This document shows, piece by piece, positions 1 to 64,000 of a stretch of 64,000 bases of DNA. Position 1 is the first letter of the stretch; each line of letters opens with the position of its first letter. The position numbers and the translations under genes were made by a program. The stretch is from Nitrososphaerota archaeon. Lineage in GTDB: Archaea; Thermoproteota; Nitrososphaeria_A; Caldarchaeales; Calditenuaceae. The DNA is taken from positions 78,678 through 142,677 of the forward strand of contig JBEPYO010000001.1 of assembly GCA_041641295.1 (NCBI GenBank), given 5' to 3'. The notes below the pieces were generated by a model, which did not search any database, was not told the origin of the DNA, and saw only the letters and a list, made by a program, of their open reading frames with translations.

Positions 1-1707
1 AAGCTGAGGCCTGAGGGCGATGTTGTCTTCTCCACCTCAGGAGTCGCTTCGGGGCCGGTAACCTTCATGCGGATTATAGACACAGTAACCGAAGTGGTGA
101 AGCAGGGTGGGAAGAGGAGGGGGGCGAATATGGGTATCTTGGAGGTCTGGCATCCGGACATTGAGAAGTTTATCCGGGCAAAGGAGAAGGAGGGATTCTT
201 AGAGAACTTCAACATCAGCGTACTCATAGATGACAAGTTTATGGAGTGTCTCGAAAACGACACTCCTTACGAGCTCAGGAACCCGCGAGACGGTAAGGTT
301 TGGGGGACGAAGAGCCCCTCACACCTCTTCCACCTCATAGCTGAAATGGCATGGAAGACCGCTGACCCCGGAGTCCTATTCCTCGAGAACATCAATAGAA
401 GAAACCCGCTTCGGAAGGCCCTCGGCAACATTACTTCCACCAACCCCTGTGGGGAGGAGCCCCTATACGAGTATGAGTCCTGCAACCTAGGCTCCATCAA
501 CTTGTATGCATTCGTGAGGTCTACTGAGAAGGGGAAAGAGATTGACTGGGATGCTCTCCGGGAGGCTGTGAAAATCGCCTACAGGTTCCTAGACAACGTG
601 ATAGATGTGAACAACTATCCACTACAGAGCATAGACGAGATGTCGAAGAAGACGCGGAGAATCGGGCTCGGATTTATGGGGCTTGCAGACCTCCTCTTCG
701 CACTGCGTATCCCATACAACAGTGAGGAGGGGTTCAGCCTCATGCAGAGGATAACAGAGTTCATAGCGTATCACGCCTACAGTGAGAGCATTGAGCGTGC
801 CAAGGAGAGGGGAGTCTTCCCACTCTATTGGGAAAGCTCTTACGTAAATGGCCAGCTCCCACTGGAGGGCTTCTATAAGAGGGAGCTCTGGACAATGGAT
901 TGGGACAGAATCGCTGAGGATGTAAAGCGCTACGGCATCCGCAACAGCTTCCTAATGTCAATCGCACCCACCGGCAGCATATCCATGCTGGTAGATACGA
1001 GTTCGGGTCTAGAGCCTGTCTTCGCACTGATTTACGAGAAGCACGTGACCGTCGGCGTTTTTCACTACATAGACCCGGAGTTTGAGAACTACTTGAAGGA
1101 AGCAGGCCTCTATAACGAGCAGATCTTCAAGATGGTTGCTGACAACGGAGGCTCAATACAGGGTCTAGACGTCTTTCCAGAGGAGGCTAGGAGGGTCTTC
1201 GTGGTGGCGTATGACGTGCCATGGTGGGATCATGTGAGGGCCCAGTATCATGTGGGCCTCTGGGTAGACGCGGCAGTCAGTAAGACGATTAACATGCCCA
1301 GCTGGGTTACTGTCGAGGATGTCAAGAACGCGTACCTATTCGCCTACAAACTCGGGTTGAAGGGCATTACAATCTACAGGGACCTCTCAAAGTCTACGCA
1401 AGTCTTGGTAACTCCGAGCCAGAGGGAGTCGAGGTACGTTACAGTCGTGGAGAATAATACGCTGAACATTATGAGGGGGTTGGGCATTGAAATCAAGGTT
1501 CCATCGCCTGAGAAGGCTCGGAGGACTGCCATACCTCTTCAAGTATCGCTAACAGAGCCGCGAGAAGAGCCAATCTTAAACATCGAGACGGGGAGCGGTG
1601 AAGAGAAGTACGATGTTTGTCCAGACTGCAAAAGCAGGAACCTAGTGTGGCAGGAGGGCTGTGTGAAGTGCATTGACTGCGGCTGGACCAGCTGCGTGAT
1701 TTCTTAG
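1..1707 (+). CDS. Ribonucleotide reductase, probably class II adenosylcobalamin-dependent. The 5' end is cut by the window edge, because the frame is open back to position 1.
   Basis: Motifs 'GGKRRGANMGILEVWHPDIEKFI' and the active-site 'TNPCGEEPLYEYESCNLGS'. The C-terminal tail is Cys-rich and looks like a zinc ribbon (CPDCKS...CVKCIDCGW). Frame 1 has no stop from nt 1 to 67. Confidence 0.8.
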   Translation, partial: KLRPEGDVVFSTSGVASGPVTFMRIIDTVTEVVKQGGKRRGANMGILEVWHPDIEKFIRAKEKEGFLENFNISVLIDDKFMECLENDTPYELRNPRDGKVWGTKSPSHLFHLIAEMAWKTADPGVLFLENINRRNPLRKALGNITSTNPCGEEPLYEYESCNLGSINLYAFVRSTEKGKEIDWDALREAVKIAYRFLDNVIDVNNYPLQSIDEMSKKTRRIGLGFMGLADLLFALRIPYNSEEGFSLMQRITEFIAYHAYSESIERAKERGVFPLYWESSYVNGQLPLEGFYKRELWTMDWDRIAEDVKRYGIRNSFLMSIAPTGSISMLVDTSSGLEPVFALIYEKHVTVGVFHYIDPEFENYLKEAGLYNEQIFKMVADNGGSIQGLDVFPEEARRVFVVAYDVPWWDHVRAQYHVGLWVDAAVSKTINMPSWVTVEDVKNAYLFAYKLGLKGITIYRDLSKSTQVLVTPSQRESRYVTVVENNTLNIMRGLGIEIKVPSPEKARRTAIPLQVSLTEPREEPILNIETGSGEEKYDVCPDCKSRNLVWQEGCVKCIDCGWTSCVIS

Positions 1708-1756
1708 ACGTTCTCAGAATCGGAATAGGTATTTATCAAGAATCGGTCTCGAGTTT

Positions 1757-2665
1757 TTGGTGGCTCAGGTACTTATTACTGGCTCTCAGGGATTCATTGG
1801 TAGAAGTCTCCGGGAATATCTTGTGAGGGAGGGGTATTCGGTTTTAGGCTTGGATGTTTGTGAAGGTGCGGAGATAAAGGCTAACATCCTCTCGCTGGAT
1901 GAGCTGTTATCATCCCTCCGAGACTACAGGCCGAGCCACATAGTCCATCTGGCAGCGATATCAAACCCCCCTGCATGTAGGTCCGACCCGCACAACTGTC
2001 TAAACACAAACGTCCTCGGCACAGTCAATATGCTTGAAGTAGCCCGTCGACTAGGTGTTGACAGGTTTGTGTATCTCTCTTCAGCCAACGTTTATGGGCC
2101 ACACCCTCCTCTCCCAGTCGTGGAGGAAACCCCTCTCCAGCCACGCACAGTATACGACTACTCTAAAGTCATGGCGGAAAAATGTGTCGAGGCCTACAGT
2201 CGCGTGTATGGTGTTCCCGCAGTGATTTTCAGGTCTTGGAAGGTCTTCGGAGAATACGACTCGCCCCAGAGTGCAATATCTCGGTTTATAGACGCTTGCC
2301 TGAGGGGTGGCGAAATAACGCTGTACAACGGCGGTAGAGACGTTACAGACCCCTACCACGTAGATAACCTGTGCCATGCGATTGAGCTGGCTTTGAGGAG
2401 CGAGAAGGCTGTCGGAGAAGTCTTCAACGTGGGGACTGGAAATGCCGTCTCGATTAGAGAGCTTGCGGAGCTTATAAAGAGGCTGACTTCCTCAAACGCA
2501 GCTCTTAAGGATGCGCCACCGCGGAGTGCGGAGGAGTCGGAGCCCATGATAAGCTATCCATCAATCGAAAAGATCGTGAGGCTACTTGGTTACAGGCCGA
2601 TAGTAAGCCTTGAAGAGGGTCTCAAGAGGCAGATTAGACACCGTCAACGAGCCCTCGGCTTGTGA
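1757..2665 (+). CDS. NAD-dependent epimerase/dehydratase, extended SDR family
   Basis: N-terminal Rossmann motif 'ITGSQGFIGRSL', a YxxxK-like 'YDYSKVMAE', 302 aa. Confidence 0.7.
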   Translation: MVAQVLITGSQGFIGRSLREYLVREGYSVLGLDVCEGAEIKANILSLDELLSSLRDYRPSHIVHLAAISNPPACRSDPHNCLNTNVLGTVNMLEVARRLGVDRFVYLSSANVYGPHPPLPVVEETPLQPRTVYDYSKVMAEKCVEAYSRVYGVPAVIFRSWKVFGEYDSPQSAISRFIDACLRGGEITLYNGGRDVTDPYHVDNLCHAIELALRSEKAVGEVFNVGTGNAVSIRELAELIKRLTSSNAALKDAPPRSAEESEPMISYPSIEKIVRLLGYRPIVSLEEGLKRQIRHRQRALGL

Positions 2666-3827
2666 AAAACTTCTGAGCCATCTCCCTCAGTGCATTATAT
2701 CCGCCAACACCCCGGTCGACATAGGCCCTGACGATATAGATTGGTTTCGCCGTCATCTCGAGGATCCAAGACCTCGCCTCGCGCCTCTCATGGCTTCCAC
2801 TCACCCTTATCGTCAGCTCTGCTGGGCCATACTTTGTGAGTGGAGGTACGACTGACGAGTCGATGTAGACATTCTCTGCGGGCAGGTGGAGTGTTTCGGC
2901 AAGCTCCGCTTCAATCTCTCTCTTCTTCTCGCTAGACCAAGAGGCTGTGTGTGGGCCCTCAGCCCTACCCTCAAAGATCATCTTCGGAAGAATCCTTCTT
3001 GAAAGTGCGTCCATTCTGCCCCTGGATTTCGGGTTGTTTTTGAGCATGCACCAGACTGCGAAGTCGTCGAGGTTTAGGTAGTCTTCAATTGGCAGCTCAG
3101 CTATTCCTGTTAGCTCTCCGCCATACTCCTCCGCCGCCCTGAGGAGCTGGAGCTGGGCTGCCCGGACGGCGTGGTGGAAATATATGTTGAGGAAGGAGTG
3201 GAGCCGTGCTACTGCAAGCTCCTCCAACACCCCCCGCCCCCTCTCATCAATACATATCTCACCATCCTCGATCTTTGTCAGGTAGATGAGACGCCTCACG
3301 TCAATCACCCCGTAGGTCGCCCCTGTGAAGTATGAGTCTCTTAGTAGGAAGTCCAGCCTGTCCACGTCTATAGGTCCCGATACCAGCTTGCTTAGCCTGT
3401 GCTTACCTTCCAGAAGTCCTATGAGTTCGCCTATGTCTATGCCAGCCCCCTCAACGGCTAGTCTCAGCTCGTCGTTGCCCGAGATTATCCTCCTACCTAT
3501 CTCCTCGTGTGTATAGCCCCTCTCGATGAGGAACTCCTCAAATAAGTGTGAAAAAGGGGTGTGTCCTATGTCGTGTAGGAGGGCTGCTGCCTTGAAGACG
3601 CGTGCATCGTCCTCCTGCAGGCCTAAACTCTTTGCAAACTCTTCTGCTAGGACCATGGATCCTAGGGAGTGGTCGAAGCGCGTGTGGCGTGCTCCGGGGT
3701 ATACAAGGTATGCTAGGGGGAGTTGCCCAATTCTCCTCAGCCTCTGAAACGCAAACGTGTCCACGATTCTAAGCTCCCAGTCTGAGAGTGTGATATAGCC
3801 GTGGACCGGGTCCTTAATCAGCTTCAA
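2634..3827 (-). CDS. HD-domain metal-dependent phosphohydrolase, dGTPase/dNTP triphosphohydrolase-like
   Basis: HD motif 'HTRFDHSLGS ... LLHDIGHTPFSHLFE'. 397 aa, typical of the COG1078 family. Confidence 0.65.
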   Translation of the reverse strand: MKLIKDPVHGYITLSDWELRIVDTFAFQRLRRIGQLPLAYLVYPGARHTRFDHSLGSMVLAEEFAKSLGLQEDDARVFKAAALLHDIGHTPFSHLFEEFLIERGYTHEEIGRRIISGNDELRLAVEGAGIDIGELIGLLEGKHRLSKLVSGPIDVDRLDFLLRDSYFTGATYGVIDVRRLIYLTKIEDGEICIDERGRGVLEELAVARLHSFLNIYFHHAVRAAQLQLLRAAEEYGGELTGIAELPIEDYLNLDDFAVWCMLKNNPKSRGRMDALSRRILPKMIFEGRAEGPHTASWSSEKKREIEAELAETLHLPAENVYIDSSVVPPLTKYGPAELTIRVSGSHERREARSWILEMTAKPIYIVRAYVDRGVGGYNALREMAQKFFTSRGLVDGV

Positions 3828-3878
3828 AACCGCTACCCTCCACTTCTAGCCGCCGATATATCATGGTTTCCCGTGTCT

Positions 3879-4742
3879 TTATTTGAGCGCCCCTAGGAGG
3901 AACCCTACTAAGCCTATGAGCATCCAGACTAGATATTCTGACTTGGTCTTTCTGCTTGTATCAGGGTCTCGAAGCAATCTAATGCTGGAGTATGTGAAAC
4001 CTGCGCACGCTATTGTGACTGGCGGTATGTAGAGGGGGCTCATAGCTCCGATGGCTATGGGAAGCGGACTTAGAGCAACGGCGGTGAAGACGAGGCCTGC
4101 ACCTAGTCTCGCCGCAGCATGTTTGCCATGTGTAATTGCATATGTCTTGACTCCGCGACTTCTATCACCCTCCACATCGGAGATCCCTTTGACGACCTCC
4201 CTCCCCATCCCGGCGAGGAAGGACATAGAGGATATAATGGCGACTGGTACGCCTACCGCGCCTTCAGCAAGTATTGCGCCGTAGATGTAGGGAGCGGATA
4301 TTGTGGCACTCACTGCCGCGTTGCCGACCAGTCCCGTCTTCTTTAGGAAGGTATTGTAGGCGAGTGCGAGGGCGTAGAATATAGCCGCCACCAACAGGGG
4401 GCTAGGACCCAAGAGAGCCGATGACGCCAACCCGGCGAGTCCGAGGAGGATTGAGAATGGGACTGCCTCGGAGACTTTGACCAGTCCTGAGGGTATGGGT
4501 CGACTGGGATTGTTGACGGCATCTATTTCCCTGTCTATGATGTCGTTCACAACCATGGATGAAGCCGTTAGACCATAGGCGGTAACCGCTGCGAAAACCC
4601 CCTCTAAAAGTGTGGGAATTCTGCCGCTCTGGACAAAATATCCCACGTAAACCGCGAAGATCATCATCAAGCCGTTTGGGGGACGTGTTATCTCTACGAA
4701 TCCCCTGATCCTCAGAGATTTGAGAGGTTCGTGTCTGTGCAT
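3879..4742 (-). CDS. UbiA-family prenyltransferase, probably digeranylgeranylglyceryl phosphate synthase-like
   Basis: Polytopic membrane protein. Asp-rich motif 'NDIIDREIDAVNNPSRPIPSG'. 287 aa. Confidence 0.6.
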   Translation of the reverse strand: MHRHEPLKSLRIRGFVEITRPPNGLMMIFAVYVGYFVQSGRIPTLLEGVFAAVTAYGLTASSMVVNDIIDREIDAVNNPSRPIPSGLVKVSEAVPFSILLGLAGLASSALLGPSPLLVAAIFYALALAYNTFLKKTGLVGNAAVSATISAPYIYGAILAEGAVGVPVAIISSMSFLAGMGREVVKGISDVEGDRSRGVKTYAITHGKHAAARLGAGLVFTAVALSPLPIAIGAMSPLYIPPVTIACAGFTYSSIRLLRDPDTSRKTKSEYLVWMLIGLVGFLLGALK

Positions 4743-5251
4743 GAGTAGTAGATCACCTCTCCCCTCCGCTCCAGGACTGCGATAATTAGGATCTTCCCCT
4801 TCCTCATAACCTGCTTTGTTGCCTTGAGGAGTTCCTCCATCTTAAGTGTCGAGCCTTCGGGGAAAGGGAAAATGAGATACTTTGAGGTCTCCCTGTTGGA
4901 GGGTTCGTAGAGTCTATAGGTTAGCATGCCGCCAAACCCCATCTTCACTATCCTACCACTGCTTCTCAGGTCTCGGTATACTATGTATCGGGGCCAGAGA
5001 TGGGGCTGTTCTTTAGAGAGCTGGTCAAGGTAGGCCTTGAAGTCTAGAGGGTTGCCCTCTCTGTCTGTGAGGCTGAGCGCCTTCTTCTCGAGGAGATATA
5101 GCACCTCCTCGGGCCAAAGCACCAGCTGGCCCTCAGAAAGATCTCCATACCCCCTCGCCATCATCCCCTCTATATCCCCCTCAACCACTCTGCACCTGTA
5201 GTCTTCAGCTAGGACAGCTTTTAGCCCCCCTCTCTCCAACCCACCGCCCAA
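4712..5251 (-). CDS. endA: tRNA-splicing endonuclease, catalytic subunit
   Basis: 179 aa. Conserved C-terminal region 'YIVYRDLRSSGRIVKMGFGG' characteristic of archaeal EndA. Intron-containing tRNAs are present in the same window. Confidence 0.65.
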   Translation of the reverse strand: MGGGLERGGLKAVLAEDYRCRVVEGDIEGMMARGYGDLSEGQLVLWPEEVLYLLEKKALSLTDREGNPLDFKAYLDQLSKEQPHLWPRYIVYRDLRSSGRIVKMGFGGMLTYRLYEPSNRETSKYLIFPFPEGSTLKMEELLKATKQVMRKGKILIIAVLERRGEVIYYSCTDTNLSNL

Positions 5252-5324
5252 TAATATGTGAGTCAGGTAAAAACATGTATCGAATAAACTATGTTAAGAG
5301 GCTGAGACGTTTGTTTTTGGTTTC

Positions 5325-6881
5325 ATGTCGGAGCAGGGGAGGGAGGAGTTGGAGCTGCACCCCTTGGAGAGGCGTGTACTGAGCCTTATCCTCTCTGAGG
5401 GGCCTCTTGGTTTCGACGAGGTGGCCGCGAAGCTTTCCGTGAACGTGGGTGCCGTGGCTAAGGCGGCAGAGTGGTTGGCAAGTAAGGGGCTTGCAGAGCC
5501 CTCAAAGGCCTCTGTGACGCATGTGTTGACGCTTGGAGAGGAGGGGCTGATATACGTTGAGAAAGGTCTTCCTGAGAGGAGGCTTGTTGAGGTCCTCAGA
5601 TCTATGGGGGGTGAGGCAACGCTCAGCCAGTTGGAATCTGCAGGCATCCTCGGCAAAGATGAGCTAAACATCGGCATCATCTGGGCTAAGAGGAATGGAT
5701 GGATATCGGTCTCTAAATCTGATGGCGAGGTCAAGCTCAAGATTGAGAGGTATCCGGACTCAAAGTCTGACGACGAGCTGGTCCTTGAGATATTGAAGAG
5801 GGGGGCGGCGAGGCTCGAAGATATGGGCCCGCTCCAGGCCGCCTGTGAGAGGTTAAGCCGCAGACCCCGGGTGTTGAGGATTAATGAAGTTGCCAGATAT
5901 GTTCTGACACCTACCAAGAGGGCTCTAAGCCTACCTCCCGAGGTGTTGGCTGAGAGGGAGGAGATTACTCAGTTGACCCCGGAGCTGCTTATCAGTGGGG
6001 CGTGGAGGGAGAAGAGGTTTAGACGGTATGACGTGTATGCTCCTGTTAAGCCTGTACTGGCGCCTAGGCCACACCCGCTAACACACCTCATCCAGCTAAT
6101 CAAGTCCATCTTTGTTGAGCTGGGGTTTGAGGAGATTCAGGGGCCGCTGGTGGAGCTCGCCTTCTGGAACTTCGACGCACTCTTCCAGCCGCAGGACCAC
6201 CCGGCCAGAGAAATGCACGACACCTTCTATCTTTCAAGCCCAGCCACAGGTGAGCCGCCAAGAGAGCTCGCCGCCAAGGTTGGCAGAGTCCATCGGGATG
6301 GTGGGGCGACAGGCTCAAGGGGCTGGGGATATGAATGGAGCATCGAAGAGGCTTCACGCCTAGTTCTGAGAACACACACTACAGCAACCACTATACGGCA
6401 TCTCGCCCAATCTCCGAAGAGGCCCCTGAAAGTCTTCACAATAGACAGGGTCTACCGTAACGAGAAGGTTGACTGGCGGAGGCTGGCCGAGTTCCACCAG
6501 GTGGAAGGCATACTCGTAGATAAGAACGCAAACTTGAGACAGCTGATGGGGGTAATAAAGGAGTTCTACGCGCGGATGGGGCTTAAAAAAGTCAGATTCA
6601 GGCCCAGCTACTTCCCCTACACAGAGCCTTCGGCAGAGGTAGATGTCTACGTGGAGACTAAGGGTAGCTGGGTTGAGCTCGGCGGCATGGGCATCTTCAG
6701 GCCTGAAGTGACTTTGCCTCTTGGGGTCAGGGAGCCGGTCCTCGCTTGGGGACTGGGTCTCGAGCGTCTCGCCCTCCTACTACTCGACGTGGATGACGCG
6801 CGGATACTCTACCAGAATGATCTCAGGTGGCTCCTCAGCTTCAACCCTCTAAAGCTCGAGAAGCTCAGGGTGAGTGGCTAG
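5325..6881 (+). CDS. pheS: Phenylalanine--tRNA ligase alpha subunit
   Basis: Class II aaRS motifs 'FNFDALFQPQDHPARE', 'FRPSYFPYTEPS' and 'GWGLGLERLA'. 518 aa, with an archaeal-type N-terminal extension. Confidence 0.9.
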   Translation: MSEQGREELELHPLERRVLSLILSEGPLGFDEVAAKLSVNVGAVAKAAEWLASKGLAEPSKASVTHVLTLGEEGLIYVEKGLPERRLVEVLRSMGGEATLSQLESAGILGKDELNIGIIWAKRNGWISVSKSDGEVKLKIERYPDSKSDDELVLEILKRGAARLEDMGPLQAACERLSRRPRVLRINEVARYVLTPTKRALSLPPEVLAEREEITQLTPELLISGAWREKRFRRYDVYAPVKPVLAPRPHPLTHLIQLIKSIFVELGFEEIQGPLVELAFWNFDALFQPQDHPAREMHDTFYLSSPATGEPPRELAAKVGRVHRDGGATGSRGWGYEWSIEEASRLVLRTHTTATTIRHLAQSPKRPLKVFTIDRVYRNEKVDWRRLAEFHQVEGILVDKNANLRQLMGVIKEFYARMGLKKVRFRPSYFPYTEPSAEVDVYVETKGSWVELGGMGIFRPEVTLPLGVREPVLAWGLGLERLALLLLDVDDARILYQNDLRWLLSFNPLKLEKLRVSG

Positions 6882-6883
6882 TT

Positions 6884-8545
6884 ATGCCTGCCATCACATT
6901 GAGGGTTGACAGGGTATCCAGATTTGTGGGCATCAATCTATCCTCCAACCAGATAGCGGAGCTGGCGGCCGCGTTGGGAATGTCTGTCGAGGAGGTGGGA
7001 GAGACTGAGGTCAAGGTCGAGTATAACCCCAATCGCCCAGACTTTGGAAGCCAAGCCTCTATCGCAAGGGCCTTTAAGGGCCTGCTCGAGATCGAGCTAG
7101 GAGCTGGGAAATATTCTGCGAGAGCCTCCGGGATCGTCGTAGAAGTCGAGAGAAGCGTCCAATCTGTGAGACCTTACATCGCATGTGCACTGGTTCGCTC
7201 ATTAAACCTAGACGAGGAGGATATAGCGGACCTCATAGTATTGCAGGAGGACCTCCACTGGATTTTGGGCCGCGACCGCCGTAAAGTCGCCATCGGCATA
7301 CACGACTACTCTAAGATCCGGCCACCATTCACCTACCGTGCAGTCGGCCTCTCGGAGATACGCTTCATCCCGCTCGGCTCCTACCAAGAAATGACCCCAC
7401 AGCAAATACTAGCCGAGCATCCCACCGGGAGAAAATATGCTTGGATACTCCAAGGAAAGGACTTAGCGCCAATAATACTGGATAGCCGTGGGAACGTCCT
7501 CTCATTCCCACCAATAATCAACTCCTCCCTCACGGAGCTGAGACCCGGCGCGCGAGAACTATTCATAGACGTTACAGGCACAGACGAGAAAGCTGTAAAC
7601 CAAGCACTAAACATACTGGTCACCACACTGATAGACCTTGGTGGTGTCGCATACAAGACCCTTATAAAATACAAGTACAGGAGGAGACAAGTCTACACCC
7701 CCAACCTCTCAACCACCAAGTGGGTCTTGGACCCGAGCCTCGCATCGTCCCTCATCGGCCTAGAACTATCGATGAGAGATATTGTGAAGGCTTTGCGTAG
7801 AATGAGGCTTGATGCTAAAGCGTCGCGCGGGAAGGTGGTCGTGGGTGTACCGCCCTACAGGGTCGATATTCTACACCCCGTCGACCTAGTCGAGGAGGTT
7901 GCGATAGGCCTCGGCTACCAGAACCTCGAGCCCGTGTTGCCAGAGACGGCAGGAATAGGGGCTCTACTGCCGGTCTCGAAGGCCCTAGACGTTCTGAGAC
8001 AGTTTATGCTCGGTATGGGCTTCACAGAGGTGGTAAACACGACACTCTCCAACACGGAGAGGGACTTTAACTGGATGCTCATCAACCGGGAGCCTGGAAT
8101 AAAGATATTGAACCCGGTCTCCATAATGTACGACTGTCTTAGAGAGCTGCTACTCCCCGGCCTCCTCTCAAACCTAGCCGCCAACTCGAAGAACCCGTAT
8201 CCCCAGCGCCTATTCGAGCTCGGAGACGTGATAGTCAGGAATGACGCGCTACCGGAGAAGGCTGGAAGAGAGAAACACCTAGCCTTCGTTGCCTGCCACT
8301 CTACTGCGTCTTTCTCCGAGTTAAAGGCGGTGTTGGAGGAAGTTCTCCGCCTATTCGAGATGGAGAACAGTCTGTCCGCGAAGGACTATCCCTTCTTCAT
8401 CCCTGGTCGCGGAGCAGCAGTGGTTAAGGAGGGGGTGGAGGTCGGCTTCATAGGCGAGGTACATCCCTCCGTCTTGGAGAACTTCGGCCTCTACATGCCC
8501 GTTGTAGGCTGCGAACTCAACCTCTCACTACTAGGCATAGCATAG
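6884..8545 (+). CDS. pheT: Phenylalanine--tRNA ligase beta subunit. The start is taken at the ATG just after the pheS stop; the ORF is open from 6827.
   Basis: B3/4 and B5 domain pattern, immediately downstream of pheS, archaeal-size beta subunit of about 550 aa. Confidence 0.8.
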   Translation: MPAITLRVDRVSRFVGINLSSNQIAELAAALGMSVEEVGETEVKVEYNPNRPDFGSQASIARAFKGLLEIELGAGKYSARASGIVVEVERSVQSVRPYIACALVRSLNLDEEDIADLIVLQEDLHWILGRDRRKVAIGIHDYSKIRPPFTYRAVGLSEIRFIPLGSYQEMTPQQILAEHPTGRKYAWILQGKDLAPIILDSRGNVLSFPPIINSSLTELRPGARELFIDVTGTDEKAVNQALNILVTTLIDLGGVAYKTLIKYKYRRRQVYTPNLSTTKWVLDPSLASSLIGLELSMRDIVKALRRMRLDAKASRGKVVVGVPPYRVDILHPVDLVEEVAIGLGYQNLEPVLPETAGIGALLPVSKALDVLRQFMLGMGFTEVVNTTLSNTERDFNWMLINREPGIKILNPVSIMYDCLRELLLPGLLSNLAANSKNPYPQRLFELGDVIVRNDALPEKAGREKHLAFVACHSTASFSELKAVLEEVLRLFEMENSLSAKDYPFFIPGRGAAVVKEGVEVGFIGEVHPSVLENFGLYMPVVGCELNLSLLGIA

Positions 8546-8554
8546 ACTCTTAGC

Positions 8555-9400
8555 CTAGTCGGAGTAGCTCTCCTTCCAAGCAGGATATGAGCCGAGAACC
8601 TTCAGCAGAATAGATTTAGCCGCCAGCTCAGACAAAGCTTCACGAACCCTCTCATCGCTTATGTGGCCCTCGAAGTCTACGTAAAAGTGGTATTGCCAGG
8701 GCCTCGCCCTAGTGGGTCTGGACTCTATCTTTGTCAGATTTATCTCCCGTCTCGCGAAGGCGCCGAGAGCCTCGTAGAGAGCGCCAGGCCTGTGGGGAAG
8801 GGAGAAGATTATGCTTGTCTTCTCCTTTTCAGCCCTCTCCGGCTCTCCGCGACCTATCACCAAGAACCTGGTGTAGTTTCTCCCGTAGTCTTCAATCCCT
8901 CGCGCCAAAATCTCCATTGAGTATATCTCGGCGGCCCTGGCGCTTGCAATCGCTGCGACGGTTTTGTCTCCTAGCTCCTTGACGAGCCGGACTGCAGCCG
9001 CCGTGTCGTAGTGGCTGATCGACTCTAGGCCGAGCGAGGCGATGTAGGCCCTGCATTGGGCGAGGGCCTGGGGATGTGATACAACCTTCTTAAGGCCGGC
9101 GATGGTTGCTCCAGGCAGCCCGATTAGGCAGTGGGAGATTCTCAGATTCAACTCGCCTATAACTTTTAGGCTCGTGGTTAGGAGGGCGTCATAGGTCTCG
9201 CCGACGCTCCCCTCAATACTGTTCTCTACTGGTACAACGCCGGCCTCCACCTCGCCCGCCTCCACGCTCATAAAGACTGCGGAGATGGTTTTTCGCGGCT
9301 GGGGCTCAGCCCTCTCGCCGAAGTACCGTATAACCGCCTCCTCGCTGTAAGCCCCCCTCTCGCCTTGAAACGCCACCTTCAACCCACGCCAACACCACAA
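8555..9400 (-). CDS. pheA: Prephenate dehydratase
   Basis: N-terminal 'KVAFQGERGAYSEEA', a PDT domain followed by a C-terminal ACT domain, 281 aa. Confidence 0.8.
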   Translation of the reverse strand: MWCWRGLKVAFQGERGAYSEEAVIRYFGERAEPQPRKTISAVFMSVEAGEVEAGVVPVENSIEGSVGETYDALLTTSLKVIGELNLRISHCLIGLPGATIAGLKKVVSHPQALAQCRAYIASLGLESISHYDTAAAVRLVKELGDKTVAAIASARAAEIYSMEILARGIEDYGRNYTRFLVIGRGEPERAEKEKTSIIFSLPHRPGALYEALGAFARREINLTKIESRPTRARPWQYHFYVDFEGHISDERVREALSELAAKSILLKVLGSYPAWKESYSD

Positions 9401-9417
9401 CTCGGCCTAATATCCAT

Positions 9418-10368
9418 TCACGCAGCCCGCGCCCCTTTCTCTTTTAACACCTTGATAAGAGCTGGAATGAACTGGTATAAGTCAATGGGGACCGAGTAGT
9501 CCGCCTCCCTATGGATGGGCGCCGAGGTGTCATTATTCACTGCAACAATTATCCTCGAATTCCTGACCCCCACCATGTGTTGCACCTGCCCCGATATTCC
9601 TATTGCGATGTAGAGCTGGGGGCTAATCCACTTACCAGACAGACCTACATGCTTTTCCTCAGGCATCCAGCCCAAGTCGCTTGCTATCGGCCTGCTACAC
9701 GCCAGCTCCGCGCCTAGAAGCTGGGCAAGATCCTCCGCCATCTTCAAGTCCTCCCGCCTCTTAAATCCGCGGCCGACAGAGACCACAACACGGGCCTTAG
9801 AGAGGTCGGCCCCTTTCCTCTCAATCTTTTCAACTGAGACGCGCCTCAGCCTCAAATTCTCTATAGACGGCCTACTGAGCCTCACAGTCTCAAAGCTGCC
9901 GCCCTCCCTCGCTTGTGGCCGCCTTCCTGTCAACTGAATTGTCAGAAGTGCTGGAAACTTCTTAATGGCTACTCTCTCAACATAGCCTCCCCCGAGGAAT
10001 GGTCTCTCAACTACGAGCCTCCCATCATTAAACTCTAGATTGGTGCAGTCCGTCAGGCATGGTGATGAAAGGTTCTGGGCTGTTCTCGCGAAGAGCTCTC
10101 TATAGATCTTCTTAGATGGTCCGATAACTAGTCCCGGCTCACTATTTCTCACTAGGTCGATAACAATTTTTTCAAGTCCCTCGGGTGGAATCTCGTCAAA
10201 ACCCTCTAGCAGATAGGCTCGCTTCAAACCAAGCGATGCGAGAGACTCCCCGTCAATCACGGCCTCTGGGATAAGCGCCTCCACGACCGAAGCTCCAATC
10301 TGGTCTGCGACAGCCCTCATCTCCAGTAGCTCGTCAAGCTCACCTGCCAAAATCAACACAGAAATCAA
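9418..10368 (-). CDS. etfA: Electron transfer flavoprotein alpha subunit
   Basis: FAD-binding C-terminal signature 'PQLYIAIGISGQVQHMVGVRNSRIIVAVNNDTSAPI'. Overlaps etfB by 4 nt. Confidence 0.85.
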   Translation of the reverse strand: MISVLILAGELDELLEMRAVADQIGASVVEALIPEAVIDGESLASLGLKRAYLLEGFDEIPPEGLEKIVIDLVRNSEPGLVIGPSKKIYRELFARTAQNLSSPCLTDCTNLEFNDGRLVVERPFLGGGYVERVAIKKFPALLTIQLTGRRPQAREGGSFETVRLSRPSIENLRLRRVSVEKIERKGADLSKARVVVSVGRGFKRREDLKMAEDLAQLLGAELACSRPIASDLGWMPEEKHVGLSGKWISPQLYIAIGISGQVQHMVGVRNSRIIVAVNNDTSAPIHREADYSVPIDLYQFIPALIKVLKEKGARAA

Positions 10369-11147
10369 ACCCTAAGCACCCCCTCCCGAACCAGACTCTC
10401 CACAAGCCTCTCAGCACACTCGAGAGGATCACCCTCCAACACAATGTTTCTGCGCGCAGTCTTCAAAGCCCGGACCGAGAGCCTCTCGACAAGCGGCTCC
10501 ACAAGATCCCTTTCTAGTCCCAGCTCTGAGAGGTCAACCCGCGTTATCGGCTTCTTAGACGCGGCCCTTATCATGAGTAGGCTTGGAAGCCTCGGAGAAG
10601 CCAGCTCTAGGCTGGCTGTTATTATTAGCGGCAGCTCAGACTCGAGGGTCTCTGTCCTATCCTCTAGGCTGCGTCTTACCCGTACTATGTTCCCACTCAA
10701 CTCGACGCTGACTGCATGTGTTATGCATGGTATTCCCATCGCCTCTGAGAGTCTGGGGCCGAGCTGGTAGTTCCCAGCGTCTGAGGATGCCTCACCGCAA
10801 AAGAGTATGTCCGCCCCTCCCGCCTTTTTTGAGAGCCTTGAGAGGACGTTTGCAGTAACCCATGCATCGGCCATAGAGAGCCTAGGATCGCTGACGTAGA
10901 AACACCTATCAGCACCCATGGCGAGGGCTTCGCGGAGGACAAGCTCGTTCACGGCGTCGCCGGCCGAGAGTACTACCACTTCACCGCCCCAGCCCTCCTT
11001 AATCCTTAGGGCAGCCTCTAATGCAACTAAGTCCGCCTCACCCAGCCTGAGTGTGGCCTTCTCAAGCCTCGGAGCCAGCGTAGAGGGGTCATATTCTAAG
11101 GTTGAGATGTCGGGAACCTGCTTTACAAATACGTGAATAACCGGCAA
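10365..11147 (-). CDS. etfB: Electron transfer flavoprotein beta subunit
   Basis: 'VKQVPD' N-terminus, 260 aa, immediately upstream of etfA on the same strand. Confidence 0.8.
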   Translation of the reverse strand: MPVIHVFVKQVPDISTLEYDPSTLAPRLEKATLRLGEADLVALEAALRIKEGWGGEVVVLSAGDAVNELVLREALAMGADRCFYVSDPRLSMADAWVTANVLSRLSKKAGGADILFCGEASSDAGNYQLGPRLSEAMGIPCITHAVSVELSGNIVRVRRSLEDRTETLESELPLIITASLELASPRLPSLLMIRAASKKPITRVDLSELGLERDLVEPLVERLSVRALKTARRNIVLEGDPLECAERLVESLVREGVLRV

Positions 11148-11282
11148 GTCTCGGTCTCAGAAAATCACCCGCCCATCCCATTATTTATAGTGGTGGACTC
11201 TACTTGGGCGCCTCAAGGGGTTTGATGACCCATTGTTGTAGGCCCCTGAGAAATAAATATTGGGAGAGGACAGGTCATTCCA

Positions 11283-11771
11283 ATGAACCTCTCTAGGCTG
11301 CCGCAAGAGGTTGAGGCTGTTTTAGAGGGAGCGCTCGTCGCGATTTTAACCGTCATTAACGAGAGGAATGAGCCTGTCTCACATCCCATGCTACCACTAT
11401 ATGACCGCGAGAAAGGCGTGCTCTACTTCACCTCGAGCATTCTGTTCAGCAAGAAGCTCGAACACATCAAGAAAAACCCGCGAGTCTCTGTACTAATATC
11501 TCAGCGTGAATATGTGAAGTCTGAGCAATACCACGCTGTCGAGATTAAAGGTGATGCAAGGGTACTAGACCGAGACTTAAGCCGTGAGTGGCAGAGGCTA
11601 TTACCCCTTTGGAGGAAGAAAGAGCCTTATATCGACGCATACGTTAAGCAGAGGTTTGCCCTGCCCCTCTTCTGGGAGAGGGCCATCATAGAGGTTCAGC
11701 CGAGAAAAGTAAGGGTCTGGCGCGACGGCGACCTAGAGAGGGAGCCCGAACATTATAGCCTTGGTGGGTAG
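11283..11771 (+). CDS. Pyridoxamine 5'-phosphate oxidase-like (PNPOx) FMN-binding split-barrel protein
   Basis: 162 aa. 'ALVAILTVINERNEPVSHPM...KKNPRVSVLISQ' is typical of PNPOx-like or F420-binding split barrels. Confidence 0.5.
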   Translation: MNLSRLPQEVEAVLEGALVAILTVINERNEPVSHPMLPLYDREKGVLYFTSSILFSKKLEHIKKNPRVSVLISQREYVKSEQYHAVEIKGDARVLDRDLSREWQRLLPLWRKKEPYIDAYVKQRFALPLFWERAIIEVQPRKVRVWRDGDLEREPEHYSLGG

Positions 11772-11773
11772 GG

Positions 11774-13093
11774 ATGATCCAGATCGACGATTTGAGGAAG
11801 TTTGAGCAGGTTGCGATGGCTTTCATCGACGAAGACGGATACCCCTCGACGATACCTCTGGTCACCAGTAGACTGGACGGGGACGTTAAGCTTAAGCTGC
11901 CAAGAGGCATAGAGGGTGGCAAGGTTGAGGGCAAAAAGGTCAATCTCATATTAAATCACATTACGCCACTTCCCGCGGGCGGATATACAGACCGGCGGTA
12001 CATAGTCTTCAGAGGCCTATCCCGAGTGAGGGACGACACCCTCAGTGTAGAGATGGAGAAAGTCTATACCTGGGACGAGAGAACGACACCATTTCCAGAA
12101 TATGTTGAGGTCTCGACATCGAGGGCTAGGCGATATCTTGAGGGGATCGGGAAGAGGCTTGGAGAAACTTTTAGACCAAGCATAGGTGCCTTCTGGAGCT
12201 TTTTCAGGACGGTGCGGCTACCATTCCTAATTGCGACGGCTGTACCGGTCGCGATTGGAGCGGGTGCTGCATTTTATAGAGGGTTCTTCGACCCGATACT
12301 CCTACTCCTAACGCTCCTGGGCCTCTCATGCATACATTTGGCACTGAATGTGGCAAACGATTATTTCGATACTATCTTGGGCGCCGACACAGCCAACAGG
12401 AGACCCACACCATTCAGCGGAGGGTCAAGAGCGATAATATACGGCATCGTCAACATGCAGGAGGCTAGATTGATCTATACATCCCTTTTCGTAGGTGGTG
12501 TGGTTACAGGCGCATATTTGGCGGTCACTAGAGGCTTGTTAGAGATTGCAATACTCACCGGTCTCGGATTGTTTCTCTCATACTTCTATACTGCGCCACC
12601 GCTTAAGCTGGCCTATAGGGGGCTTGGTGAAGTTGCAGTATTCCTCGGCTTCGGCCCAATAATCGTCCTTGGAACATATTTCGTCCAGACCCAGAGCATA
12701 GGCCTAGATGCTGTAGCCGCCTCGATACCTATAGGCCTCTTGATTATGCTGATACTCTACGTTAACGAGATACCGGACGCGCCATATGACAGGGAGGCGG
12801 GGAAGATGACCCTCCTTACAAGGTTCACGAAGGCGCAGGCATTATTCTTTCTCGCCGCCTCGTTCACAGCCACGTATCTAAGCATCTCCCTGATACCCCT
12901 ACTCAATTTAGGGCCAGCATCCGTGATGATAGCTCTTGCCGGAGCCCCTCTCGCCTATCGCGTCTATAGGGGTGTTAAACAGAACTACGGCGACCCCTAC
13001 CGGATGATTGGTGTCATGTCTCTAAACGTGAAGACCGCTGCGATAACAGGTTCTCTCCTAGCAGCAGGCTACTTTATCGGTGCAGCCCTATAA
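11774..13093 (+). CDS. Fusion protein: an N-terminal PNPOx-like split-barrel domain of about 130 aa joined to a MenA-type UbiA polyprenyltransferase
   Basis: N-terminal domain 'AFIDEDGYPSTIPLVTSRL...'. Membrane domain has the first Asp-rich motif 'NVANDYFDTILGADTANRR' and the second motif 'YVNEIPDAPYDREAGKMTL', with 8-9 hydrophobic segments. Confidence 0.6.
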   Translation: MIQIDDLRKFEQVAMAFIDEDGYPSTIPLVTSRLDGDVKLKLPRGIEGGKVEGKKVNLILNHITPLPAGGYTDRRYIVFRGLSRVRDDTLSVEMEKVYTWDERTTPFPEYVEVSTSRARRYLEGIGKRLGETFRPSIGAFWSFFRTVRLPFLIATAVPVAIGAGAAFYRGFFDPILLLLTLLGLSCIHLALNVANDYFDTILGADTANRRPTPFSGGSRAIIYGIVNMQEARLIYTSLFVGGVVTGAYLAVTRGLLEIAILTGLGLFLSYFYTAPPLKLAYRGLGEVAVFLGFGPIIVLGTYFVQTQSIGLDAVAASIPIGLLIMLILYVNEIPDAPYDREAGKMTLLTRFTKAQALFFLAASFTATYLSISLIPLLNLGPASVMIALAGAPLAYRVYRGVKQNYGDPYRMIGVMSLNVKTAAITGSLLAAGYFIGAAL

Positions 13094-14518
13094 CCCGCGA
13101 CTATTTCGCCGCTGCATCTCTACCACCCTAAGGTCAGGCCACTTAATTCTGAGGGCAAGTGGAATGTTAATGATTGATAGGGCCCATGCGATGCCGAAGG
13201 AAATAATGCTGGGGTAATAAATCGTCTCAAGGGAGCCGAGTGCTATGGGAGCGTTGGCGAAGGGGGCCCACATGGTCTGTGAGCCGAGAGATCCGCCGAA
13301 GCTTCTGAAGAAGGTCAGAATAGAGGTTAGAAAGCCAAGCTCTGCTGAGGTGGCTAAAGTCTGAATCGTGATCAATGTCGTGGGGACGGTTAAGCCCATG
13401 GAGGTGCCCACCATTATGAGCGGCGGTATCAGGAGCCAATAGCTCGGGGCAAGAATGTTTGTAGCTATTAGGAGCGTGAGCGCTGCAAGAAAAAGGCCGA
13501 CTCCTGTCTTGATCATGGGGCCTGGCCCATACTTGACTATGAGGCGTGAAGAAATGTTTGCAGCGAGAACCCATCCTAGGGTTGTGGGGGCCATAAGTAG
13601 ACCAGCCGCTGTAGGGGGTAAACCATAGAACCATTGAAGAATAGGGGGTATTACGGTTACTGTGCCGAAGAATGAGAAGCCTATCACTCCATTGATTGCG
13701 AACAATGTGAAATTCAGTCTGTCTGATAAGAGTCTGAACGGTATGAAAGGTGTTCTCTCCGCCCTTTCAACGCGTATGAAGAGGGGGGTAGCGATAAGAG
13801 CTACAATTGCTGTAAGCGATACTGCCTGCCAGCCGAGTAGTGGGGCGTCGATTAGCAGGAGGAGGCAGGTCGCGATTATTGTAAATAGTATGAACCCTTT
13901 TGTGTCGAGGCTTCTGTCCCTCTGCCTTGACCCCAGCCCCTTTAGGCTCTTCATCCCCATTACAAGGGCAACCAGCGCGGGCGGGATGTTAATGAGATAG
14001 ACCCAACGCCACCCAAGCGCGTCTACTATCATCCCACCCATCGGCGGGCCGAGAATGCTACCAACAGCCCAGACAGTTGAAGTATATCCTGTTACACGTC
14101 CCCTTTCCTCAAGCGTGAACAGGTCCCCAATAATGGTGAACGTTAAGGCGAATATAGCCCCCGACCCTATACCCTGCAATAGTCTGAAAAGCACGAGCGT
14201 CTCCATGCTCCACGATATCCCACACAGGAGAGAGGCAACTAGGAAAACCACTAGGCCGGTGTTATAGATCAGCCGCCTCCCATACAGGTCTGATAGCCTG
14301 CCCCAAACCGGTATCGAGATTGTAGACGAGAAGATGAAGATCGTGATAGGCCAGTTGTAGAGTGCTTGGCCTCCGAGCTCGAGGACAGCCCGGGGCATCG
14401 CGATGGGAACGATAGTACCCTCTAATGAGGCCATGAATAGGCCCGTGATAAGACCAATCAGAATGCGCCACTTATTTAGGGGGCCATCAGCCACGCAATT
14501 TGAGGCAGTTATAGCCAA
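13088..14518 (-). CDS. Major facilitator superfamily transporter, 14-TM drug:H+ antiporter-like
   Basis: 476 aa and highly hydrophobic. MFS motif 'GRLSDLYGRR'. Confidence 0.7.
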   Translation of the reverse strand: MAITASNCVADGPLNKWRILIGLITGLFMASLEGTIVPIAMPRAVLELGGQALYNWPITIFIFSSTISIPVWGRLSDLYGRRLIYNTGLVVFLVASLLCGISWSMETLVLFRLLQGIGSGAIFALTFTIIGDLFTLEERGRVTGYTSTVWAVGSILGPPMGGMIVDALGWRWVYLINIPPALVALVMGMKSLKGLGSRQRDRSLDTKGFILFTIIATCLLLLIDAPLLGWQAVSLTAIVALIATPLFIRVERAERTPFIPFRLLSDRLNFTLFAINGVIGFSFFGTVTVIPPILQWFYGLPPTAAGLLMAPTTLGWVLAANISSRLIVKYGPGPMIKTGVGLFLAALTLLIATNILAPSYWLLIPPLIMVGTSMGLTVPTTLITIQTLATSAELGFLTSILTFFRSFGGSLGSQTMWAPFANAPIALGSLETIYYPSIISFGIAWALSIINIPLALRIKWPDLRVVEMQRRNSRGL

Positions 14519-14546
14519 TTTAAACGTTATGTGTGAGAAGAGGAGT

Positions 14547-15446
14547 CTATCCTTTCCAGAGGGAGATTATATTGAGTAGTGCTAAGACAGAGTAGACTGC
14601 CTCCTCTGTCCTCACACTTCTTACACCTTGATATGGTATAAAATTCACACAGATGTCAAATATCTCCTCCAGTCTGGAGTTTTGAAGCTCAGCAATCTCT
14701 GCTAATCCTCGCTTATAGGAGCCGAAAGCCACACATACCGGGCCTCTAACCGTCTTAAGTGCCTTGCTGAGCCTATCCCAAACCTCTACTACAGGCTCAC
14801 CATCCCTGTCAGTTGCGATCGAGTATCTATAATTCTTGACTATCTCTTTTAGCGTTCCCTTGTGGGTTGAGATTTTTGTCCCGAGGTAGTAGGGGAGCTC
14901 GTCGCGGCGCTTTATCTTGAACCTTATCTTCTTTCCATGCGACTTGACCAGCAGCAGTACCCTAGACCCGTGCCTTCTCGGCGCTTCTAAGACGATGGGC
15001 TTCTTTAGACCCGCGTGCAGTATAGTTAATTCTCCCCTCCTCTCAAATAGGCCTTCTCTGAGCTCCCATGCATCGCTGGGTGGGATGGGTGATGGAGGGT
15101 GCGTGGGGATGTTGAGTGGTGGTAATAGCCCAGCATATCTCAGCTCAGGTCTAAGTCTGAAAAGCTTTTTTCTAAGGTAGGGCGGTGTTGATAGATATTC
15201 ACATATTAGTTTTATCAGCTCCGAGTTTTTGCTGGGCTTTTCAGGCTCCTCCTCGTAGATAATCATTTGGCTTACCCTGAATATTGTCATCGCCCTGAAG
15301 AGGAACCCTATACGCATCGTCTTCTCTCGAAGATGTGCCGCATCCTCGGCGTAGGTGCTGGGTATCAGGACATGTATCTCAGGGACCGCAGCTGGCGGGG
15401 CCCTGACGCTAAATGTCGAGGACGAATCTGACGAACGCCCTTCCAT
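14547..15446 (-). CDS. Putative SPOUT-superfamily RNA methyltransferase with an inserted OB-fold, COG2106-like
   Basis: 299 aa. The C-terminal knot-like region 'VCVAFGSYKRGLAEI...FIPYQGVRSVRTEEAVYSVLALLN' and the Pro-rich inserted segment resemble the COG2106 architecture. The assignment is tentative. Confidence 0.4.
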   Translation of the reverse strand: MEGRSSDSSSTFSVRAPPAAVPEIHVLIPSTYAEDAAHLREKTMRIGFLFRAMTIFRVSQMIIYEEEPEKPSKNSELIKLICEYLSTPPYLRKKLFRLRPELRYAGLLPPLNIPTHPPSPIPPSDAWELREGLFERRGELTILHAGLKKPIVLEAPRRHGSRVLLLVKSHGKKIRFKIKRRDELPYYLGTKISTHKGTLKEIVKNYRYSIATDRDGEPVVEVWDRLSKALKTVRGPVCVAFGSYKRGLAEIAELQNSRLEEIFDICVNFIPYQGVRSVRTEEAVYSVLALLNIISLWKG

Positions 15447-15849
15447 CCTCCTTCTTCACCTCCATCAGCCAGTATGTCGGCGACTTCACATGGGTCCCAG
15501 GCCTGTGCCTACCCTCATCATACTGCTCACCCCAAACCTCTCCCCTCACCTTAAAGACATCCGATTCGACCAGCTCTTCCACCCTAACCTTACAGCCTAC
15601 AAACCGGTCAATCTCAAAGAGGAGAAGTAGCTTCTCAAGCCACTCGTAGAGGAGGGATAGGTGGTCGTACCCCTCAGCCTCTACAACTCTCTTTGATGCG
15701 GGTGATATCGACTCGAGATTGCTCACTAGGGTCTCGAATAATGCCATTCCAGCCTCTTCAAACGCCTCCTTCAAATCCGAGCCAAATGCCTCGACGTATA
15801 TGTCGCTGGTATGCTCGAGGAAGCGCCTACCCCTCATACCACTAGCCAA
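15409..15849 (-). CDS. Archease, the RtcB tRNA-ligase cofactor
   Basis: 'FLEHTSDIYVEAFGSDLKEAFEEAGMALFE' matches the archease 'EHTADI' signature. 146 aa. Confidence 0.8.
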   Translation of the reverse strand: MASGMRGRRFLEHTSDIYVEAFGSDLKEAFEEAGMALFETLVSNLESISPASKRVVEAEGYDHLSLLYEWLEKLLLLFEIDRFVGCKVRVEELVESDVFKVRGEVWGEQYDEGRHRPGTHVKSPTYWLMEVKKEDGRAFVRFVLDI

Positions 15850-15897
15850 GTCTCCCCGCCCAGAGATAAATCAGGCCCTCGCCGCGGATAAATCTTA

Positions 15898-16899
15898 ATG
15901 ATAGCTGGGAAGATGTTACACAGGTTGGTCAAGAGGGTCTCGGTTCGAGTTCCATCAAGCACGGCTAATCTAGGTCCAGGCTTCGACGCCTTCTCCATGG
16001 CTCTCGAGGAGCCACATTTGGAACTTGTGGTGGAGAGGGTTGAGGGGGGAGAGGGTGTAGTGGTTGATGTTTATGGCCCCTATCGCCACCGCGTCCCCAC
16101 CGACCCACACCGAAACGCGGCGGCAAAAGTTCTCCTTAAGCTGGCCGAGAAGAGCGGCGGCACACAGGGTTTGAGAGTTGTTATAGACGCTTCGATTCCG
16201 GTGGCTAAGGGTCTCGGGTCCTCGGGAGCTGAGGCGGCAGGCGCAGTTGTGGCGGGTGAGCGAATTCTCGAAATGGTTCTTAACGAAGAGGAGAGGATTA
16301 GGATTGCGGCTTCAGCCGAGCCCGGGTCGCATGCCGACAACGTGATAGCATCCCTCCTCGGAGGGTTCAACATAATTGACAACTCTCCCGCAGGGCTGAC
16401 CTACCTTAACATCAAGCCCCCAGACTACATCGGATTGGTTATACTGGTCCCAGTCGTTGAGAAGAAGTCTACCGACGAGGCGCGCAAAATCCTCACAAGT
16501 CCTCCAACCCTGACAGAATATTCACAAGCCCTCTCGAGGTCATCCCTCATCTCAGCAGCACTGGCATTGGGCAGGATGGACCTACTCTTGAAACTTATTC
16601 CGTTTGACCCCTTCATCGAGAAGGTCAGAGCTAACGCCGGCCTATACGGCCCTGGATACAGGTGGGAACACCTACTCGAAGAGAAAAAGAAATTACTGAG
16701 CGAATATGGCGTCGCCCTTTGTATCAGCGGCTCGGGGCCCTCACGACTCTTAATTTACGACGTGCGAAGAGGAGTAGAGAAGATTGAGCGTGCAGTCGAG
16801 TACCTCTCTGAGCGTATTGAAAGATTGGCTGGAGGCCTCGAGAAAGTTATATACACGAGGCCTACAACCCAAGGTGCAAAGATCATTGAGGAGCATTAG
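15898..16899 (+). CDS. thrB: Homoserine kinase
   Basis: GHMP kinase with the ThrB signature 'VRVPSSTANLGPGFDAF', 333 aa. Confidence 0.75.
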   Translation: MIAGKMLHRLVKRVSVRVPSSTANLGPGFDAFSMALEEPHLELVVERVEGGEGVVVDVYGPYRHRVPTDPHRNAAAKVLLKLAEKSGGTQGLRVVIDASIPVAKGLGSSGAEAAGAVVAGERILEMVLNEEERIRIAASAEPGSHADNVIASLLGGFNIIDNSPAGLTYLNIKPPDYIGLVILVPVVEKKSTDEARKILTSPPTLTEYSQALSRSSLISAALALGRMDLLLKLIPFDPFIEKVRANAGLYGPGYRWEHLLEEKKKLLSEYGVALCISGSGPSRLLIYDVRRGVEKIERAVEYLSERIERLAGGLEKVIYTRPTTQGAKIIEEH

Positions 16900-17088
16900 G
16901 CTTAACCCCGCGAACAATGTATCCACTCTTACCTCCGGGTAGGATAATTAAGACGTCCCCACACCTCTTACACCTGAAATACAGATTCTCACCCCCCTCC
17001 GTCCTCTGGCCGCCCAAGAACTCGAGATCTTCATGCCTACACTTCTCATCCCCCAATACCCTCCCCTCCCACTAACTATTCAGCACAC

Positions 17089-17099
17089 ATAAATTAATA
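17089..17099 (+). promoter_or_regulatory. TATA-box-like element 'ATAAATTAATA', about 30 bp upstream of the tRNA-Pro 5' end
   Basis: An AT-rich hexamer at the canonical archaeal -26/-30 position relative to the tRNA start. Confidence 0.4.
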
Positions 17100-17127
17100 T
17101 GGGGATCTTCTGGATGAGTTGGTTGAA

Positions 17128-17219
17128 GGGGCCGTGGTCTAGCATGGCTATGACGCCAGCCTGGGGAACTACACGGTCCTGAGCGCTGGAGGACGTGGGT
17201 TCAAATCCCACCGGCCCCA
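17128..17219 (+). tRNA. tRNA-Pro (anticodon GGG) containing an intron of about 17 nt in the anticodon loop
   Basis: Acceptor stem GGGGCCG/CGGCCCC with discriminator A. T-arm GTGGG-TTCAAAT-CCCAC. Anticodon stem CCAGC/GCTGG is separated by 24 nt, giving loop 'CTGGGG' plus an intron at about 17166-17182. The 5' end 'GGGGCCGTGG' is like archaeal tRNA-Pro. Confidence 0.65.
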
Positions 17220-17269
17220 CCCCCAGAAAACTTGGACAGGCCGCGCAAAAGATTTGTAGCTGAGGGCGC

Positions 17270-18361
17270 GTGAATAAATATTTATTTGAAGTGTGGGATA
17301 GAATTTTGAAAGTAATGAGCAGCAGAGAAGAACTTGCCAAAAAATTCCTTGTTAGGAAGTTGAGGCCGATTGAAATAGGTGAGAAAAGTATTAGTCAATT
17401 GCTGGACTCGATGGCTATGACGGGCTTTCAAGGCCGTAGGCTCGGAGAGGTTGTGAAGGTTTGGGAAACGGCATGTAGAACAGAGAATACCGTGATATTC
17501 CTAGGGCTCGCGGGTTCTCTAAGCACGACGGGGCAGAGCGAGATAGTAAAATTCCTCATAAGAAACAGGTTCATCGACGTACTTGTCTCAACCGGTGCAA
17601 ACATAACGGAAGACCTAGTGGAAGCACTTGGCGCCAACTATTACATGGGAGAGCCAAACCTCGACGATTCCGAGCTGTTTAAGGCAGGCATCTATAGATT
17701 CCACGACGTCTTGGTAAGGGATGTAGACTACTTTAAGATGGAAAAGATGCTCGCGGATTTCATGGCGCAGCTTGACCGTACCAAGGTCTATTCTTCAGCC
17801 AAGTTTCTGAATCAGCTTGGGGCTTGGCTTGACGGAAAGGGGGTTAATGGTATTCTGACAGAAGCGTGGAGAAGTGGTGTTCCCGTCTTCTCACCGGCAC
17901 TTGTAGACTCGGGTATGGGGGTAGCATACCTTCTAAACAAGTATCGGCATGGTGAGGGTTTCAAACTCTTGATAGACCATTTCGCCGATTATGAATTAAT
18001 CGTCAAGATAAAGGCGAAATTTGCCGACAGTGCAGCGATCTTTATCGGGGGTGGTGTTCCCAAGGACTTCATACAGCTTGCAGCTGTGGCAGTCGATGTT
18101 CTACTCTCCGGCGACTTATCCAAATACAGGCCTCACAGGTTCGCAGCACAGATAACCACAGACAGCCCCCACTGGGGAGGCCTCTCCGGCGCCACATTGG
18201 ATGAGGCTAAGAGCTGGGGGAAAGAGAGCCCGGACAGCATGACCGTTCAGTGCTTCTGCGACGCCACAATCGGGCTCCCACTCGTGGCTCATGCCCTCTA
18301 CGAGAAGCTAGGGCGAAGAAAAGACCCGCCTGACCTCAGCTGGGTGTTTAAGGAAGGCTAA
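17270..18361 (+). CDS. Deoxyhypusine synthase-like protein, a divergent paralogue. The start may be the internal Met at 17315.
   Basis: DHS fold with 'GGGVPKDF' in place of the canonical GGGxxKHH. The catalytic-Lys region 'EAKSWGKES' is retained. 363 aa. Confidence 0.7.
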   Translation: MNKYLFEVWDRILKVMSSREELAKKFLVRKLRPIEIGEKSISQLLDSMAMTGFQGRRLGEVVKVWETACRTENTVIFLGLAGSLSTTGQSEIVKFLIRNRFIDVLVSTGANITEDLVEALGANYYMGEPNLDDSELFKAGIYRFHDVLVRDVDYFKMEKMLADFMAQLDRTKVYSSAKFLNQLGAWLDGKGVNGILTEAWRSGVPVFSPALVDSGMGVAYLLNKYRHGEGFKLLIDHFADYELIVKIKAKFADSAAIFIGGGVPKDFIQLAAVAVDVLLSGDLSKYRPHRFAAQITTDSPHWGGLSGATLDEAKSWGKESPDSMTVQCFCDATIGLPLVAHALYEKLGRRKDPPDLSWVFKEG

Positions 18362-19311
18362 CCGAGGAGGACAGACGCTAATAGGGGAAGAATCAAGGTG
18401 GCGTCTCCGTAGATTGTGACTTTTCTAGCGTGGGTTTTCAGTTTGCCCCAGCTTATGGCCTCCTTCAGTGGCGCCCCTGTCAGGCTTCCATCCCACTCGT
18501 TCCCGGTCGTGACGTAGACTGCATAGTCTAGGCCACCCCCAAACTGGTTCAGCCACAAGAGGTGATGCTTGCTTATTCCACCCCCTATTATGAGGCCGCC
18601 CCTCCTGACCTCTTTGAAGAGGTTATCGGAGAGCCTGTCATAGTCCCTGAAGAGATTTAGCCTAAAGTCTCGATGCGTTGTGTGAAACATCCAGAGCTGG
18701 GTTCCAGCGGCACCATCCATTATACCGGGGACTACCACGTCCACGTTAGCCTCAGCGGCAGCCCTTAAAATCGACCCCTCTGGAAGACGCCTCCCTATCT
18801 CCCTAGCAAGCTCGATAGTCCCAATCTCTCTCACCCCCTTGTCGTAAAGCTCGTTCAGTAGACCGAGCATGAAGCGCTCAATCGCGAGCCCGTAGTTCTC
18901 CTCAGGCACAATGACCGAGCCGACACGGTGTAGTCCATGCTCACGGAGCTCCCCATCATCCAACTCGAAGGCGCCCTTGTAATAGTTGCCCAGACTCCTT
19001 GCAATGTCATGGTCAATGGTCCCGCAGGTAGTCACCACGTATTTGAAGATTCCTCGCCTTATGATGCTGGCCAAGACGCCTCTTAGACCGGTGGCTGTGA
19101 GGGAGCCTACGAAAGAGAGCCATCGCACACATTCCCGGTCACTAACCATCTCTCTAAGTATTCTGCACCCTTCAGCAAGGTAACTGGCCATAAATCCTCC
19201 CGAGGCTGCGAAATGCTCCACTAGATTGCTTATCGTTGTGTCGGCTGAGAGGGTGTAGTCCTTAACAGGCTCCTCTCCTTTGAAACCGCCCCTCCTATCC
19301 TTATATCTCAC
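18358..19311 (-). CDS. dys: Deoxyhypusine synthase, canonical
   Basis: 'IIGGGISKHHLLWLN' and the catalytic-Lys motif 'EAISWGKLK'. 317 aa. Convergent with the paralogue and overlapping it by 4 nt. Confidence 0.75.
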   Translation of the reverse strand: MRYKDRRGGFKGEEPVKDYTLSADTTISNLVEHFAASGGFMASYLAEGCRILREMVSDRECVRWLSFVGSLTATGLRGVLASIIRRGIFKYVVTTCGTIDHDIARSLGNYYKGAFELDDGELREHGLHRVGSVIVPEENYGLAIERFMLGLLNELYDKGVREIGTIELAREIGRRLPEGSILRAAAEANVDVVVPGIMDGAAGTQLWMFHTTHRDFRLNLFRDYDRLSDNLFKEVRRGGLIIGGGISKHHLLWLNQFGGGLDYAVYVTTGNEWDGSLTGAPLKEAISWGKLKTHARKVTIYGDATLILPLLASVLLG

Positions 19312-19330
19312 GTAAATAGTCTATGCCCGC

Positions 19331-20368
19331 TCATATTTTAGTGGCTGTCCTTCCCTTACGGTAGGACTCAACAATCCTCAGCCAATCCTTTAACCTGATT
19401 TCCATTCCGAACCTGTCCTCCCGTAGCTTCATGTATATGTAGGGGGTCATGAGTAGCCTAAAGTCTCTGAGGTAGTTGAAGCTTGAGTTGTGGACCTTCT
19501 TGATGAACTGGAATATCGTGTAGAAGACTGAAAAGCTCTTAAGGACCTTTTGTGGGTATTGCTCAATCCTCCCGTCTACACTCTGTGAAAGCAGCTCGGC
19601 ACACTGCATACCCGGAATTATCCCCTCTCCAATAACGGGGTGGACAGTACCTATACTCTCCCCAAGCCCAACCACGCCATTGCTGATAATGGGTGCGCAG
19701 AGGTGGGGTGGGGCGATCCTCACAGGACGCCCCACAACATCAATGACCTCGCCGGGGTTTTTTCTGATGAACTCGTCTAGAGCCTCTTTATGCCTATTGA
19801 AGTAGTCGCCAACTCCCACGTGGGCTAGGTTGTTGGATAGGGGAAAGTACCAGAGATATCCGCCTAGGTGGGTTAGTGGCATCAGGTAGAAGTCATCGAT
19901 GGGTGGGCTATCATACTTCACAAGATACTCCACAGTCGGGATGTAGTAGTCGCGGGCTATTCTTGGTAGGAGGGCCCTGTGGAACCCCGTGGCGTCCACT
20001 ATCAAGTCAAAGCCTGTTATCTTTACTTTTTTCACGTCAATGCTATAATATACTTTCAGTCTGCTGTGCATGTCTAGTATGAACTGCTTCTTGTTAAATG
20101 TGCAGAGCCCTTTAAGCTTGATGGAGAATTCACTCTCATCGGGTAGCTTAACGATCATCTCTTTCCCCTCATGGAGAATGTATTCGTCGAAATTCAGGCC
20201 TATACGTCCGGCTAGGCGCCTCATCTCATGTTTACTCGTCCCCCAGGCACATATTGCCCTGAAGTTTTCGGCTTTCTGCCGCTCAAAAACCACGACTTCG
20301 TGGTCACCCTTGATGAGGTTTGCGAAGTAGCTTCCAGCCACTCCCCCGCCCGCGACCGCGACCCTCAC
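19331..20368 (-). CDS. FAD-dependent oxidoreductase, geranylgeranyl reductase family
   Basis: N-terminal 'MRVAVAGGGVAGSYFA' FAD-binding GxGxxG motif and the C-terminal 'GEGIIPGM' family motif. 345 aa. Confidence 0.55.
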   Translation of the reverse strand: MRVAVAGGGVAGSYFANLIKGDHEVVVFERQKAENFRAICAWGTSKHEMRRLAGRIGLNFDEYILHEGKEMIVKLPDESEFSIKLKGLCTFNKKQFILDMHSRLKVYYSIDVKKVKITGFDLIVDATGFHRALLPRIARDYYIPTVEYLVKYDSPPIDDFYLMPLTHLGGYLWYFPLSNNLAHVGVGDYFNRHKEALDEFIRKNPGEVIDVVGRPVRIAPPHLCAPIISNGVVGLGESIGTVHPVIGEGIIPGMQCAELLSQSVDGRIEQYPQKVLKSFSVFYTIFQFIKKVHNSSFNYLRDFRLLMTPYIYMKLREDRFGMEIRLKDWLRIVESYRKGRTATKI

Positions 20369-20422
20369 ACTACATACACCGGGGCCGTCATTTTTTAAGC
20401 ATCACCAGCTACACGGGACGTT

Positions 20423-21124
20423 TCAGCCCTCAACGACTGTACCGGCATAACCCTCAAGTATAGCCCGCCGTATATTTCGCACATCCCGTCCATCGATTAT
20501 GGATAGTTTGATCCTGCTCCGCTCTAGGATTGATAGGCCAACATTATCTATAAGCCTGTACTCGCCCGCTAGCTGCGGGCTCCCGGCCATTATTTTTCTA
20601 AGCTCCGCGTAGCTTAGCCGCGGTAGTATCCGGGCGTCACTGTGTATCTTGGGGTCTTTGTTGTAGATACCCTCAACGTTTGAGGCGACGATTAGTCTCT
20701 CCGCCCTTATCGTCTCTGCGCAATAGGTTGCTACCGCGAAGGTGGATTGCCCGGGCCAGAACCCGCCGGCAACAGCTATGCCTTTTCCAACTAGGGCGGC
20801 TCTGAGGTCATCTACGTTCTTGACGACTAGTGGGTATGCTTTTTCCCCCAGGGCTTGGATAAAGAGGGCTGCGTGTATCCTCGTGACCTCTGTGGCGATT
20901 TCGTCGCACCTCGTCTCATCGGCCCCTAGTCTTTTGGCCGCTTCTATGAAGGCCCGCGCCCCAACCCCTCCTCCAACCACGACAACCCATTTATCATTCT
21001 CAGAATGGGCCTCCCTCAAAATGTCTGCCGCCTGTTTTATCCACTCCACAGAGACCCCATCTTTTGTCGAGAAGAGATGCCCGCCAATCTTTATTACCAG
21101 CCGCAAATCGTGGAAAAATATCAC
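20423..21124 (-). CDS. pyrH: Uridylate (UMP) kinase, archaeal type
   Basis: Amino-acid-kinase fold with 'KIGGHLF' and 'VVVVGGGVGARAFIEAAKRLGADETRCDEIATEVTRIHAALFI'. 233 aa. Confidence 0.65.
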   Translation of the reverse strand: MIFFHDLRLVIKIGGHLFSTKDGVSVEWIKQAADILREAHSENDKWVVVVGGGVGARAFIEAAKRLGADETRCDEIATEVTRIHAALFIQALGEKAYPLVVKNVDDLRAALVGKGIAVAGGFWPGQSTFAVATYCAETIRAERLIVASNVEGIYNKDPKIHSDARILPRLSYAELRKIMAGSPQLAGEYRLIDNVGLSILERSRIKLSIIDGRDVRNIRRAILEGYAGTVVEG

Positions 21125-21198
21125 CCATCCCCTAATTAAAATATCCCCTGATAATGTCGGCGCAGGTTGACTAATAGTTAAATTCAGCCCAGTGGAAT

Positions 21199-22470
21199 AT
21201 GGGTGTCGGGACTGAGAATGGAATAGCCAAATGGGGAAGTGTGGATCGATACAAGTTCAGGCGTTTCGTGGAGTTTTTAGAGTCTCGGCAGGGTCGCGGA
21301 ACTGAGCTGGTAACGCTCTACATACCGCCTGGGAAGAGGATTGACGAGGTTATAGGGTATTTGAGGCAGGAGCTCTCGACCGCCTCTAACATAAAGTCCA
21401 AAGGGACTAGGAAGGCGGTAATGGATGCGATAGAGAGTGCCATCCAGCGGCTCAAGCTCTTTAACGACAGCGGCCCTAATGGCCTAATCATATTCAGTGG
21501 AGCTATACCTCAGAACGGAGAGGGTACGGAGAAGATCGAGGTATACCACCTCCACCCACCACAGCCAATCAACTTCTTCCTCTACCGCTGCGACTCGAAA
21601 TTCTACCTCGACCCACTGAAGGACCTGCTAAAAGAGAAGGAGACTTACGGTATAATCGCTATGGATAATGAGGATGCGGCGATAGCAGTTCTCCGCGGAA
21701 AGATGATTATTGAACTTAGAACATATACCAGTGGCATTCCAGGCAAACATAGAGCGGGCGGCCAGTCTTCTAGGAGATTTGAGCGGCTAAGGGAGCAGGC
21801 GCTCCAAGACTACTATTCACGGCTCGCAGAACACGCAAACGAGATATTTCTCAACTATCCTGACCTCAAGGCGATAATCATAGCTGGCCCTGGCCCAACT
21901 AAGGAGGTATTTGCGAAGGAGGGAAAACTCCACTACACCCTGCGCGACAAAATACACGTGATTGACACATCGTATGCTGGTGAAGAGGGTGTGAGGGAGG
22001 CAATCGATAGGGCAGCCGATATACTATCCAACCTCAGACTGGTGAAAGAGAGGAGACTGGTTGAGGACTTGATGAGAAGGGTCGCAACACAGAACACCGT
22101 GATCTACGGCCTAGATTCGGTCAGACAGGCCTTGCAAGGGAGGCAGCTCGAACTCCTCCTCATTAGCGAAGAACTGGACCTCTTCGAAGTCACTTATAGC
22201 TGCTCAAACTGCGGCTACACTGTTACCGAGACCCTCAGTGAGGGTGACCTCGTCTCCTTGCTTCCGGAAAAGCTCTCTCAAAAATGTCCAAAGTGCGGGG
22301 TCCAAGGCTTCAAGCTGAACAGCCAAGAGAAGCTCGTTGACATACTCATAAAGCAGGCCGAGGAGGCAAACACGAAGATAGAGCTAATCTCAGCATCCCA
22401 CGAGTCTGGAGAAATGTTTCTGAAGACGTTTGGAGGAGTGGCGGGGCTGTTGAAGGGCTCTAGCAGGTAA
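21199..22470 (+). CDS. prf1: Peptide chain release factor aRF1
   Basis: 'NIKS' stop-codon-recognition motif ('TASNIKSKGTRK') and 'GGQ' ('GKHRAGGQSSRRFER'). The C-terminal domain carries a CxxC...CxxC zinc ribbon. Confidence 0.9.
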   Translation: MGVGTENGIAKWGSVDRYKFRRFVEFLESRQGRGTELVTLYIPPGKRIDEVIGYLRQELSTASNIKSKGTRKAVMDAIESAIQRLKLFNDSGPNGLIIFSGAIPQNGEGTEKIEVYHLHPPQPINFFLYRCDSKFYLDPLKDLLKEKETYGIIAMDNEDAAIAVLRGKMIIELRTYTSGIPGKHRAGGQSSRRFERLREQALQDYYSRLAEHANEIFLNYPDLKAIIIAGPGPTKEVFAKEGKLHYTLRDKIHVIDTSYAGEEGVREAIDRAADILSNLRLVKERRLVEDLMRRVATQNTVIYGLDSVRQALQGRQLELLLISEELDLFEVTYSCSNCGYTVTETLSEGDLVSLLPEKLSQKCPKCGVQGFKLNSQEKLVDILIKQAEEANTKIELISASHESGEMFLKTFGGVAGLLKGSSR

Positions 22471-22517
22471 AACTAGCGCTAAATTTTAAAAAGAGCCAAT
22501 CACTTTGAGGAGGAGGT

Positions 22518-23435
22518 TTGAAACACTTTCTCCAAGTATTTGACGCCTCTAGGAGCGAGCTCCTGAATATTATAGAGCTTGCCCTGAGGTTTAGGCGGGA
22601 TGGTTATACCGGACATCCCTTGCGTGGCAAGGTTATCGCCATGCTCTTCGAAAAACCCTCTACGCGGACTAGAGTCTCGTTTAGCTCCGCCGTCTTAAGG
22701 CTTGGAGGCGAGGTAATCTATCTCCCAGCCTCTGAACTCCAGCTAGCGCGGGGTGAGCCATTAAAAGACACTGCCCGGGTTCTAAACAGATACGTTGATG
22801 CGATAGTCGCGCGGCTTTCATCTCACTCCTCGCTGGAGGAGATTGCAAAGTACTCGGAGAAGCCTGTGATAAACGCTCTCACCAATCTACACCACCCGTG
22901 CCAAGCCTTAGCGGATGTTGCTACGATGTATGAGGAAGCGGGGGGATGGGGGTTCAAGGTTTCATACATTGGAGACTGTGGGAATGTCTGCAGGTCCTTG
23001 GTGCAGATATGCGCATCGCTGGGTATATCAATCTCCGTTGCCTCCCCTCGCAAATATTGGTTCCCATCAGACGAGATTCAGCTGTATAAGGAGGTTGCAT
23101 CGTCGGCAGGCAGCGCGGTAGAGTTTACCGAAGACCCTGAGGAAGCTGTGGCGGGCTCCGACTTCATCTACACGGACGTCTTCGTATCAATGGGAATGGA
23201 GAGCGAGTATGAGGCTAGGCTCCGAGACTTCCTCCCCCGCTACCGCGTGAGCATGAGGCTCTTCGAGAAGGCGAAGCCTGGCGCCAAGTTTATGCACTGT
23301 ATGCCTATCAGGCGGGGAGAGGAGGTGGAGGAGGATGTCGTCGAGTCGAGCCGCTCTATAATATTCCTACAGGCCGAGTATAGGATGCATACGTCTGCCG
23401 CTCTTCTCTTCTCCCTACTGGGAGAGCCTAGCTAG
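22518..23435 (+). CDS. argF: Ornithine carbamoyltransferase-like transcarbamylase
   Basis: Carbamoyl-phosphate site 'STRTRVSF', then 'HHPCQALAD' and 'HCMPIRRGEEV' (OTC-type HCxP rather than the ATCase HPLP). 305 aa. Confidence 0.6.
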   Translation: MKHFLQVFDASRSELLNIIELALRFRRDGYTGHPLRGKVIAMLFEKPSTRTRVSFSSAVLRLGGEVIYLPASELQLARGEPLKDTARVLNRYVDAIVARLSSHSSLEEIAKYSEKPVINALTNLHHPCQALADVATMYEEAGGWGFKVSYIGDCGNVCRSLVQICASLGISISVASPRKYWFPSDEIQLYKEVASSAGSAVEFTEDPEEAVAGSDFIYTDVFVSMGMESEYEARLRDFLPRYRVSMRLFEKAKPGAKFMHCMPIRRGEEVEEDVVESSRSIIFLQAEYRMHTSAALLFSLLGEPS

Positions 23436-23949
23436 CGGTTTGGGGCTCCTGCACACTCTTTTCCAGCCGCTCGATTATAATGTTGTAAGACTTGGGCAGC
23501 TTAGAGGCGGCAACTTTTATTGCCTGCTTAGCCAATTCAATATCCCTCCCATAGACATATAGTTCGAGAACATCCTCGCCTGCCTCTACCTGGGCAGCCC
23601 TGCCCACAGGCCGTCCAAAAGCCCTGCTCATCCCCTCTTGGAGCCTATCTGCATGGGCTCCGAAAATCATTTTGTTCTCCCTAAGCACGTGGTGCGGGTG
23701 GGCTTTTACAGTCAGGTAAAAGTTTGTGCCTATTTTCTGAGAGAGCATCTTCCCCGCTGCGACTCTAGCCGCCTCAAGCGCCACATCTCTTATCTGAACA
23801 GACTCCTTAGCCACCAGTCTCAACCTATATTCGTAGTCTCCTTGCCATGCCCCGTAGTCGTATTTAGCTAGCCTAGCTTGCGGGGCGCCGTGAATATAGT
23901 CCACTCTAGTGAATGGCCTCTCTAATGACCGGTAGTTCTTCGCCTTCAA
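23428..23949 (-). CDS. rpl10e: 50S ribosomal protein L10e (uL16)
   Basis: 'MKAKNYRSLERPFTR...VKAHPHHVLRENKM', 173 aa. Confidence 0.85.
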   Translation of the reverse strand: MKAKNYRSLERPFTRVDYIHGAPQARLAKYDYGAWQGDYEYRLRLVAKESVQIRDVALEAARVAAGKMLSQKIGTNFYLTVKAHPHHVLRENKMIFGAHADRLQEGMSRAFGRPVGRAAQVEAGEDVLELYVYGRDIELAKQAIKVAASKLPKSYNIIIERLEKSVQEPQTAS

Positions 23950-24104
23950 TTCTAAGTATCTTGTCGGGGTGGCATGCTAAAAACCTATTTTCGAGAGAGT
24001 TCTCACGATATGCTAGGCGTGGAGGGGAAGTGGATAGCCAAGAGAGAGTTGTTAGCGCCGAGGATATAGAGGCTGTGAAGGTTAGGATTGCGGGCGAGAT
24101 TGCC

Positions 24105-24761
24105 ATGTCCAAGTCTCCTGGAGTGGCCATGAAGAAGTGGCGGCAATTGTTTGGCGAGAAGCAGCGTGAAGTTGCAGCCCGTATGGGCGTCTCCCCCTCA
24201 GTCCTTAGCGACTACGAGCAGGGCAAGAGGTCTCCTGGTATTAAGTTCGTGAGCAGGTATGTCGAGAGTTTGATAGCTTTAGACCTTGAGAAAGGAGGGG
24301 CGAATATCAGGCATTTCTCAGACCCCTCGCGCTCACGCCACAGGGCTATCTTGGATTTGCGAGAATTCTCCACCCCAGTAACCCTTGACAAGATAGTTGA
24401 TGCTATGGAGGGGGAGTATCTGTGGAGGAGTAGGGGGCGTGAGCCGGAGGTCTACGGATACACGGTTGTTGACAGCATAGCAGCGATAAGATACATGGAC
24501 TCTACCGAGTTCATCCAGATCTTCGGATTAACCTCGATGAGAGTCCTAGTCTTCACGAATGTCTCTACAGGAAGATCACCGCTAGTGGCTGTCAGGGTCT
24601 ATCCCCTGAAACCCGTTGCAGTTGCATTACATGGCCCGCCCTCACCCGAACAGGTTGATAAACTAGCCGTGGAGCTCGCGGAGCTTTCTAGGGTCCCACT
24701 AATACTGAGTAGGTCTAAGTCTGTGAAAGACATGATTGAGGCCTTGAGGAGGCTGGGGTGA
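24105..24761 (+). CDS. XRE-family (cro/C1-type) HTH transcriptional regulator with a C-terminal domain of unknown function. The ORF is open from 23913 but overlaps the rpl10e start, so the start is taken at the internal Met.
   Basis: HTH segment 'QREVAARMGVSPSVLSDYEQGKRSPGIKFVSRY'. Confidence 0.5.
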   Translation: MSKSPGVAMKKWRQLFGEKQREVAARMGVSPSVLSDYEQGKRSPGIKFVSRYVESLIALDLEKGGANIRHFSDPSRSRHRAILDLREFSTPVTLDKIVDAMEGEYLWRSRGREPEVYGYTVVDSIAAIRYMDSTEFIQIFGLTSMRVLVFTNVSTGRSPLVAVRVYPLKPVAVALHGPPSPEQVDKLAVELAELSRVPLILSRSKSVKDMIEALRRLG

Positions 24762-24764
24762 GGA

Positions 24765-25493
24765 TTGAAGATATTGGTGGGGTGTTGTGGATTTACAAAG
24801 TCCATGACCGCATACATGAAGGAGTACAGGCTTGTCGAGCTCCAGACAACTTTTTACAGAGTCGTGAAACTCGAGACAGCCCGAAAGTGGCGAAACCAAG
24901 CCCCCGAAGACTTCCTCTTCACCGTTAAGGCGTTTCAAGGCATAACTCACCCACCCTCAAGCCCAACTTGGCGTCGATCAAATATCAAGCCAACAAAAAA
25001 TCACGGCAGCCTGCAACCCACCAAAGAAGTCTACGAGTCTTGGAAGATTACGAAGACCATTTGCGACGAGTTGAGGTCGCCCTTCTGCCTTATTCAGACC
25101 CCTAGCTCGTTCAGGGATACTCCAGAGAATGTGCGGAATGCCGAGACTTTCTTCTCGAATGTGGAGCGAGGGGCGTTTGACATCGGGTTTGAGGCTAGGG
25201 GATGGTCGCTAGACGCAATAGCTAAGATATGTAAAAAGGCTAGACTCGTCCATGTGACTGATCCATTCCTCCAAGACCCGGTTACCCTAGGTAAACATAG
25301 GACAGTGTATCTGAGGCTTCACGGTAGCCCGCCTGGGAAATCCATGTACAACTACTCTTATACCGACGACGACTTGGCAGCTCTATACAGGAAGATTAAG
25401 GGGTATGATGGCGATGTGATCTATGTGTTATTTAACAACGTTAGCATGGAGAGGGACTCTAAACGCTTCATGAAACTTGTCCTCAGCTCTTAA
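24765..25493 (+). CDS. DUF72 (YecE-like) family protein
   Basis: N-terminal 'ILVGCCGFT...YRLVELQTTFYRVVKLETARKWRNQAPEDFLFTVKAFQGITH' matches the DUF72 consensus (GTSGW...ElNsTFY...W...P..F.F.vKa...iTH). 242 aa. Confidence 0.65.
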   Translation: MKILVGCCGFTKSMTAYMKEYRLVELQTTFYRVVKLETARKWRNQAPEDFLFTVKAFQGITHPPSSPTWRRSNIKPTKNHGSLQPTKEVYESWKITKTICDELRSPFCLIQTPSSFRDTPENVRNAETFFSNVERGAFDIGFEARGWSLDAIAKICKKARLVHVTDPFLQDPVTLGKHRTVYLRLHGSPPGKSMYNYSYTDDDLAALYRKIKGYDGDVIYVLFNNVSMERDSKRFMKLVLSS

Positions 25494-26262
25494 GCTCCTC
25501 AGAGTGCTCCCAGAGCATGTTGAAGTAGAGCTGTGCAATGGCTGTCAGGGAGAGGTGCGCTGAGTAAATCGCTACTTGGGGACGGTTCTCTCCACTCGCT
25601 AGGAGCAGCAGCACAGCCTCCGACACATCGTTAATCACCCCACCCGCGAATGAGATCTCCCTCACTCTAACCTCCGCCAACGAGGACAGCGTCTTCACAA
25701 CCTTCCCCACCGCCTGAGGCCCCACCAGCACTCTCACCACCCCTCGCCTCTCCTTTATCAGTGAGGCGGTAGAGATCAAGAGCTGCTGTATTTCTGGAGG
25801 GATTATGGGTAGGACAATTGAGAGCTGCTTGTTGGCCCGTCCCATAACATCTTTTACGCTCCTCCAGAGTGAGGCCTCTCCCCTGATTATCCATAGGTCG
25901 GGACGCTCAGGTCCCGTTCCCTCATATATTTGGGTCAGGGCTGAGACGAATACCTCTAGGTCTGACTTGAGATCATTCTCAATTGACGCCCTGATAGCCT
26001 CGGAGGCGACCTGTGGATGCTCAGGAATATATCTCATGGGGCGCCCTCTCTCAACCTTTACAAGGCCCTTCCGCTCGAGAGACTTGAGGGTCTCGTATAT
26101 CTTTGAGATAGGGATTTGGGCTGCGGCACTAATCTCGCTTGCAGACCCGCTACGCCGCTTGAGAAGTGCGATATACGCCTTGACCTCGTACTCGGAAAGC
26201 CCCAGCCTTTTTATGGCAGCCCATGTCTTCTCGTCGAGCGCCACGAAGGACCTATCGCTCAA
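25483..26262 (-). CDS. TrmB-family transcriptional regulator
   Basis: N-terminal winged HTH 'LGLSEYEVKAYIALLKRRSGSASEISAAAQIPISKIYETLKSLERKGLV'. 259 aa. Confidence 0.65.
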   Translation of the reverse strand: MSDRSFVALDEKTWAAIKRLGLSEYEVKAYIALLKRRSGSASEISAAAQIPISKIYETLKSLERKGLVKVERGRPMRYIPEHPQVASEAIRASIENDLKSDLEVFVSALTQIYEGTGPERPDLWIIRGEASLWRSVKDVMGRANKQLSIVLPIIPPEIQQLLISTASLIKERRGVVRVLVGPQAVGKVVKTLSSLAEVRVREISFAGGVINDVSEAVLLLLASGENRPQVAIYSAHLSLTAIAQLYFNMLWEHSEELKS

Positions 26263-26367
26263 CCTTTAAAGAGCCTGTGCAATTGGGCTATTAAGGATGT
26301 TGTAGGCCCCACACTATGTAGATGAAGCGTGTTTAGAGATCTTTTTAAAACCTTTAACGGCGGGGAA

Positions 26368-27207
26368 CTAAACTAGTATGCTCCAGCCATCACCAAGCAT
26401 CGATACGACCTCCTCAAACATGGCCTGATTCCTCCAGATGATGATTCCGTAACGCGACTGGCTATCCAGCCTCTCGTCGAGTAGAGGTTTGGGGCATGAG
26501 GCGCTCCTACAGCCCATACCCATGGCAAAATACAGCGCAGGCATAATGTCCATCATCCTCAGCTCCGGTGTCAGACACAGGTATCCATCGACGCGCCCCA
26601 CCGATGCGTAGCACATTTCAAGAAGCGCCGAGCCCATCACCCTAAAGAATCGAAGCCGCTCAGCTATCCTGATCGATAATTCTTGCGACCTCACATTCCT
26701 CTTAAAAGATGCGTGGTGAAAGAAAACAGCAGCCCTGCCTTTATCCCCTTGAGCAGCCTTTGAAAGGTCTGAGGATTCCCTGTGAGACACGTACTCCTCT
26801 TCCCTTATGAAGATCTCTCCGGTGGCATGGTCTATCACCCCTGATGAGACAACATCCCTCGCAAAGGGCCCCCGCGCTATTGCAATCCCAGAGGAGTAAA
26901 AGCTGATACCTCTCGACATGTTTGCGCTACCATCAACGGGGTCAATGAGGGCCCAGTACTCAGGCTCGCCTACCCCCTCCCAAGAGAGGCCCATCTCCTC
27001 CGAGACAATGGCTACACTGCCTAGACGAGACTTTAACACCTCGACAATCGCCCTCTCGCATACCAAGTCACCCCTATAGGAGATGTCGCCATAGTATCCC
27101 CGCCCCATCGGCTCACCTACGACCCCTCTGCCAACCGTGTCCAGCAGCGCATCCCTCGCAGCCCGCAGCGCCTCGCTTACGACACCCCTCAGCAAACCCC
27201 CCAGCAA
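26368..27207 (-). CDS. Inositol monophosphatase / fructose-1,6-bisphosphatase (IMPase/FBPase) family protein
   Basis: Metal-binding motif 'WALIDPVDGSANMSRGISFYSSGIAIA' (DPxDGT type). 279 aa. Confidence 0.7.
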   Translation of the reverse strand: MLGGLLRGVVSEALRAARDALLDTVGRGVVGEPMGRGYYGDISYRGDLVCERAIVEVLKSRLGSVAIVSEEMGLSWEGVGEPEYWALIDPVDGSANMSRGISFYSSGIAIARGPFARDVVSSGVIDHATGEIFIREEEYVSHRESSDLSKAAQGDKGRAAVFFHHASFKRNVRSQELSIRIAERLRFFRVMGSALLEMCYASVGRVDGYLCLTPELRMMDIMPALYFAMGMGCRSASCPKPLLDERLDSQSRYGIIIWRNQAMFEEVVSMLGDGWSILV

Positions 27208-27236
27208 CTCAACACCAGATAGCAGCTATTATACCC

Positions 27237-27512
27237 TTAACCAGTCCCTGAAAGTCTAAGAGACCTCTTACCCGCACTCACAAGCTCAGGATAACGCCTA
27301 GCCAGCTCAGACTCAACAATCCTCGCAACCTCATCGCTAATGCTAAACCTAGGGGTCACGTTCTTCAGATAGTTAAGCACAAGAGAGCTCAGCGGCGAAT
27401 AAAAAGTAATCCTCGGCTGACGCCTCGCAGCCTGCCTCGCCAAAACAAGAGCCTTCTTATCCACCACAATCCTCCTCTTCTGGGCAACCCGACCCTTCCC
27501 CACCATAGCCAC
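27237..27512 (-). CDS. Small basic hypothetical protein of 91 aa
   Basis: ORF with a Lys/Arg-rich N-terminus and no recognisable motif. The coding call rests only on ORF length and its position between genes. Confidence 0.3.
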   Translation of the reverse strand: MAMVGKGRVAQKRRIVVDKKALVLARQAARRQPRITFYSPLSSLVLNYLKNVTPRFSISDEVARIVESELARRYPELVSAGKRSLRLSGTG

Positions 27513-28048
27513 TCACCAACAAACACAGCAAACCCGGTTAAAAGGTTTACCTTACAAGATAAAACAATCACAGAAAAATTTGAGATACGATTCCATGTAC
27601 ATATTCCACCACCGATCCGTTTTGTGGCACACTTTTTGTCTCGGAGATGCGCCGAATAGACCCAGTTTTCCAGATTGAGTGGGTGGTAAATCAAAAAGTT
27701 CTGAGATGTTGGCGGTTGACCTGTATATAAAGGGGATGGGTTATCAGGTGTTTTCAATTATTTCTGAATTGTTGGGCAGGCTTTGTTGTTCTGAGAGATT
27801 GGTTGTGATTGGTGTAAGGTTTACCTTGTAAGGTTTATGTTTTAACATTCTTGCTTTTTTATGGCCAATCCTTGTGGGGGCTCTTTAGGTGTGTGGAGGT
27901 GGGAGTGAAAACCGTATTTTTTAGGTGATTAACGTATTTTTTTGATAAAAATCGGCTTCATGTGCGGGCGCCTCGGCGGGCTCAATGTCTGGCCTGATAC
28001 GTGGGTTCAACAACTTTATCAATATGTTTTACAGCGAATCCTTGAGAA

Positions 28049-28447
28049 ATGCAGGTAGAGCAAAAATCGGAAGTTGGAGTAGTAGGGAAGCACGTCTACG
28101 GTAACTTATATGACTGCGATCCAGAAGTATTGGGCGACCTTAAGCTGTTGAAGAAGCTGGTATCTGAGGCCTCCAAGATTGCCAAAATGACGCTGGTCGA
28201 GTTGAGGGGGTGGAGGTTTGGCGGTGAGAAGGGGGGAGTCTCCGTGATAGCCTTGGTGGTGGAGAGCCACCTAGCCCTCCACACGTGGCCGGGCTATAGG
28301 TATGCTACGCTGGACATATTCACATGTGGAGATAAAAGCGACCCCTTCAAGGCCTTTGATTACCTATGTGAGGCTCTTAAGCCTGGCAGTGTCTCTAAGC
28401 ACTATGCTGACCGGTCTTCAGATAGGCAGCAAGCAGCCGTTCCTTGA
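28049..28447 (+). CDS. speH: Pyruvoyl-dependent S-adenosylmethionine decarboxylase proenzyme, SpeH type. It could instead be the crenarchaeal arginine-decarboxylase paralogue of the same fold.
   Basis: '[12 protein letters not shown]' and '[24 protein letters not shown]' match the SpeH/SpeD signature including the self-cleavage region. 132 aa. Confidence 0.75.
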
Positions 28448-28510
28448 GGAGTGTATTGCCCGTCGGATGTGGGCTTAGGGTTAATTTAGGAGCGATGTAT
28501 TGGGTTTTGC

Positions 28511-29047
28511 ATGATACTCTCCGACTTTGATCTCTGGAACTATATACGTAGTGGGAGGCTTAGGGTGGAGCCTCTCAGCGAAGACATCGTGAGAGAGAAT
28601 GGGCTCGACCTACGCATCGGCTTTGAGATTGGGAGGTTGAAGAAGACTCAGATGGTCTTAGACCCCCAAGAAAATAGCCCCGAAGACTTCTACATAATAG
28701 AGAGGGGGGACACGTTCCTGATAAACCCCCACGAGCACGTCTTGTTACACACAATCGAATATCTGTCCCTTCCCAAGGATATCATGGGGTTCGTAAACTT
28801 GAGGAGTAGCTATGCGCGTCTAGGACTGTCACTCCCACCCACAATTGTTGACGCTAATTTCGAGGGGCAGTTGACGATCGAGATGATAGGGAGCGAGTTC
28901 CCAGTAAAGCTAAGAGCCGGGGAGAGGTTCATCCACCTTGTATTCGCCAAGCTTACTTCAGAGGTGGAGAAGCCCTACAGGGGCAAGTACCAGGGTCAGC
29001 GGGGTGTAAGGCTGCCACAGTTTGACAGGCTGGCGCCTCCTAGATAG
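28511..29047 (+). CDS. dcd: dCTP deaminase
   Basis: '[22 protein letters not shown]...NGLDLRIG', dUTPase-like fold, 178 aa. Confidence 0.8.
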
Positions 29048-29822
29048 TTAACTCGGTGCAGTCCCTCGCGACTACCACCTTACACCTATAACTCTGCTCC
29101 AGCGCCTGCACTATCCTATACTCCTCATGATCCCAGACAGGGTAGAGATGTGTCACAACTACGGTCTTAGGCTTCACGCGAGCCACTATTTGCGCAAGCT
29201 CCAGTTCAGATACATGCTGCCCCACCAGCCTTTCATGGGGGAACGAACACTCGTGAACAAGCACGTCCACTCCATCAGCAAGTTTAACCAAATTCTCGCT
29301 GAATTTAGTATCACCTGAAAAGACGAGTGAGGCTCCTTGGTATTCTAGCCGATAGGCTACCCCGCCATCATGGGCGACCGGCGCCGAGGTTAGGCGAATT
29401 CCTTCAAACTCGAAAACTCGCCACGGCTCAACCTCCTCTATATCAACATACGACTCATACCTCATCAGCGTCTTCAAATACGAGAAGAACTCGTTGTTGT
29501 CTATGAGGATCTCTAAGAACCTTTTAAGCCCCCTCGGCCCGAAGATTCTTAACTTCTGCGGGGATTTATTGGGGAGCCCCTCTGGGGTGAATGCGCGGAG
29601 CTTCAACAGGGGGAAGATGTCTGATACGTGGTCGATGTGGAAGTGTGTGAGAAGAACGGCCGTCAGCTTAAAGGGGGACAGTGACAAGTTCCTCATCTTC
29701 TCGAGGACTCCCGGCCCGCAATCAAGTAGGAGCCTGCTCTCTCCAGCCTCGACATAGTGTCCGGAGCCAAATCTGCTAGGGGTAGGAACTATTGAGCCTG
29801 CCCCCAATACGATGAGCTTCAA
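29040..29822 (-). CDS. Metallo-beta-lactamase-fold hydrolase, ribonuclease Z-like
   Basis: '[16 protein letters not shown]' HxHxDH motif, downstream 'HECSF' and 'VVTHLYP'. 260 aa, similar to short-form tRNase Z. Confidence 0.5.
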
Positions 29823-30268
29823 CCGTCCACTTCACCCTTTATTTTTGAGACCACTCTTATACCTTCGATGAAGGTGGTTGGATACTGTCCATTCTCATCC
29901 TTCTCATATTGCTTAACCACGTCCCAGATGTTGAGTAGGGCTGTTGCCACTGCGGTAAGGGCCTCCATTTCCACACCAGTTTTTTCATGAGTCTTCACCC
30001 TTGCCCTGACACCGATTCGTTGAGCCTCCTTCTCGACCCATGCATCTAACTCGACTGCCTCTATCCGGATATTATGGCAGAGTGGTAGTAGCTGTGGAGT
30101 AGTTTTCGCACCCATAACCCCGGCGAGCCTAGCTATGGTGAGGGGATCACCCTTCTCAACCTGGCCTGAGAGAATCTTCTCAATAGTCTCCCTACGAAGC
30201 CTGATATAGCCCTCTGCTATCGCCTCACGATAAGCTACAGGCTTGTCCCCCACATAAATCTGCCTCAA
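29819..30268 (-). CDS. moaC: Cyclic pyranopterin monophosphate synthase MoaC
   Basis: 'KGDPLTIARLAGVMGAKTTPQLLPLCHNIRIEAVELD' matches the MoaC signature. 149 aa. Confidence 0.85.
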   Translation of the reverse strand: MRQIYVGDKPVAYREAIAEGYIRLRRETIEKILSGQVEKGDPLTIARLAGVMGAKTTPQLLPLCHNIRIEAVELDAWVEKEAQRIGVRARVKTHEKTGVEMEALTAVATALLNIWDVVKQYEKDENGQYPTTFIEGIRVVSKIKGEVDG

Positions 30269-30312
30269 TGCCAGAGACTAAACCCATCTACCTGCTTAAA
30301 GACTTTCTGAAC

Positions 30313-31119
30313 TTAGCCCTTCAACGCGGACCGTCTCAAAAGCTGTATCGCGAGGGCGGGGTCAACTCCTTTTGGGCATACTGCGCTGCAAGAACCTGCG
30401 AAGTGGCATCTCCAAACGCCTTCAAACCTGTCTACGAGTCGGACCCTCTCTTCACCACCTTCGTCTCTGCTGTCGGCGTAATATCTGTAGGCTTTCATGA
30501 GGGGCTGTGGCCCGTAGAAATCTGGGAAAGTAGAGACTACTGGGCAGGCCGAGTAGCAGAGCCCACACTGGATACAGTATGTGAATTGGAGGTATCTCTC
30601 CAGCTCCTCCTCACTTTGAAGATACTGCTTAGTTGGATTCTCCTGCTCTACGGTATCACGTCTAATAAGCCAAGTCATCAAGGCCTTTTGCTTTCTGAAT
30701 AGAGGCGTCATATCGGTTACAAGGTCTTTTACGAGGGGGTAGTTACGCATAGGCTCAACCCTTATCGTTCTTCGCCTAAGCTCTAGAACCTGCGTGTGGC
30801 ATGCCAGTGTCTCCACTCCGTTAACCCTCACGCCGCATGAACCGCATATCGCCATCCTACAAGAGTATCTTACCGAAAGCGTGGGGTCTATATTCTCTTT
30901 TATGTAGATGAGGCCGTCGAGAATTGTCATGCCTTTCTTTACCGGGACTTCATACTCCTTGTAGAAGCCTCTTCCCCCGTCCTCTGGCCGGTACCTAAAC
31001 ACCCTAAACTTAACCTTCTCCACCAACTCCCTCACACCAGCGCATGTGCTATCAGTATAGTCCTTGTACCATATACCATTAAGAAAACGCCAACCGCGAC
31101 TAAGAGGGCCTCTACCCAC
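30313..31119 (-). CDS. sdhB: Succinate dehydrogenase / fumarate reductase iron-sulfur subunit. The true start is probably an alternative codon downstream, near 31010, because the first 35 or so residues of the maximal ORF overlap sdhD.
   Basis: 2Fe-2S motif 'CRMAICGSCGVRVNG' and 4Fe-4S motif 'CIQCGLCYSACP'. Confidence 0.8.
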   Translation of the reverse strand: MGRGPLSRGWRFLNGIWYKDYTDSTCAGVRELVEKVKFRVFRYRPEDGGRGFYKEYEVPVKKGMTILDGLIYIKENIDPTLSVRYSCRMAICGSCGVRVNGVETLACHTQVLELRRRTIRVEPMRNYPLVKDLVTDMTPLFRKQKALMTWLIRRDTVEQENPTKQYLQSEEELERYLQFTYCIQCGLCYSACPVVSTFPDFYGPQPLMKAYRYYADSRDEGGEERVRLVDRFEGVWRCHFAGSCSAVCPKGVDPALAIQLLRRSALKG

Positions 31120-31397
31120 CTCTTCCTAGCGCCGATCAGCTCGGCGATGATCGTTCTCAGACCATTCATTGCGTGGACCGTAGTGCAGAGTAGGAGGCCG
31201 AATAGTGAGGCCGCCAATAAGGCATTCCTATACACGGGCAATACTGCGTAGGGGATTGAGTCAAACCTGAGGGTTGTCTCCCAAATAGTGTCTTGGAGGG
31301 GATATGTGAAGAAGACCGTGGCGATGTGTATCGAGCCGAAGACGAGAATCCCTATCCCAGTGATGTAGTGGAGTAGCATCAGATCGCGCTCTTTCAT
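31032..31397 (-). CDS. sdhD: Succinate dehydrogenase membrane anchor subunit, SdhD-like
   Basis: 121 aa with 3 TM segments, sitting between sdhC and sdhB and overlapping sdhC by 4 nt. Confidence 0.55.
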   Translation of the reverse strand: MKERDLMLLHYITGIGILVFGSIHIATVFFTYPLQDTIWETTLRFDSIPYAVLPVYRNALLAASLFGLLLCTTVHAMNGLRTIIAELIGARKRWVEALLVAVGVFLMVYGTRTILIAHALV

Positions 31398-31885
31398 GGT
31401 CTAAACACCCTCGTGAGTGCGTCCAGAGTGTAAAGTAGAGCGAAGACGGCCAGGGATATGCTTAGCCAGAAAAGGGCCCTCTGCTTGGAGCTGAAGGAAG
31501 GAGGAGGTGTGAAGGGCTCCGGCCTCTTTGGGCGGCCCAGCGAAAAACCAAAATGGGCCAGTATTAGGCGGATGCCGTTTATCGTGTGGAAACCCACTAA
31601 AAATCCAATCACGGCAAGGCCCACATCAAATATCGGGTTTTTCAGTAGTTTGACGGTCTCCTCATAAGCCCTCTCAGCAAAACTATATTCAGGGACACTC
31701 CAGACTGTAATTCCGCCGATAAAATTACCAGTCTCTAACACATGGGCGATGAAATACAGAGAGACCACCACCCCGCTCACCCTTTGCAATACATAACTCC
31801 ACCGTTCAAGACCGTATCTTCCAGGGATCAGCATTACCCTCAGTGATTGGATGACTGAGGATCTACTCACACCCCGAGCCAACAT
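31394..31885 (-). CDS. sdhC: Succinate dehydrogenase cytochrome b subunit, SdhC-like
   Basis: 'LQRVSGVVVSLYFIAHV' matches the SdhC haem-ligand helix pattern. 163 aa, 3 TM segments. Confidence 0.6.
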   Translation of the reverse strand: MLARGVSRSSVIQSLRVMLIPGRYGLERWSYVLQRVSGVVVSLYFIAHVLETGNFIGGITVWSVPEYSFAERAYEETVKLLKNPIFDVGLAVIGFLVGFHTINGIRLILAHFGFSLGRPKRPEPFTPPPSFSSKQRALFWLSISLAVFALLYTLDALTRVFRP

Positions 31886-31976
31886 TCCTAGTTCGTATCT
31901 AAGGCTTCAAAAATATTTTTCCAACACGCAGCGCTGAATAGCTAAAATAACACTACCTCACACTCTTAATGGGGAG

Positions 31977-32816
31977 TTGGAGTCTTCCTTAAAGACAACC
32001 AGGCTAGTTATGGCCGTCGTAGAGATTAGGGATGAGACAGACGTGTGCAAAACCTACAAGTTTGTGAGCGCGCTCAACCAAGACATCTTCCCCTACCTGC
32101 CAGGCCAAGACGTAAAACTATACTTCGACACCCCACTCAAGAAGAACGACTTTAGACTCTACTCGATAGCGTCCCCGCCCACCAGGAAAGGATACATGGA
32201 GCTGACAATTAAGAGCGAGCAAGGACAGTTTGCACCCTACTTTCTATCCCAAGCGAAGGTAGGCGACCAGTATGTTATCGAGGGCCCATACGGCCGTTTT
32301 CTGAGCAAACCACTCAAAATGATTGAGAACAAGGAGCTCGACACACTAGTGTTCCTCGCGTCCTCGAGCGGCATAGTTCCCTTCCGCTGCTTCATAGAAT
32401 ACGCAATCGATACCGGGCTAGACGTAGACATTTGGCTATTCTACGTAAACCGCACACGTAATGACTTGATCTACCGCCGCCTATTACCTACCCTAATGGA
32501 GCAGTACCCGAGACTCAGGCTGCTATTAAACTTCACTAGGGAGCATGAGATCGCTAAAACAGAGCTCTACGAATCGGTCTGTAATGTGAGGGATGAGATA
32601 AGGGACAGGGTTGATTTCCTGCTTGGTAGGCGGCTAGAGTTTAGCGATATCGCATCGAGGGTTGATAAGTGGAGGGATGCATGGTACGGGATATGCGGAG
32701 GAGCAAAGTTTATCGCGGGTGATAGACAGCTGGGGCAGGACGGGATGATGCAGAAGATTGAGAAAGGTGGTGTTGAAAGGAGTAGAATCGAGATCGACTC
32801 CTATGGAACCAACTAA
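31977..32816 (+). CDS. Ferredoxin-NADP+ reductase-like oxidoreductase with FAD-binding and NAD(P)-binding domains
   Basis: FAD motif 'FRLYSIASPP' (RxYS) followed by a GxxS/NAD-binding region. 279 aa. Confidence 0.55.
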   Translation: MESSLKTTRLVMAVVEIRDETDVCKTYKFVSALNQDIFPYLPGQDVKLYFDTPLKKNDFRLYSIASPPTRKGYMELTIKSEQGQFAPYFLSQAKVGDQYVIEGPYGRFLSKPLKMIENKELDTLVFLASSSGIVPFRCFIEYAIDTGLDVDIWLFYVNRTRNDLIYRRLLPTLMEQYPRLRLLLNFTREHEIAKTELYESVCNVRDEIRDRVDFLLGRRLEFSDIASRVDKWRDAWYGICGGAKFIAGDRQLGQDGMMQKIEKGGVERSRIEIDSYGTN

Positions 32817-32836
32817 AACGGCTTAGAGCGTATTTC

Positions 32837-33727
32837 TCATGCTGTAAGTCTTCCGTAAAGTGTTTTTATTCCCAACCAAGTCGATAATAGTTCCCCGAAT
32901 AGATATGTTGCCGCGGCAGTCCCGAGTGTTAGCGCGATATTCGTTATGATTTCCTTACGAGAATCTACGTCTCGTACAACAGCCCCGTAATACGTAAAGC
33001 CGGCTATTAGAGTTATTGAAACGGCTATAGAGGCTGTAAAGGCGATGAATATGTCGGATGTCAAGAAGAATGGCAGGGCTTGGAGAATGACGGTTGAGAT
33101 GTAGGTTATCCCAGTTAGTAATGCCGCCCTAAAAGGAACTATAGCTGGTGTTTGTTTTGCTTGAAGGTAGACAGCTACCCCCATTGATATTGAGGCTGCA
33201 AACCCGACGACAAGACCGGCCATGCCCGCCAGAATGGTCACATTGGTGGCGCCCAAAAAGCCTGCATGAACCCCGCTGATCTCGATTATGGCGTCTGCGA
33301 GTCCTAAAACCACGTAGCCCAAGTATTTGATGATATTCTCTTCAATCTGTCCGATGAGCATTTTTTCATGCTCCTCTTCTTCCCTCATTATGTGGAAGAG
33401 TGTCTCCCTCTCCTTAGGGGGGAGGGCGTCGCTGAGCTCGCGATACCATCTTACAACCGACCTCTCGTGCCTTTCCAAGAGCCTTGTTATGAAGACTAGG
33501 CCCAGCAGTCTTCTGAGTGTTATCATTAGTCCGATCCTAAGCCTTGAAGGGGGCTTAGGCTGATAATTTGTGAGTTGAAGCCAGAACATGTAGTGCTCGT
33601 ATTCTTTTTTGGAGAGGTTTGAGAGTATCTCTCTACGGGTAGTATCCCTCTCTGCATCCGCGAGAGACCTATATATGACGTAGTCTTTGAATTCGTCTAC
33701 AACATACTTCTTAAGCTCTGACTTCAA
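32837..33727 (-). CDS. Ferritin-like domain fused to a VIT1/CCC1-family iron transporter domain
   Basis: N-terminal soluble helical domain, then a C-terminal membrane domain with the VIT motif 'LGLADAIIEISGVHAGFLGA'. 296 aa. Confidence 0.6.
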   Translation of the reverse strand: MKSELKKYVVDEFKDYVIYRSLADAERDTTRREILSNLSKKEYEHYMFWLQLTNYQPKPPSRLRIGLMITLRRLLGLVFITRLLERHERSVVRWYRELSDALPPKERETLFHIMREEEEHEKMLIGQIEENIIKYLGYVVLGLADAIIEISGVHAGFLGATNVTILAGMAGLVVGFAASISMGVAVYLQAKQTPAIVPFRAALLTGITYISTVILQALPFFLTSDIFIAFTASIAVSITLIAGFTYYGAVVRDVDSRKEIITNIALTLGTAAATYLFGELLSTWLGIKTLYGRLTA

Positions 33728-33790
33728 CTATTTCTGAAAAGATGCGAGGTATAATTTTTATATTGCTTCCACAGATGAGCTGCTCAGAAG

Positions 33791-34249
33791 ATGCCTCACT
33801 GGGAGTACTCTGTGAAAGGACTTGACCCAGCTACGTCGGTCAAAGCCTCTCTTAGGGAGGTTGATTTATCTCCTAAGTGGAGTCGGGAGGTCTGTGCCGC
33901 AATAAAGGGGCTGAAGCTCAAAGAAGCCAGGAGGCTTCTTGAGGACGTGGTGAAGAGGAAGAGGATGATACCATACCGGCGATATAGGAAGCTGAGGGCG
34001 CATCACTCCCAGACAAAAGGGCCTGGCGGATATCCCGTCAAGGTTGCCAAGCATCTACTAAAGCTCTTAGACTCTCTAGAAGCTAACGCCGAGTTCAAAG
34101 GCCTAGACACTGACAGGCTAGTGCTGGTGCACGCTCAGGCTCATAAGGCCAGGGTGATCAAGAAGTTTTTCCCGAGGGCCTTCGGCAGGGCGACACCACA
34201 TAACAGGACATTTGTTCACATCGAGGTTGCGGCGGTCCAAGCGCCTTGA
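33791..34249 (+). CDS. rpl22: 50S ribosomal protein L22 (uL22)
   Basis: 'ASLREVDLSPKWSREVCAAIKGLKLKEARRLLEDVV', 152 aa. Confidence 0.85.
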   Translation: MPHWEYSVKGLDPATSVKASLREVDLSPKWSREVCAAIKGLKLKEARRLLEDVVKRKRMIPYRRYRKLRAHHSQTKGPGGYPVKVAKHLLKLLDSLEANAEFKGLDTDRLVLVHAQAHKARVIKKFFPRAFGRATPHNRTFVHIEVAAVQAP

Positions 34250-34304
34250 ACCTTTTCCCCGGGATCAATCCTTAAATAGAGTAGGAAATGCACAATGATG
34301 TAGA

Positions 34305-34928
34305 TTGGTCACTACAACGGCGAAGATCCTTCAGAAGAATATCAAGCGTGCTGAGGTAATAGAGTTTATCAAGAATCGTCTGAAGGACGCCCTTATTGGC
34401 GACGTGTCAATAACAACCTCACCGATTGGGACAAACATTATAATCTACTGCATGAAGCCCGGCCTCGTTATAGGGACACGAGGTAAAACGATAAAGTCTC
34501 TCCAAGAGGAGGTTGAGAAGAGGTTTGGTCTCGAGAATGTTCAGATTTCTGTCTCTGAGATTGAGGTCCCTGAGCTTAACCCTGAGGTTATGGCTCAGAG
34601 GATAGCTCAGGCCATTGCGAGCGGGGTTCGGTGGAGGAGAGTTGCCTTCTGGGCTCTAAGGAGGATAATGGACGCTGGGGCGATAGGCGCAGAGACGATA
34701 ATATCTGGTAAGCTAACCTCGGCCCGTTCAAGGTCGGAGAAATTCACCGCCGGGCTTATGCCCAAGTCCGGCGAGTTTGCAAAATATGTTCGGGTGGGGG
34801 TAGCTCATGTCCAGCTTGCTACAGGAATATACGGCGTGAAGGTTAAAATATATCCGCCTGACGCCCCCCTGCCTGAACAAGTATCTGTATCTGTGAAAAA
34901 GGAAGCAGAGGAATCCGGTGGTGGGTGA
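34305..34928 (+). CDS. rps3: 30S ribosomal protein S3 (uS3), with a TTG start
   Basis: KH domain 'MKPGLVIGTRGKTIKSLQEEVEKRFG', 207 aa. Confidence 0.85.
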   Translation: MVTTTAKILQKNIKRAEVIEFIKNRLKDALIGDVSITTSPIGTNIIIYCMKPGLVIGTRGKTIKSLQEEVEKRFGLENVQISVSEIEVPELNPEVMAQRIAQAIASGVRWRRVAFWALRRIMDAGAIGAETIISGKLTSARSRSEKFTAGLMPKSGEFAKYVRVGVAHVQLATGIYGVKVKIYPPDAPLPEQVSVSVKKEAEESGGG

Positions 34929-35137
34929 GTATGGTGAGGGAGGTTAGGGAGCTGAGGGAGAAGAGTGTTGATGAGCTGAGGGAGGAGCTTGAGGCTGCGC
35001 GTACAGAACTCCGTAACCTCAAAGTCAAGCTATCTATGGCGGGACAAGGAGAAAACACTTCAAACATCCGAAATCTCAAGAGGAGAATAGCGAGGATACT
35101 GACAATACTCAAGGAAAAACAGCTTGAAAAGAAGTAA
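34925..35137 (+). CDS. rpl29: 50S ribosomal protein L29 (uL29)
   Basis: 'LREKSVDELREELEAARTELRNLKVKLSMAGQ'. 70 aa, overlapping the rps3 stop by 4 nt. Confidence 0.85.
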   Translation: MSMVREVRELREKSVDELREELEAARTELRNLKVKLSMAGQGENTSNIRNLKRRIARILTILKEKQLEKK

Positions 35138-35399
35138 AAGAATAGTTTCGCTTATCGGATACCACTGCACAGTGATTAAAAAGTCTGGCAGTAGTCGTTT
35201 CGAGGGCCTTATAGTAGGGGAGACCGCTAACACTGTTTTATTACAAACTTGGAAGGGCCTGAAGCGGATCCCTAAGAGGGAGCATCTTTTCGAGGTCGTG
35301 GTTGGGGGTGTGAAGTTTATCGCTAATGGGGAGGATCTGGTGGGAAGACCTGCACAGAATCTTAAACGGATTAGGCATAACTGGCTTAAACGCTCCTAA
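35124..35399 (+). CDS. rnp1: RNase P protein component 1 (Rpp29/Pop4 homologue)
   Basis: 91 aa with 'FEGLIVGETANTVLLQT...KRIPK', at the canonical position between L29 and S17. Confidence 0.7.
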   Translation: MKRSKRIVSLIGYHCTVIKKSGSSRFEGLIVGETANTVLLQTWKGLKRIPKREHLFEVVVGGVKFIANGEDLVGRPAQNLKRIRHNWLKRS

Positions 35400-35474
35400 C
35401 GGGGGTAGAGTCCGAGCGTTTATCCTTATTAAAACGGATATTGTTCTGATTTGTAAAAGGCTGGCTGAGCAGAA

Positions 35475-35828
35475 ATGTCGGGGAGACAGGTTGCGAACAT
35501 AGGCATCGAAGTTAAGCCCCCACAGGGAGAGTGTGATGACGAGAACTGCCCATTTCACGGCTCACTGAGGGTACGGGGCATAATTCTCACCGGGAGGGTT
35601 CATAAAAAGCTAATGCACAAGGCTATAGTCGTGGAGAGGATCATAACTATTTACGTCAAGAAGTATAAGCGATACATGAGGAGGCGGTCAAGGATCTCGG
35701 CACACTTACCACCCTGCATTAATGTAGAGGTAGGCGATATTGTGAGGATTGCGGAGACTAGGCCTATCTCGAAGACCATCAGTTTTGTTGTTATTGAAAA
35801 CTTGGGGAGGGGTGGGGTAAGTGTCTAA
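35475..35828 (+). CDS. rps17: 30S ribosomal protein S17 (uS17)
   Basis: 'NCPFHGSLRVRGIILTGRVHKKLMHKAIVVE...VEVGDIVRIAETRPISKTISFVV'. Confidence 0.85.
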   Translation: MSGRQVANIGIEVKPPQGECDDENCPFHGSLRVRGIILTGRVHKKLMHKAIVVERIITIYVKKYKRYMRRRSRISAHLPPCINVEVGDIVRIAETRPISKTISFVVIENLGRGGVSV

Positions 35829-36255
35829 GCGGTCTAGGGCTGTTGCTGAGGTAGGTGTTCTGCTTCGGAGACCAAACATACCTAGGACCATCAATAAGGG
35901 AGCTTACGTGCTGTGTGCGGATAACACGGGGGCGCAGGTTCTCAAGGTAATTCAGGTGATTGGGCTTAAACAGAGGCTGCGAAGACAGCCAGCCGCGGGG
36001 GTAGGCGACCTAGTGGCAGTAACTGTGAAGAAAGGGCCTATCGACTTGAGGAAGAAGGTGATGCACGCCGTCATCATTAGGCAGAAAAAGCCCTACAGGC
36101 GTCCAGACGGGACTTGGATAGCGTTCGAGGACACTGCAGCTGTCCTTGTAACGCCTGAGGGAGATGTGAAGGGGTCTGAGATTAAGGGGCCGGTTGCCCG
36201 CGAGGCGGCTGAGAGATGGTCAAAGATCGCAAATATTGCATCGATAATAGTGTGA
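35821..36255 (+). CDS. rpl14: 50S ribosomal protein L14 (uL14), with a GTG start
   Basis: 'GAYVLCADNTGAQVLKVIQVIG', 144 aa. Confidence 0.85.
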   Translation: MSKRSRAVAEVGVLLRRPNIPRTINKGAYVLCADNTGAQVLKVIQVIGLKQRLRRQPAAGVGDLVAVTVKKGPIDLRKKVMHAVIIRQKKPYRRPDGTWIAFEDTAAVLVTPEGDVKGSEIKGPVAREAAERWSKIANIASIIV

Positions 36256-36262
36256 TGGTGAG

Positions 36263-36631
36263 ATGATGAAGCAGGTATCCCAACCAAAAGATCCTTCCAA
36301 GCAAAGGCTCATGCTACATAATGCACCCAAGCATATCCTCCCCAAGCTAATGTCAGCTCACCTCTCTAAGGAATTGAGGGAAAAGTATGGGAGGCGGTCT
36401 CTCCCACTCAGGGTGGGGGATACGGTGAAAGTGATGCGTGGTGAGTATAGTGGTGTTCAGGGAAAGGTTAAAAGAGTCAACAGAGAGAGGCAAGTGGTGT
36501 ATATTGAGGGGCTTACGAGGAAGCGCGCCGATGGAAGGGTTGTCGACATACCTGTCCACGCATCAAATCTAATGATTATAGCGTTGAATCTCGACGATAA
36601 GCTTAGGAAGGAGAAGTTGGGTGAGGGGTAG
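36263..36631 (+). CDS. rpl24: 50S ribosomal protein L24 (uL24)
   Basis: KOW motif 'LRVGDTVKVMRGEYSGVQGKVKRVN' and 'LMSAHLSKELREKYG'. Confidence 0.85.
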   Translation: MMKQVSQPKDPSKQRLMLHNAPKHILPKLMSAHLSKELREKYGRRSLPLRVGDTVKVMRGEYSGVQGKVKRVNRERQVVYIEGLTRKRADGRVVDIPVHASNLMIIALNLDDKLRKEKLGEG

Positions 36632-36637
36632 GGGGGC

Positions 36638-37354
36638 ATGCATCTGAAGAGACTTGCCGCACCAAGTGTTTACAAAATTCCTAGGAAGGGATACAAGTTT
36701 GCGCCGAGACCAAAGCCTGGCAGGCATCCGTTAGAGGCGTCCATCCCGCTCGCGGTTATAGTTAGGGATTATCTGGGGGTTGCGGCAACTTATGCTGAGG
36801 CGAAGAAAATTGTCCACTTAGGCAAGGTCCTAGTTGATGGGGAGGTTATAACTGAGCCGAGGTTTGGAGTAGGCCTTATGGACGTAATATCAATTCCTTC
36901 ACTTGGGAAGACATTTCGTGTCCTACCCCGATTTAAACGGGGGCTCGAACTCTTGGAGATAGGTGAGGATGAGGCGACGATTAAGCCTTGCCAGGTGAAG
37001 CGTAAACAGCATGTAAACGGTGGCTATATCCAGTTTACTCTCCACGATGGTAGGAATCTTCAGTTCCCGCCCAACAGCCCAGAGGTCAGCTCGATAAAGA
37101 CTGGTGATACATTTGTGATAGAGTTGCCGAGTCAGGCTGTGAAGGGAGTTATCAAGAGGGTTGAGGGTGCATACTGCCTGATTACCTCGGGTTCTAGGAT
37201 GGGGCTTCACGGGAGGCTTATCTCAATGGATGCTGAGAGAAGATATCCCGCTAAGAGGCACGCGGTCATAGAGTCTAGCATGGGCAGGATAACCACTATA
37301 CTCGACTACTTCATGCCTGTTGGTGAGGATAAGCCATGGATAGCGCTATTCTAG
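36638..37354 (+). CDS. rps4e: 30S ribosomal protein S4e
   Basis: 'MHLKRLAAPSVYKIPRKGYKFAPRPKPGRHP', 238 aa. Confidence 0.9.
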   Translation: MHLKRLAAPSVYKIPRKGYKFAPRPKPGRHPLEASIPLAVIVRDYLGVAATYAEAKKIVHLGKVLVDGEVITEPRFGVGLMDVISIPSLGKTFRVLPRFKRGLELLEIGEDEATIKPCQVKRKQHVNGGYIQFTLHDGRNLQFPPNSPEVSSIKTGDTFVIELPSQAVKGVIKRVEGAYCLITSGSRMGLHGRLISMDAERRYPAKRHAVIESSMGRITTILDYFMPVGEDKPWIALF

Positions 37355-37860
37355 AGAACCCAATGCGTAGAATCAGGGTCAGCAAGGTGGTTGTCAACTC
37401 TTCCATAGGAGAGGGTGGAGTAAAGCTAGAGCGTGCGGTAAAGATACTCGAGATGTTGACCGGCCAGAAGCCTTCAGTCAGAAAGGCGAAGAAGACAATC
37501 CGCGGATTTGGTATTAGGAAGGGAGAGCCGATTGCCGCGGTAGTTACGCTGCGGGGTGTGAGGGCAGTAGAGTTTCTCAGAAAGGCCCTCGCGGCAGTAG
37601 GTAATAGACTATCCCGCGACAATTTCGATGAATACGGAAACTTTGCTTTTGGCATAAAAGAGCACCTCGAGTTTCCAGGTACGAGGTACGATCCCGAACT
37701 GGGGATAATCGGGATGGATGTTATAGTGCATCTGGCTAGGCCTGGGCTGAGGGTTTCAACGCGACGGATTAAACGGTCGCGGATTGGCAAATCTCACAGG
37801 CTTACACGGGAGGAAGGTATAGAGTTCGTTAGAAACGAGTTTGGAACTCAGATAGACTAA
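37336..37860 (+). CDS. rpl5: 50S ribosomal protein L5 (uL5)
   Basis: 'ENPMRRIRVSKVVVNSSIGEGG', 174 aa. Confidence 0.9.
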   Translation: MDSAILENPMRRIRVSKVVVNSSIGEGGVKLERAVKILEMLTGQKPSVRKAKKTIRGFGIRKGEPIAAVVTLRGVRAVEFLRKALAAVGNRLSRDNFDEYGNFAFGIKEHLEFPGTRYDPELGIIGMDVIVHLARPGLRVSTRRIKRSRIGKSHRLTREEGIEFVRNEFGTQID

Positions 37861-37965
37861 GGATTCTTTATACGCTCGGAGTATCTGGGGTTAGCTTGTA
37901 GTCTCTTATCTGGACTTTTTGCCAACTGATATATACGGCGATGCATAGTGGCCTAAAGCAGACGC

Positions 37966-40560
37966 ATGGGATACTGGGCCGCCGGCACCCTGCTGGTCCT
38001 TTTTCTATGCACCATAATATGGGCTGGGCTGCCTCTTCCCAACATAGAGGCGCATCGGCTCCAGTACGACGGGGTAGGTTACAGCTCACAGCAAAGAATC
38101 GAGTTATCCGCTGAGGAAAGCATCGAGATAATTGGGGGGTGGGGTAAATCCACCCTAACAGTCCTCATTGTCCCTAGTGTGGACGAACGTTTGACGAGTT
38201 GGGTAGGCAGGTCTGTCGACTGGTGGAAGAGAGCCAAAGAGACTTTTACAGCACTTCACGGCTATGAATTTTTGAATAGGCTTGAGTTTGTGAAGCTGGT
38301 TCGAGGCGTAAATGGCACATCGGGAGACATCGTTATAGAATACGTGGAAAGCTTGGGAGAGCGGGTATGTGGGATTACATATGTCAGCGTAGTTGATGGG
38401 GAGATTAGACAAGCATCGATCCAGCTATCGCTGGAATGTATCAGAGGTCGGGAAGAGTATGCGTTGGTAGTTGGAATGCATGAGTTCGGTCATGCACTAG
38501 GGTTAGGGCACACTAACAACTCGGCGGACTTGATGTATGATTACCTAGTCCCCGGCTCCAGACCCTCAACCCTAAACCTCTATGCCTTAGCGGTGATTTA
38601 CAGATGGCTCGAGCGGGGAATTTTCAAAAGTCCCCCAGATAGTGTATCCCTTCCAGAGGGCATAGAGTATATTCAGCTACTAGACGCTAACGGAGAACCC
38701 GTCAAATTCAGGGTAAGGATATACCTTCTGCTCGGAGACAACGAGCTCCTCTACAGGACAATATTCGTACCCGCAGGCCAGAGCTTCACCATAAACGTCA
38801 ACACCATGATTCAATACGCAGAGGACGCTTGGGAGAGATACGTCTTCACCGGTTGGAGGACGAGAGGGTCGGGACAAACACTCTCTACAAGCACTTCGCT
38901 AACACTCAAGCCGACAGGCCACACAGACTTTATCGCGGTGTACGACGTCGAGTACAGGGTGGTTGTTGAATATCTCAACAGCACTATTCTCGACGGCTGG
39001 ATTAGAAGGGGTGGTAGGGTGTTAGTTAACGCAACGGAGGTGATATATCTATCTACCGATGAGAGGCTGGTCTTTGTCGGTTGGAGGGGCGCGATAAACA
39101 GCACCAGCGTAAGGCTTGAGCTTGTCGTAGAGTCGCCTATCCGCCTTTATGCGGTTTATAGAAGGGAGTTCCTCGTAGATGTTGTATCGGACTACGGGGA
39201 GCCCTCAGTCTCAGGCTGGTGGCCTGAGGGGTCGCTCCTCAACATAACCATCAACCCCAGTGTCGTATACCTCTCAGAGGATGCGAGGATGGTGCTCAGT
39301 GGGTTCAACGGCTCCCACCCCGCCCTAACCCCCCACCTCCTCATCAACCTAACCGAACCAGTACACCTCTCAGCAGTATGGAAACAGCAGTTTCTCGTGA
39401 CTGTCAGTAGTCCTGGGGGAGAGATACAGGAACACGTGTGGGCGGACAACGCATCCAAGATAACAGTCGCCGTGCCTAGAGAGATATTCTGGGATAATGG
39501 ATCAAAGGCTGTCTTCGAGGGGTGGCTAAATCCAGGTCTGGCCCCAGAGCCCACGCAGAGTCTGACTATTACCGGTCCTAGAGTTTTAGCCCCTTTCTAC
39601 GAGAGGTATTATCTCGTGGAATTTGTCTCCGCTTGGAAGGTTGATACGCCGACAAAGTGGTATAGGCGTGGGGAGGTCTTAGAGTTTGAGGCCCCCAACT
39701 CTGTGGAGCTGGATGAAGGATTGAGGGCAGTATTCATTGGCACCTCCGAAGGTGCTGAGAGAACTCTGAGGTTTGTGGTCAAGGGGCCCAGGGTCGTAGT
39801 GATGTATTGGAGAGAAGAGGCGAGAATAACTGTCAAGAATCCGGTGGGAGGGGTGGATAAAGTAATCTGGGCCCCCATAAACCAGGTTATCCAGCTGGAT
39901 ACCCCCTCCATAATACCCGTCAGCCCCGATGAGGCGCTCGAGTTCGTTAAATGGACCGGCAGCCTCGAGTCCAGAGAGAGGACCATCTCATTCATAGTTA
40001 ATGGAAGCATTGAACTCAGACCCGAGTATAGGCGCGTATATCGCGTCATTTTCAACACCGTACCTCCTCTCGATGTTGAGCTACTGTTTCAGGAAGGGTC
40101 GGGCAGGCCCTACAGGGTGTGGAGCGGCGAGTCGATATGGCTGCCTGAGGGCAGCCTAGCAATTCGGGGGGTGTATTGGAAGGGCCTTGATGTTAAGAAT
40201 GCCTCAGAAGTATATGTAAACGGGGCGGGCATCTACCCGGTTAGGCTCGCCGTGAGGAGCTTGAACGTTGAGGTTTTAGACATGCTCGGCATGCCCGCAC
40301 CCTTCTACGAGGTCCAAGCCCTTCGCCCCGACACCATTATAGAATCCCGCGCCATTTCAGATTCTTCTGGGCTAGCTAGGCTGGACGCTGTCAGCCCATC
40401 GGTTAGCAGGGTGGAGGCTAGATGGATGGGTTTTGAAGCCTCTGGAGAGCTGGGCTCGCAGAGAATACAGGTTAGGGTCCCCATAAGCTTCTATACCCTC
40501 CTCCTAGCATCTGCTATACTGATCACTACGTCTGCGATACAGGCTTATAGGAGGTTCTAG
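37966..40560 (+). CDS. Large cell-surface protein: an N-terminal signal/TM, a matrixin-like (metzincin, M10-type) zinc metalloprotease domain, six or more repeated modules of about 75 aa, and a C-terminal TM anchor
   Basis: N-terminal hydrophobic '[18 protein letters not shown]'. Catalytic motif '[26 protein letters not shown]' (HExxHxxGxxH plus a Met-turn). Recurrent 'V[FL]xGW/F' motifs ([60 protein letters not shown]). C-terminal '[23 protein letters not shown]'. Confidence 0.65.
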
Positions 40561-40994
40561 CGCCTCGGCTTCTTAGCCTTACCCAGAACAAGTAGTTTTA
40601 GAGGAACGCCGTTGACAGTAACGACCTCATATCTGACACCAGGCAAGTCGCCGTAGCTCTTTCCCAAAGTCCCCCCTATCCCCTGGATAATAACCTCGTC
40701 ATGCTCGTCAACTACATTAAGGGCACCGTCGCCGGGCAGGAAGGCGGTCACAACCTTACCATTCTTCGTCAGCTGCACCCGGACACACTTCCTAACTGCG
40801 CTGTTAGGCTGCCGCGACTCTATTCCCTTCTTCTCTATTACGATTCCCTTAGCCATAGGAGCGCCCTCAAGGGGGTCGAACTTCTCCTTGAGGTTAAGCA
40901 TCCTAATCTTGTACCTCCTCTGACTCCACCTAAACCTCTTCCTAACCTTAATCAGCTGCCTAGCAGCGAACTCTCCATTCCCCATTTCTGCCAT
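40557..40994 (-). CDS. rps12: 30S ribosomal protein S12 (uS12)
   Basis: '[28 protein letters not shown]...[15 protein letters not shown]', 145 aa. Confidence 0.9.
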
Positions 40995-41087
40995 AGATTA
41001 TTGAGGGTTGAATTATTTAACCTCCATCTCTACACGTCACATAGCCTAGCCTCTTACCGAAAGAGGTCCCGGGTGAGAGGGGGAGCG

Positions 41088-41210
41088 TGTCCCGGCGGCA
41101 GGATTTGAACCTGCGGCCCTCCGGTTTCTGTTAGCCCGGTAGGCTGGCAAAGGCGCGGCAGGATGCCGGCCTCTACAGCCGGATGCTCTACCAGGCTGAG
41201 CTACGCCGGG
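41088..41210 (-). tRNA. tRNA-Tyr (anticodon GTA) with an intron of about 46 nt
   Basis: On the minus strand, the 5' end reads 'CCCGGCGTAGCTCAGCCTGGTAGAGC' (the C1:G72 pair typical of archaeal tRNA-Tyr). Anticodon stem TCCGG/CCGGA with loop CTGTAG|intron|A. T-arm GCAGG-TTCAAAT-CCTGC, acceptor 3' CGCCGGG plus A. A TATA-like 'TTTAATA' lies about 25 bp upstream at forward 41238-41250. Confidence 0.7.
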
Positions 41211-41266
41211 TTCTCACTAAATCCCCTGGAGTCCCCGTATTAAAGCCTAATCCTCTCTGAAACAAG

Positions 41267-41845
41267 TTATCCGAGAGCCTCCCTAGCGCCTGATAAGATA
41301 TACTCGATGGCGATGGCAGCCAAGAGTATGGCCATTACGCGTGCAACGACATCAGCGCCCACTTCACCTAAAAGGCGATGAAGAGTTTCAAGTTTCCTGA
41401 GAATGACCCAGCTGAATAGCATCACTATTAGCACAGAAACTATTGCCACGAGCTGGCCGGATGTGTTTATGGTAATCATGGTCGTGGTTATTGCGCCCGG
41501 CCCTACCAGTAGTGGAAAGCCTATAGGGAAGACACCCACATCCCCGGTCTTTGCCAAAAGTTTCTCACCCCCATAGACGAGGATTTGAAGAGATAAGAAG
41601 AGGAAAAGGATACCTCCTGCAATCTTGAAGCTGTAAAGTGAGACGTTAAAGAGTGAAAGAATCTGGTGACCCGCAAATGCGAAGAGGAGTAAGAGGGCAG
41701 AACCCACAAGGGTCGCAAGGTTGGAGACCTTTTTACGACCGTCGGAGCTGAGACCATGGGTGAGCTTGACGAGTATCGGAATATTCCCGATTGGGTCCAC
41801 GACCACGAAAAGGACAATAGTGCTCTTCAGAACCTCTTCTATCAC
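41267..41845 (-). CDS. MarC-family (UPF0056) integral membrane protein
   Basis: 'IVLFVVVDPIGNIPILV' N-terminal signature, 192 aa, 6 TM segments. Confidence 0.7.
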   Translation of the reverse strand: MIEEVLKSTIVLFVVVDPIGNIPILVKLTHGLSSDGRKKVSNLATLVGSALLLLFAFAGHQILSLFNVSLYSFKIAGGILFLFLSLQILVYGGEKLLAKTGDVGVFPIGFPLLVGPGAITTTMITINTSGQLVAIVSVLIVMLFSWVILRKLETLHRLLGEVGADVVARVMAILLAAIAIEYILSGAREALG

Positions 41846-41922
41846 GACATAGCAATTGCCAGGCTTACTATGTAACCCTTAATTTGATGGCTAAATAGAG
41901 GAGTATGAGGGTAACAGTTGCT

Positions 41923-41996
41923 GCCCCGGTAGCTCAGCCCGGTAGAGCGGCCGCCTTGTAAGCGGCAGGTCGCGGGTTCAAACCCCGCCCGGGGCT
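41923..41996 (+). tRNA. tRNA-Thr (anticodon TGT), intron-less
   Basis: Acceptor GCCCCGG/CCGGGGC. D-arm GCTC-AGCCCGGTA-GAGC. Anticodon arm GCCGC-CTTGTAA-GCGGC. T-arm GCGGG-TTCAAAC-CCCGC. 74 nt. TATA-like 'CTAAATAG' about 28 bp upstream. Confidence 0.8.
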
Positions 41997-42088
41997 AAAC
42001 TTCCACAAGTTTTCCATACTTCTGGACTGCCCTTATCCCGCGTTACTGTTTAAATCCTCTCAAATGTGCTTGATACACTGAGGGTTAG

Positions 42089-43054
42089 ATGCCAATACTT
42101 GTTACCGGTGCATGTGGCTTCATCGGTGCGTGGACTGTGAGGAGGCTTTTAGAGCTGGGGGAGAAGGTGGTTCTGACCGATGTTTCAGGCGACTTATCGA
42201 GGCTCAGATATGTTGTTGATGGGGCTGATAGGCTTCCATTTGTTAGGGGGGATATTGTTGAGGAGGGCTTCATAGATAACATAGTTAGGAACTATGGTGT
42301 CGATGCAATAATACACCTAGCCGCTTTCCAGATACCGCAGTGCAGGGCGGATCCTGTGAAGGGCGCGCTCGTGAATGTGATAGGTACTTTGAGGGTCTTT
42401 GAAGCGGCTAAAAAGAATCGAGACAAAGTTAGGCGTGTCGTCTATGCGAGCTCGGCCGCCGTTTTCGGGCCTCCAGAACTCTATGGTGAGGGGCCAGTGG
42501 CGGTAAACGCCCCTCTAAAACCGACAACCCATTACGGCGCCTATAAAGTCTGCAATGAGCTGACCGCAAACGCCTACTGGCATGAGTCCGGCATCCCTAG
42601 TGTCGGTCTCAGGCCCCAGGTGGTCTACGGTTATGGACGTGATGTGGGGGTGACCTCCGATGCCTCGCGCGCGATAAAGGCAGCCATAGCCCGTAGGCCC
42701 TACAAGATAAGGTTTGGCGGCTTGATAGATATGCAGTATGTAGAGGATGTTGCGCACCTGTTTGCTGTCTCTGCAATTAAGGACTTGGATGGAGCCCGAG
42801 TCTATAACGTGAGAGGGGATGTAATCAGCGTAGCTGAGCTCGTGAAACTCATAGAGGAGGCCACTGGTGCAAAAGGACTCATAACGTTTGAGGATAAACC
42901 GCTACCAATACCCGCCTACTTAGACGACTCTGAGACAGAGAGAGACCTAGGCCCCCTCAAGAAGACTTCTGCCCGAGAAGGAGTGGCGAAGACAGCGGAG
43001 TTTTTCCTCGGGCTCCTAAAGCGCGGCGAGCTTGATCTCAGCGACCTCACCTGA
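42089..43054 (+). CDS. NAD-dependent epimerase/dehydratase, extended SDR family
   Basis: 'MPILVTGACGFIGAWTVRRL' and 'YGAYKVCNE' (YxxxK). 321 aa. Confidence 0.7.
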   Translation: MPILVTGACGFIGAWTVRRLLELGEKVVLTDVSGDLSRLRYVVDGADRLPFVRGDIVEEGFIDNIVRNYGVDAIIHLAAFQIPQCRADPVKGALVNVIGTLRVFEAAKKNRDKVRRVVYASSAAVFGPPELYGEGPVAVNAPLKPTTHYGAYKVCNELTANAYWHESGIPSVGLRPQVVYGYGRDVGVTSDASRAIKAAIARRPYKIRFGGLIDMQYVEDVAHLFAVSAIKDLDGARVYNVRGDVISVAELVKLIEEATGAKGLITFEDKPLPIPAYLDDSETERDLGPLKKTSAREGVAKTAEFFLGLLKRGELDLSDLT

Positions 43055-43081
43055 GAAGGGCGAGATTTTTATGATAATGTT

Positions 43082-44299
43082 TTGATAGTAGGGGTGATGA
43101 GCCTGAACTGGCCTGACGATCCTGTATTGATGATTCCGGGACCGTCTGAGCTGCATCCGAGGGTTAGGCAGGTCTTGACGGGCAGGTTCTATCCGCACTA
43201 CGGCTCCGAGTGGGGTGAGATATACTGGGGGGTCGAGGAGGCTGTCCGGAAGATCTTCAGGACAAAAAACGAGGTTATAGTGATGCCTGGACCGGGGTGT
43301 CTCGGCCTGGAGCTGGGGATTGTTAACGTGGCTAACCGTGGAGAGAAGGTGGTCGCACTGACTAACGGATTCTTCGGGGATAGGTTTGCAGAAATAGCTA
43401 GTTACTGTGCGGCTGAGGTTGTGACACTCAGCTCACCCCCCGGGTACGTAGTCTCCACCGAGGCCCTCAAGGAGTGTCTGGACAAACACCCCGATGCTGT
43501 CGCACTGATAGTCGTGCAGAACGAGTCTGCCACAGGTATACTCAACCCGATACGGCAGTATGTTGAGATAGCTAAGAAGCGCGGTCTTTTCACCGTCGTC
43601 GACTCCATCTCATCCTTTGGGGGAGCCGAGCTTGATGTTGATGGCTGGGGTATTGACGTGTGCGTTGGGTATCCAAACAAGTGTTTAAGCGGGATTCCGG
43701 GAGCCCTTCCAGTCTCGATAAGCAACGAGGTATGGGAGAGGGTGGAGAGGGGGCTTGTAAATCCTGCAACTTGGATGACAAATCTCCGGGTTTGGAGATG
43801 GTATAGGAAGAACTGGGCCGATCATGGCCACCCTTACCCGACAACAATCAACACGTATGCTTATTTGGCCTTGAAGGTGGCGGCGGAGGTGGCGTTGGAG
43901 GAGGGGTTGGAAAAGAGGTACGAGCGACATCGAAGGGTGGCAGCGGCCTTCAGGGCCGCGGTTAAGGCCATGGGGCTGGGGCTGGTTAGCAGGAATGAGG
44001 AGTATGCCTCGCCCACCATCACAGCGATAGAGCTGCCTCCCGACCTGCGGGGCAAGATTGACCAAATAGTGGGTAAGATGCTACGCGACCACAGAATCAT
44101 GATAAGTAAAGGGATAGCAGCCACAGAAGAAACTGCCATAAGAGTGGGCCATATGGGCTACACAGCTAGCCCACGCTTTCTCACCCCAACACTCGCCGCA
44201 CTATCTGAGACTATAAGATCACTGGGATATCAAACATGCTCGACAGGAGATGCAATAGACGCTTTTTACAAAGGCCTGGGAAAATCGCAGGCTGGGTAA
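43082..44299 (+). CDS. Class V pyridoxal-phosphate-dependent aminotransferase, serine-pyruvate/alanine-glyoxylate (AGXT) family-like
   Basis: 'LMIPGPSELHPRVRQVL' N-terminus and overall class V layout. 405 aa. The start could be a few codons downstream. Confidence 0.6.
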   Translation: MIVGVMSLNWPDDPVLMIPGPSELHPRVRQVLTGRFYPHYGSEWGEIYWGVEEAVRKIFRTKNEVIVMPGPGCLGLELGIVNVANRGEKVVALTNGFFGDRFAEIASYCAAEVVTLSSPPGYVVSTEALKECLDKHPDAVALIVVQNESATGILNPIRQYVEIAKKRGLFTVVDSISSFGGAELDVDGWGIDVCVGYPNKCLSGIPGALPVSISNEVWERVERGLVNPATWMTNLRVWRWYRKNWADHGHPYPTTINTYAYLALKVAAEVALEEGLEKRYERHRRVAAAFRAAVKAMGLGLVSRNEEYASPTITAIELPPDLRGKIDQIVGKMLRDHRIMISKGIAATEETAIRVGHMGYTASPRFLTPTLAALSETIRSLGYQTCSTGDAIDAFYKGLGKSQAG

Positions 44300-44331
44300 A
44301 AAATATAGCCATCGCACGCATAGATTTTTTT

Positions 44332-45474
44332 GTGGCCACCCTTTTCGGTGAGCGGATAAGTCGGGATAGGCTTGAGAGGTATGTCGGAGACATTTCACAG
44401 GTAGGTGGAGTATCTCTCAGCCAGCTAATAGACGGGCCGGAGAGCGGTGTTAGATGCATTAACCTCAGGACGGGGCTTCTGAGCGCGACCATAGTGGTGG
44501 ACCGGGCACTCGACATCGCCAACCTCGAGTACAAGGGCATTCCACTGGCATGGATAAGCCCAACCGGCATACAGTCCCCCTCATTCTACGAGCCTGAAGG
44601 CCTAAACTGGCTGAGAGGGTTTTTCGGAGGCGCCCTAACGACATGTGGGCTAACATACTTCGGGAGGCCGACCGTTGACGAGGGCGAACAACTGGGTCTC
44701 CATGGACGGGTATCATACATCCCAGCTAGGCTGAAGGTCTGCAGGGGAAGATGGGAAGGAGACGACTACATTCTTGAGATTGAGGGGGAGGTGAGGGAGG
44801 TGAAAGTCTTTGAGCCCAACATCTCACTCCACAGGAGAATAGAGACCCGGCTCGGAGAGAGCCGAATACTGATAAAGGACACGATAGTCAATAATGGATG
44901 GTATCCACAGCCCTTCATGATACTCTACCACTTCAACTTCGGATACCCACTATTGAGCAAGGATTCGAGACTAGTGTCAACCTCTCGCCTCGTCGTCCCT
45001 AGAGACGCGGACGCAGCTGAAGGGGCCGAATATTTCGACAGTTTTGAGGACCCCCAGCCAAGATATAGAGAGAAGGTCTATTTCCACGACCTAGCCGTGG
45101 ATCCTGATGGATACGCTTATGCAGCCCTCGTTAATAAGAGGCTCTATAATGGCTTGGCCGTGGTTCTCCGGTTCAGAAAGTCGAGCCTAAACAGGCTAAT
45201 CGAGTGGAAGATGATGGGCGAGGGGACGTACGTTCTTGGAATAGAGCCGGCGAATGCACTAGTTTTGGGGAGAGATGTTGAGAGGCGTTTCGGGACACTT
45301 CAATTCTTAGCTCCGCGCGAGAGCAGGGAAATTGAGATCGAGCTGAGCGTTTTAGAGGGAGTTGAAGAAATAACCGCCCTCGAGGAGAAGATATTAGCTA
45401 TACGGGGGCGCGAGAGGCCGAAGATTCTAGGGACAGTCGAGGAATTCGTTAATCTGACGCGAGGAACTACCTGA
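44332..45474 (+). CDS. Hypothetical protein with galactose-mutarotase-like (aldose 1-epimerase / DUF4432-like) features. The start is tentatively a GTG just after the aminotransferase stop; the ORF is open from 44236.
   Basis: 'LGLHGRVSYIPARL' and 'ILYHFNFGYPLL' resemble mutarotase-fold motifs. No ATG lies between 44299 and about 44900 in this frame. Confidence 0.35.
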   Translation: MATLFGERISRDRLERYVGDISQVGGVSLSQLIDGPESGVRCINLRTGLLSATIVVDRALDIANLEYKGIPLAWISPTGIQSPSFYEPEGLNWLRGFFGGALTTCGLTYFGRPTVDEGEQLGLHGRVSYIPARLKVCRGRWEGDDYILEIEGEVREVKVFEPNISLHRRIETRLGESRILIKDTIVNNGWYPQPFMILYHFNFGYPLLSKDSRLVSTSRLVVPRDADAAEGAEYFDSFEDPQPRYREKVYFHDLAVDPDGYAYAALVNKRLYNGLAVVLRFRKSSLNRLIEWKMMGEGTYVLGIEPANALVLGRDVERRFGTLQFLAPRESREIEIELSVLEGVEEITALEEKILAIRGRERPKILGTVEEFVNLTRGTT

Positions 45475-45814
45475 AAAGCTGGACATGCTTTATCCCGCCG
45501 ACCTCGATGCAGGCAGACTCGCACACCAGCCCATCTGATATAGCCTTCCCGACCACGTCATTCCCCAACAAGTTTATGATCGTCGCACCCTCTATGGCTT
45601 TTTTGACCCCCTCCCAATCAACCATTCTACCCATGTAGAAGTCGGGGCTAACAGAGACTTCATACCCATCACGAACCTTCAACCTAGATCCTAACAGCTC
45701 GGAGTCACAGACCGCGACAACTACCTCGCCCGTCAACGACCTATGCATCTTCAGCCAGTAGGACATACAGGGCCTCCAAGTGATAACCCACCTGCGCCAA
45801 AATAAATTTTTCAC
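45467..45814 (-). CDS. DUF424-family small archaeal protein
   Basis: 'VVVAVCDSELLGSRLKVRDGYEVSVSPDFYMG...ATIINLLGNDVVGKAISDGLV...IEVGGIKHVQLF' resembles DUF424. The start is probably one of the internal Met codons. Confidence 0.45.
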   Translation of the reverse strand: MKNLFWRRWVITWRPCMSYWLKMHRSLTGEVVVAVCDSELLGSRLKVRDGYEVSVSPDFYMGRMVDWEGVKKAIEGATIINLLGNDVVGKAISDGLVCESACIEVGGIKHVQLFR

Positions 45815-45841
45815 ACACGGAGGCGGGCTACAATAACTGGT

Positions 45842-46522
45842 TCAAACGAAAAACGGTACCACGCCCATAGGTAGTGATATGAGAGTTATGAACGAGACAA
45901 GGGGAACAGTAATATTATCGTCAACCCACCGGAATTCAAGTTTCTCTATAATCGAGGCGGCAGCCCCCGCCACGGCGCCCGATACTCCGAGCAAGAGAAA
46001 GCCGGTGGGGATGCAGAAGAGGGCCATGGCCAAGTTACCCCACCAAGACTTTGTTCGCCGCTGGTAGATCATATTTCTAACAATTCCAGTAATGCCGTCG
46101 CCAACGCTCATGAAGAGGATGGGTAAGACGCCGATAGCTAAGTTCCCTAAGAGAAATCCTAGACCCATCATCAATCCCCACATTATTATGAAGTGGACCT
46201 CGTACATGTTTTCCTTCACCTGATACCAATACCAAATCTTTCCACTCCGGTGGGGGAGATAGTTTCCGATGGCAAGCACCGCTACGAGTACAGCGATTAA
46301 TATGAAACTCTTAAACAGTAAGGGAACGAGGACGGATACTAATCCCCCAGCCAGTATATGGATTATTTTCCTGTTGTAGTAAACAGCTACATGGTGCTCA
46401 TACCCCCTGTTTAAGAGTGCGTTGTAAACTCTCTTGCAGAGGTAATGGCTTACAAACAACACCCACCCGAATAAGGCAGTCACGTAGATAAACTCCGTCG
46501 GTGTGGGCGTGGAGAGCGGCAT
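45842..46522 (-). CDS. Polytopic membrane protein, possibly a CTP-dependent polyprenol (dolichol/phytol) kinase-like DUF92 family member
   Basis: About 7 TM segments and 'YYNRKIIHILAGGL...MSVGDGITGIVRN'. Weak resemblance only. Confidence 0.3.
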   Translation of the reverse strand: MPLSTPTPTEFIYVTALFGWVLFVSHYLCKRVYNALLNRGYEHHVAVYYNRKIIHILAGGLVSVLVPLLFKSFILIAVLVAVLAIGNYLPHRSGKIWYWYQVKENMYEVHFIIMWGLMMGLGFLLGNLAIGVLPILFMSVGDGITGIVRNMIYQRRTKSWWGNLAMALFCIPTGFLLLGVSGAVAGAAASIIEKLEFRWVDDNITVPLVSFITLISLPMGVVPFFV

Positions 46523-46602
46523 AGACTCAAACCGAAAATTGTGTGAAATAAGGTTTACTGTCTAATAAGAGACCTAGCGGGTAATATGATTGGTGCGTGC
46601 GG

Positions 46603-47022
46603 CTATAGCCTTCTCAGCTCGCCAACCAGAATACCCAGACCTATAATAGCCACAAGCAAGCCGAATAGACTCGAAAAAAGAGAGGAAAACGACGGATATC
46701 TCCACACAAACCACTCCCAAGGCCTGACACCCATGATCCCAATGCCTACTATAAGCAGGATGAGGCCGGCGGCAAGAGGTAAGAGCTGAGCGATATCGGA
46801 AGGTGGTGAAAGAGGGGACACTCCGCCCTTCCGCGGTATGATCAGGGCAGCTACACAATAAAGCGCAATCATGGGTATGGGGGCCAACACGGCGAGAACA
46901 ACGCCCACCAGCCTCAGGATGTTGGGGTCTACGTTGAAGTACTCGCCCAGTCCGCCGAAAACCCCTGCCAAGACCCTGTCCCTAGCCGATCGCTCTAGGG
47001 CTTTAGACGTATTTAGACCCAC
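46603..47022 (-). CDS. PspC-domain membrane protein
   Basis: 'RSARDRVLAGVFGGLGEYFNVDPNILRLVGVVLAVL' matches the PspC domain. 139 aa. Confidence 0.7.
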   Translation of the reverse strand: MGLNTSKALERSARDRVLAGVFGGLGEYFNVDPNILRLVGVVLAVLAPIPMIALYCVAALIIPRKGGVSPLSPPSDIAQLLPLAAGLILLIVGIGIMGVRPWEWFVWRYPSFSSLFSSLFGLLVAIIGLGILVGELRRL

Positions 47023-47112
47023 GTGCCACCCATGTCTTCACTGCCTTTAAACTTTTGGAGAAGATGGCTCGATTTATCCATCTTTAAATCGCGGGCTGCA
47101 TATATATTGGCC

Positions 47113-47445
47113 GTGGGTAAAAGGAAGATAATCGCTGAGCCAAAGGAGTTAGAGAATATGCCTGAGCCCGGGCCAGACGATGTATACGGAGTGATATCTA
47201 AGATGGTGGGATATGACAAAGTAATCGTCGACTGTTCGGATGGCAAGCAGAGGCTTTGTAGGATTCGAGGTCAGCTCAAGAGGAAGATATGGGTTAAGGA
47301 GGGCGACCTGGTCCTTGTCAGCCCCTGGGACTTCCAGAGGGACACGCGAGGGGACATCTGGTGGAGGTTCACGAAGAATCAGGCCCTCAGCCTCGCGCAG
47401 AAAGGTGTTCTGCCGGAGTTTCTTAGGGCTCGGATAGAAAAGTAG
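47113..47445 (+). CDS. eif1a: Translation initiation factor 1A (aIF-1A). The start is uncertain: GTG 47113, TTG 47107 or ATG 47158, and the ORF is open from 47023.
   Basis: S1/OB motif 'DVYGVISKMVGYDKVIVDCSDGKQRLCRIRGQLKRKIWVKEGDLVLVSPWDFQ'. Confidence 0.8.
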   Translation: MGKRKIIAEPKELENMPEPGPDDVYGVISKMVGYDKVIVDCSDGKQRLCRIRGQLKRKIWVKEGDLVLVSPWDFQRDTRGDIWWRFTKNQALSLAQKGVLPEFLRARIEK

Positions 47446-47504
47446 CCCAGAGTGGTTAGTTGTTCTTAATTTAAATAGGGCTGGGTGAAAAATTATCCGG
47501 TAGA

Positions 47505-48890
47505 ATGTCCGAGGCTAGTGAATCAAGGGAGTATCAGATGCTGCTCGAGGATCTGAGAGTCAGGGGGCTGAAGAGCTATAGGACTCTTGAATATGTGACT
47601 AACCCGCTATATGTTAAACACCACGAGAAGTTGTCAGTAGATGATGAGTGGATTAGGTCCATAAGAGGTTCGAGGGATGACAAACTTCCCGAACGTTTTA
47701 AACCCCTTCTAGAGAAGCATGACGAACCGGTTGCAATCCACTTAACAGGAAGGACAGTTACAGTGAATGTTCCTGAGGAGTTGGCCGAGAAAGGTGTTGT
47801 GGTGGAGACTTTGTGGGATGCTCTAAGACGTCGACCCGAGCTGGTTGAGAAGATGTTGTCAGAATATTGCATTAGGCCTGAGGAGGATAAGCTGGTGGGA
47901 CTAATCTACAGCGCGATAAACTCTGGCATGGTGGTACATATCCCCGATAAGTTGAGCGAAGAGGTGAAGGTCAGGCTCATTTGGTTAACTGGAGAAGATA
48001 AGGGGGTAACCTCCGCTATTACTCTAATCCATGCCGGGGCTGACTCGCAAGTATCTGTGTTGGAGGAGCATTACTCGTATGGGAGTGGTGAGAAGTCCTT
48101 TGTGGGCCATATCATCGCAATCTTCGGAGGAGAAAACTCCTCAGTTAAACACGCGCTCTTCAACAACCTCTCAAGCAACACAGAGGTGGCAATATACAGG
48201 CGCTCATACATCATGAACTATGCCTCCCAGACGTGGATTGGCGCAAACCTTGGGGGCGGCGTCACCAAATCCCACATCGACAACATATTGTTGGGTAATG
48301 GGGCTCGTGCCGATACTCTAGAGGTTACAATGGCTTCAGGGTCTCAGAGGTTCGATGTAACAGCGAACTTGATTCATAAAGGAGAGGGGACGACCGGCAG
48401 GGTGATGGTGAAGGGATTGGGGCTTGACACTTCGCGAATAATCTTCAAAGGCATCATCAGGATTGAGAGGAGCGCTAAGAACACAAGCGCTTATCTGGCT
48501 GAGCACGCAATGCTCCTCAGCCCCGGCGCTAGAGCAGACGCGATACCAGGACTCGAGATAGAGAGCGACAATGTTAAAGCAACACACTCGGCGAGCGTGA
48601 GTCAGGTGGACCCAGACCACGTCTGGTATCTGATGACGCGGGGCTTAAGCCAAGAGGAGGCGGTCAGACTGATTGCAATGGGCTTCTTTGAGCCTGTAAT
48701 AAGCCAGATAGACGTCTCGGAGGTCAGGTGGAGCATGAGGCACATGCTCGAGAACAAATGGCAGAGGCGTGGCGAGAAAGAAATAGACTTGGAAACGCTG
48801 ATGGACATATATGTCGAGCCCGAAGATGTAGGGAAGAAACCCGAAGACATCTTCGGAACGCACTACAAGTATGTGTATGGTAAAGGTTAG
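47505..48890 (+). CDS. Fe-S cluster assembly protein, SufB/SufD family
   Basis: C-terminal SufBD beta-helix region 'ATHSASVSQVDPDHVWYLMTRGLSQEEAVRLIAMGFFEP'. 461 aa. Confidence 0.7.
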   Translation: MSEASESREYQMLLEDLRVRGLKSYRTLEYVTNPLYVKHHEKLSVDDEWIRSIRGSRDDKLPERFKPLLEKHDEPVAIHLTGRTVTVNVPEELAEKGVVVETLWDALRRRPELVEKMLSEYCIRPEEDKLVGLIYSAINSGMVVHIPDKLSEEVKVRLIWLTGEDKGVTSAITLIHAGADSQVSVLEEHYSYGSGEKSFVGHIIAIFGGENSSVKHALFNNLSSNTEVAIYRRSYIMNYASQTWIGANLGGGVTKSHIDNILLGNGARADTLEVTMASGSQRFDVTANLIHKGEGTTGRVMVKGLGLDTSRIIFKGIIRIERSAKNTSAYLAEHAMLLSPGARADAIPGLEIESDNVKATHSASVSQVDPDHVWYLMTRGLSQEEAVRLIAMGFFEPVISQIDVSEVRWSMRHMLENKWQRRGEKEIDLETLMDIYVEPEDVGKKPEDIFGTHYKYVYGKG

Positions 48891-48978
48891 ACCTGCCTCA
48901 CGCGACAGATATTATTCTCACCGCGGATACGAGTAATGTCTATATAAACCCACACCATTCAATGACGAAAAACGGATA

Positions 48979-51900
48979 ATGGTTTACATCAAGCGAATCA
49001 CGATTCAGGGTTTTAAGTCCTTTGGTCCTAAGAGGGTCGTTATAAAGCCTGAGAAGGGGTTCGTTGTCATCACGGGACCTAATGGCGGCGGTAAAAGCAA
49101 CGTTTTAGACGCGATAAAGTTTAGCCTCGGGGAGCTGAGCAACAACGCCCTGAGGGTGGGAAAGCTCTCAGACCTCATACACGAGAATAATGGCCGGCGC
49201 CTAGGCCAAGCCACAGTAACCCTAGCGCTCGACAACACAGACAGGGCGCTTCCCCTAGACACCGATGAGGTGACCATCTCCAGAACGATTCTCAGCAGCG
49301 GAGAGAGCGTCTACAGGGTTAATGGAAAGACTGTTTCAAGGAACGAGCTTCTATCCATCTTAGCCGCGGCAAACATCAGGCCTAGCGGGTTCAACATCAT
49401 AACCCAAGGGGCGGTTCTAAGCATCGCTGAAAAAAGCCCAGAAGAGTTGCGTAAAATTATAGACGAGGTCGCGGGCGTCTCAGAGTTTGATCGCCGCAAG
49501 GCAGAGGCTATGAAGGAGCTTGAGGTCGCTGAGAAGAATGTGGCCATTGCGCGGGCGGGCCTGAGCGAGTTGCGGAGCAGGGTTAAGCAGCTAGAGCTGG
49601 AGATGAGCAGGCTATCTAGAAACCAGCTCATCTCGAGATACCTCTCACAGCTCAGAAGGCAGAAGCTTCTGGAAGAACTCAAAGAACTGGACGGCAAGGT
49701 TTTATCCCTAGAAGACGAGGAGCGCGCACTCGAAGAGGAGCGGGCAAGAGTTTCACGAGACGTTGAAAACCTGCTAAGGGAGAGACAGGACAAGCTCCTG
49801 CAAGCTAAAAACGTGGAGGCCGAGCTAGCCGAGATTCAAAACAGGATAAACAGCATGAGGCTAACACACCAAGGTCAAGGAACATCCCTTGAATCCATCA
49901 AGTCATCCATCAGGAATGATGGCACCAGATACTCCAAGTTGAAACAAGAGATTCGCGAATACTCGAAAAGAATCCAGGCAATGAAGCTGGAAATCAATGT
50001 GCTTGAACAGGAATATGTAGAAGTTGAAAAGAGCTACCGCCAAAACCTAAGCGAACTTGAAGAACTAGAACGTCTCTTGAAGGATCTTAAAGATCAGAGA
50101 TCTGGGCTACTTAACTCGCTGAAGAAATGGCGGGATGCGATCACCTCTGTTGAGGCTCAGCGATCTAACTTGATGAAAGAGTTAAACCAAATAGAGGCCA
50201 AAATATCTCTGACCGAGCAGAGAATCAGCGAAGTCTCTCAAAGAATTGCAGAATATGAAAAAACACTCGAGAGAATCTCGTCTGATAGGAGTGTTATAGA
50301 AGCCGAGCTTAGCCGTAGTCGTGAGACTCTTGAGGAACTTGGCAATCGTTTAGCACAGTTAAACAATAACCTACAGATGCTCTCAAGAAGGATACAGGGC
50401 TATGAGGCCTTAGATAACGAGATCAGGACTCGCGTTGAGGATCTGTTGAAGATGAGAGCGGAGGTTGAGGGTGCTCTGGCGGCTGTAGGCCTAGGTGAAA
50501 TGCTTGAAGACAATTCTAAAGATGGATCATCTCCAATCCACTCTAAACCCTTAAGGCTCAGAGACCTAATCCAGAGCCTCAACCCTCAACGCTTGGAACT
50601 CTCAACATACATTCTAGACTATCTGGACGCGTTGGTCGTTGAGGAAGATAGGCTCGCCTTAGCCCTCGCTAAAACTGCGGCTGCAAAGGGTGTTAGGCTG
50701 TCAGTGATTAGCCTCGAAGGAGCCGGGAAAAGAGGCTGCGGCGGCACCAACTGCCTAGCCTGCACGCTTGCGGGACAAAACACCCGGCTGAGAGATATAC
50801 TCCACTCAATCTTTCCAAGACATGTTCTAAGCGCTGATAGTGTGCCCGAGCAAGGTCAGCCAACCGTAACTCAGGATGGCATACACTATAACGGGTTTGG
50901 GGTGTTCACGGTTCTAGCAGAGGTGGGCTTAAAGAAGAGGTTAGATAAGCTCCGGGCAGAATTAGAGGAGACCATAAAGGCTGTTGAAGAGGTGGGAGCG
51001 GAGTGTGCTGCCACCCTCAGCAAGTTGAGGGAGGAGTATAGACTGGCTGAGGAAGAGGTAGCGAATACCATCATTCAGAGACGAGAGGCTGAGGCGCGTA
51101 TAAGAAGCCTGTCCCAGAGGCTTGAGGAGCTACGCGAAGAGGAAAAGAGGGTGACAGAGAGGGTTAAGGGCCTGAGAAGCGAGCTGTCAAACCTAGAGGG
51201 TCAACGGAACAATCTCTTCGAGAATCTTGAGAAGGTTAGAAAGAGGTTAGACGAGATTAAAGAGCCCGAATCCGTTGAGACCGGAACCCTCCAAGCCCAG
51301 CTAGAAGATCTAAACTCCAAGATTAACGCCCTCGAGCGTAGGGTTGGGGAAGTGAGCTCTACTATCAGGTCTCTCAGAGAGCGGCTAGAAAGGAATGAGA
51401 ATAGTCGCAACCAGATAGTCGTTAGGATAGGACAAGCTGAGAGGGATCTTGAGAGGTTGTGGCGAGAGGCTGAGGAGTCTAAGAGGAGATTGGCTAGTTA
51501 TGCGCGGCTCTACTTGGAGTCTTGGAGAAAGTCCTCAGAAGAGGGTGATGAGCTCAGCGTATTGTCAAGGAGGGTTTCTGAGCTGCTTAAAGTTCGGGGG
51601 GCTTTAAGCGAAGAGCTGGCCGTCCTCGAGAACAGGATTGAAGAGGGGAGGACAAGGCTACTATCGATCGAGACGCGGGCACGGAACCTTGCAGTAGCTC
51701 GTGTGGAGCTGAGCATGAGGAGGAACTCTATATTTGAGCGGCTATCCTCTATGACTGAGCCACCTCTAGAGGATTTATCGCTTCTCCCCCGCGAGCTTAA
51801 AGAGAGCATTGAGAAGGAGTTAGAGGTCGAGTTGAGTGAAATAGGTATGGTGAATCAGCTCGCATCTATGCAGTATTCAGAGCAAATAGTAGAGTATAGG

Positions 51901-52440
51901 AGCCGCTCGGGGAACGTGGCTCTGCTCGAGGAGGAGAGGAGGAAGATACTCGAGATATTGGAGATGCTTGATGCGAAGAAGCTGGAGGTCTTCATGAAGA
52001 CGTTCAACAAGGTCTCTGAAGGGTTTGGCAAGTATTTCACGGCCCTAACTGGTGGCACGGCGTGGCTCGAGTTCTCAGACCCAGAAAACCCCCTCCAGTC
52101 AGGGGTTGAAATGGTTGTCGCTTTCCCCGGCAAATCCCCCAGGCCCTCCAAGAGTATTAGCGGAGGGGAGAAATCGGTCGCGGCAGTAGCACTCCTAATG
52201 GCGTTCCAAGGTCTAACTCCGGCTGACTTCTTAATAATGGATGAGGTTGACGCCCACATGGATGCAAACTATAGCAAGAACTTGGCCTCCCTTTTGAAGG
52301 AGTTCTCCAAGAGGGCGCAGGTCATAGCGGTCAGTCTGAAGGATGTTATCGCTGAGAAGGGGGATCAGCTTATAGGGGTCTATAATCAGGGGGGTGAGTC
52401 TAGAATTGTTGTCACGAGGTTCGAGGAAAGTCAAGCCTGA
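48979..52440 (+). CDS. smc: Chromosome segregation protein SMC
   Basis: Walker A 'ITGPNGGGKSNVLDAIKF', long coiled coils, a hinge with the 'CGGTNCLACTLAGQ' region, and C-terminal signature/Walker B 'LSGGEKSVAAVALLMAFQGLTPADFLIMDEVDAHMD'. 1153 aa. Confidence 0.9.
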   Translation: MVYIKRITIQGFKSFGPKRVVIKPEKGFVVITGPNGGGKSNVLDAIKFSLGELSNNALRVGKLSDLIHENNGRRLGQATVTLALDNTDRALPLDTDEVTISRTILSSGESVYRVNGKTVSRNELLSILAAANIRPSGFNIITQGAVLSIAEKSPEELRKIIDEVAGVSEFDRRKAEAMKELEVAEKNVAIARAGLSELRSRVKQLELEMSRLSRNQLISRYLSQLRRQKLLEELKELDGKVLSLEDEERALEEERARVSRDVENLLRERQDKLLQAKNVEAELAEIQNRINSMRLTHQGQGTSLESIKSSIRNDGTRYSKLKQEIREYSKRIQAMKLEINVLEQEYVEVEKSYRQNLSELEELERLLKDLKDQRSGLLNSLKKWRDAITSVEAQRSNLMKELNQIEAKISLTEQRISEVSQRIAEYEKTLERISSDRSVIEAELSRSRETLEELGNRLAQLNNNLQMLSRRIQGYEALDNEIRTRVEDLLKMRAEVEGALAAVGLGEMLEDNSKDGSSPIHSKPLRLRDLIQSLNPQRLELSTYILDYLDALVVEEDRLALALAKTAAAKGVRLSVISLEGAGKRGCGGTNCLACTLAGQNTRLRDILHSIFPRHVLSADSVPEQGQPTVTQDGIHYNGFGVFTVLAEVGLKKRLDKLRAELEETIKAVEEVGAECAATLSKLREEYRLAEEEVANTIIQRREAEARIRSLSQRLEELREEEKRVTERVKGLRSELSNLEGQRNNLFENLEKVRKRLDEIKEPESVETGTLQAQLEDLNSKINALERRVGEVSSTIRSLRERLERNENSRNQIVVRIGQAERDLERLWREAEESKRRLASYARLYLESWRKSSEEGDELSVLSRRVSELLKVRGALSEELAVLENRIEEGRTRLLSIETRARNLAVARVELSMRRNSIFERLSSMTEPPLEDLSLLPRELKESIEKELEVELSEIGMVNQLASMQYSEQIVEYRSRSGNVALLEEERRKILEILEMLDAKKLEVFMKTFNKVSEGFGKYFTALTGGTAWLEFSDPENPLQSGVEMVVAFPGKSPRPSKSISGGEKSVAAVALLMAFQGLTPADFLIMDEVDAHMDANYSKNLASLLKEFSKRAQVIAVSLKDVIAEKGDQLIGVYNQGGESRIVVTRFEESQA

Positions 52441-53071
52441 GGATATTGACTGGCATATTCTTTTAGCAGTTCATCTGCTCAGTAAGTCAATTATACTCCG
52501 GCTTAACCTGATTTCAATCCTCGCGCAGTTTAGAGAGGTGGTTTCCTCCGAGCAGCTAACCCTTCCGCAGGAGGGAGTGGCGCTCTGGGGGGCTTCATAC
52601 ATCCACCGCCTGAGGTCTGAGCACCTTTTCCAGCCCGCGAGGGAGTCTGAGGATAGGCCGAAGCCCAACCTAATTGTGCCGCCCTTAATAGACATTCCGG
52701 TTAAACCCGGAATGCTCTCAACGACCATCCTAGAGATAGTCAGCGCCCTGAGAGCGGTCATGGAGTCTGCTACACCCACGCCGGCGACCACAAGTATGCT
52801 ACAGACCGACATAAACCTGGACAGATATCTGGTCAAGATTGAGGAGGAGATCGAAGACTTCATAAAATTCCTCGAAAACCTCCTCTCCGAGGCTGATACC
52901 CTCCCGTTAGTCGAGCTCTTCCGAGGGGTGGATAGGCTTGAGGCCGCTAGGAGGTTTATCTTCCTACTCATCGCAGCTGGTCGGGGTGTGGTGGAGCTTT
53001 ACGAGGATGAGCAGACAGGCCGTATATTCTTGAGGTGGAGGGGGGCTAATGTCCAAGAAAGCCAGGCATGA
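52394..53071 (+). CDS. scpA: Segregation and condensation protein A (kleisin ScpA). The 5' end overlaps the smc stop, and the real start may be slightly downstream.
   Basis: 'KPEDIDWHILLAV' resembles the ScpA N-terminal '...DPWDIDIVEL' motif. C-terminal winged-helix region 'LVELFRGVDRLEAARRFIFLLIAAGRGVVELYEDEQTGRIFL'. Sits between smc and scpB. Confidence 0.55.
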   Translation: MSLELLSRGSRKVKPEDIDWHILLAVHLLSKSIILRLNLISILAQFREVVSSEQLTLPQEGVALWGASYIHRLRSEHLFQPARESEDRPKPNLIVPPLIDIPVKPGMLSTTILEIVSALRAVMESATPTPATTSMLQTDINLDRYLVKIEEEIEDFIKFLENLLSEADTLPLVELFRGVDRLEAARRFIFLLIAAGRGVVELYEDEQTGRIFLRWRGANVQESQA

Positions 53072-53633
53072 GGCCGAGGGGCGGAGTGAGGCGCTCGCCA
53101 AGCCCATAATAGAGGCAGCTCTATTCCTGAGTGACAGGCCACTTACACTGGAGAGGCTCCGATCGCTCTCTGGCTTAAAGAGTAGGAAGAGCGTGGAGGC
53201 GGTCCTCGAGGAGCTGAGAAGGGAGTATGAAGAGTCTGGGAGGGCGTTCACAATCTCTAGGTTTAGGGGGGAGAGGTTTATGATGCATGTTAAGCCCGAA
53301 TGGCTTGCACTGGTGAAAAGGCATGTGGGCAGGGCGGTGCTGGGTGTTGGGGTTCTCAGGACGCTCTCATTCATTGCCTATCACCAGCCCGTGGACAAGG
53401 CTACCGTGGCCGCGGTTAGGGGCGGCCGGGCTTATGCCCAGATCAGAGAGTTGGTTGAGCGCGGGTTAGTCGAGATAGAGAAGAAGGGTCGCACATCCCT
53501 GCTAAGGACGACAAAGCTCTTCGCAGAGCTTTTAGGCGTGGAGGACAACCCCGCCGCCATAAGGCGGAAGATACAGGAGGCCATGCCTCAACCAGCAGAC
53601 CAGCCAACAACCGGTGAAGGAAATAATCCCTAG
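53049..53633 (+). CDS. scpB: Segregation and condensation protein B (ScpB)
   Basis: 'IIEAALFLSDRPLTLERLRSLSGL...VEAVLEELRREYEESGRAFTISRF' matches the ScpB winged-helix pattern. 194 aa. Confidence 0.6.
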   Translation: MSKKARHEAEGRSEALAKPIIEAALFLSDRPLTLERLRSLSGLKSRKSVEAVLEELRREYEESGRAFTISRFRGERFMMHVKPEWLALVKRHVGRAVLGVGVLRTLSFIAYHQPVDKATVAAVRGGRAYAQIRELVERGLVEIEKKGRTSLLRTTKLFAELLGVEDNPAAIRRKIQEAMPQPADQPTTGEGNNP

Positions 53634-53693
53634 AGCTGGGGGAATAAATCTATCAGGCACCAAATACACGAGTTCAACACGGCAGGATAGGAG

Positions 53694-54260
53694 TTGTCAA
53701 GCCCTCAGACACGATTCATATCACGTATCCCGCTGGAGAGGGTCGCAGTATTAGTTGGGACTGGAGGACGGGTAAAGAAAGAGATCGAGGAGAGGCTGGG
53801 CGTGTCGCTCAAAATAGACTCTAGGGAGGGCATAGTTGAGATAGCACCGAAGCCCGAGGCCGGCAGGAATTGGGACCCGGTAAACCTCTTCAAGGCGAGA
53901 GACATTGTTGAGGCCATCGGCTTCGGCTTCAGCCCTGACCGAGCGATGGCTCTGGCACAGGACGACATGGTCCTATCAGTCATTGATTTAACGACCTACA
54001 CGGGCAAAGATAAGGAAGACATGACAAGAATTAAGGCTCGGATAATAGGCTCCGGAGGGAAGACTCGAAGAATAATTGAAGAGACGGCGCATGTCTACGT
54101 CTCGGTTGGTCAAGACACTGTAGCCATCATAGGGAGTACGAGGGATGTGGAGGCTGCTAAGGAGGCGGTCGAGATGCTGATCAACGGCGCACCCCACAGC
54201 TCGGTATACAAGTTCCTAGATGGGTACGCCCAGAAGAGGAAGTTCACACGGTTCTACTGA
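53694..54260 (+). CDS. KH-domain RNA-binding protein with two KH modules, archaeal Dim2/Pno1-like
   Basis: 'RVAVLVGTGGRVKKEIEERLGVSLKID' and a second 'IIGSGGKTRRIIEETAHVYVSV' (GxxG loops). 188 aa. Confidence 0.6.
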   Translation: MSSPQTRFISRIPLERVAVLVGTGGRVKKEIEERLGVSLKIDSREGIVEIAPKPEAGRNWDPVNLFKARDIVEAIGFGFSPDRAMALAQDDMVLSVIDLTTYTGKDKEDMTRIKARIIGSGGKTRRIIEETAHVYVSVGQDTVAIIGSTRDVEAAKEAVEMLINGAPHSSVYKFLDGYAQKRKFTRFY

Positions 54261-54370
54261 GCGGTCTATGCCCCACTAAACGGCAGAACCAGCCCTATTG
54301 GCTCAAAGGGTATTTTCGCCGCTTCCCGATGGGCATGAATCTATTAGGAGGTCGGAGAAAATATTGTTAG

Positions 54371-55957
54371 ATGGTTGAAGTAAAGTTTGAGCAGATCTCG
54401 CCGGCAGACTTCTTCTACCGTAACCGAGACATAGCGGGGTTCAGCAGTCCGGCCAGATCTCTGTACATGAGCATCAGGGAGCTTGTAGAGAACTCCCTAG
54501 ATGCATGTGAGGTGGGTAAAATACTTCCCGAGATCTCGATCGAGCTAACTTCAGAGGGTGGCGAGGGTGAGAGTGGAAACGAGATATACCGTCTGGTTGT
54601 CAGGGACAACGGTATAGGTGTAGATGGAGACAATATTCCCAAAGCCTTTGGCACAATCCTCTACGGAAGTAAATACGGCTTCAAGCAGTCTAGGGGGACA
54701 TTCGGCGTTGGCGGGACAATGGCTCTACTATACGGGCAGATAACTACTAACAGGCCCTTCAAGATAATCTCGAGCCGGGGGAAGGGGAAGATATACGAGT
54801 ACCAATTAATGATTGACATCGTTTCCAACGAGCCCCGTATAATCGATAAAAAAGTCATCGAGAACAATGATGGCTGGCATGGAACTATTGTAGACTTCAC
54901 ACTGGAGGCGGACTATAGTACGAGTAAACCCAAGATAGTAGAGTATCTAAAGATGACTTCTCTCATTAATCCACACGCTAACATCTCCTTCATAGACCCT
55001 AAGGGTCGCTTCTACTTCTTTAGGCGCGTCACCGAACAGGTTCCAGAGCCGCCTAAGGAGGCTAAGCCACATCCACAGGGGGTGGACGCGGAGACGGTGA
55101 GCAGGATTGCGGCCGAGACTAAGGCTAGGAGCGTGTTGAGGATGCTTGTTGAGGAGTTCCAGAGGGTTGGTGAGAAAACCGCGATGGATGTCCTGAAGCT
55201 TGCGGGCGTAGACCCTCATACGAGACCTCGGGATCTGACGCATGAACAGGTTGCCCAGCTCGTTAACGTGATGAGGAACTATCAGGGCTTTAGGGCCCCT
55301 GACACGTCCTCCCTATCTCCAGTGGGAGTGTCTTTCCTTGAGGCTGGTGTAAAGTCCCTGTTTAAGCCCGAGTTCTACCACATTGTCCAGAGACCACCAT
55401 CGAGCTATTCGGGGATACCTTTTATCGTAGAGGTGGCAGTGGCATGGGGTGGCACAATACCGCCCACGGAAGATATACACCTGTACCGCTTCGCCAATAA
55501 GATCCCACTCCTCTACGATGAGAGGGCAGATGTCTCATGGAAGGTGATATCTGAGAAAATCGACTGGGCTGCCTACAAGGTGCCTAAACAGGCCCCGCTC
55601 GCGGTTATAACTAGTATATGCTCGCCCAAAGTCCCCTACAAGACGGTAGGTAAGGAGGCGATAGCCGACAGGCCTGAGATCGAGAGGGAACTGACACTCG
55701 CGGTAAGAGAGTGTGCCAGATTCCTTAGAGGCTACCTAAGCAGACTTGAGAAGAAGGAGGCTGTGAAGAAGAGGCTGAACATTTACGCCAGATACCTCCC
55801 CAAAATTGCGAAATTCTCTGCAGAGCTTGCAGATAAAGAGCCGCCTCAGATAAAGAACCTTCTGAAGAAAATTGGAGTGACAGACGAGATGTTGAAGGAG
55901 GCTGCGAGGCTTGAGGCTGAAGAGGCAGAGCAGCTATACGAGTCTACTCCAAGCTAG
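54371..55957 (+). CDS. top6B: DNA topoisomerase VI subunit B
   Basis: Bergerat-fold ATPase motifs 'MSIRELVENSLDACE', 'VRDNGIGV' and 'GTFGVGG'. 528 aa. Confidence 0.85.
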   Translation: MVEVKFEQISPADFFYRNRDIAGFSSPARSLYMSIRELVENSLDACEVGKILPEISIELTSEGGEGESGNEIYRLVVRDNGIGVDGDNIPKAFGTILYGSKYGFKQSRGTFGVGGTMALLYGQITTNRPFKIISSRGKGKIYEYQLMIDIVSNEPRIIDKKVIENNDGWHGTIVDFTLEADYSTSKPKIVEYLKMTSLINPHANISFIDPKGRFYFFRRVTEQVPEPPKEAKPHPQGVDAETVSRIAAETKARSVLRMLVEEFQRVGEKTAMDVLKLAGVDPHTRPRDLTHEQVAQLVNVMRNYQGFRAPDTSSLSPVGVSFLEAGVKSLFKPEFYHIVQRPPSSYSGIPFIVEVAVAWGGTIPPTEDIHLYRFANKIPLLYDERADVSWKVISEKIDWAAYKVPKQAPLAVITSICSPKVPYKTVGKEAIADRPEIERELTLAVRECARFLRGYLSRLEKKEAVKKRLNIYARYLPKIAKFSAELADKEPPQIKNLLKKIGVTDEMLKEAARLEAEEAEQLYESTPS

Positions 55958-55984
55958 GTAGTAGGACTCGTTGAAGGTGTTGGC

Positions 55985-56512
55985 TTGGGTCTAGACATGG
56001 TCCCCCGCGTTGGGCTAATCCTAGTGGGGCATGGCGAGCCGCCGAGAGACCTCCCCCGACACACTATTAGGAAGTATTTCGAGCTGTTAGAGAAGAGGCG
56101 AACGGAAGAGGAGGATAAGCTTTTCCAACGTCTGGAGGAGGAGATAGTCAATAGGCAGAGGACGCCTGAGAACGACCCTTACTTCTATGGCTTAGTGGCG
56201 GTAGCAGAAGAGCTGAAGAGGTTGCAGAGATTCAAACAAGTTTGGGTTGCCTTCAATGAATTCTGTAGACCTACGCTGCTGGAGGCCCTCAGAGAGGCAT
56301 GCGAATCGGAAGTTGACGTAATAGTTGTGGCTACTGTCATGTTGACGCGGGGCGGACACCACTCTGAGGAGGAAATACCTTCCACCATTGAGCAGGCCAA
56401 GACATTCTGTAAGAAGCCGATAATCTATGTCTGGCCTATTGACCCGACAGACTTCGCGCAATTCCTTCTAAGCCAAGTTGAGAAGGCCTTGACGAGAAAC
56501 CTGTCTGCCTAG
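55985..56512 (+). CDS. CbiX-like small chelatase (sirohydrochlorin cobalto/ferrochelatase family), putative
   Basis: 'VGLILVGHGEPPRD' N-terminal His motif and size of 175 aa. Weak. Confidence 0.35.
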   Translation: MGLDMVPRVGLILVGHGEPPRDLPRHTIRKYFELLEKRRTEEEDKLFQRLEEEIVNRQRTPENDPYFYGLVAVAEELKRLQRFKQVWVAFNEFCRPTLLEALREACESEVDVIVVATVMLTRGGHHSEEEIPSTIEQAKTFCKKPIIYVWPIDPTDFAQFLLSQVEKALTRNLSA

Positions 56513-57177
56513 AGCGTGTCTAAATGAACGTGGGCGTGTCTTTCATGTAGCTCTACGAGGGCGCAGTATCCCTCTTTGGCTGGGCCGGCATTTACGACGG
56601 GTATTTCACCCAGATATGATATCCCCCTCGCCTCGTGGACATGTCCGCAGCATACGACGATCGGCTTATAACGCTCAATGAACCTTCTAATGGACGCGCT
56701 CCCCAAGTCCACGCCTGACCCTGCCCTTGAGACCTCAACACCTGTCGGAGGGTTATGTGAGACGAGAACCCAGTCAGTCAACCCCTCACCCACCAACCCC
56801 CTCAATAGTTCCTCAAGCTCATCCTCACTGAACTCAATCCACGTACCTCGGTGTGGTGTAGTTTTACTACCACCAACCCCCACGAATGTGTAGCCTGAAA
56901 GCTGGGTTTTCTTGGCGTGTATGTTGAAGAGGTTTTGGGATCTAGGGCTGTGGGTGATCAACTGTGGGGGGTCGCAGTTGCCAGGCACAAAGAGGACAGG
57001 CGCGCCCGCGTCTTCCGCGATCGCTGATAAGATCTTTTCAGCCTCTTCTACTGAGCCGAAGTTAGTGATGTCGCCTACAGCAAGAACAGCGTCAGCCCCC
57101 ACTTGCTTTGCCTTCCTCCCCACCATTGCCGCACCTCTACTAGACCCGTGAATATCGCTTACCTGCAGTATTATCAT
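56509..57177 (-). CDS. Calcineurin-like metallophosphoesterase
   Basis: 'MIILQVSDIHGS', 'VLAVGDITNFG' and 'VPGNCD' metal-ligand motifs. 222 aa. Confidence 0.65.
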   Translation of the reverse strand: MIILQVSDIHGSSRGAAMVGRKAKQVGADAVLAVGDITNFGSVEEAEKILSAIAEDAGAPVLFVPGNCDPPQLITHSPRSQNLFNIHAKKTQLSGYTFVGVGGSKTTPHRGTWIEFSEDELEELLRGLVGEGLTDWVLVSHNPPTGVEVSRAGSGVDLGSASIRRFIERYKPIVVCCGHVHEARGISYLGEIPVVNAGPAKEGYCALVELHERHAHVHLDTL

Positions 57178-57199
57178 GACATTGGGAAATTGTCGGGCT

Positions 57200-57853
57200 T
57201 CAATATATTAATGATGCTCTACCACGTTCACGGATAGTCTCATACTGGAGCAGTGCCTCTAGTGCCAGTTTCTTGAGGGCTGCCTTCAAGTATCTGTATA
57301 CTGTGGACTTTGAGAGACCGAGTTCAGATGCAACTTCCGAGAGAGTACACTCACGCGGGCTGTTGAAGTAGCCCATCTTCATAGCTGTGACAAGCACGAG
57401 ATACTGCTTTCGTGTAAGATCTCTCGGAAGAATGAGGTTAGACTCCTCCACCACTTCAACATCTTTCCCGGCCGCGGCCAGACTCTGCAAAATCCTTTTA
57501 GAAACGCGTGGGCTAGGCGTTATCAGGTTAAAGATTATCCCAGTCTTCGGTATGTAAATGGCCTGCCTCGGTATGCAGGGTGTCTTGGAGATTACTTTAC
57601 AGGCCGTGCAGCTGGGTGACTCGATAAGCAGGAGGCCGCTCGAGAGGCGATATACAGAAGAGCCGGGGACCTTAAGATTCCGTCCCTTCACACCCCCGTC
57701 GCTCCGGGTTAGCTGGATAAGATGGGTGGAGCAGGTCTCACCACATCTCAGATGCTTAAAAACCCCCTCAATCGACCCCGTCTCGAGAAGGCGGCAAACT
57801 TTACAGTCGGTATTACGGACTAGGATCAAGGTCCGAAAGGGGTAACCGGTCAT
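57200..57853 (-). CDS. Transcriptional regulator with a C-terminal HTH_10 (Bat-type) DNA-binding domain and a Cys-rich N-terminal domain
   Basis: C-terminal 'CTLSEVASELGLSKSTVYRYLKAALKKL'. The N-terminal region has Cys pairs (CKVCRLLETGS, HLRCGETCSTH, CTACKV). Divergent from the copper-enzyme gene. Confidence 0.55.
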   Translation of the reverse strand: MTGYPFRTLILVRNTDCKVCRLLETGSIEGVFKHLRCGETCSTHLIQLTRSDGGVKGRNLKVPGSSVYRLSSGLLLIESPSCTACKVISKTPCIPRQAIYIPKTGIIFNLITPSPRVSKRILQSLAAAGKDVEVVEESNLILPRDLTRKQYLVLVTAMKMGYFNSPRECTLSEVASELGLSKSTVYRYLKAALKKLALEALLQYETIRERGRASLIY

Positions 57854-57931
57854 CTGGACCCTATATAAGGGGTGGAATATTTAATTCCTCCCTCTAATCG
57901 ACGATTTTTGACCCGCTCGCTCTATTAAATT

Positions 57932-57963
57932 GTATGCAAAAGTATGCAAAAATATGCAGAAAA
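57932..57963 (+). promoter_or_regulatory. Three tandem 10-bp direct repeats (GTATGCAAAA / GTATGCAAAA / ATATGCAGAAAA) just downstream of a TATA-like 'TCTATTAAAT' (57921-57930). Candidate operator in the divergent promoter region.
   Basis: Direct reading of the sequence. The repeats lie about 65 bp upstream of the probable start at 58029 of the NirK-like gene, between a TATA-like element and the expected transcription start. Confidence 0.4.
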
Positions 57964-58028
57964 TCGGTGATAAAGGGAATCAGTGTTGCATATCGTGGTT
58001 AAGGCTGTCCCGGCTATACTATTGTTTG

Positions 58029-59513
58029 ATGAGAAGTCCCAAGACTAGAATCTACAGCGTCTGCGTCGCCATCTTCTTCTGCACTGCCATTCTGACCGTT
58101 GCAGCCTATGCCCAGCAGCAAATTGTTTACGCAGATGTTCCGGGGAATCCGCCACCGGGTGCCACACCCAATAAGCGATTCCTCCTAATCACGTCTGAAA
58201 ATGATGTCCTGATAGATGATGGTGTAGTCTTCAAGGCTTGGACCTTCAACGGCACTGTCCCAGGGCCGCTGATCTTGGTGGAGGAGGGTGATGTTGTCGA
58301 GATAACCGTGAAGAATGAGGGCAAGTATACGCATGGCGCCTCCATTCACGCTGCAAATACTCAGACATCCCTCTTCGTCGGCAGCATCCCGCCAGGTGAG
58401 TCGCGTAAGCTAGTCTTCAAGGCAGACTTCCCCGGCGTATACATGTACCACTGCGCGCCGGGTGGCCATGGAATCCTAACCCACACACTAGCGGGGATGT
58501 ATGGAATGATTGTCGTTGAACCTAAGAAGGTGAAGTACAAGTTGGAGGAGCAGTTAGGAAAAGAGCCAGACATAAAGGTCTTTCTAGTCCAACACGAGGT
58601 CTACGCTAATGGTAAGGACTTCACCGATGGTAGCCCAGTATACGTAATGTTCAACGGGAGAATGTTCAGATATTTGACTGAGCCGATCAAGGCGCGACCC
58701 GGAGACTACGTGAGATTCTACTTCTTGAACGTAGGACCGAACCTAGTGTCCAGTTTCCACGCCGTGGGTGGGATCTGGGAATACGTGTACCACGGCGGAA
58801 ACCCAAACAATGTTGAGGAGGGGCTGCAGACAGTCACAGTAGGGCCAACAGACTCCTATGTCATAGAGTGGAGAGTGCCCTCTGAAGGGAACTTCCTGCT
58901 AGTGACACATGCCTTTGGAACACAGACGCTTAAAGGAGCGGCGGGCTTCCTTTCCTCGAAGGTGGGCAACGAGAGGGTTAGTATGGTTTTGCCGAACGGC
59001 CCGTTACCGCCTCCACAAATCCAATCCGCAAAGAGGGTAATAGCCCCCTTCGAGCCAACCCCCGAGGAGCGTGAAGCACCCACCACCTTCTATCCCGGCG
59101 ACACAGTTGTGGTGCGGATAGTGGGTAACAGTTTCTACCCCAAGGTTGCGCGAGTTCCTACAGGCTCAAAGATTGTCTGGGTGAATGAGGATGTCTTGAG
59201 CATAGGCTCAGGCGAGGTTACTGGCCAACACAACGTGGCGACTGTCTCAGGACCCGAGACTTTCACTTCAGAGATACTTAAGAATGCTGAGAAGTTTGCT
59301 TTCACACCCACGAAAGAGGGTACCTACAGCTATATCTGCGGAATACACCCCTACATGAAGGGCGAGATAATTGTCTACAAGGCAGCGGCGTTAGGCGGAG
59401 TTGGTCCGACGATAGACCTGACATCCATCCTCGCATTTATTATAGGAATAGGGATTATCATTATGGCGATTGACCTCGGCCGGAGGAGCCGGACAAGACA
59501 AGAGACCAAATGA
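58029..59513 (+). CDS. NirK-type (copper-containing nitrite reductase-like) two-domain multicopper protein, fused to a C-terminal cupredoxin (plastocyanin/pseudoazurin-like) domain and a C-terminal TM anchor. The start is taken at the Met preceding the signal peptide; the ORF is open from 57930.
   Basis: Signal 'MRSPKTRIYSVCVAIFFCTAILTVAAYAQQ'. Type-1/type-2 Cu ligand pattern 'THGASIHAA ... VYMYHCAPGGHGILTHTLAGMYGMIVVEP'. Domain II 'SSFHAVGGIWEYVY...LVTHAFG'. Cupredoxin 'GQHNVA...YICGIHPYMKGEIIVY'. C-terminal 'ILAFIIGIGIIIMAIDLG'. Confidence 0.65.
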   Translation: MRSPKTRIYSVCVAIFFCTAILTVAAYAQQQIVYADVPGNPPPGATPNKRFLLITSENDVLIDDGVVFKAWTFNGTVPGPLILVEEGDVVEITVKNEGKYTHGASIHAANTQTSLFVGSIPPGESRKLVFKADFPGVYMYHCAPGGHGILTHTLAGMYGMIVVEPKKVKYKLEEQLGKEPDIKVFLVQHEVYANGKDFTDGSPVYVMFNGRMFRYLTEPIKARPGDYVRFYFLNVGPNLVSSFHAVGGIWEYVYHGGNPNNVEEGLQTVTVGPTDSYVIEWRVPSEGNFLLVTHAFGTQTLKGAAGFLSSKVGNERVSMVLPNGPLPPPQIQSAKRVIAPFEPTPEEREAPTTFYPGDTVVVRIVGNSFYPKVARVPTGSKIVWVNEDVLSIGSGEVTGQHNVATVSGPETFTSEILKNAEKFAFTPTKEGTYSYICGIHPYMKGEIIVYKAAALGGVGPTIDLTSILAFIIGIGIIIMAIDLGRRSRTRQETK

Positions 59514-60124
59514 CCAGAAAATACTTCTACGCAACAATAATACTCTTCTTAACCTCCGCTTTTATGTTTTATACCGCATTGTCATCATTCAGATCACCAA
59601 CAGAGCCGCAGACAGGTGTTGTTGTAAGCGGTAAACCACTACCAGATTTCTCACTAGTTAGCCAAGACAATCAGAGCTTCAGCCTACAAAAAGTTGCGGG
59701 AAGACCAGTTATCCTCTTCTTCGGATACACAAGCTGCCCCGACGTCTGCCCCCTAGCCATGAGAAAAATCGCGGCGTCGCTAAAAGCTCTAGGCCCCGAG
59801 AGGGGGGACTTCGCGGTCATTTTCATAACCGTGGATCCGGTGCGCGACACCCCCTCCATCCTAGCCAAGTGGGTCTCACAATACTATCCCGGGACGATAG
59901 CCCTTACAGGTGATCTGGAGGAGTTGGGTAGGGTATGGAGGGCTTATGGAGCTGCCAACCCCGATGACTATGGGTCGGCTGCTAAGAGTGGCGACACATA
60001 CTACATCAGCCATAGCGCAGTCATATATGTGGCGGACCGCAACCACGTGCTTCGATATATCCTAACCCCGGAGATGGATACGGAGGCTTTCAGGCAGGTC
60101 CTTGAAGAGATCCACCGGTCTTAG
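59510..60124 (+). CDS. SCO1/SenC-family thioredoxin-like copper chaperone
   Basis: N-terminal TM, then 'ILFFGYTSCPDVCPLAMRKI' (CxxxC) and a downstream conserved His region. 204 aa. Overlaps the upstream gene by 4 nt. Confidence 0.75.
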   Translation: MTRKYFYATIILFLTSAFMFYTALSSFRSPTEPQTGVVVSGKPLPDFSLVSQDNQSFSLQKVAGRPVILFFGYTSCPDVCPLAMRKIAASLKALGPERGDFAVIFITVDPVRDTPSILAKWVSQYYPGTIALTGDLEELGRVWRAYGAANPDDYGSAAKSGDTYYISHSAVIYVADRNHVLRYILTPEMDTEAFRQVLEEIHRS

Positions 60125-60181
60125 CCGCGACTCGATAGGCCAGAATAAGCGGGTTAAAATACTGACATTTCGTGTTCTCTA

Positions 60182-62083
60182 ATGATGCTTGAGGCGTGGC
60201 TAATCTGGTTGTTACCGATGACAGCTGCCTTCCTTGTCCCAGGCCTCGTTAAGATATCGAGGAGGGCTGGGGAGGTTTTCTCCGTTCTTGTGGTAGCTAC
60301 CTCAGCTATTCTAACAATCACACTACTCCCTCGCGTCTGGGGAGGAAAGAGTATCCAGACTGACATAGCATGGATAGGCCTACCTGGGGGCGGCTCAGTC
60401 CGACTAGGGGTTCTCCTTGACCCGCTATCAGTCGTCATGGCACTTATTGCCACGGGTATAGGGACCCTCATCATGCTTTACTCGATCGGCTACATGAACC
60501 ATGAGGAGGGGGTTGGCCGATACTTCTTCTTCATGACACTCTTCATAGGTGGTATGGTTCTTCTAGTCACCTCGTCAAACCTGCTTGGCATGTATATTGG
60601 CTGGGAGATTGTTGGAATCTGTAGCTATGCCCTGATCGGATACTATGTCCACAGGAGGGAGGCTAGAGAGGCCGCTATCAAAGCCTTCATAACTACTAGG
60701 ATTGGTGATGTTCTTCTTTTCGCCTCCATTCTCATCACATTTGCCGTATTTAATACGTTGGAATTTACCGAGCTAAGACTGGCTATTGAGGAGAGGGCGG
60801 CGGCCGGACATCTTGACATGGGACTCTTGACGCTGATCCTCCTACTCGCCTTCGGGGGGGCCATGGGGAAGTCTGCCCAGTTCCCACTCCACGTATGGCT
60901 TCCAGACGCCATGGAGGGCCCCACACCCGTCTCCGCTCTAATACATGCAGCCACTATGGTGAAGGCGGGTGTCTACTTGGTGGCCAGATACAGCTTCACA
61001 ATGGTTCCCTTCGAGCATTTCACCCCCGCACAGCTCTCAAGCTGGTATACTATGATAGCGACGATAGGAGGTTTCACAGCTCTCTTCGCAGCGAGCATGG
61101 GACTCGTCACCAACGATATTAAGCGCGTTATCGCCTACTCGACGATCAGCCAGCTGGCCCTCATGTTCACCGCACTTGGGGTCGGGACTGCTGCGGGATG
61201 GTTCGGAGGTGTTTTCCACCTGGTCAGCCACTCGATATTCAAGGCGCTACTCTTCCTCGCATCGGGGGTAGTAATACACTACCTTGGCACGAACAACATC
61301 GATGAGATGGGCGGATTGAGAAGGGTTATGCCCATTACATTCTACACTGCTACGGTTGGCGTTTTAGCTCTTTCAGGAATTCCACCCTTCAACGGCTTTT
61401 TCAGCAAGGACATTGTGTTGGGAGCGCTCTTGGAGAGTGGTGCTTGGATCCCACTCCTGTTTGTGGCCTCGGCTTCAATCCTAACGGTGATCTATAGCTT
61501 CCGTTGGCTGGCCAAGGTTTTCCTAGGGGAGATGAGGCATCATGGAGGGGAGCACGGCCACGCCGAGTCGTATAAAACCATGACAACACCATTGGTAATC
61601 CTTGCGGCGCTCACCCTGACGGGTTTACCACCATTCGAAGAAGTTCTACACGACTTTATAGGAATCCACGAGGAAATCAAAATACCCCCAGCAACGTACG
61701 CCATCTCGGCGGGAATCGTCGTTACCGGCTTCACCATTGCCTATCTATTCTATATTAGGCGGGCATGGAGTCCAGAGGCTGTACGCCAAGCCCCCCTCAT
61801 GTCTGCAATCCACTCGCTCCTAGTGAACAGATACTACATTGACGCGGCGTACAAGATGGTCTTTGTGGACGGGTTTACAAGGCTATCAGCACTGATAAGA
61901 AGGGGGTTGGAGGAGAAGGTGATAGATGGCATAAACTATGCAGCGGCAAGGGGGTTCCAGAAGATAGTAGACGTGATCCGATACATACAGACGGGGAGCA
62001 GCAACCTCAACATTAGCGGCGTAGCTATAGGCCTAGTAATCTTGCTACTTCTTCTCTTAGTGGGGCTTGCGGGCATCCTATAA
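60182..62083 (+). CDS. Proton-pumping complex I antiporter-like subunit, NuoL/ND5 (MrpA) family, stand-alone
   Basis: 'GYMNHEEGVGRYFFFMTLFIGGMVLLVTSSNLLGMYIGWEIVGICSYALIGYY' and 'HVWLPDAMEGPTPVSALIHAATMVKAGVYLVAR'. 633 aa, about 16 TM segments plus a long C-terminal helix region. Confidence 0.8.
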   Translation: MMLEAWLIWLLPMTAAFLVPGLVKISRRAGEVFSVLVVATSAILTITLLPRVWGGKSIQTDIAWIGLPGGGSVRLGVLLDPLSVVMALIATGIGTLIMLYSIGYMNHEEGVGRYFFFMTLFIGGMVLLVTSSNLLGMYIGWEIVGICSYALIGYYVHRREAREAAIKAFITTRIGDVLLFASILITFAVFNTLEFTELRLAIEERAAAGHLDMGLLTLILLLAFGGAMGKSAQFPLHVWLPDAMEGPTPVSALIHAATMVKAGVYLVARYSFTMVPFEHFTPAQLSSWYTMIATIGGFTALFAASMGLVTNDIKRVIAYSTISQLALMFTALGVGTAAGWFGGVFHLVSHSIFKALLFLASGVVIHYLGTNNIDEMGGLRRVMPITFYTATVGVLALSGIPPFNGFFSKDIVLGALLESGAWIPLLFVASASILTVIYSFRWLAKVFLGEMRHHGGEHGHAESYKTMTTPLVILAALTLTGLPPFEEVLHDFIGIHEEIKIPPATYAISAGIVVTGFTIAYLFYIRRAWSPEAVRQAPLMSAIHSLLVNRYYIDAAYKMVFVDGFTRLSALIRRGLEEKVIDGINYAAARGFQKIVDVIRYIQTGSSNLNISGVAIGLVILLLLLLVGLAGIL

Positions 62084-62128
62084 GCGCGTCTAAACATATA
62101 TAGGGTTCTTTAGGCTGATAAGAGTTAG

Positions 62129-62302
62129 ATGGGGATTAGAGAGTTCGCCAGATCGGTCATCACAGTGTTTAGGGTCGCTCAGAAGCCCACCAAAGAGACA
62201 TACCTCACCTTTGCCCGAATAGCCCTAATAGGAGTGCTATTACTTGGCGTCATCTCCTTTCTTGTTAGATTCCTGATGATAGCTCTCCAAGGTGGGGTGT
62301 GA
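62129..62302 (+). CDS. secE: Protein translocase subunit SecE (Sec61 gamma). Below the ORF-track length cutoff, so found by reading the gap.
   Basis: 57-aa ORF 'MGIREFARSVITVFRVAQKPTKETYLTFARIALIGVLLLGVISFLVRFLMIALQGGV' with a single C-terminal TM. Its stop overlaps the spt5 start (ATGA), the conserved secE-spt5-L11 order. Confidence 0.7.
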   Translation: MGIREFARSVITVFRVAQKPTKETYLTFARIALIGVLLLGVISFLVRFLMIALQGGV

Positions 62303-62775
62303 TGAGCCAGACTGAGAAGAAGTTTCAGATCTTCGCGATAAGAACCACAGTGGGACAGGAGAAGAACGTGGCAAGGCTCCTCTCAAACAGGATAGACACT
62401 GAGGCTGGGGACATAGCGTCAATATTCATTCTCCCGATGCTTAAGGGTTACGTGTTTATAGAGGGGGTGGACAAGGACCGAATAGCCCTCCTCACCCAAG
62501 GAATGATGCATGTTAAATCGAGGCCGATCACATCAGTCTCTATAGAAGAGCTGAAGCAACACATCGTCGAGAGGCCCGTGATAGACACTATCAACGAGGG
62601 TGAGATGGTCGAGGTTATTGCCGGGCCACTCAGGGGTGTGACTGGCAAGGTTCTACGCATCGACAGGCAGAAGAACTCGGTCACGATAGAGTTAACCGAG
62701 AGTATATATCCTCTCCCAATCTCTGTCCCGGCTCGACAGCTCAGGCCGATTCGACAGCAGCAGGAGACCCGCTAA
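62299..62775 (+). CDS. spt5: Transcription elongation factor Spt5 (NusG homologue)
   Basis: NGN domain 'IFAIRTTVGQEKNVARLL...GYVFIEG' and KOW 'GEMVEVIAGPLRGVTGKVLRID'. 158 aa. Confidence 0.85.
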   Translation: MMSQTEKKFQIFAIRTTVGQEKNVARLLSNRIDTEAGDIASIFILPMLKGYVFIEGVDKDRIALLTQGMMHVKSRPITSVSIEELKQHIVERPVIDTINEGEMVEVIAGPLRGVTGKVLRIDRQKNSVTIELTESIYPLPISVPARQLRPIRQQQETR

Positions 62776-62829
62776 CCCTCCCTCTAGATTTTACAAGTAT
62801 TTATTGTGGATTCCGAATAGGGATTAAGC

Positions 62830-63333
62830 GTGGCTGAAAGGACATACAAGTTCTTGGTAGAGGGCGGCAAAGCGACTGCAGGGCCTCCGATAGGGCCTAC
62901 ACTTACACCCCTAGGAATCAATGTACTACAGCTTATAGAGGAGATAAATCGGAAGACCGCGGAGTTCAAAGGAATGCACGTTACAGTGATTGTGAAAGTA
63001 GACTCGGATACTAAGTCTTTCAGCGTCGAGGTGGGTGTACCAAGCACCATAGCCCTTATCGCGAAGGAGGCAGGTATTGAGAAGGGATCGAGCACAGCTC
63101 ATAAACAGCCTGTGGGAAACCTCTCGCTGGACAGTCTAATTAAGATCGCTAAACTGAAGATGGAGCAGTTGAGGTCTACCTCTCTAAAGGCTGCCGTGCT
63201 CTCTGTGGCAGGGACGTGTGTGAGCATGGGTGTAACAATTGATGGGAAGAACCCGAAGGAGTTCATAGAGGAGGTTAGGATGGGTAAATACGATGAATTG
63301 CTCTCCGCGACTATCTCTTCTTCTCAGGCTTAA
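62830..63333 (+). CDS. rpl11: 50S ribosomal protein L11 (uL11)
   Basis: 'VEGGKATAGPPIGPTLTPLGINV' and 'GVTIDGKNPKE'. 167 aa. Confidence 0.9.
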   Translation: MAERTYKFLVEGGKATAGPPIGPTLTPLGINVLQLIEEINRKTAEFKGMHVTVIVKVDSDTKSFSVEVGVPSTIALIAKEAGIEKGSSTAHKQPVGNLSLDSLIKIAKLKMEQLRSTSLKAAVLSVAGTCVSMGVTIDGKNPKEFIEEVRMGKYDELLSATISSSQA

Positions 63334-63976
63334 TCTTAACTGGTGGGCTCATGCTTAACTTCAAGACAATGGACTTGATGTTAGCCCACCCGTTTTCAAG
63401 TCTCGAAACAACCCTCTCCACCACAGCCCTGGCATTATCCAAGATCTGATCTACACTCATCTCCTCTGTCCCGATGATGCACATGACCTGAGGGACCTTA
63501 CGCACTCTAGCTACTACTGTTCTCTTGTATCTCGCTGCAAACTCGTCGATATCTACGTTAGCCGGTATGGGGATAGGCGTCTTCCCCACCCCTCCTAGAG
63601 CGGCGCCGAGTGCTCGCGCAGCAACGGGGACGAGCTGAGGCTCGATAAGGAAATGGTCAAACTCTCGTACAAGCCTCTTGGCAGCCTTCTTATTCCCCAC
63701 CAACCCCTCTATCTCCTGTCTCTCAAAGACCCTGTCAACGTGTTGAGACCTAGACGCCCTCAGAGCTAACTCGCCGGTGGCTACAACTGCTATGCGCTTG
63801 GATGCAGACCCAAGGCCATGGGGCAGCTCTATCATTTCGCTGAAACGCTTCTCCGGCTTGCTCACATCGACATCCTTCAAGTTTATCACAAGCTCTACCG
63901 ATTGAGTAAAGTTCCGCTTCTGCCTCTTCTCCAGCGCCTCACGAACTCCCCTTTCCAAGTCTATGACAGTAGACAT
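63311..63976 (-). CDS. rpl1: 50S ribosomal protein L1 (uL1), on the strand opposite to rpl11
   Basis: 'RNFTQSVELVINLKDVDVSKPEKRF...ELPHGLGSASKRIAVVATGE' and 'DHFLIEPQLVPVAARALGAALG...KTPIPIP'. Collinear with M. jannaschii L1 from memory. The C-terminus 'LSMSPPVKIKPEKKR' was verified by reverse-complement reading of 63311-63360. Confidence 0.85.
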   Translation of the reverse strand: MSTVIDLERGVREALEKRQKRNFTQSVELVINLKDVDVSKPEKRFSEMIELPHGLGSASKRIAVVATGELALRASRSQHVDRVFERQEIEGLVGNKKAAKRLVREFDHFLIEPQLVPVAARALGAALGGVGKTPIPIPANVDIDEFAARYKRTVVARVRKVPQVMCIIGTEEMSVDQILDNARAVVERVVSRLENGWANIKSIVLKLSMSPPVKIKPEKKR

Positions 63977-64000
63977 CCTTAGTAAACGACCTATTGGCTG

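Follow-up and report, generated by a model that had tools for sequence, protein, structure and literature searches.

A conserved pair of adjacent genes, of which one encodes a stand-alone split β-barrel protein (ORF1) and the other a membrane prenyltransferase fused to a second, highly divergent barrel domain (ORF2), suggests that quinone biosynthesis includes an undescribed accessory step, probably a redox one. Many archaea and Gram-positive bacteria use menaquinone as their chief respiratory quinone, and the prenyltransferase MenA, which adds the lipid tail to quinones of this vitamin K type, is a drug target. The pair lies in a 64-kb window (the whole stretch of DNA that was analysed) from a member of the Calditenuaceae. 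The features of the locus, in window coordinates, are the following.

11252–11261, forward strand: A/T-rich, TATA-box-like element AAATAAATAT, read from the sequence, about 25 nt before the ORF1 ATG
11283–11771, forward strand: ORF1, 162 aa, with an ATG start and a TAG stop at 11769–11771
11763–11768, forward strand: Shine–Dalgarno-like GGTGGG within the end of ORF1, 6–11 nt ahead of the ORF2 ATG
11774–13093, forward strand: ORF2, 439 aa, with an ATG start, one unbroken gene
11774–12193, forward strand: N-domain (ORF2 aa 1–140), divergent split β-barrel followed by two helices, belonging to no Pfam family
11954–12001, forward strand: signature hairpin NHITPLPAGGYTDRRY (aa 61–76), the most conserved stretch of the N-domain
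12194–13093, forward strand: UbiA-fold prenyltransferase domain (aa 141–439), nine transmembrane (TM) helices, nearest to MenA/UBIAD1
12356–12403, forward strand: first Asp-rich motif NDYFDTILGADTANRR (aa 195–210), at the cytoplasmic end of TM2
12764–12811, forward strand: second Asp-rich motif NEIPDAPYDREAGKMT (aa 331–346), at the cytoplasmic end of TM6

The arrangement of ORF1 and ORF2 is best explained as one two-gene operon. The genes are separated by a 2-nt spacer (GG), and the ORF2 ATG is located 3 nt past the ORF1 stop, just as the preliminary description of this DNA had it. Together with the GGTGGG element, this short spacer suggests translational coupling; in high-GC relatives (actinobacteria), the ORF1 stop and the start of the fused gene overlap as ATGA. 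The divergent genes etfB (reverse strand) and ORF1 are 135 bp apart, and this interval contains the element AAATAAATAT, which, judging by typical archaeal promoter geometry, is a putative promoter, and its position suggests that the ORF1 transcript may be leaderless or near-leaderless.

The C-terminal part of ORF2 belongs to the UbiA superfamily, as judged by the Pfam UbiA score of aa 157–409 (PF01040, 100.5 bits versus a cut-off of 34.2, E 1.2e-28), the nine helices, and the presence of both Asp-rich motifs. In the first motif, N195, D196, D199, D205, and N208 are invariant among 76 homologues, and so are D335, D339, and K344 in the second. The best NCBIfam matches are MenA models (E 3.7e-43 to 1e-20), while chlorophyll synthase and other generic prenyltransferase models score E 1e-5 or worse, and the models for MqnP (present in the library), UbiA, and heme O synthase give no match at E ≤ 1. 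Structure 8djk of UBIAD1, the homologue of MenA in animals, is the only PDB sequence match of ORF2 (E 8e-14), and UBIAD1 is also its top fold match (TM 0.81), Foldseek additionally returning ApUbiA, AfUbiA, and DGGGPS. The polytopic MenA-type enzyme with two Asp-rich motifs that had been proposed from the sequence is thus borne out as regards the fold and the nearest relatives. Of the UbiA subfamilies, MenA/UBIAD1 is the one nearest to ORF2, but ORF2 falls short of the MenA equivalog cut-offs (TIGR00751, 100.2 versus 102.15; NF004751, 148.2 versus 264; the remaining NCBIfam MenA models, even further below), so the MenA assignment is one by closest resemblance, and the enzyme may use an aromatic substrate other than DHNA.

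Like MenA and UBIAD1, ORF2 has a nine-helix UbiA fold whose cytoplasmic side carries the motifs N-D-x-x-D...D and N-x-x-x-D-x-x-x-D. Unlike MenA, it bears an N-terminal split barrel of 140 aa that the matched MenA models (280–320 positions) do not span, and this domain is likewise outside the span of the solved UBIAD1 chain (301 aa). A further difference is the obligate pairing of the fused gene with a PNPOx-like one. The counts of K+R are 3, 2, 3, and 1 in the loops on the side of the N-terminus and 1, 0, 0, 0, and 0 on the opposite side; therefore, by the positive-inside rule, the N-domain and both Asp-rich motifs lie in the cytoplasm, which answers the earlier question about the side occupied by the split barrel: it shares the face of the active site. 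The AF2 model of full-length ORF2 (pLDDT 91.5, pTM 0.85) suggests, by its pTM, a defined mutual arrangement of the two domains.

ORF1 had been described as a PNPOx-like split barrel, and it indeed passes the Pfam PNPOx_N cut-off (35.7 bits versus 28.1, span aa 6–146). In an alignment to PNPOx and GSP26 structures, its FTSSxLFSKK loop coincides with the FMN-phosphate loop of E. coli PNPOx: FTSSILFSKKLEHIKKNPRVS aligns with YTNLGSRKAHQIENNPRVS, the S-K-K of ORF1 matching S-R-K of PNPOx. A set of 27 homologues keeps T50, S51, S52, and K58 without exception (883 homologues of ORF1 were collected in total), and the loop residues presumably bind the cofactor phosphate, as they do in PNPOx structures. 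The scores of ORF1 are far below the F420-class cut-offs (TIGR03618, 34.3 versus 79.05; TIGR03667, 27.2 versus 125.3), and among its closest matches (PNPOx, GSP26) are oxidases as well as proteins without a known function. ORF1 is proposed to be the cofactor-bearing partner of the N-domain.

The second split barrel, said to open ORF2, was more difficult to recognize. The peptides quoted in its support and in support of the prenyltransferase, AFIDEDGYPSTIPLVTSRL (aa 16–34), NDYFDTILGADTANRR, and NEIPDAPYDREAGKMT, are all located in ORF2. No Pfam or NCBIfam model matched the N-terminal 139 aa at E ≤ 1, and a search of PDB sequences with the N-domain family profile (hmmsearch) gave nothing relevant. 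This failure of the first 130 residues to hit any profile, which by itself would speak against a split barrel, is overturned by the AF2 fold and by profile–profile comparison. The AF2 model of the domain (pLDDT 80.7) is returned by the fold search as a split β-barrel, with prenyl-FMN maturase among the matches, and hhalign aligns the N-domain with the ORF1 family at a probability of 91.4% (E 9e-7, 87 columns in register), compared with 0.1% for the reversed ORF1 profile and 0.1% for the UbiA domain as controls. By this comparison, the N-domain is a remote, very divergent homologue of the ORF1 split barrel. Twelve of its residues (G22, P24, H62, G70, Y71, R74, Y76, W100, E102, F107, E112, and Y121) are invariant across sequences that are 29–79% identical. 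Five of them, H62, G70, Y71, R74, and Y76, belong to the hairpin NHITPLPAGGYTDRRY, in which I63, P65, P67, and R75 are conserved in at least 90% of sequences and which has no counterpart in ORF1 or PNPOx. As no Pfam model detects the N-domain, it merits a family definition of its own.

The proposal that the fused domain is itself of a flavin/deazaflavin type finds no support, since all profiles failed and the phosphate loop is deleted: in the hhalign alignment, a gap of seven residues in the N-domain lies opposite SSILFSKK of ORF1. For the same reasons, the N-domain may be purely structural or ligand-binding, and any redox cofactor more likely sits in ORF1, to which the N-domain would contribute the other half of a heterodimer. 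Relatives of the PNPOx/FDOR group (PNPOx, general stress protein 26, and Rv1155-type F420 PPOX) share PNPOx_N and the phosphate loop with ORF1 and the fold with the N-domain. Unlike the pair described here, known members of the group are soluble homodimers, whereas here a cofactor-competent and a cofactor-deficient paralogue occur together, one of them fused to a membrane enzyme; in addition, the N-domain stands outside any described family.

The reading preferred here, to which a probability of about 0.5 is assigned, is that ORF1 and ORF2 encode a late-stage prenylation unit of menaquinone-type (naphthoquinone) biosynthesis whose heterodimeric split-barrel module performs a coupled redox step. 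Split-barrel flavoproteins are obligately dimeric and bind the cofactor between the subunits, and the phosphate loop is kept in ORF1 and lost from the N-domain. ORF1 would therefore dock on the N-domain to form a pair of barrels in which a single site, for FMN or F420, is functional. The pair would be tethered beside the prenyltransferase active site on the cytoplasmic face, where its redox step might be coupled to prenylation. By analogy, the most likely reaction would be the conversion of the naphthoquinone head group, or of freshly prenylated demethylmenaquinone, to the quinol, the form that is the nucleophile for prenyl transfer and also the substrate of the UbiE/MenG methyltransferase. 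As to the cofactor, F420 biosynthesis genes have been listed in Actinomycetota, Chloroflexota, Methylomirabilota/Rokubacteria, and TACK archaea (PMC8498797), and the lineages that carry the module are among those listed there. Calditenuis, from the same family as the organism of the window, is a predicted F420 maker (PMC4681859). To our knowledge, no split-barrel flavoprotein heterodimer on a membrane prenyltransferase has been known before, so this one, if real, would be the first.

The nearest analogies for such a step come from two systems. The FDOR-A/Ddn split-barrel enzymes reduce menaquinone with F420H2 (PMC8498797), and the mycobacterial members, acting as split barrels on naphthoquinones at the membrane, may serve as a working model for the pair (PMC8498797). 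Unlike Ddn, neither ORF1 nor the N-domain matches the Ddn-type Pfam family (F420H2-dependent quinone reductase) at E ≤ 1, and Ddn feeds the respiratory chain and is unlinked to MenA. Phylloquinone synthesis depends on the dedicated reductase NdbB/NDC1, which reduces the prenylated naphthoquinone ahead of methylation by MenG (PMC5299476, citing Fatihi 2015); a reductase between the MenA and MenG steps would occupy the very position proposed here. In contrast to ORF1 and the N-domain, NdbB/NDC1 has a type II NAD(P)H dehydrogenase fold, and it is neither fused to MenA nor encoded in a MenA operon. If the proposed role is true, Caldarchaeales, Bathyarchaeia, Gaiellales-type Actinomycetota, and Chloroflexota possess an extra dedicated component of the late pathway, whose analogue in plants and cyanobacteria would be the NdbB/NDC1 step, unrelated in fold.

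A non-redox accessory role is an unlikely alternative to the coupled redox step. In that case, the N-domain, with or without ORF1, would be a cofactor-less barrel that takes no part in electron transfer. It would bind the aromatic head group (or some regulatory ligand) and hand it to the prenyltransferase, or else stabilise or cap the enzyme. The loss of the phosphate loop from the N-domain leaves room for it, but the loop retained in ORF1 and its PNPOx_N score are hard to explain without a flavin-type cofactor, and the strict pairing of a cofactor-competent with a cofactor-deficient barrel suits a heterodimeric enzyme better than a carrier.

It may also be imagined, tentatively and with rather low probability, that the pair represents an unrecognised and phylogenetically wide variant of late menaquinone biosynthesis, in which ORF1 and the N-domain would act as a heterodimeric reductase (using F420H2 or reduced flavin) mounted on the prenyltransferase. 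An oxidised or non-carboxylated naphthoquinone head group would then be taken, reduced in place, and prenylated, in effect by a redox-gated route like that of UBIAD1, and the system could supply late pathway steps in F420-making archaea and actinobacteria.

Improbable is a product other than menaquinone, with the MenA-like domain prenylating another aromatic acceptor that the split-barrel module makes or holds. Among the acceptors that might be considered are a UBIAD1-style non-carboxylated naphthoquinol, an intermediate of the futalosine pathway, and a phenazine-, flavin-, or heme-derived ring. The missed MenA cut-offs and UBIAD1 as the nearest structure agree with such a role, as do the activity of PhzG, a PNPOx relative, in phenazine synthesis, the prenyl-FMN maturase among the fold matches, and a gene for a Rieske ring-hydroxylating oxygenase alpha subunit that follows the pair in 10 actinobacterial loci. 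On the other side, the top family matches are all MenA, and the remaining subfamilies match poorly or, like MqnP, not at the threshold used. MqnP, which acts in menaquinone synthesis in some archaea and actinobacteria, is an enzyme of the UbiA superfamily like ORF2, but its partners are of the UbiX/UbiD type and not split barrels.

The genomic context argues further against another acceptor. In approximately 16–22 actinobacterial loci, the co-directional order is Rieske–cytochrome b–cytochrome b(C)/c–UbiE–long-chain polyprenyl synthase–ORF1–fused gene, with UbiE passing TIGR01934; in these loci, the linkage with UbiE/MenG and the polyprenyl synthase resembles that expected of MenA. Such an operon, combining UbiE, the polyprenyl synthase, and a bc-type complex, points to the main respiratory quinone, and coupled redox and prenylation would plausibly fit this context, the argument being drawn from one bacterial clade. 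The window and the other archaeal loci contain no late menaquinone or other quinone genes near the pair, and neither classical men nor futalosine mqn genes occur within the 64 kb; the archaeal loci have no conserved neighbour in common except ORF1. In high-GC loci, several of the neighbour clusters proved to be antisense or spurious ORFs that have no Pfam match. The ETF genes that adjoin the pair in the window are retained in the closest Calditenuaceae relatives only.

That ORF1 is independent of ORF2, i.e., a flavoprotein of the general-stress or PNPOx-like kind that only happens to share the operon, with the N-domain as an inert relic of duplication, is quite improbable, although JGI labels ORF1 homologues as “general stress protein 26”. 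In each of the 77 loci for which upstream DNA is available, the gene immediately preceding the fused one, in the same orientation, is an ORF1 homologue. This adjacency is kept in Archaea and in four or more bacterial phyla, although every other neighbour varies. An inert relic would hardly keep the 12 invariant residues at such levels of divergence. Moreover, ORF1-like and N-domain-like genes persist as pairs without a UbiA domain, overlapping at one locus (L088), abutting at another (L089), and joined into a 310-aa tandem at a third (L087), so that the two-barrel pair looks like an older unit.

The fusion itself is widespread: more than 100 protein clusters (435–460 aa, at least 97% query coverage) combine N-domain and UbiA, as do 78 of the top 80 genome loci (the best 80 of 573 matches), and every complete strong match to the N-domain profile runs on into a UbiA domain. 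Because the architecture recurs so often, it is regarded as a real gene and not a calling artefact. Its carriers include Caldarchaeales, other Nitrososphaeria, and Bathyarchaeia, in line with the expectation that it would be met in other archaea, and also Actinomycetota, Chloroflexota, and Methylomirabilota. The fusion is restricted neither to archaea nor to the quinones of thermophiles, the best 80 loci being mostly from soil-type Actinomycetota and Chloroflexota. Literature searches on MenA with a split barrel or PNPOx, on futalosine late-step genes, and on menaquinone or futalosine in Aigarchaeota and Nitrososphaera, yielded no paper describing the architecture, as had been supposed at the outset. 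In databases, the fused proteins are named plainly “MenA” or “prenyltransferase”; in hundreds of genomes, the annotation thus passes over the obligate partner gene and a third of the protein itself.

A frameshift or missed stop merging two genes is refuted for ORF2: nothing in the window supports it, the gene is unbroken, with neither stop nor frameshift from 11774 to 12170, and the identical protein is encoded on several independent assemblies.

Artefacts of this kind do occur in relatives, where ORF1, the N-domain, and UbiA seem to form triple fusions (L067, 617 aa; L044, 620 aa; and several representative proteins). As Rosetta-stone cases these would have spoken strongly for physical association, but they are probably due to indels. 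The alignment of junction DNA with five relatives reveals a 1-nt insertion in L067, just ahead of the ATGA stop/start overlap, and L044 has a frameshift within ORF1, both sequences being long-read MAGs. P0300 and P0321 contain garbled stretches, and none of these apparent triple fusions is counted as evidence.

ORF1, which encodes a stand-alone split-barrel protein related to PNPOx, and the fused gene ORF2 directly downstream occupy the following place in the window.

9418-10368, minus strand: etfA, electron-transfer flavoprotein
10365-11147, minus strand: etfB, electron-transfer flavoprotein
11283-11771, plus strand: ORF1, 162 aa, intact
11774-13093, plus strand: ORF2, 439 aa, intact
13088-14518, minus strand: MFS transporter

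ORF1 and ORF2 are spaced by 2 nt. Because the sequence reads GGTGGG 6-11 nt before the ORF2 start and has an A/T-rich box about 25 nt before that of ORF1, the arrangement fits a two-gene operon with translational coupling. The genes flanking the pair on both sides form separate units. The divergent etfB/etfA pair (9418-11147) upstream has a 135-bp intergenic region in common with ORF1; only the closest Calditenuaceae relatives (loci L005-L007) share its adjacency to ORF1, so that a functional link between the ETF genes and the quinone module, though possible, is not supported. On the other side, the MFS gene is convergent with ORF2, and the 3′ ends of the two share 6 nt. An MFS gene is also present a short way upstream of the pair in Caldarchaeum loci L011-L013, L015, and L017, in a position and orientation unlike those in the window.

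The preliminary description took ORF2 for a single gene joining a second PNPOx-like domain to a MenA-type UbiA prenyltransferase, an architecture not recognized as described, and the three peptides quoted there are all present in ORF2 (aa 16-34, 195-210, and 331-346). That this is indeed one gene is borne out by the intact frame, by an identical protein on several independent assemblies (one contig being 1.55 Mb), and by a scan covering a single genome for each species, in which 78 of the best 80 loci examined, out of 573 relatives, carry the fused gene. The nearest named relative (83% identity) comes from a Candidatus Calditenuaceae archaeon, a member of the group once called Aigarchaeota. 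At least 120 full-length homologues (435-460 aa, coverage of at least 97%) exist, these being all of the best 120 protein-search matches. Carriers among the best loci include archaea (Caldarchaeales/Calditenuaceae, other Nitrososphaeria, Bathyarchaeia), Actinomycetota (Gaiellales, Thermoleophilia, Acidimicrobiia), Chloroflexota (Dehalococcoidia, Limnocylindria), Methylomirabilota, and Dormibacterota. A profile of the soluble N-domain (ORF2 aa 1-140) matched only 153 of 1.84 billion representative proteins, and each complete strong match runs on into a UbiA domain. By these comparisons, the N-domain/UbiA fusion is real, old, and widespread.

The prenyltransferase part (aa 157-409) passes Pfam UbiA. 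All of the best NCBIfam matches of ORF2 are MenA models (E down to 3.7e-43), but the protein stays below the curated cut-off of every one of them, the nearest miss being TIGR00751 (100.2 vs 102.15); the MqnP models of the same library gave no match. UBIAD1 is the sole solved structure matched by the sequence (E 8e-14) and also heads the fold matches obtained with the full-length model (TM 0.81). The proposed MenA-type identity thus holds in part: judged by its sequence, this relative of the MenA family falls short of the curated equivalog thresholds. In databases the protein is named “1,4-dihydroxy-2-naphthoate octaprenyltransferase” or “prenyltransferase”.

The N-terminal 139 residues of ORF2 match no Pfam or NCBIfam model at E ≤ 1, and a search of PDB sequences with the family profile gave nothing relevant; judged by the refuting condition set in the preliminary description, the split-barrel assignment would thus be lost. 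However, an AlphaFold model built from an alignment of 38 N-domain sequences (pLDDT 80.7) has seven strands followed by two helices, and an independent profile-profile comparison with the ORF1-family alignment gave a probability of 91.4% (E 9e-7) for 87 aligned columns that begin in register, vs 0.1% for both the reversed ORF1 profile and the UbiA domain. The N-domain is thus a split barrel as predicted, belonging to the PNPOx-like superfamily only by fold and profile-profile homology. Its invariant signature comprises NHITPLPxGGYTDRRY, W100-D-E102, F107, E112, and Y121.

ORF1 itself is a PNPOx-like superfamily member by profile, as initially proposed: it passes Pfam PNPOx_N (35.7 bits vs a cut-off of 28.1), F420-type PPOX-class NCBIfam models match weakly, below cut-off, and its homologues are named “general stress protein 26” or “PNPOx family protein”. 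Its stretch SSILFSKK aligns with LGSRK of E. coli PNPOx, the loop that holds the FMN phosphate in PNPOx structures. Since a 7-residue gap in the N-domain lies opposite SSILFSKK, ORF1, unlike the N-domain, seems equipped to bind a cofactor; the supposed flavin/deazaflavin-type fused domain has retained the fold but lost the counterpart of the phosphate loop.

In the full-length ORF2 model (pLDDT 91.5, pTM 0.85), nine helices cross the membrane. Lys+Arg counts are 3, 2, 3, and 1 in the loops on the N-terminal side and 1, 0, 0, 0, and 0 in those on the opposite side, so that the positive-inside rule predicts a cytoplasmic location for the N-domain as well as for the two Asp-rich motifs. By simple helix parity, the modeled N-domain and active site share one membrane side whatever the absolute orientation.

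Among the best 80 loci, each of the 77 with upstream DNA has an ORF1 homologue immediately before the fused gene and on the same strand. The linkage is seen in bacteria and archaea and even on 2-4 kb contigs; in archaea the ORF1 homologue is the only conserved neighbor of the fused gene. Among distant relatives, barrels of the ORF1-like and N-domain-like kinds are found paired in the absence of a prenyltransferase, as overlapping genes (L088, 316-1159), abutting genes (L089, 3-713), or a complete 310-aa tandem protein (L087, 1469-2401), the small N-domain-like proteins of such pairs matching no Pfam family. This suggests that the barrel pair already existed as a unit when it was recruited to a MenA-like enzyme. 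Two apparent ORF1/N-domain/UbiA single ORFs, L067 (9482-11335) and L044 (9488-11350), are probably products of long-read indel errors: compared with five relatives, the former has 1 extra nt immediately ahead of the ATGA stop/start overlap, and the latter has a frameshift within ORF1.

A co-directional cluster that ends with the pair is present in about 16-22 actinobacterial loci, where it encodes, in order, a Rieske protein, cytochrome b (N), cytochrome b (C)/cytochrome c, UbiE, polyprenyl synthase, ORF1, and the fused protein. The UbiE passes TIGR01934 (219.6 bits vs 158.35), and the synthase is closest to long-chain (hepta-, octa-, solanesyl-type) models. This gene content ties the pair to synthesis of a respiratory quinone feeding a bc-type complex. 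In ten actinobacterial loci (L024 at 11706-12740, L039, L042, L044, L059, L061, L063, L076, L079, and L084), the start of the fused gene is followed at 1.4-3.6 kb by the gene for a Rieske-type ring-hydroxylating oxygenase alpha subunit, which in most of them comes directly after the fused gene; the subunit may modify an aromatic head group or be unrelated.

The 64-kb window contains no men or mqn genes. Quinone-linked and related genes elsewhere in it are as follows.

3879-4742, minus strand: second UbiA-family gene, 287 aa
30313-31834, minus strand: succinate dehydrogenase-like Fe-S subunit and cytochrome b subunit
58029-62083, plus strand: multicopper oxidase, SCO1-like protein, and NuoL-like antiporter subunit

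Because quinone-using complexes are encoded here (the succinate dehydrogenase-like cluster and the NuoL-like subunit), the source organism, by gene content, needs a membrane quinone. The second UbiA gene best matches archaeal prenyltransferase and geranylgeranylglycerol-phosphate geranylgeranyltransferase models (244 bits vs a cut-off of 269) and is likely a membrane-lipid DGGGP synthase, not a second quinone prenyltransferase.

Comparison and modeling show a MenA/UBIAD1-like prenyltransferase with a predicted cytoplasmic split-barrel domain, obligatorily co-encoded with a paralogous split-barrel protein, ORF1, predicted to be cofactor-competent. Split-barrel flavoproteins are dimers with the cofactor at the interface; because of this, and because the phosphate loop is kept in one paralogue and lost in the other, ORF1 and the N-domain may form a heterodimer with one working cofactor site beside the prenyltransferase cap. 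By analogy, the module could couple a redox step to prenylation. Reduction to quinol would be the likeliest step, since the nucleophile in prenyl transfer has to be a hydroquinone and the quinol is what UbiE/MenG methylates. Two precedents support this suggestion: a dedicated reductase, NdbB/NDC1, is required at precisely this stage of phylloquinone synthesis (PMC5299476), and F420H2-dependent reduction of menaquinone is carried out by split-barrel enzymes of the Ddn type (PMC8498797). The cofactor of the ORF1 site would be FMN or F420. F420 biosynthesis genes have been reported in Actinobacteria, Chloroflexi, Rokubacteria, and TACK archaea (PMC8498797), matching the taxa that carry the module, and Calditenuis has been predicted to make F420 but to import riboflavin (PMC4681859).

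The components belong to known families, the MenA relatives and the PNPOx-like superfamily; no description of their fusion or of the conserved pairing with ORF1 was found in the literature. By sequence, the architecture is real, conserved, and unannotated, and a coupled-redox role for it would be plausible by analogy. Elsewhere in the window, two deoxyhypusine-synthase-family genes (17270-18361, plus strand, 363 aa; 18358-19311, minus strand, 317 aa) lie tail to tail with a 4-nt overlap, an unusual paralogue pair.

Follow-up and report, generated by a model that had tools for sequence, protein, structure and literature searches.

Hypusination is an essential modification of (a/e)IF5A; in Archaea, the polyamine that serves as donor varies, and we know of no homologue of DOHH. 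For Sulfolobus, a single gene for deoxyhypusine synthase (DHS) is known. In vitro, the S. solfataricus enzyme uses spermidine and NAD to deoxyhypusinate aIF5A (PMC6105217; Bassani et al. 2018). In Haloferax, DHS is inactive with spermidine and agmatinase is essential, and a transfer of agmatine to aIF5A has been suggested (PMC5178350). All bacterial SpeY enzymes tested couple agmatine, a type of cluster made of SpeD-like, DHS-like and agmatinase genes has been shown experimentally to make homospermidine via G44G, and the same study asks whether there are archaea with both agmatine-dependent and spermidine-dependent DHS proteins (PMC13625781; Li et al. 2026). For the related CdmS, the proposed ligands of the guanidinium group are Ser67, Glu293, Glu136 and Asp143 in that paper's numbering (PMC10981699). 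Our search of the literature for pairs of archaeal DHS paralogues returned no cases beyond those of trypanosomatids, Entamoeba and Haloferax.

We analyzed a stretch of 64,000 nucleotides (the window) from an uncultured hot-spring archaeon of the Aigarchaeota, in which two DHS-family genes, here called A and B, lie tail to tail (Table 1). As described in an earlier reading made from the sequence only (the sequence-only reading), both open reading frames are present and convergent. Both match the Pfam family DS over their full length (PF01916; 289.5 bits for A and 318.3 bits for B, with a cut-off of 27), which places them in the superfamily. The SWGK motifs of both copies, GGGISKHH in B and GGGVPKDF in A are also as that reading had described them. 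The 4-nt overlap that it described is real, but it involves two stop codons and no coding sequence. The length of 363 aa that it gave for A corresponds to the longest open reading frame (17270..18361, from GTG 17270). However, A probably starts at ATG 17315, since its orthologues are all around 348 aa long and an A/T-rich stretch, a possible archaeal promoter of A, lies between the end of a tRNA (17219) and this codon.

Table 1. Features of the A/B locus, in positions of the window; human residue numbers refer to aligned positions in human DHS.
Feature	Position	Strand	Remarks
Copy A, DHS-family, NF002006/PRK00805-type 'KD' clade	17315..18361	+	348 aa from the probable start, ATG 17315
Copy B, putative canonical crenarchaeal-type deoxyhypusine synthase	18358..19311	-	317 aa
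A/T-rich TATA-box-like stretch AAATATTTATTTG	17276..17288	+	~27-39 nt 5' of ATG 17315
CTAA, overlapping stop codons of A and B	18358..18361	.	TAA (+, A), TAG (-, B)
A: LAGSLSTTG	17507..17533	+	AGS aligned with human T104-S105-N106
A: GGGVPKDF, glycine-rich NAD loop, then Lys250 and Asp251	18047..18070	+	human K287, H288
A: PHWGGLSG	18167..18190	+	Trp287 = human D313, Gly289 = S315, Leu290 = D316
A: SWGK with catalytic Lys303	18212..18223	+	human K329
B: GGGISKHH	18562..18585	-	human K287, H288, H289 all conserved
B: SWGK with catalytic Lys290	18442..18453	-	from sequence comparison

Near-identity of the two copies, as in a recent duplication, or decay of A into a pseudogene with a damaged NAD site were the two outcomes under which the sequence-only reading was to be abandoned. 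Neither is observed. A and B are 28% identical, dN/dS is 0.063 for A (against L001, a close relative) and 0.071 for B, and A retains the NAD-site residues E137, D138, D238, the GGG loop and D342, as well as the catalytic Lys. The best NCBIfam model of A is NF002006 (the PRK00805 'deoxyhypusine synthase' equivalog), where its 395.7 bits stay under the trusted cut-off of 434, as might be expected of a decaying or recently duplicated, redundant copy. We reject this explanation, which has next to no chance of being right given the values above, the intact open reading frame, the orthologues of A at 45-91% identity across phyla, whose active-site positions are conserved in 79/79 clade members, and a fold that is predicted with confidence (AlphaFold pLDDT of 94.2; DHS fold, with TM of 0.74-0.87 against solved DHS structures). 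A and B are old, intact paralogues under purifying selection, neither recent duplicates nor pseudogenes.

To judge from sequence comparison, copy B is the orthologue of the Sulfolobus DHS. It scores 412.4 bits on NF002294, the model of Sulfolobus-type DHS (cut-off of 350), matches the S. islandicus DHS of known structure (8PUT) with E = 6e-88, and groups with it at 100% bootstrap. Together with the human and P. horikoshii proteins and Haloferax HVO_B0182, they form a clade (92-93% bootstrap) that we call the His288 clade. The active-site residues K329, H288, W327, E323 and D313 (human numbering) are all present in B, and human E137 is replaced by His, as it is in the Sulfolobus DHS. The best reading of B, by analogy with this orthologue, is a spermidine-type aIF5A DHS, an NAD- and spermidine-dependent enzyme that would modify the conserved lysine of aIF5A with a 4-aminobutyl group.

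Copy A, on the evidence of its alignments, is a member of a separate and uncharacterised clade (76-84% bootstrap). On NF002006, its orthologues in Bathyarchaeia, Nitrososphaerales and Ignisphaera pass the cut-off (452-494 bits) and the bacterial ones reach 405-430 bits. The bacterial members of the clade, found in Thermodesulfobacteriota, Dadabacteria and CPR, are 45-50% identical to A. The 'equivalog' thus labels as deoxyhypusine synthase a large clade that spans archaea and these three bacterial groups. To our knowledge, bacteria lack aIF5A; hence, this name cannot be right for the bacterial members.

Among characterised enzymes, the best BLASTP scores of A are with T. thermophilus CdmS and a cyanobacterial SpeY (178-182 bits), ahead of human DHS (116 bits) and of B (83-97 bits). 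CdmS passes the SpeY/CdmS model NF002699 (545 bits, cut-off of 500), as do the SpeY of Sphingomonas (564) and Trichormus (592), and its second-best model is NF002006, the family of A; A itself has 223.3 bits on NF002699. The Ser of the AGS motif of A aligns with human N106 and with CdmS 'Ser67', a predicted guanidinium ligand, and the four proposed ligands of CdmS have their predicted equivalents in this Ser and in E297, D136 and E143 of A, the position of D136 being Glu in 77/79 clade members. In human numbering, acidic residues at 173 and 180 belong to the proposed ligands along with this Ser. Taken together, the scores, the indels and the predicted guanidinium-binding residues put A nearer to the agmatine-coupling SpeY/CdmS enzymes than to its neighbor B. 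The tree contains a split that groups A with CdmS apart from the His288 clade, at 42-48% bootstrap and with deep nodes unsupported.

The substitutions of A were examined across 79 members of its type. Human His288 is Asp, and human Asp313 is Trp, in 79/79; Trp287, Gly289 and Leu290 of PHWGGLSG are likewise each found in 79/79. We discarded the replacement of His288 as a sign of a dead enzyme: Asp is invariant in the clade, and Asn takes this place both in proven SpeY/CdmS and in sequences that pass the DHS model NF002630 (PRK02301). The replacement of Asp316 by Leu was discarded as a hallmark of SpeY, because Leu is also found in B and in the DHS of Sulfolobus and P. horikoshii. Human Asn173 is a weak marker of a protein acceptor, being Glu in B and Phe in the Sulfolobus DHS. 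Some of these observations speak against an agmatine-type function of A, namely its 223 bits on NF002699, the Asp288 and Trp313 that it has instead of Asn and Asp, and the 42-48% bootstrap of its grouping with CdmS.

Comparing 80 related loci, we found A and B directly adjacent in 27, all from Aigarchaeota and Bathyarchaeia, so the pair does recur in related genomes, a point that the sequence-only reading had wished to see checked. The paired genes either converge or stand in tandem, separated by -26 to +16 nt, and 11 other pairs have the [CT]TA[AG] stop overlap of 4 nt that is seen here. Given these numbers, the arrangement can hardly be due to chance. Across the paired loci, A-A and B-B distances are strongly correlated (r = 0.96), with means of 0.36 and 0.37. 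Our best account of these data is that A and B diverged long ago within the DHS family, have been inherited vertically together as a pair, and serve different functions.

Very tight adjacency in two orientations, and divergence at equal and correlated rates, could also be expected if A and B formed a heteromeric DHS, as in trypanosomatids or Entamoeba, with A or B acting as a supporting or regulatory subunit. The active sites of DHS are built across a dimer interface, and T. brucei DHSc/DHSp provides a precedent. We nevertheless regard a heteromer as improbable. The catalytic Lys and the NAD-site residues are present in both copies, which gives neither the look of a dead subunit. Each also occurs without its partner: 40 loci with sufficient space carry A but no B beside it, A is also found in bacteria, and B is on its own in Nitrososphaerales and in other Aigarchaeota. 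Moreover, correlated distances are expected from co-inheritance alone.

The sequence-only reading had argued from polyamine genes in the vicinity. Their identities hold: the gene at 28049 is of the SpeD family (it passes the AdoMetDC model TIGR03330) and the one at 22518 encodes an ornithine carbamoyltransferase. The argument drawn from them is not supported. Unrelated housekeeping genes separate them from the pair, at distances of ~8.7 kb (SpeD-family gene) and ~3.2 kb (carbamoyltransferase gene), and a SpeD-like match at a similar distance occurs only in the close relative L001 (91% identity). A functional link between these genes and the pair finds no support in these data. Apart from the DHS cluster itself, the groups of paired loci have only 2-4 incidental gene clusters in common, and none of the 27 paired loci has a matching agmatinase or CPR-type SpeD-like gene beside the pair. 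No agmatinase or spermidine-synthase signature was found in the window.

Elsewhere in the clade, an agmatinase gene (TIGR01230) is directly beside A in six loci, from CPR and DPANN members, and three of these, all bacterial (CPR-type), have a SpeD-like/A/agmatinase cluster, the type for which synthesis of homospermidine via G44G has been demonstrated (PMC13625781). The adjacency in DPANN could equally reflect an agmatine-to-aIF5A route of the Haloferax type (PMC5178350). The arrangement typical of SpeY, with arginine decarboxylase plus agmatinase or iminohydrolase, is not the one found at A: no gene for agmatinase or arginine decarboxylase adjoins A in this window, nor in any Aigarchaeota or Bathyarchaeia locus, an observation that also speaks against the agmatine reading. 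A search for aIF5A genes with the motif G[KR]HG.A[KR] gave none in the window, in the 80 related loci or in loci L081-L084.

The reading that we favor, tentatively and as a little short of an even chance, is that B is a spermidine-type aIF5A DHS and A an agmatine-type enzyme, the acceptor of A being either a second agmatine or aIF5A. In this reaction, NAD would oxidise the primary amine of agmatine, as in SpeY/CdmS, the resulting 4-guanidinobutyl unit would be carried as an imine on Lys303, and it would then be passed to the acceptor amine and reduced. We think a second agmatine the most likely acceptor. The product would then be N1,N9-bis(guanidino)homospermidine, and a ureohydrolase whose gene lies elsewhere may convert it into homospermidine. 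This polyamine could in turn be used by DHS enzymes as an aminobutyl donor; human DHS can do so (PMC9992855). Such a use of homospermidine by DHS could account for the persistence of A beside B, and it is in this sense that we infer a metabolic coupling of the two.

The sequence-only reading held that one aIF5A needs one DHS and that the divergent copy may thus have another substrate. The premise does not exclude A from acting on aIF5A, as the A type is the annotated DHS in cultured Desulfurococcales (Ignisphaera, Desulfurococcus, Thermogladius), and in MAGs of Korarchaeota and Nezhaarchaeota as well. What stands of the proposal is that A is old, intact and functionally distinct, with a different substrate probable; that its target is other than aIF5A does not follow. 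A may also be a true aIF5A-modifying synthase that works alongside B as its isozyme, with agmatine or spermidine as donor; we consider this possible though less probable than the favored reading. In its agmatine variant, guanidinobutyl-lysine would be trimmed by a ureohydrolase to deoxyhypusine, as in the Haloferax model, for which the Haloferax DHS and essential agmatinase are a precedent (PMC5178350). A would be the sole DHS of lineages that lack B, and bacteria would have recruited a side reaction on free amines.

Besides these annotations, several features of the clade are consistent with such an isozyme. Tyr176, which human DHS needs in order to hypusinate, is present in 79/79 A-type proteins, and the NF002630 sequences mentioned above show that loss of His288 does not exclude DHS function. 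If the genomes of cultured Desulfurococcales have no B type, their A-type enzymes must modify aIF5A. Overlapping convergent ends could also make the expression of two isozymes mutually exclusive; yet the tandem A/B arrangement in six Bathyarchaeia loci, with gaps of 3-16 nt, suggests co-expression and not alternation. Other data weigh against an isozyme. Bacterial members, which live without aIF5A, retain nearly all conserved residues: when archaeal B-linked members of the A clade are compared with the bacterial and DPANN ones, 129 conserved columns have the same residue in both sets, and just 5 conserved columns differ. There is no aIF5A gene within 10 kb of A in any scanned locus. Finally, the residue with which human DHS touches the eIF5A loop, Asn173, is replaced by Glu or Asp in A, as it is in CdmS, although B also has Glu.

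The locus provides a concrete test case for the question of Li et al., as it joins a His288-type and an Asp288-type protein that are co-inherited and abutting in Aigarchaeota and Bathyarchaeia. A and B might be an archaeal pair of agmatine-type and spermidine-type DHS, ancient TACK paralogues side by side, with A on the lineage from which bacterial SpeY arose and B on the one that includes eukaryotic DHS, and together allowing hypusination from either donor. We see this broader scenario as rather unlikely on present evidence; if true, aIF5A would be hypusinated from agmatine-derived homospermidine or from spermidine. In the family at large, donor specificity may be predictable from a simple residue signature: His or Asn/Asp at 288, Tyr or Gln at 305, and AG or GA at 132-133.

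Compared with known systems, B shares with the Sulfolobus DHS (8PUT) the KHH motif, D313, S315, L316 and the His at human E137, and differs in being abutted by a divergent DHS-family gene. Haloferax volcanii also has two DHS homologues, HVO_2297 (chromosomal, in a cluster with aIF5A and agmatinase) and HVO_B0182 (on plasmid pHV3), but these are unlinked, unlike A and B. The agmatine-dependent route has been proposed for the chromosomal HVO_2297, whose sequence lay outside our comparison, while HVO_B0182 is a His288 (KHH) protein of the PRK03971 family, distinct from PRK00805 (A) and PRK01221 (B). Trypanosomatid DHSc and DHSp are, as here, two divergent paralogues in one organism. However, each of those two has an incomplete active site and depends on the other, whereas A and B are complete (both have the catalytic Lys, D238, the GGG loop and D342) and occur separately elsewhere. 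Plant homospermidine synthase is a DHS duplicate with a small-molecule acceptor, and enzymes of this kind were the analogue offered by the sequence-only reading. It is a poor match: the plant enzymes are recent duplicates that use spermidine, keep KHH, D243 and D316 and sit with the His288 clade, whereas A is ancient, has V203, D251 and L290 in place of D243, H288 and D316, and falls outside that clade.

SpeY/CdmS (T. thermophilus TTHA1570; NF002699, 1,9-bis(guanidino)-5-aza-nonane synthase) is closer to A. The two differ at positions 288 and 313, as given above, and A is linked here to a DHS gene instead of agmatine-pathway genes. They have in common the DHS fold and the catalytic Lys of SWGK, acidic residues at human 173 and 180, and Leu316, as well as a set of features that B and human DHS do not have: AGS at 104-106, GA at 132-133, D168, an acidic residue at 173, Phe289, Q305, the absence of His288, two insertions after GGGVPK, and a C-terminal tail. 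The SpeD-like/DHS-like/agmatinase clusters of SpeY/CdmS are also found around members of the A clade in CPR bacteria.

The two convergent genes of the deoxyhypusine synthase (DHS) family, A on the plus strand and B on the minus strand, are listed below with the other features of the window. The motifs quoted for them in the sequence-only reading are indeed found, namely GGGVPKDF and SWGK in A, and GGGISKHH and SWGK in B. The 4-nt overlap is also present, but consists of nothing but the two stop codons (CTAA). The 363-aa length attributed to A matches an ORF that begins at GTG 17270, and the public database copy of the protein (P0001) has this same length. However, the true start is probably ATG 17315, since close orthologues are all ~348 aa long and a TATA-like stretch lies between the two codons, and the 363-aa start call (17270-17314) is probably over-extended.

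Features located in the window
Feature	Position	Strand	Details
Putatively intron-containing tRNA	17128-17219	+	Rfam; 92 nt; ~95 nt upstream of A
ORF A	17270..18361	+	Pfam PF01916 (DS) end to end, 289.5 bits
A/T-rich TATA-like stretch	17276-17288
ORF B	18358..19311	-	Pfam PF01916 (DS) end to end, 318.3 bits
Second tRNA	41090-41210	-	Rfam; 121 nt

Neither copy is decaying. When the window is compared with a closely related locus (L001), where both proteins are ~91% identical to those of the window, A has a dN/dS of 0.063 and B one of 0.071 (dS 0.7-0.9). AlphaFold predicts A with confidence (pLDDT 94.2), and the model superimposes on solved DHS structures with TM scores of 0.74-0.87. The divergent copy is thus no pseudogene, and with only 28% identity between A and B they are not near-identical recent duplicates either.

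Several comparisons indicate that B is an ordinary DHS. It exceeds the cut-off of the NCBIfam equivalog NF002294 (412 bits vs 350), matches the Sulfolobus islandicus DHS structure 8PUT (E = 6e-88), and groups with this protein in 100% of neighbour-joining (NJ) bootstraps. Together with the human and Pyrococcus horikoshii DHS and the Haloferax plasmid protein HVO_B0182, they form a clade (92-93% support) in which every member has Lys-His at human positions 287-288, Tyr305, Asp313, and Ser315. In vitro, the S. solfataricus orthologue of B uses spermidine and NAD to deoxyhypusinate aIF5A, with which it also co-purifies (PMC6105217).

A falls into another clade, which is uncharacterised. The model that fits it best, NF002006 (PRK00805, under the name "deoxyhypusine synthase"), gives 395.7 bits, under the cut-off of 434, and no close solved structure was found (best match E = 3e-30). 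The nearest named protein (90% identity) comes from a Calditenuaceae MAG, and the source organism is assigned to Aigarchaeota/Caldarchaeales by its closest protein matches. When one genome per GTDB species was scanned, 80 loci were found to encode relatives with 44-91% identity. The archaeal ones are from Aigarchaeota, Bathyarchaeia, Nitrososphaerales, Methanomethylicia, Ignisphaera, Hadarchaeota, Thermoplasmatota, Aenigmatarchaeota, and Micrarchaeota, and the bacterial ones from Thermodesulfobacteriota, Dadabacteria, and several CPR lineages. Relatives from the cultured Ignisphaera aggregans, Desulfurococcus amylolyticus, and Thermogladius calderae came from a separate search of proteins. Relative to human DHS, all 79 members taken from these loci for the residue signature show His288->Asp, Tyr305->Gln, Asp313->Trp, Ser315->Gly, and Asp316->Leu, and all keep Glu137, Asp138, Asp238, the GGG loop, Glu323, Trp327, and Lys329; Asp342 is retained in 78 and is Glu in one. 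The NJ bootstrap of the clade is 76-84% (two alignments), and bacterial members nest with Aenigmatarchaeota (98%). The clade is carried by related bacterial loci (L033, L035, L036, L039, L041, L043, L044, L052-L055, L072), and in eight Thermodesulfobacteriota/Dadabacteria loci the gene directly follows leuS. Four bacterial proteins were scanned, and NF002006 fitted each of them best (405-430 bits, slightly below the cut-off); its name is probably too specific.

In the DS family as a whole, itself small (1818 clusters at 50% identity), most relatives outside the His288 clade have Asn at position 288 (GGGVPKN[FY] or GGGVPRNW), including sequences passing the DHS model NF002630 and bona fide SpeY proteins. 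Among the agmatine-coupling enzymes of this fold, Thermus thermophilus CdmS joins two agmatines and has no activity on spermidine or putrescine (PMC10981699). Its glycine loop is GGGVPKNF, whereas that of A is GGGVPKDF. CdmS passes the SpeY/CdmS model NF002699, and its second-best model is NF002006, the family of A. BLASTP of A yields 178-182 bits with CdmS and one cyanobacterial SpeY, 116 with human DHS, and 83-97 with B. Unlike B and human DHS, A shares with CdmS/SpeY AGS at 104-106, GA at 132-133, Asp168, an acidic residue at 173, Phe289, Gln305, two insertions after GGGVPK, and a C-terminal tail. The proposed guanidinium ligands of CdmS are Ser67, Glu136, Asp143, and Glu293 (PMC10981699). 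The paper's residue numbers run 5 ahead of the sequence that its supplementary figure shows. With this shift (+5) corrected, the ligands fall on conserved positions in A, namely the Ser of AGS, Asp136 (mostly Glu across the clade), Glu143, and Glu297. We rejected as diagnostic the Leu at human position 316 stressed by the CdmS authors (PMC10981699), as B and other archaeal DHS proteins also have it.

We consider, with slightly less than even confidence, that B is a spermidine-type aIF5A DHS and A an agmatine-type, SpeY/CdmS-like enzyme whose likeliest acceptor is a second agmatine. The suggestion that the divergent copy uses another substrate is probably right. A would oxidise agmatine in an NAD-dependent step, an imine would form on its Lys303, and transfer to the acceptor and reduction would follow, giving homospermidine if the acceptor is a second agmatine. 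DHS is known to accept homospermidine as another aminobutyl donor (PMC9992855), which would rationalise the linkage of A to B.

Bacteria are not known to have aIF5A, yet between B-linked archaeal A and bacterial/DPANN A, 129 columns are conserved and identical and 5 are conserved but different, which speaks for a common chemistry of the two groups. DHS enzymes do have a small-molecule side reaction, so that a protein-modifying archaeal A could serve unchanged as a bacterial polyamine synthase. The main rival, that A itself modifies aIF5A as in the agmatine route proposed for Haloferax (PMC5178350), seems less likely to us. In six loci of CPR bacteria and DPANN archaea, an agmatinase gene (TIGR01230) directly adjoins the A-type gene; three of the six, all of them bacterial (CPR-type), also have a divergent SpeD-like gene ahead of the A-type gene. 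Li et al. showed that such a SpeD-like/DHS-like/agmatinase layout yields homospermidine via bis(guanidino)homospermidine (PMC13625781).

The pair recurs in related genomes, with A directly beside B in 27 of the 80 loci: 4 in Aigarchaeota (all convergent), 16 convergent and 6 tandem (one strand) in Bathyarchaeia, and L074, a 2.7-kb contig binned as Flavobacteriaceae. The latter carries an archaeal-type pair with a 4-nt stop overlap, and most likely comes from an archaeon and was mis-binned into a bacterial MAG. The gaps between A and B are -26 to +16 nt, and the exact stop overlap of the window ([CT]TA[AG]) is repeated in eleven loci. Beyond A and B, the paired loci of Aigarchaeota share only 1-2 gene clusters, incidental and in single Aigarchaeota loci, with either Bathyarchaeia group, and the two Bathyarchaeia groups share four. 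A-A and B-B distances over paired loci are tightly correlated (r = 0.96) with equal mean divergence: A and B have been co-inherited. Linkage is not strict, as adjacent B is absent from 40 loci with enough flanking sequence, and B is solitary in other Aigarchaeota and in Nitrososphaerales. A trypanosomatid-style heteromer of A and B is unlikely, because neither copy is catalytically incomplete and each is also found without the other.

In convergent Bathyarchaeia loci (L037, L038, L042, L045, L046, L051, L058-L061, L063, L069, L070, L075, L079), B lies downstream, on the same strand, of genes for an RLAN-domain protein (PF14401) and then a RimK-like ATP-grasp ligase (PF08443). These lie ~1-3.5 kb downstream of A, the three genes being contiguous in most such loci, and may point to one more DHS-linked step, carried out by an amide ligase. 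The stand-alone B of Nitrososphaerales (L088-L090) adjoins an inositol-1-phosphate synthase gene and a gene of the CN_hydrolase family that may encode an N-carbamoylputrescine amidohydrolase.

Within the window, the pair is surrounded by housekeeping genes (archease, RNA methyltransferase, homoserine-kinase-like GHMP kinase, geranylgeranyl-reductase-like protein, UMP kinase, aRF1, ribosomal protein L10e, and others). B starts ~20 nt past the stop of the same-strand geranylgeranyl-reductase-like gene (19331-20368; region 19311-19333), and may be co-transcribed with it and pyrH. The polyamine-related genes pointed out nearby are both real, but the OTCase (22518) is 3.2 kb and the AdoMetDC-family gene (28049) 8.7 kb from the pair, and neither has a specific association with it. 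No agmatinase, spermidine-synthase signature, or aIF5A gene was found within the window. The two tRNAs (Rfam 56.9 and 57.5 bits) were missed by ARAGORN, and their lengths suggest archaeal introns.

We found no description of a conserved archaeal A-B pair or of the Asp288/Trp313 clade in the literature searched. Li et al. (2026) ask whether archaea encode agmatine- plus spermidine-dependent DHS proteins (PMC13625781). The A-B locus is a direct candidate answer, testable by their published assays, and of relevance to specialists in polyamines and translation-factor modification. A DHS homologue also occurs on haloarchaeal megaplasmids, in H. volcanii pHV3 (L086, 3914-4888) and in some 19 further plasmid records from haloarchaea; the pHV3 protein, HVO_B0182, is of the KHH, PRK03971 type and encoded beside an amino-acid racemase gene. 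Haloferax is a known case of an archaeon with two DHS homologues; its two genes are unlinked and probably belong to other subfamilies than A and B.

Follow-up and report, generated by a model that had tools for sequence, protein, structure and literature searches.

The genes under study lie close to the end of a 64,000-nucleotide stretch of DNA from a Nitrososphaerota archaeon (the window), where rpl11 and rpl1, coding for the ribosomal proteins uL11 and uL1, are read from opposite strands and share their last 23 nt (Table 1). An earlier note, made from the sequence alone, had described this convergent pair, and its description was borne out: both open reading frames are intact, and both families were identified by Pfam and NCBIfam profiles. 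The three L1 peptides quoted there (RNFTQSVELVINLKDVDV, ELPHGLG and VKIKPEKKR) were all found in the minus-strand translation. The canonical secE-spt5-rpl11 order on the plus strand was likewise corroborated by Pfam matches of SecE and Spt5 upstream of L11.

Table 1. Features of the L11/L1 locus and of further ribosomal-protein genes; positions refer to the window, and to contig L001 where this is named.
Feature	Position	Strand	Remarks
S10/spc fragment L22-S3-L29-Rpp29-S17-L14-L24-S4e-L5	33791-37860	+	no S14-S8-L6 continuation
864-aa protein	37966-40560		after L5; only a short matrixin motif
S12	40557-40994	-	solitary, without NusA or S7
TATA-like box CTAAACATATATAGG upstream of secE	62090..62104	+	~40 nt before secE ATG
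secE (Sec61-gamma)	62129..62302	+	57 aa; Pfam SecE 4e-06, over curated cut-off
spt5/nusG	62299..62775	+	158 aa; Pfam Spt5-NGN 3.8e-19, KOW 6.7e-09
TATA-like box AAGTATTTATTGTGG in spt5-L11 spacer	62795..62809	+	candidate promoter for L11 alone
rpl11 (uL11)	62830..63333	+	167 aa, GTG start; Pfam and NCBIfam
Shared 3' ends of L11 and L1	63311..63333	.	23 nt; L11 tail ...TISSSQA*, L1 tail ...IKPEKKR*
rpl1 (uL1)	63311..63976	-	221 aa, ATG start; inverted relative to L11 and L10; Pfam and NCBIfam
Inverted repeat 63338-63349 / 63383-63394, ending in TTTT 63393-63396	63338..63396	+	inside antisense L1
Proximal 24 nt upstream of L1	63977..64000	-	short leader with AAGG
TATA-like box ATTATAAACCTATTA upstream of L1	would-be window 64003-64017; L001 9960-9974	-	just past window end

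Over the L11 protein, two Pfam domains exceeded their cut-offs (Ribosomal_L11_N, PF03946, 7.6e-20, and Ribosomal_L11, PF00298, 4.3e-22), and the NCBIfam archaeal L11 profile NF002232 scored 211 bits (cut-off 162) with positions 1-160 of its 164 matched, a normal length for an archaeal L11. The L1 protein covered the complete Pfam profile Ribosomal_L1 (PF00687, positions 1-198 of 198; 3e-46, 157.9 bits against a cut-off of 32.2), reached 227.8 bits with NCBIfam archaeal L1 NF003244 (cut-off 203) and aligned end to end with its best solved relative, L1 of M. jannaschii (3.1e-44). The columns that are invariant among 20 L1 homologues, including F23, Q25, E47, E50, L51 and P52, are present. In pairwise comparison with three relatives, dN/dS was 0.02-0.06, with dS extending from 0.55 to saturation (up to 2.5), which argues for a real gene and against a chance ORF. 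No second L1 copy was found within the 64-kb window. The full-length domain, the invariant residues and the low dN/dS together indicate that L1 is a working gene under strong purifying selection, and not the decayed pseudogene that the earlier note had named as a possible undoing of its own reading.

The exact L1 protein is also encoded on a 102.7-kb JGI contig (L001), and rpl10 and rpl12, for which the region beyond 63976 had been pointed out as the place to look, were located there past the window end and confirmed by Pfam. Read in window orientation, the order on this contig is secE -> spt5 -> L11 -> <- L1 <- (232-aa gene) L10 -> <- alaS <- L12, with L11 on the plus, L1 on the minus, L10 on the plus and L12 on the minus strand. 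L11 and L10, the ribosomal-protein genes on either side of L1, point the same way, so that the flip concerns L1 alone. L11 and L1 still adjoin each other directly and strand alone has changed; the statement that the L11-L1 linkage is broken thus holds for co-orientation, which is lost, and fails for adjacency, which is kept. The canonical single-strand order L11, L1, L10, L12 is absent from L001, as is the canonical adjacency, the 232-aa gene splitting L1 from L10 and alaS splitting L10 from L12, and L12-alaS is inverted as a block. Because of this strand arrangement, one common transcript over L11-L1-L10-L12 is impossible. A second convergent overlap is found within the same ribosomal cluster, where alaS and L10 (+ and - in L001) share 41 nt (L001:8306-8346; 23-35 nt in relatives).

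The 232-aa protein encoded between L10 and L1, just past the window end (L001:9245-9943, plus strand in L001), had no match in Pfam or NCBIfam. It has 1593 homologues, with 52-57% identity across Odin-, Kor-, Bathy- and Freyarchaeota and Sulfolobales. The best PDB matches of its AlphaFold model (pLDDT 91) were the HhH-GPD DNA glycosylases Tm1821, MjOgg, MagIII and Mag2 (TM 0.5-0.6); a GVG hairpin and P162-D163 are invariant, and no lysine follows the hairpin. The protein looks like an uncatalogued glycosylase family, probably monofunctional.

For the comparison among relatives, 80 loci from species-representative genomes (a sample without ammonia-oxidising Nitrososphaeria) were fetched with a profile of 20 L1 homologues, and eight marker proteins were mapped onto them by tblastn. 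The closest relative, at 95% L1 identity, was 'Calditenuaceae archaeon HR02' (L002), by which the window is assigned to GTDB genus HRBIN02, named 'Candentenecus' in PMC12979851; the Calditenuaceae belong to the Caldarchaeales, formerly 'Aigarchaeota'. According to tblastn, L11 is convergent with L1 in all five Calditenuaceae-like loci of the set (L001-L005), and the convergent pair was found in at least 10 independent Calditenuaceae assemblies with L1 identities of 55-95%. Besides HR02, L1 is inverted in L003 (94%), L082 (84%), L083 (73%), L084 (68%), L085 (66%), Calditenuis fumarioli (L004/L087, 59%), L005 (59%) and L086 (55%), as well as in a second assembly of the same species as the window (L089). 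A relative at 53% L1 identity has the collinear L11-L1 arrangement.

In all outgroup loci that contain both genes (~75; ~74 within the set mapped by tblastn), L11 immediately precedes L1 and shares its strand, among them Pelearchaeum, Terraquivivens, Geocrenenecus, Wolframiiraptor, Benthortus and ~65 Bathyarchaeia. In the Bathyarchaeia, a single strand carries Spt5-L11-L1-L10-L12(-alaS). In the Caldarchaeales outside the Calditenuaceae, secE-spt5-L11-L1-L10 comes first and alaS and L12 lie beyond it on the opposite strand, and from this arrangement that of the Calditenuaceae differs solely in the strand of L1; the L12-alaS inversion occurs in all Caldarchaeales sampled. The simplest form of the Calditenuaceae locus is that of L005, in which L10 and L1 diverge from a 127-nt spacer with two TATA-like boxes, and the 232-aa gene between L10 and L1 is found in the HRBIN02-like subclade. 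The synteny comparison which the earlier note had proposed therefore separates an inverted L1 across the Calditenuaceae from a collinear one in the outgroup, a distribution that marks the inversion as a fixed, inherited character of a clade comprising at least the genera Calditenuis and HRBIN02 and several further lineages.

Further rearrangements were observed at individual loci. At L084 and L085 (66-68% L1 identity), L12 is parted from alaS by an additional block inversion, in which L12, a 107-aa gene, a V-ATPase subunit and an acylphosphatase (L084:1379-3346, L085:1354-3414) are inverted again with respect to the window arrangement; evidently, small inversions have arisen here repeatedly. 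In Calditenuis, spt5-secE and L10 are gone from the locus and the convergent L11/L1 pair is kept. In Calditenuis fumarioli, L1 is preceded on its own strand by a tRNA-Ala(UGC) at a distance of 77 nt (L004:9852-9924). The L11 call of L086 (8664-8966; 55%) has 100 aa and is without the N-terminal domain, tblastn covering the C-terminal part only, and may reflect a frameshift or an assembly error.

The suggestion that the inversion would fit a genome with scrambled ribosomal-protein clusters agrees with the inverted L12-alaS block, the S10/spc fragment, which stops after L5, and the solitary S12. The layout of 33791-40994 is the same on a 1.26-Mb NCBI contig (L090). Elsewhere in the window, Rfam placed tRNAs at 41090-41210 (minus strand, 121 nt) and 17128-17219 (plus strand, 92 nt), neither of which was reported by ARAGORN; both are probably archaeal tRNAs with introns. 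Two adjacent deoxyhypusine-synthase (PF01916) paralogues are convergent with a 4-nt overlap at 17270-19311.

The 23 nt shared by rpl11 and rpl1 encode just the non-conserved tails of two proteins that are both of normal length. Overlaps within the family measure 23, 23, 23, 26, 29, 29, 17 and 8 nt, the 17-nt one belonging to Calditenuis fumarioli (L004), and the only member without a 3' overlap is L086, where a 6-nt gap was found. Among the other convergent pairs of the window, 9 of 11 overlap, by 4-32 nt (median spacer -5 nt), as compared with median spacers of +75 nt for divergent and +36 nt for tandem pairs. With overlaps so frequent in convergent pairs, that of L11 and L1 appears to be an ordinary by-product of tight gene packing and no regulatory device. 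In a test for functional cis-antisense pairing, neither overlap length (-6 to 29 nt) nor tail sequence was conserved beyond the genomic background. The 23-nt sharing of convergent ends thus stands as reported, and its reading as a special antisense feature does not, overlapping ends being the rule where genes converge in this genome.

In this genus, the 160 nt beyond each of the two stops hold no tract of T5 or longer, so that the antisense overlap of the real transcripts could exceed 23 nt and perhaps be much longer. The inverted repeat downstream of the L11 stop, with arms of 12 nt and a T4 that lies 60 nt past the stop and is kept in the four closest relatives, is a weak candidate for a 3'-end signal of the L11 transcript; the T4 falls within codons of the conserved LENG motif of L1, and its conservation may therefore be driven by the protein.

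Promoter-like elements were found ahead of the genes of the cluster. The 57-nt spacer upstream of L1 contains ATTATAAACCTATTA, with TTATAAA at -40 to -34 from the ATG. In seven genomes of 66-95% L1 identity, a box of the form (G/A)TTATAAACCTATTAG stands ~40 nt ahead of the L1 ATG with little or no change, whereas the spacer around it is randomised. This near invariance at saturated dS indicates selection on the L1 box. L001, L003 and L082 share the box upstream of secE, and L083, L085 and L005 share it in part, with a diverging flanking spacer; the L11 box ends ~20 nt upstream of the GTG, and a T/A-rich box occupies the same position in seven family members. Comparable conserved boxes precede secE, L11, L10 and L12. 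Between L10 and the 232-aa gene, a single palindromic CTATTTAAAT lies in the middle of the 66-nt divergent spacer (L001:9179-9244; also in L003 and L082-L085), at ~30-35 nt from either start codon, which points to one bidirectional TATA element serving both genes. By the general geometry of archaeal promoters, with the box ~40 nt from the ATG, L1 transcription is predicted to start ~10-15 nt before the ATG, leaving a very short leader.

TATA-like boxes also occur in the L11-L1 spacer of collinear relatives (ATTTTTATAAT in Bathyarchaeia, TCCTTAAATC in Wolframiiraptor). L1 therefore probably owned a promoter before the event and carried it along on inverting, in which case the inversion would have needed no new regulatory sequence. 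The relocated L1 promoter that the inversion had been taken to imply accordingly keeps one half of its support, namely a promoter-like element of its own; relocation need not have occurred, as collinear relatives have a spacer box already. In the Bathyarchaeia L008, L011, L013 and L023 (~9920-10000), a strongly conserved ATTTTTATAAT is followed by a conserved leader CCATCAATGGCRCGGAG and then by the L1 ATG, and this leader could be a leader-type L1 site.

Among archaeal L1 sites, the one studied best is the mimic of 23S rRNA (H77/H78) that Methanococcus carries within the L1 ORF. Its two helices, formed by the codons for residues ~9-24, were mapped codon by codon, with reference to a 49-nt fragment that we take to be the M. 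jannaschii L1 site; this fragment translates in frame to VKEARELAKPRNFT, matching the protein of 1cjs/1u63, and forms 14 of 14 pairs. The L1 ORF of the window forms 3 of 6 pairs in helix 1 and 3 of 8 in helix 2, no better than controls slid by 1-3 nt. Across ~90 TACK loci, inverted and collinear alike, the Methanococcus-type L1 mRNA site is absent (helix 2 with at most 6 of 8 pairs, usually 0-3). Rfam at gathering thresholds gave no leader or other RNA near L1 or L11 in the window, and a permissive search with Rfam 15 gave no relevant ribosomal-protein leader near L1, L11, L10 or L12 up to E = 5 over L001 4500-12000. The look for an L1-binding mRNA or 23S rRNA-mimic site thus came back empty for Rfam leaders and in-ORF helices. 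Since the Methanococcus-type mimic, the sole archaeal site tested, is missing from inverted and collinear relatives alike, it cannot be claimed that a feedback site once existed here and was then lost, and the idea of lost or altered L1 feedback finds no support. Kraft et al. reportedly did not confirm an L1 site in Sulfolobus either, in 1999.

Among known arrangements, the E. coli L11 operon (rplKA) has its L1 site upstream of rplK and couples the translation of the two genes. The L11/L1 gene pair is the same in the window, but L11-L1 translational coupling is impossible here, no Rfam leader matched the region, and the predicted leaders measure ~10 nt. The cluster of Sulfolobus is said to be transcribed as one long transcript (work of Kraft et al. 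from 1999). For Sulfolobus acidocaldarius, a passage of PMC10833476 referring to Ramirez et al. 1994 describes secE-nusG(spt5)-L11-L1-L10-L12 as an operon. Compared with this canonical archaeal cluster, these genes remain neighbours here and secE-spt5-L11 retain their order and orientation, whereas L1 lies on the opposite strand, L12-alaS forms an inverted block, and in this genus an HhH-GPD-like gene of 232 aa stands between L10 and L1. In the MvaL1 operon of Methanococcus vannielii, L1 regulates its own translation through the in-ORF 23S rRNA mimic. There, rplK lies apart from rplA, and the operon consists of L1-L10-L12 (PMC3616713). L1 is transcriptionally independent of L11 in both organisms, but in the Calditenuaceae it is uncoupled from L10 and L12 too, and the mRNA site (codons 9-24) is not conserved. 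The Heimdallarchaeia, in which L11 is split from L1-L10-L12 (PMC10833476), are another archaeal lineage with broken L11-L1 co-orientation; there, however, L11 moved elsewhere and L12-L10-L1 stayed together, whereas here L11 and L1 are adjacent but convergent, and strand parts L1 from L10. With exceptions in M. vannielii and the Heimdallarchaeia, the L11-L1 linkage, which the earlier note had called universally conserved, is common rather than universal. No description of L1 flipped in place, with L11 and L1 still adjoining yet convergent, was found in the literature searched by cluster name, where PMC10833476 alone came up.

The sequences show the gene arrangement, the lineages that share it, an intact L1 under selective constraint and conserved promoter-like boxes; on this basis we propose that a segment of ~0.75 kb, comprising rpl1 and its own TATA promoter, inverted in place in the common ancestor of the Calditenuaceae. 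The starting array would have been secE-spt5-L11-L1-L10 (+) / alaS-L12 (-), and the event would have turned it into secE-spt5-L11 -> <- L1, then L10 -> <- alaS <- L12. If every ribosomal gene of the cluster has a promoter to itself and a very short leader, the flip would have cost little, and would for this reason have become fixed and been inherited since. We infer promoter use, leader length, transcript ends and the neutrality of the event from the sequence. To this joint account of history, own-promoter tolerance and inheritance we assign a probability of about 0.8.

An assembly artefact, that is, a truly collinear genome with a local mis-join or inversion in the contig, might be suspected since the window derives from a metagenome. 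The identical layout nevertheless recurs in the at least 10 independent assemblies, which come from different samples, pipelines and laboratories (JGI, NCBI, ENA, Logan) and span the whole range of L1 identities; in addition, both reading frames pass through each other undisrupted and the junction sequence is conserved among close relatives. On account of this recurrence L1 is genuinely inverted, the misassembly that the earlier note had allowed for is effectively refuted already, and its chance of being right is negligible. A decaying pseudogene or redundant copy on the minus strand, with the working rpl1 elsewhere, is extremely improbable: the search for a second copy covered the 64-kb window and ~10 kb of flank, which leaves some room for it, but the same single locus was found in all relatives, no other copy occurs in the window, and the full-length profile matches, the invariant residues and the strong constraint on L1 all oppose decay.

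Two successive larger inversions with a shared breakpoint at the L11/L1 junction, in place of a single-gene flip, would be in keeping with the other local inversions nearby (L12-alaS in all Caldarchaeales, the L12-to-acylphosphatase block in L084 and L085) and with the want of inverted repeats flanking L1: among repeats able to mediate the flip only short, weak pairs were found, with a single 12-nt pair in coding sequence. Such a history is very unlikely, as it takes two events with precisely re-used breakpoints where one suffices, and an intermediate arrangement was seen in none of ~90 loci. A functional role of the overlap, by which cis-antisense pairing or polymerase collision would couple the output of L11 and L1 and replace the lost operon coupling, is unlikely on the whole. 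In its favour, the pair is convergent and overlapping in 10 of 11 family loci, it is kept in Calditenuis even though all other cluster genes moved away, and strong T-tract terminators are missing after either stop, which makes a longer antisense overlap plausible. Set against this, the length varies from 8 to 29 nt, with the gap in L086, the overlapping tails have no sequence conservation, and overlap is the default for convergent pairs here, including alaS/L10. The retention in Calditenuis might point to selection on the pair in place of pure neutrality, but the physical overlap itself would explain it just as well, since a break within the shared stretch would truncate a gene. Little credence is given to the more elaborate proposal that the stalk-region genes L11, L1, L10 and L12 are four independent transcription units and that the pair is retained because 3' overlap or collision balances L11:L1 output in replacement of L1 translational feedback; if true, stoichiometry would be controlled here in a new, post-operon manner.

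Under the single in-place inversion, the flip of L1 is a fresh instance of a known phenomenon, the disassembly of operons by rearrangement, and no new kind of system; it reveals no new mechanism, the arrangement being real, ancient and clade-defining yet mechanistically unremarkable. As a clean, rare genomic change it marks the Calditenuaceae and offers a possible synapomorphy for the placement of new genomes. If each gene has its own promoter, the locus would represent a natural experiment in which the L11-L1-L10-L12 array was dismantled gene by gene with its function kept, and it bears on the stability of ribosomal-protein operons elsewhere.
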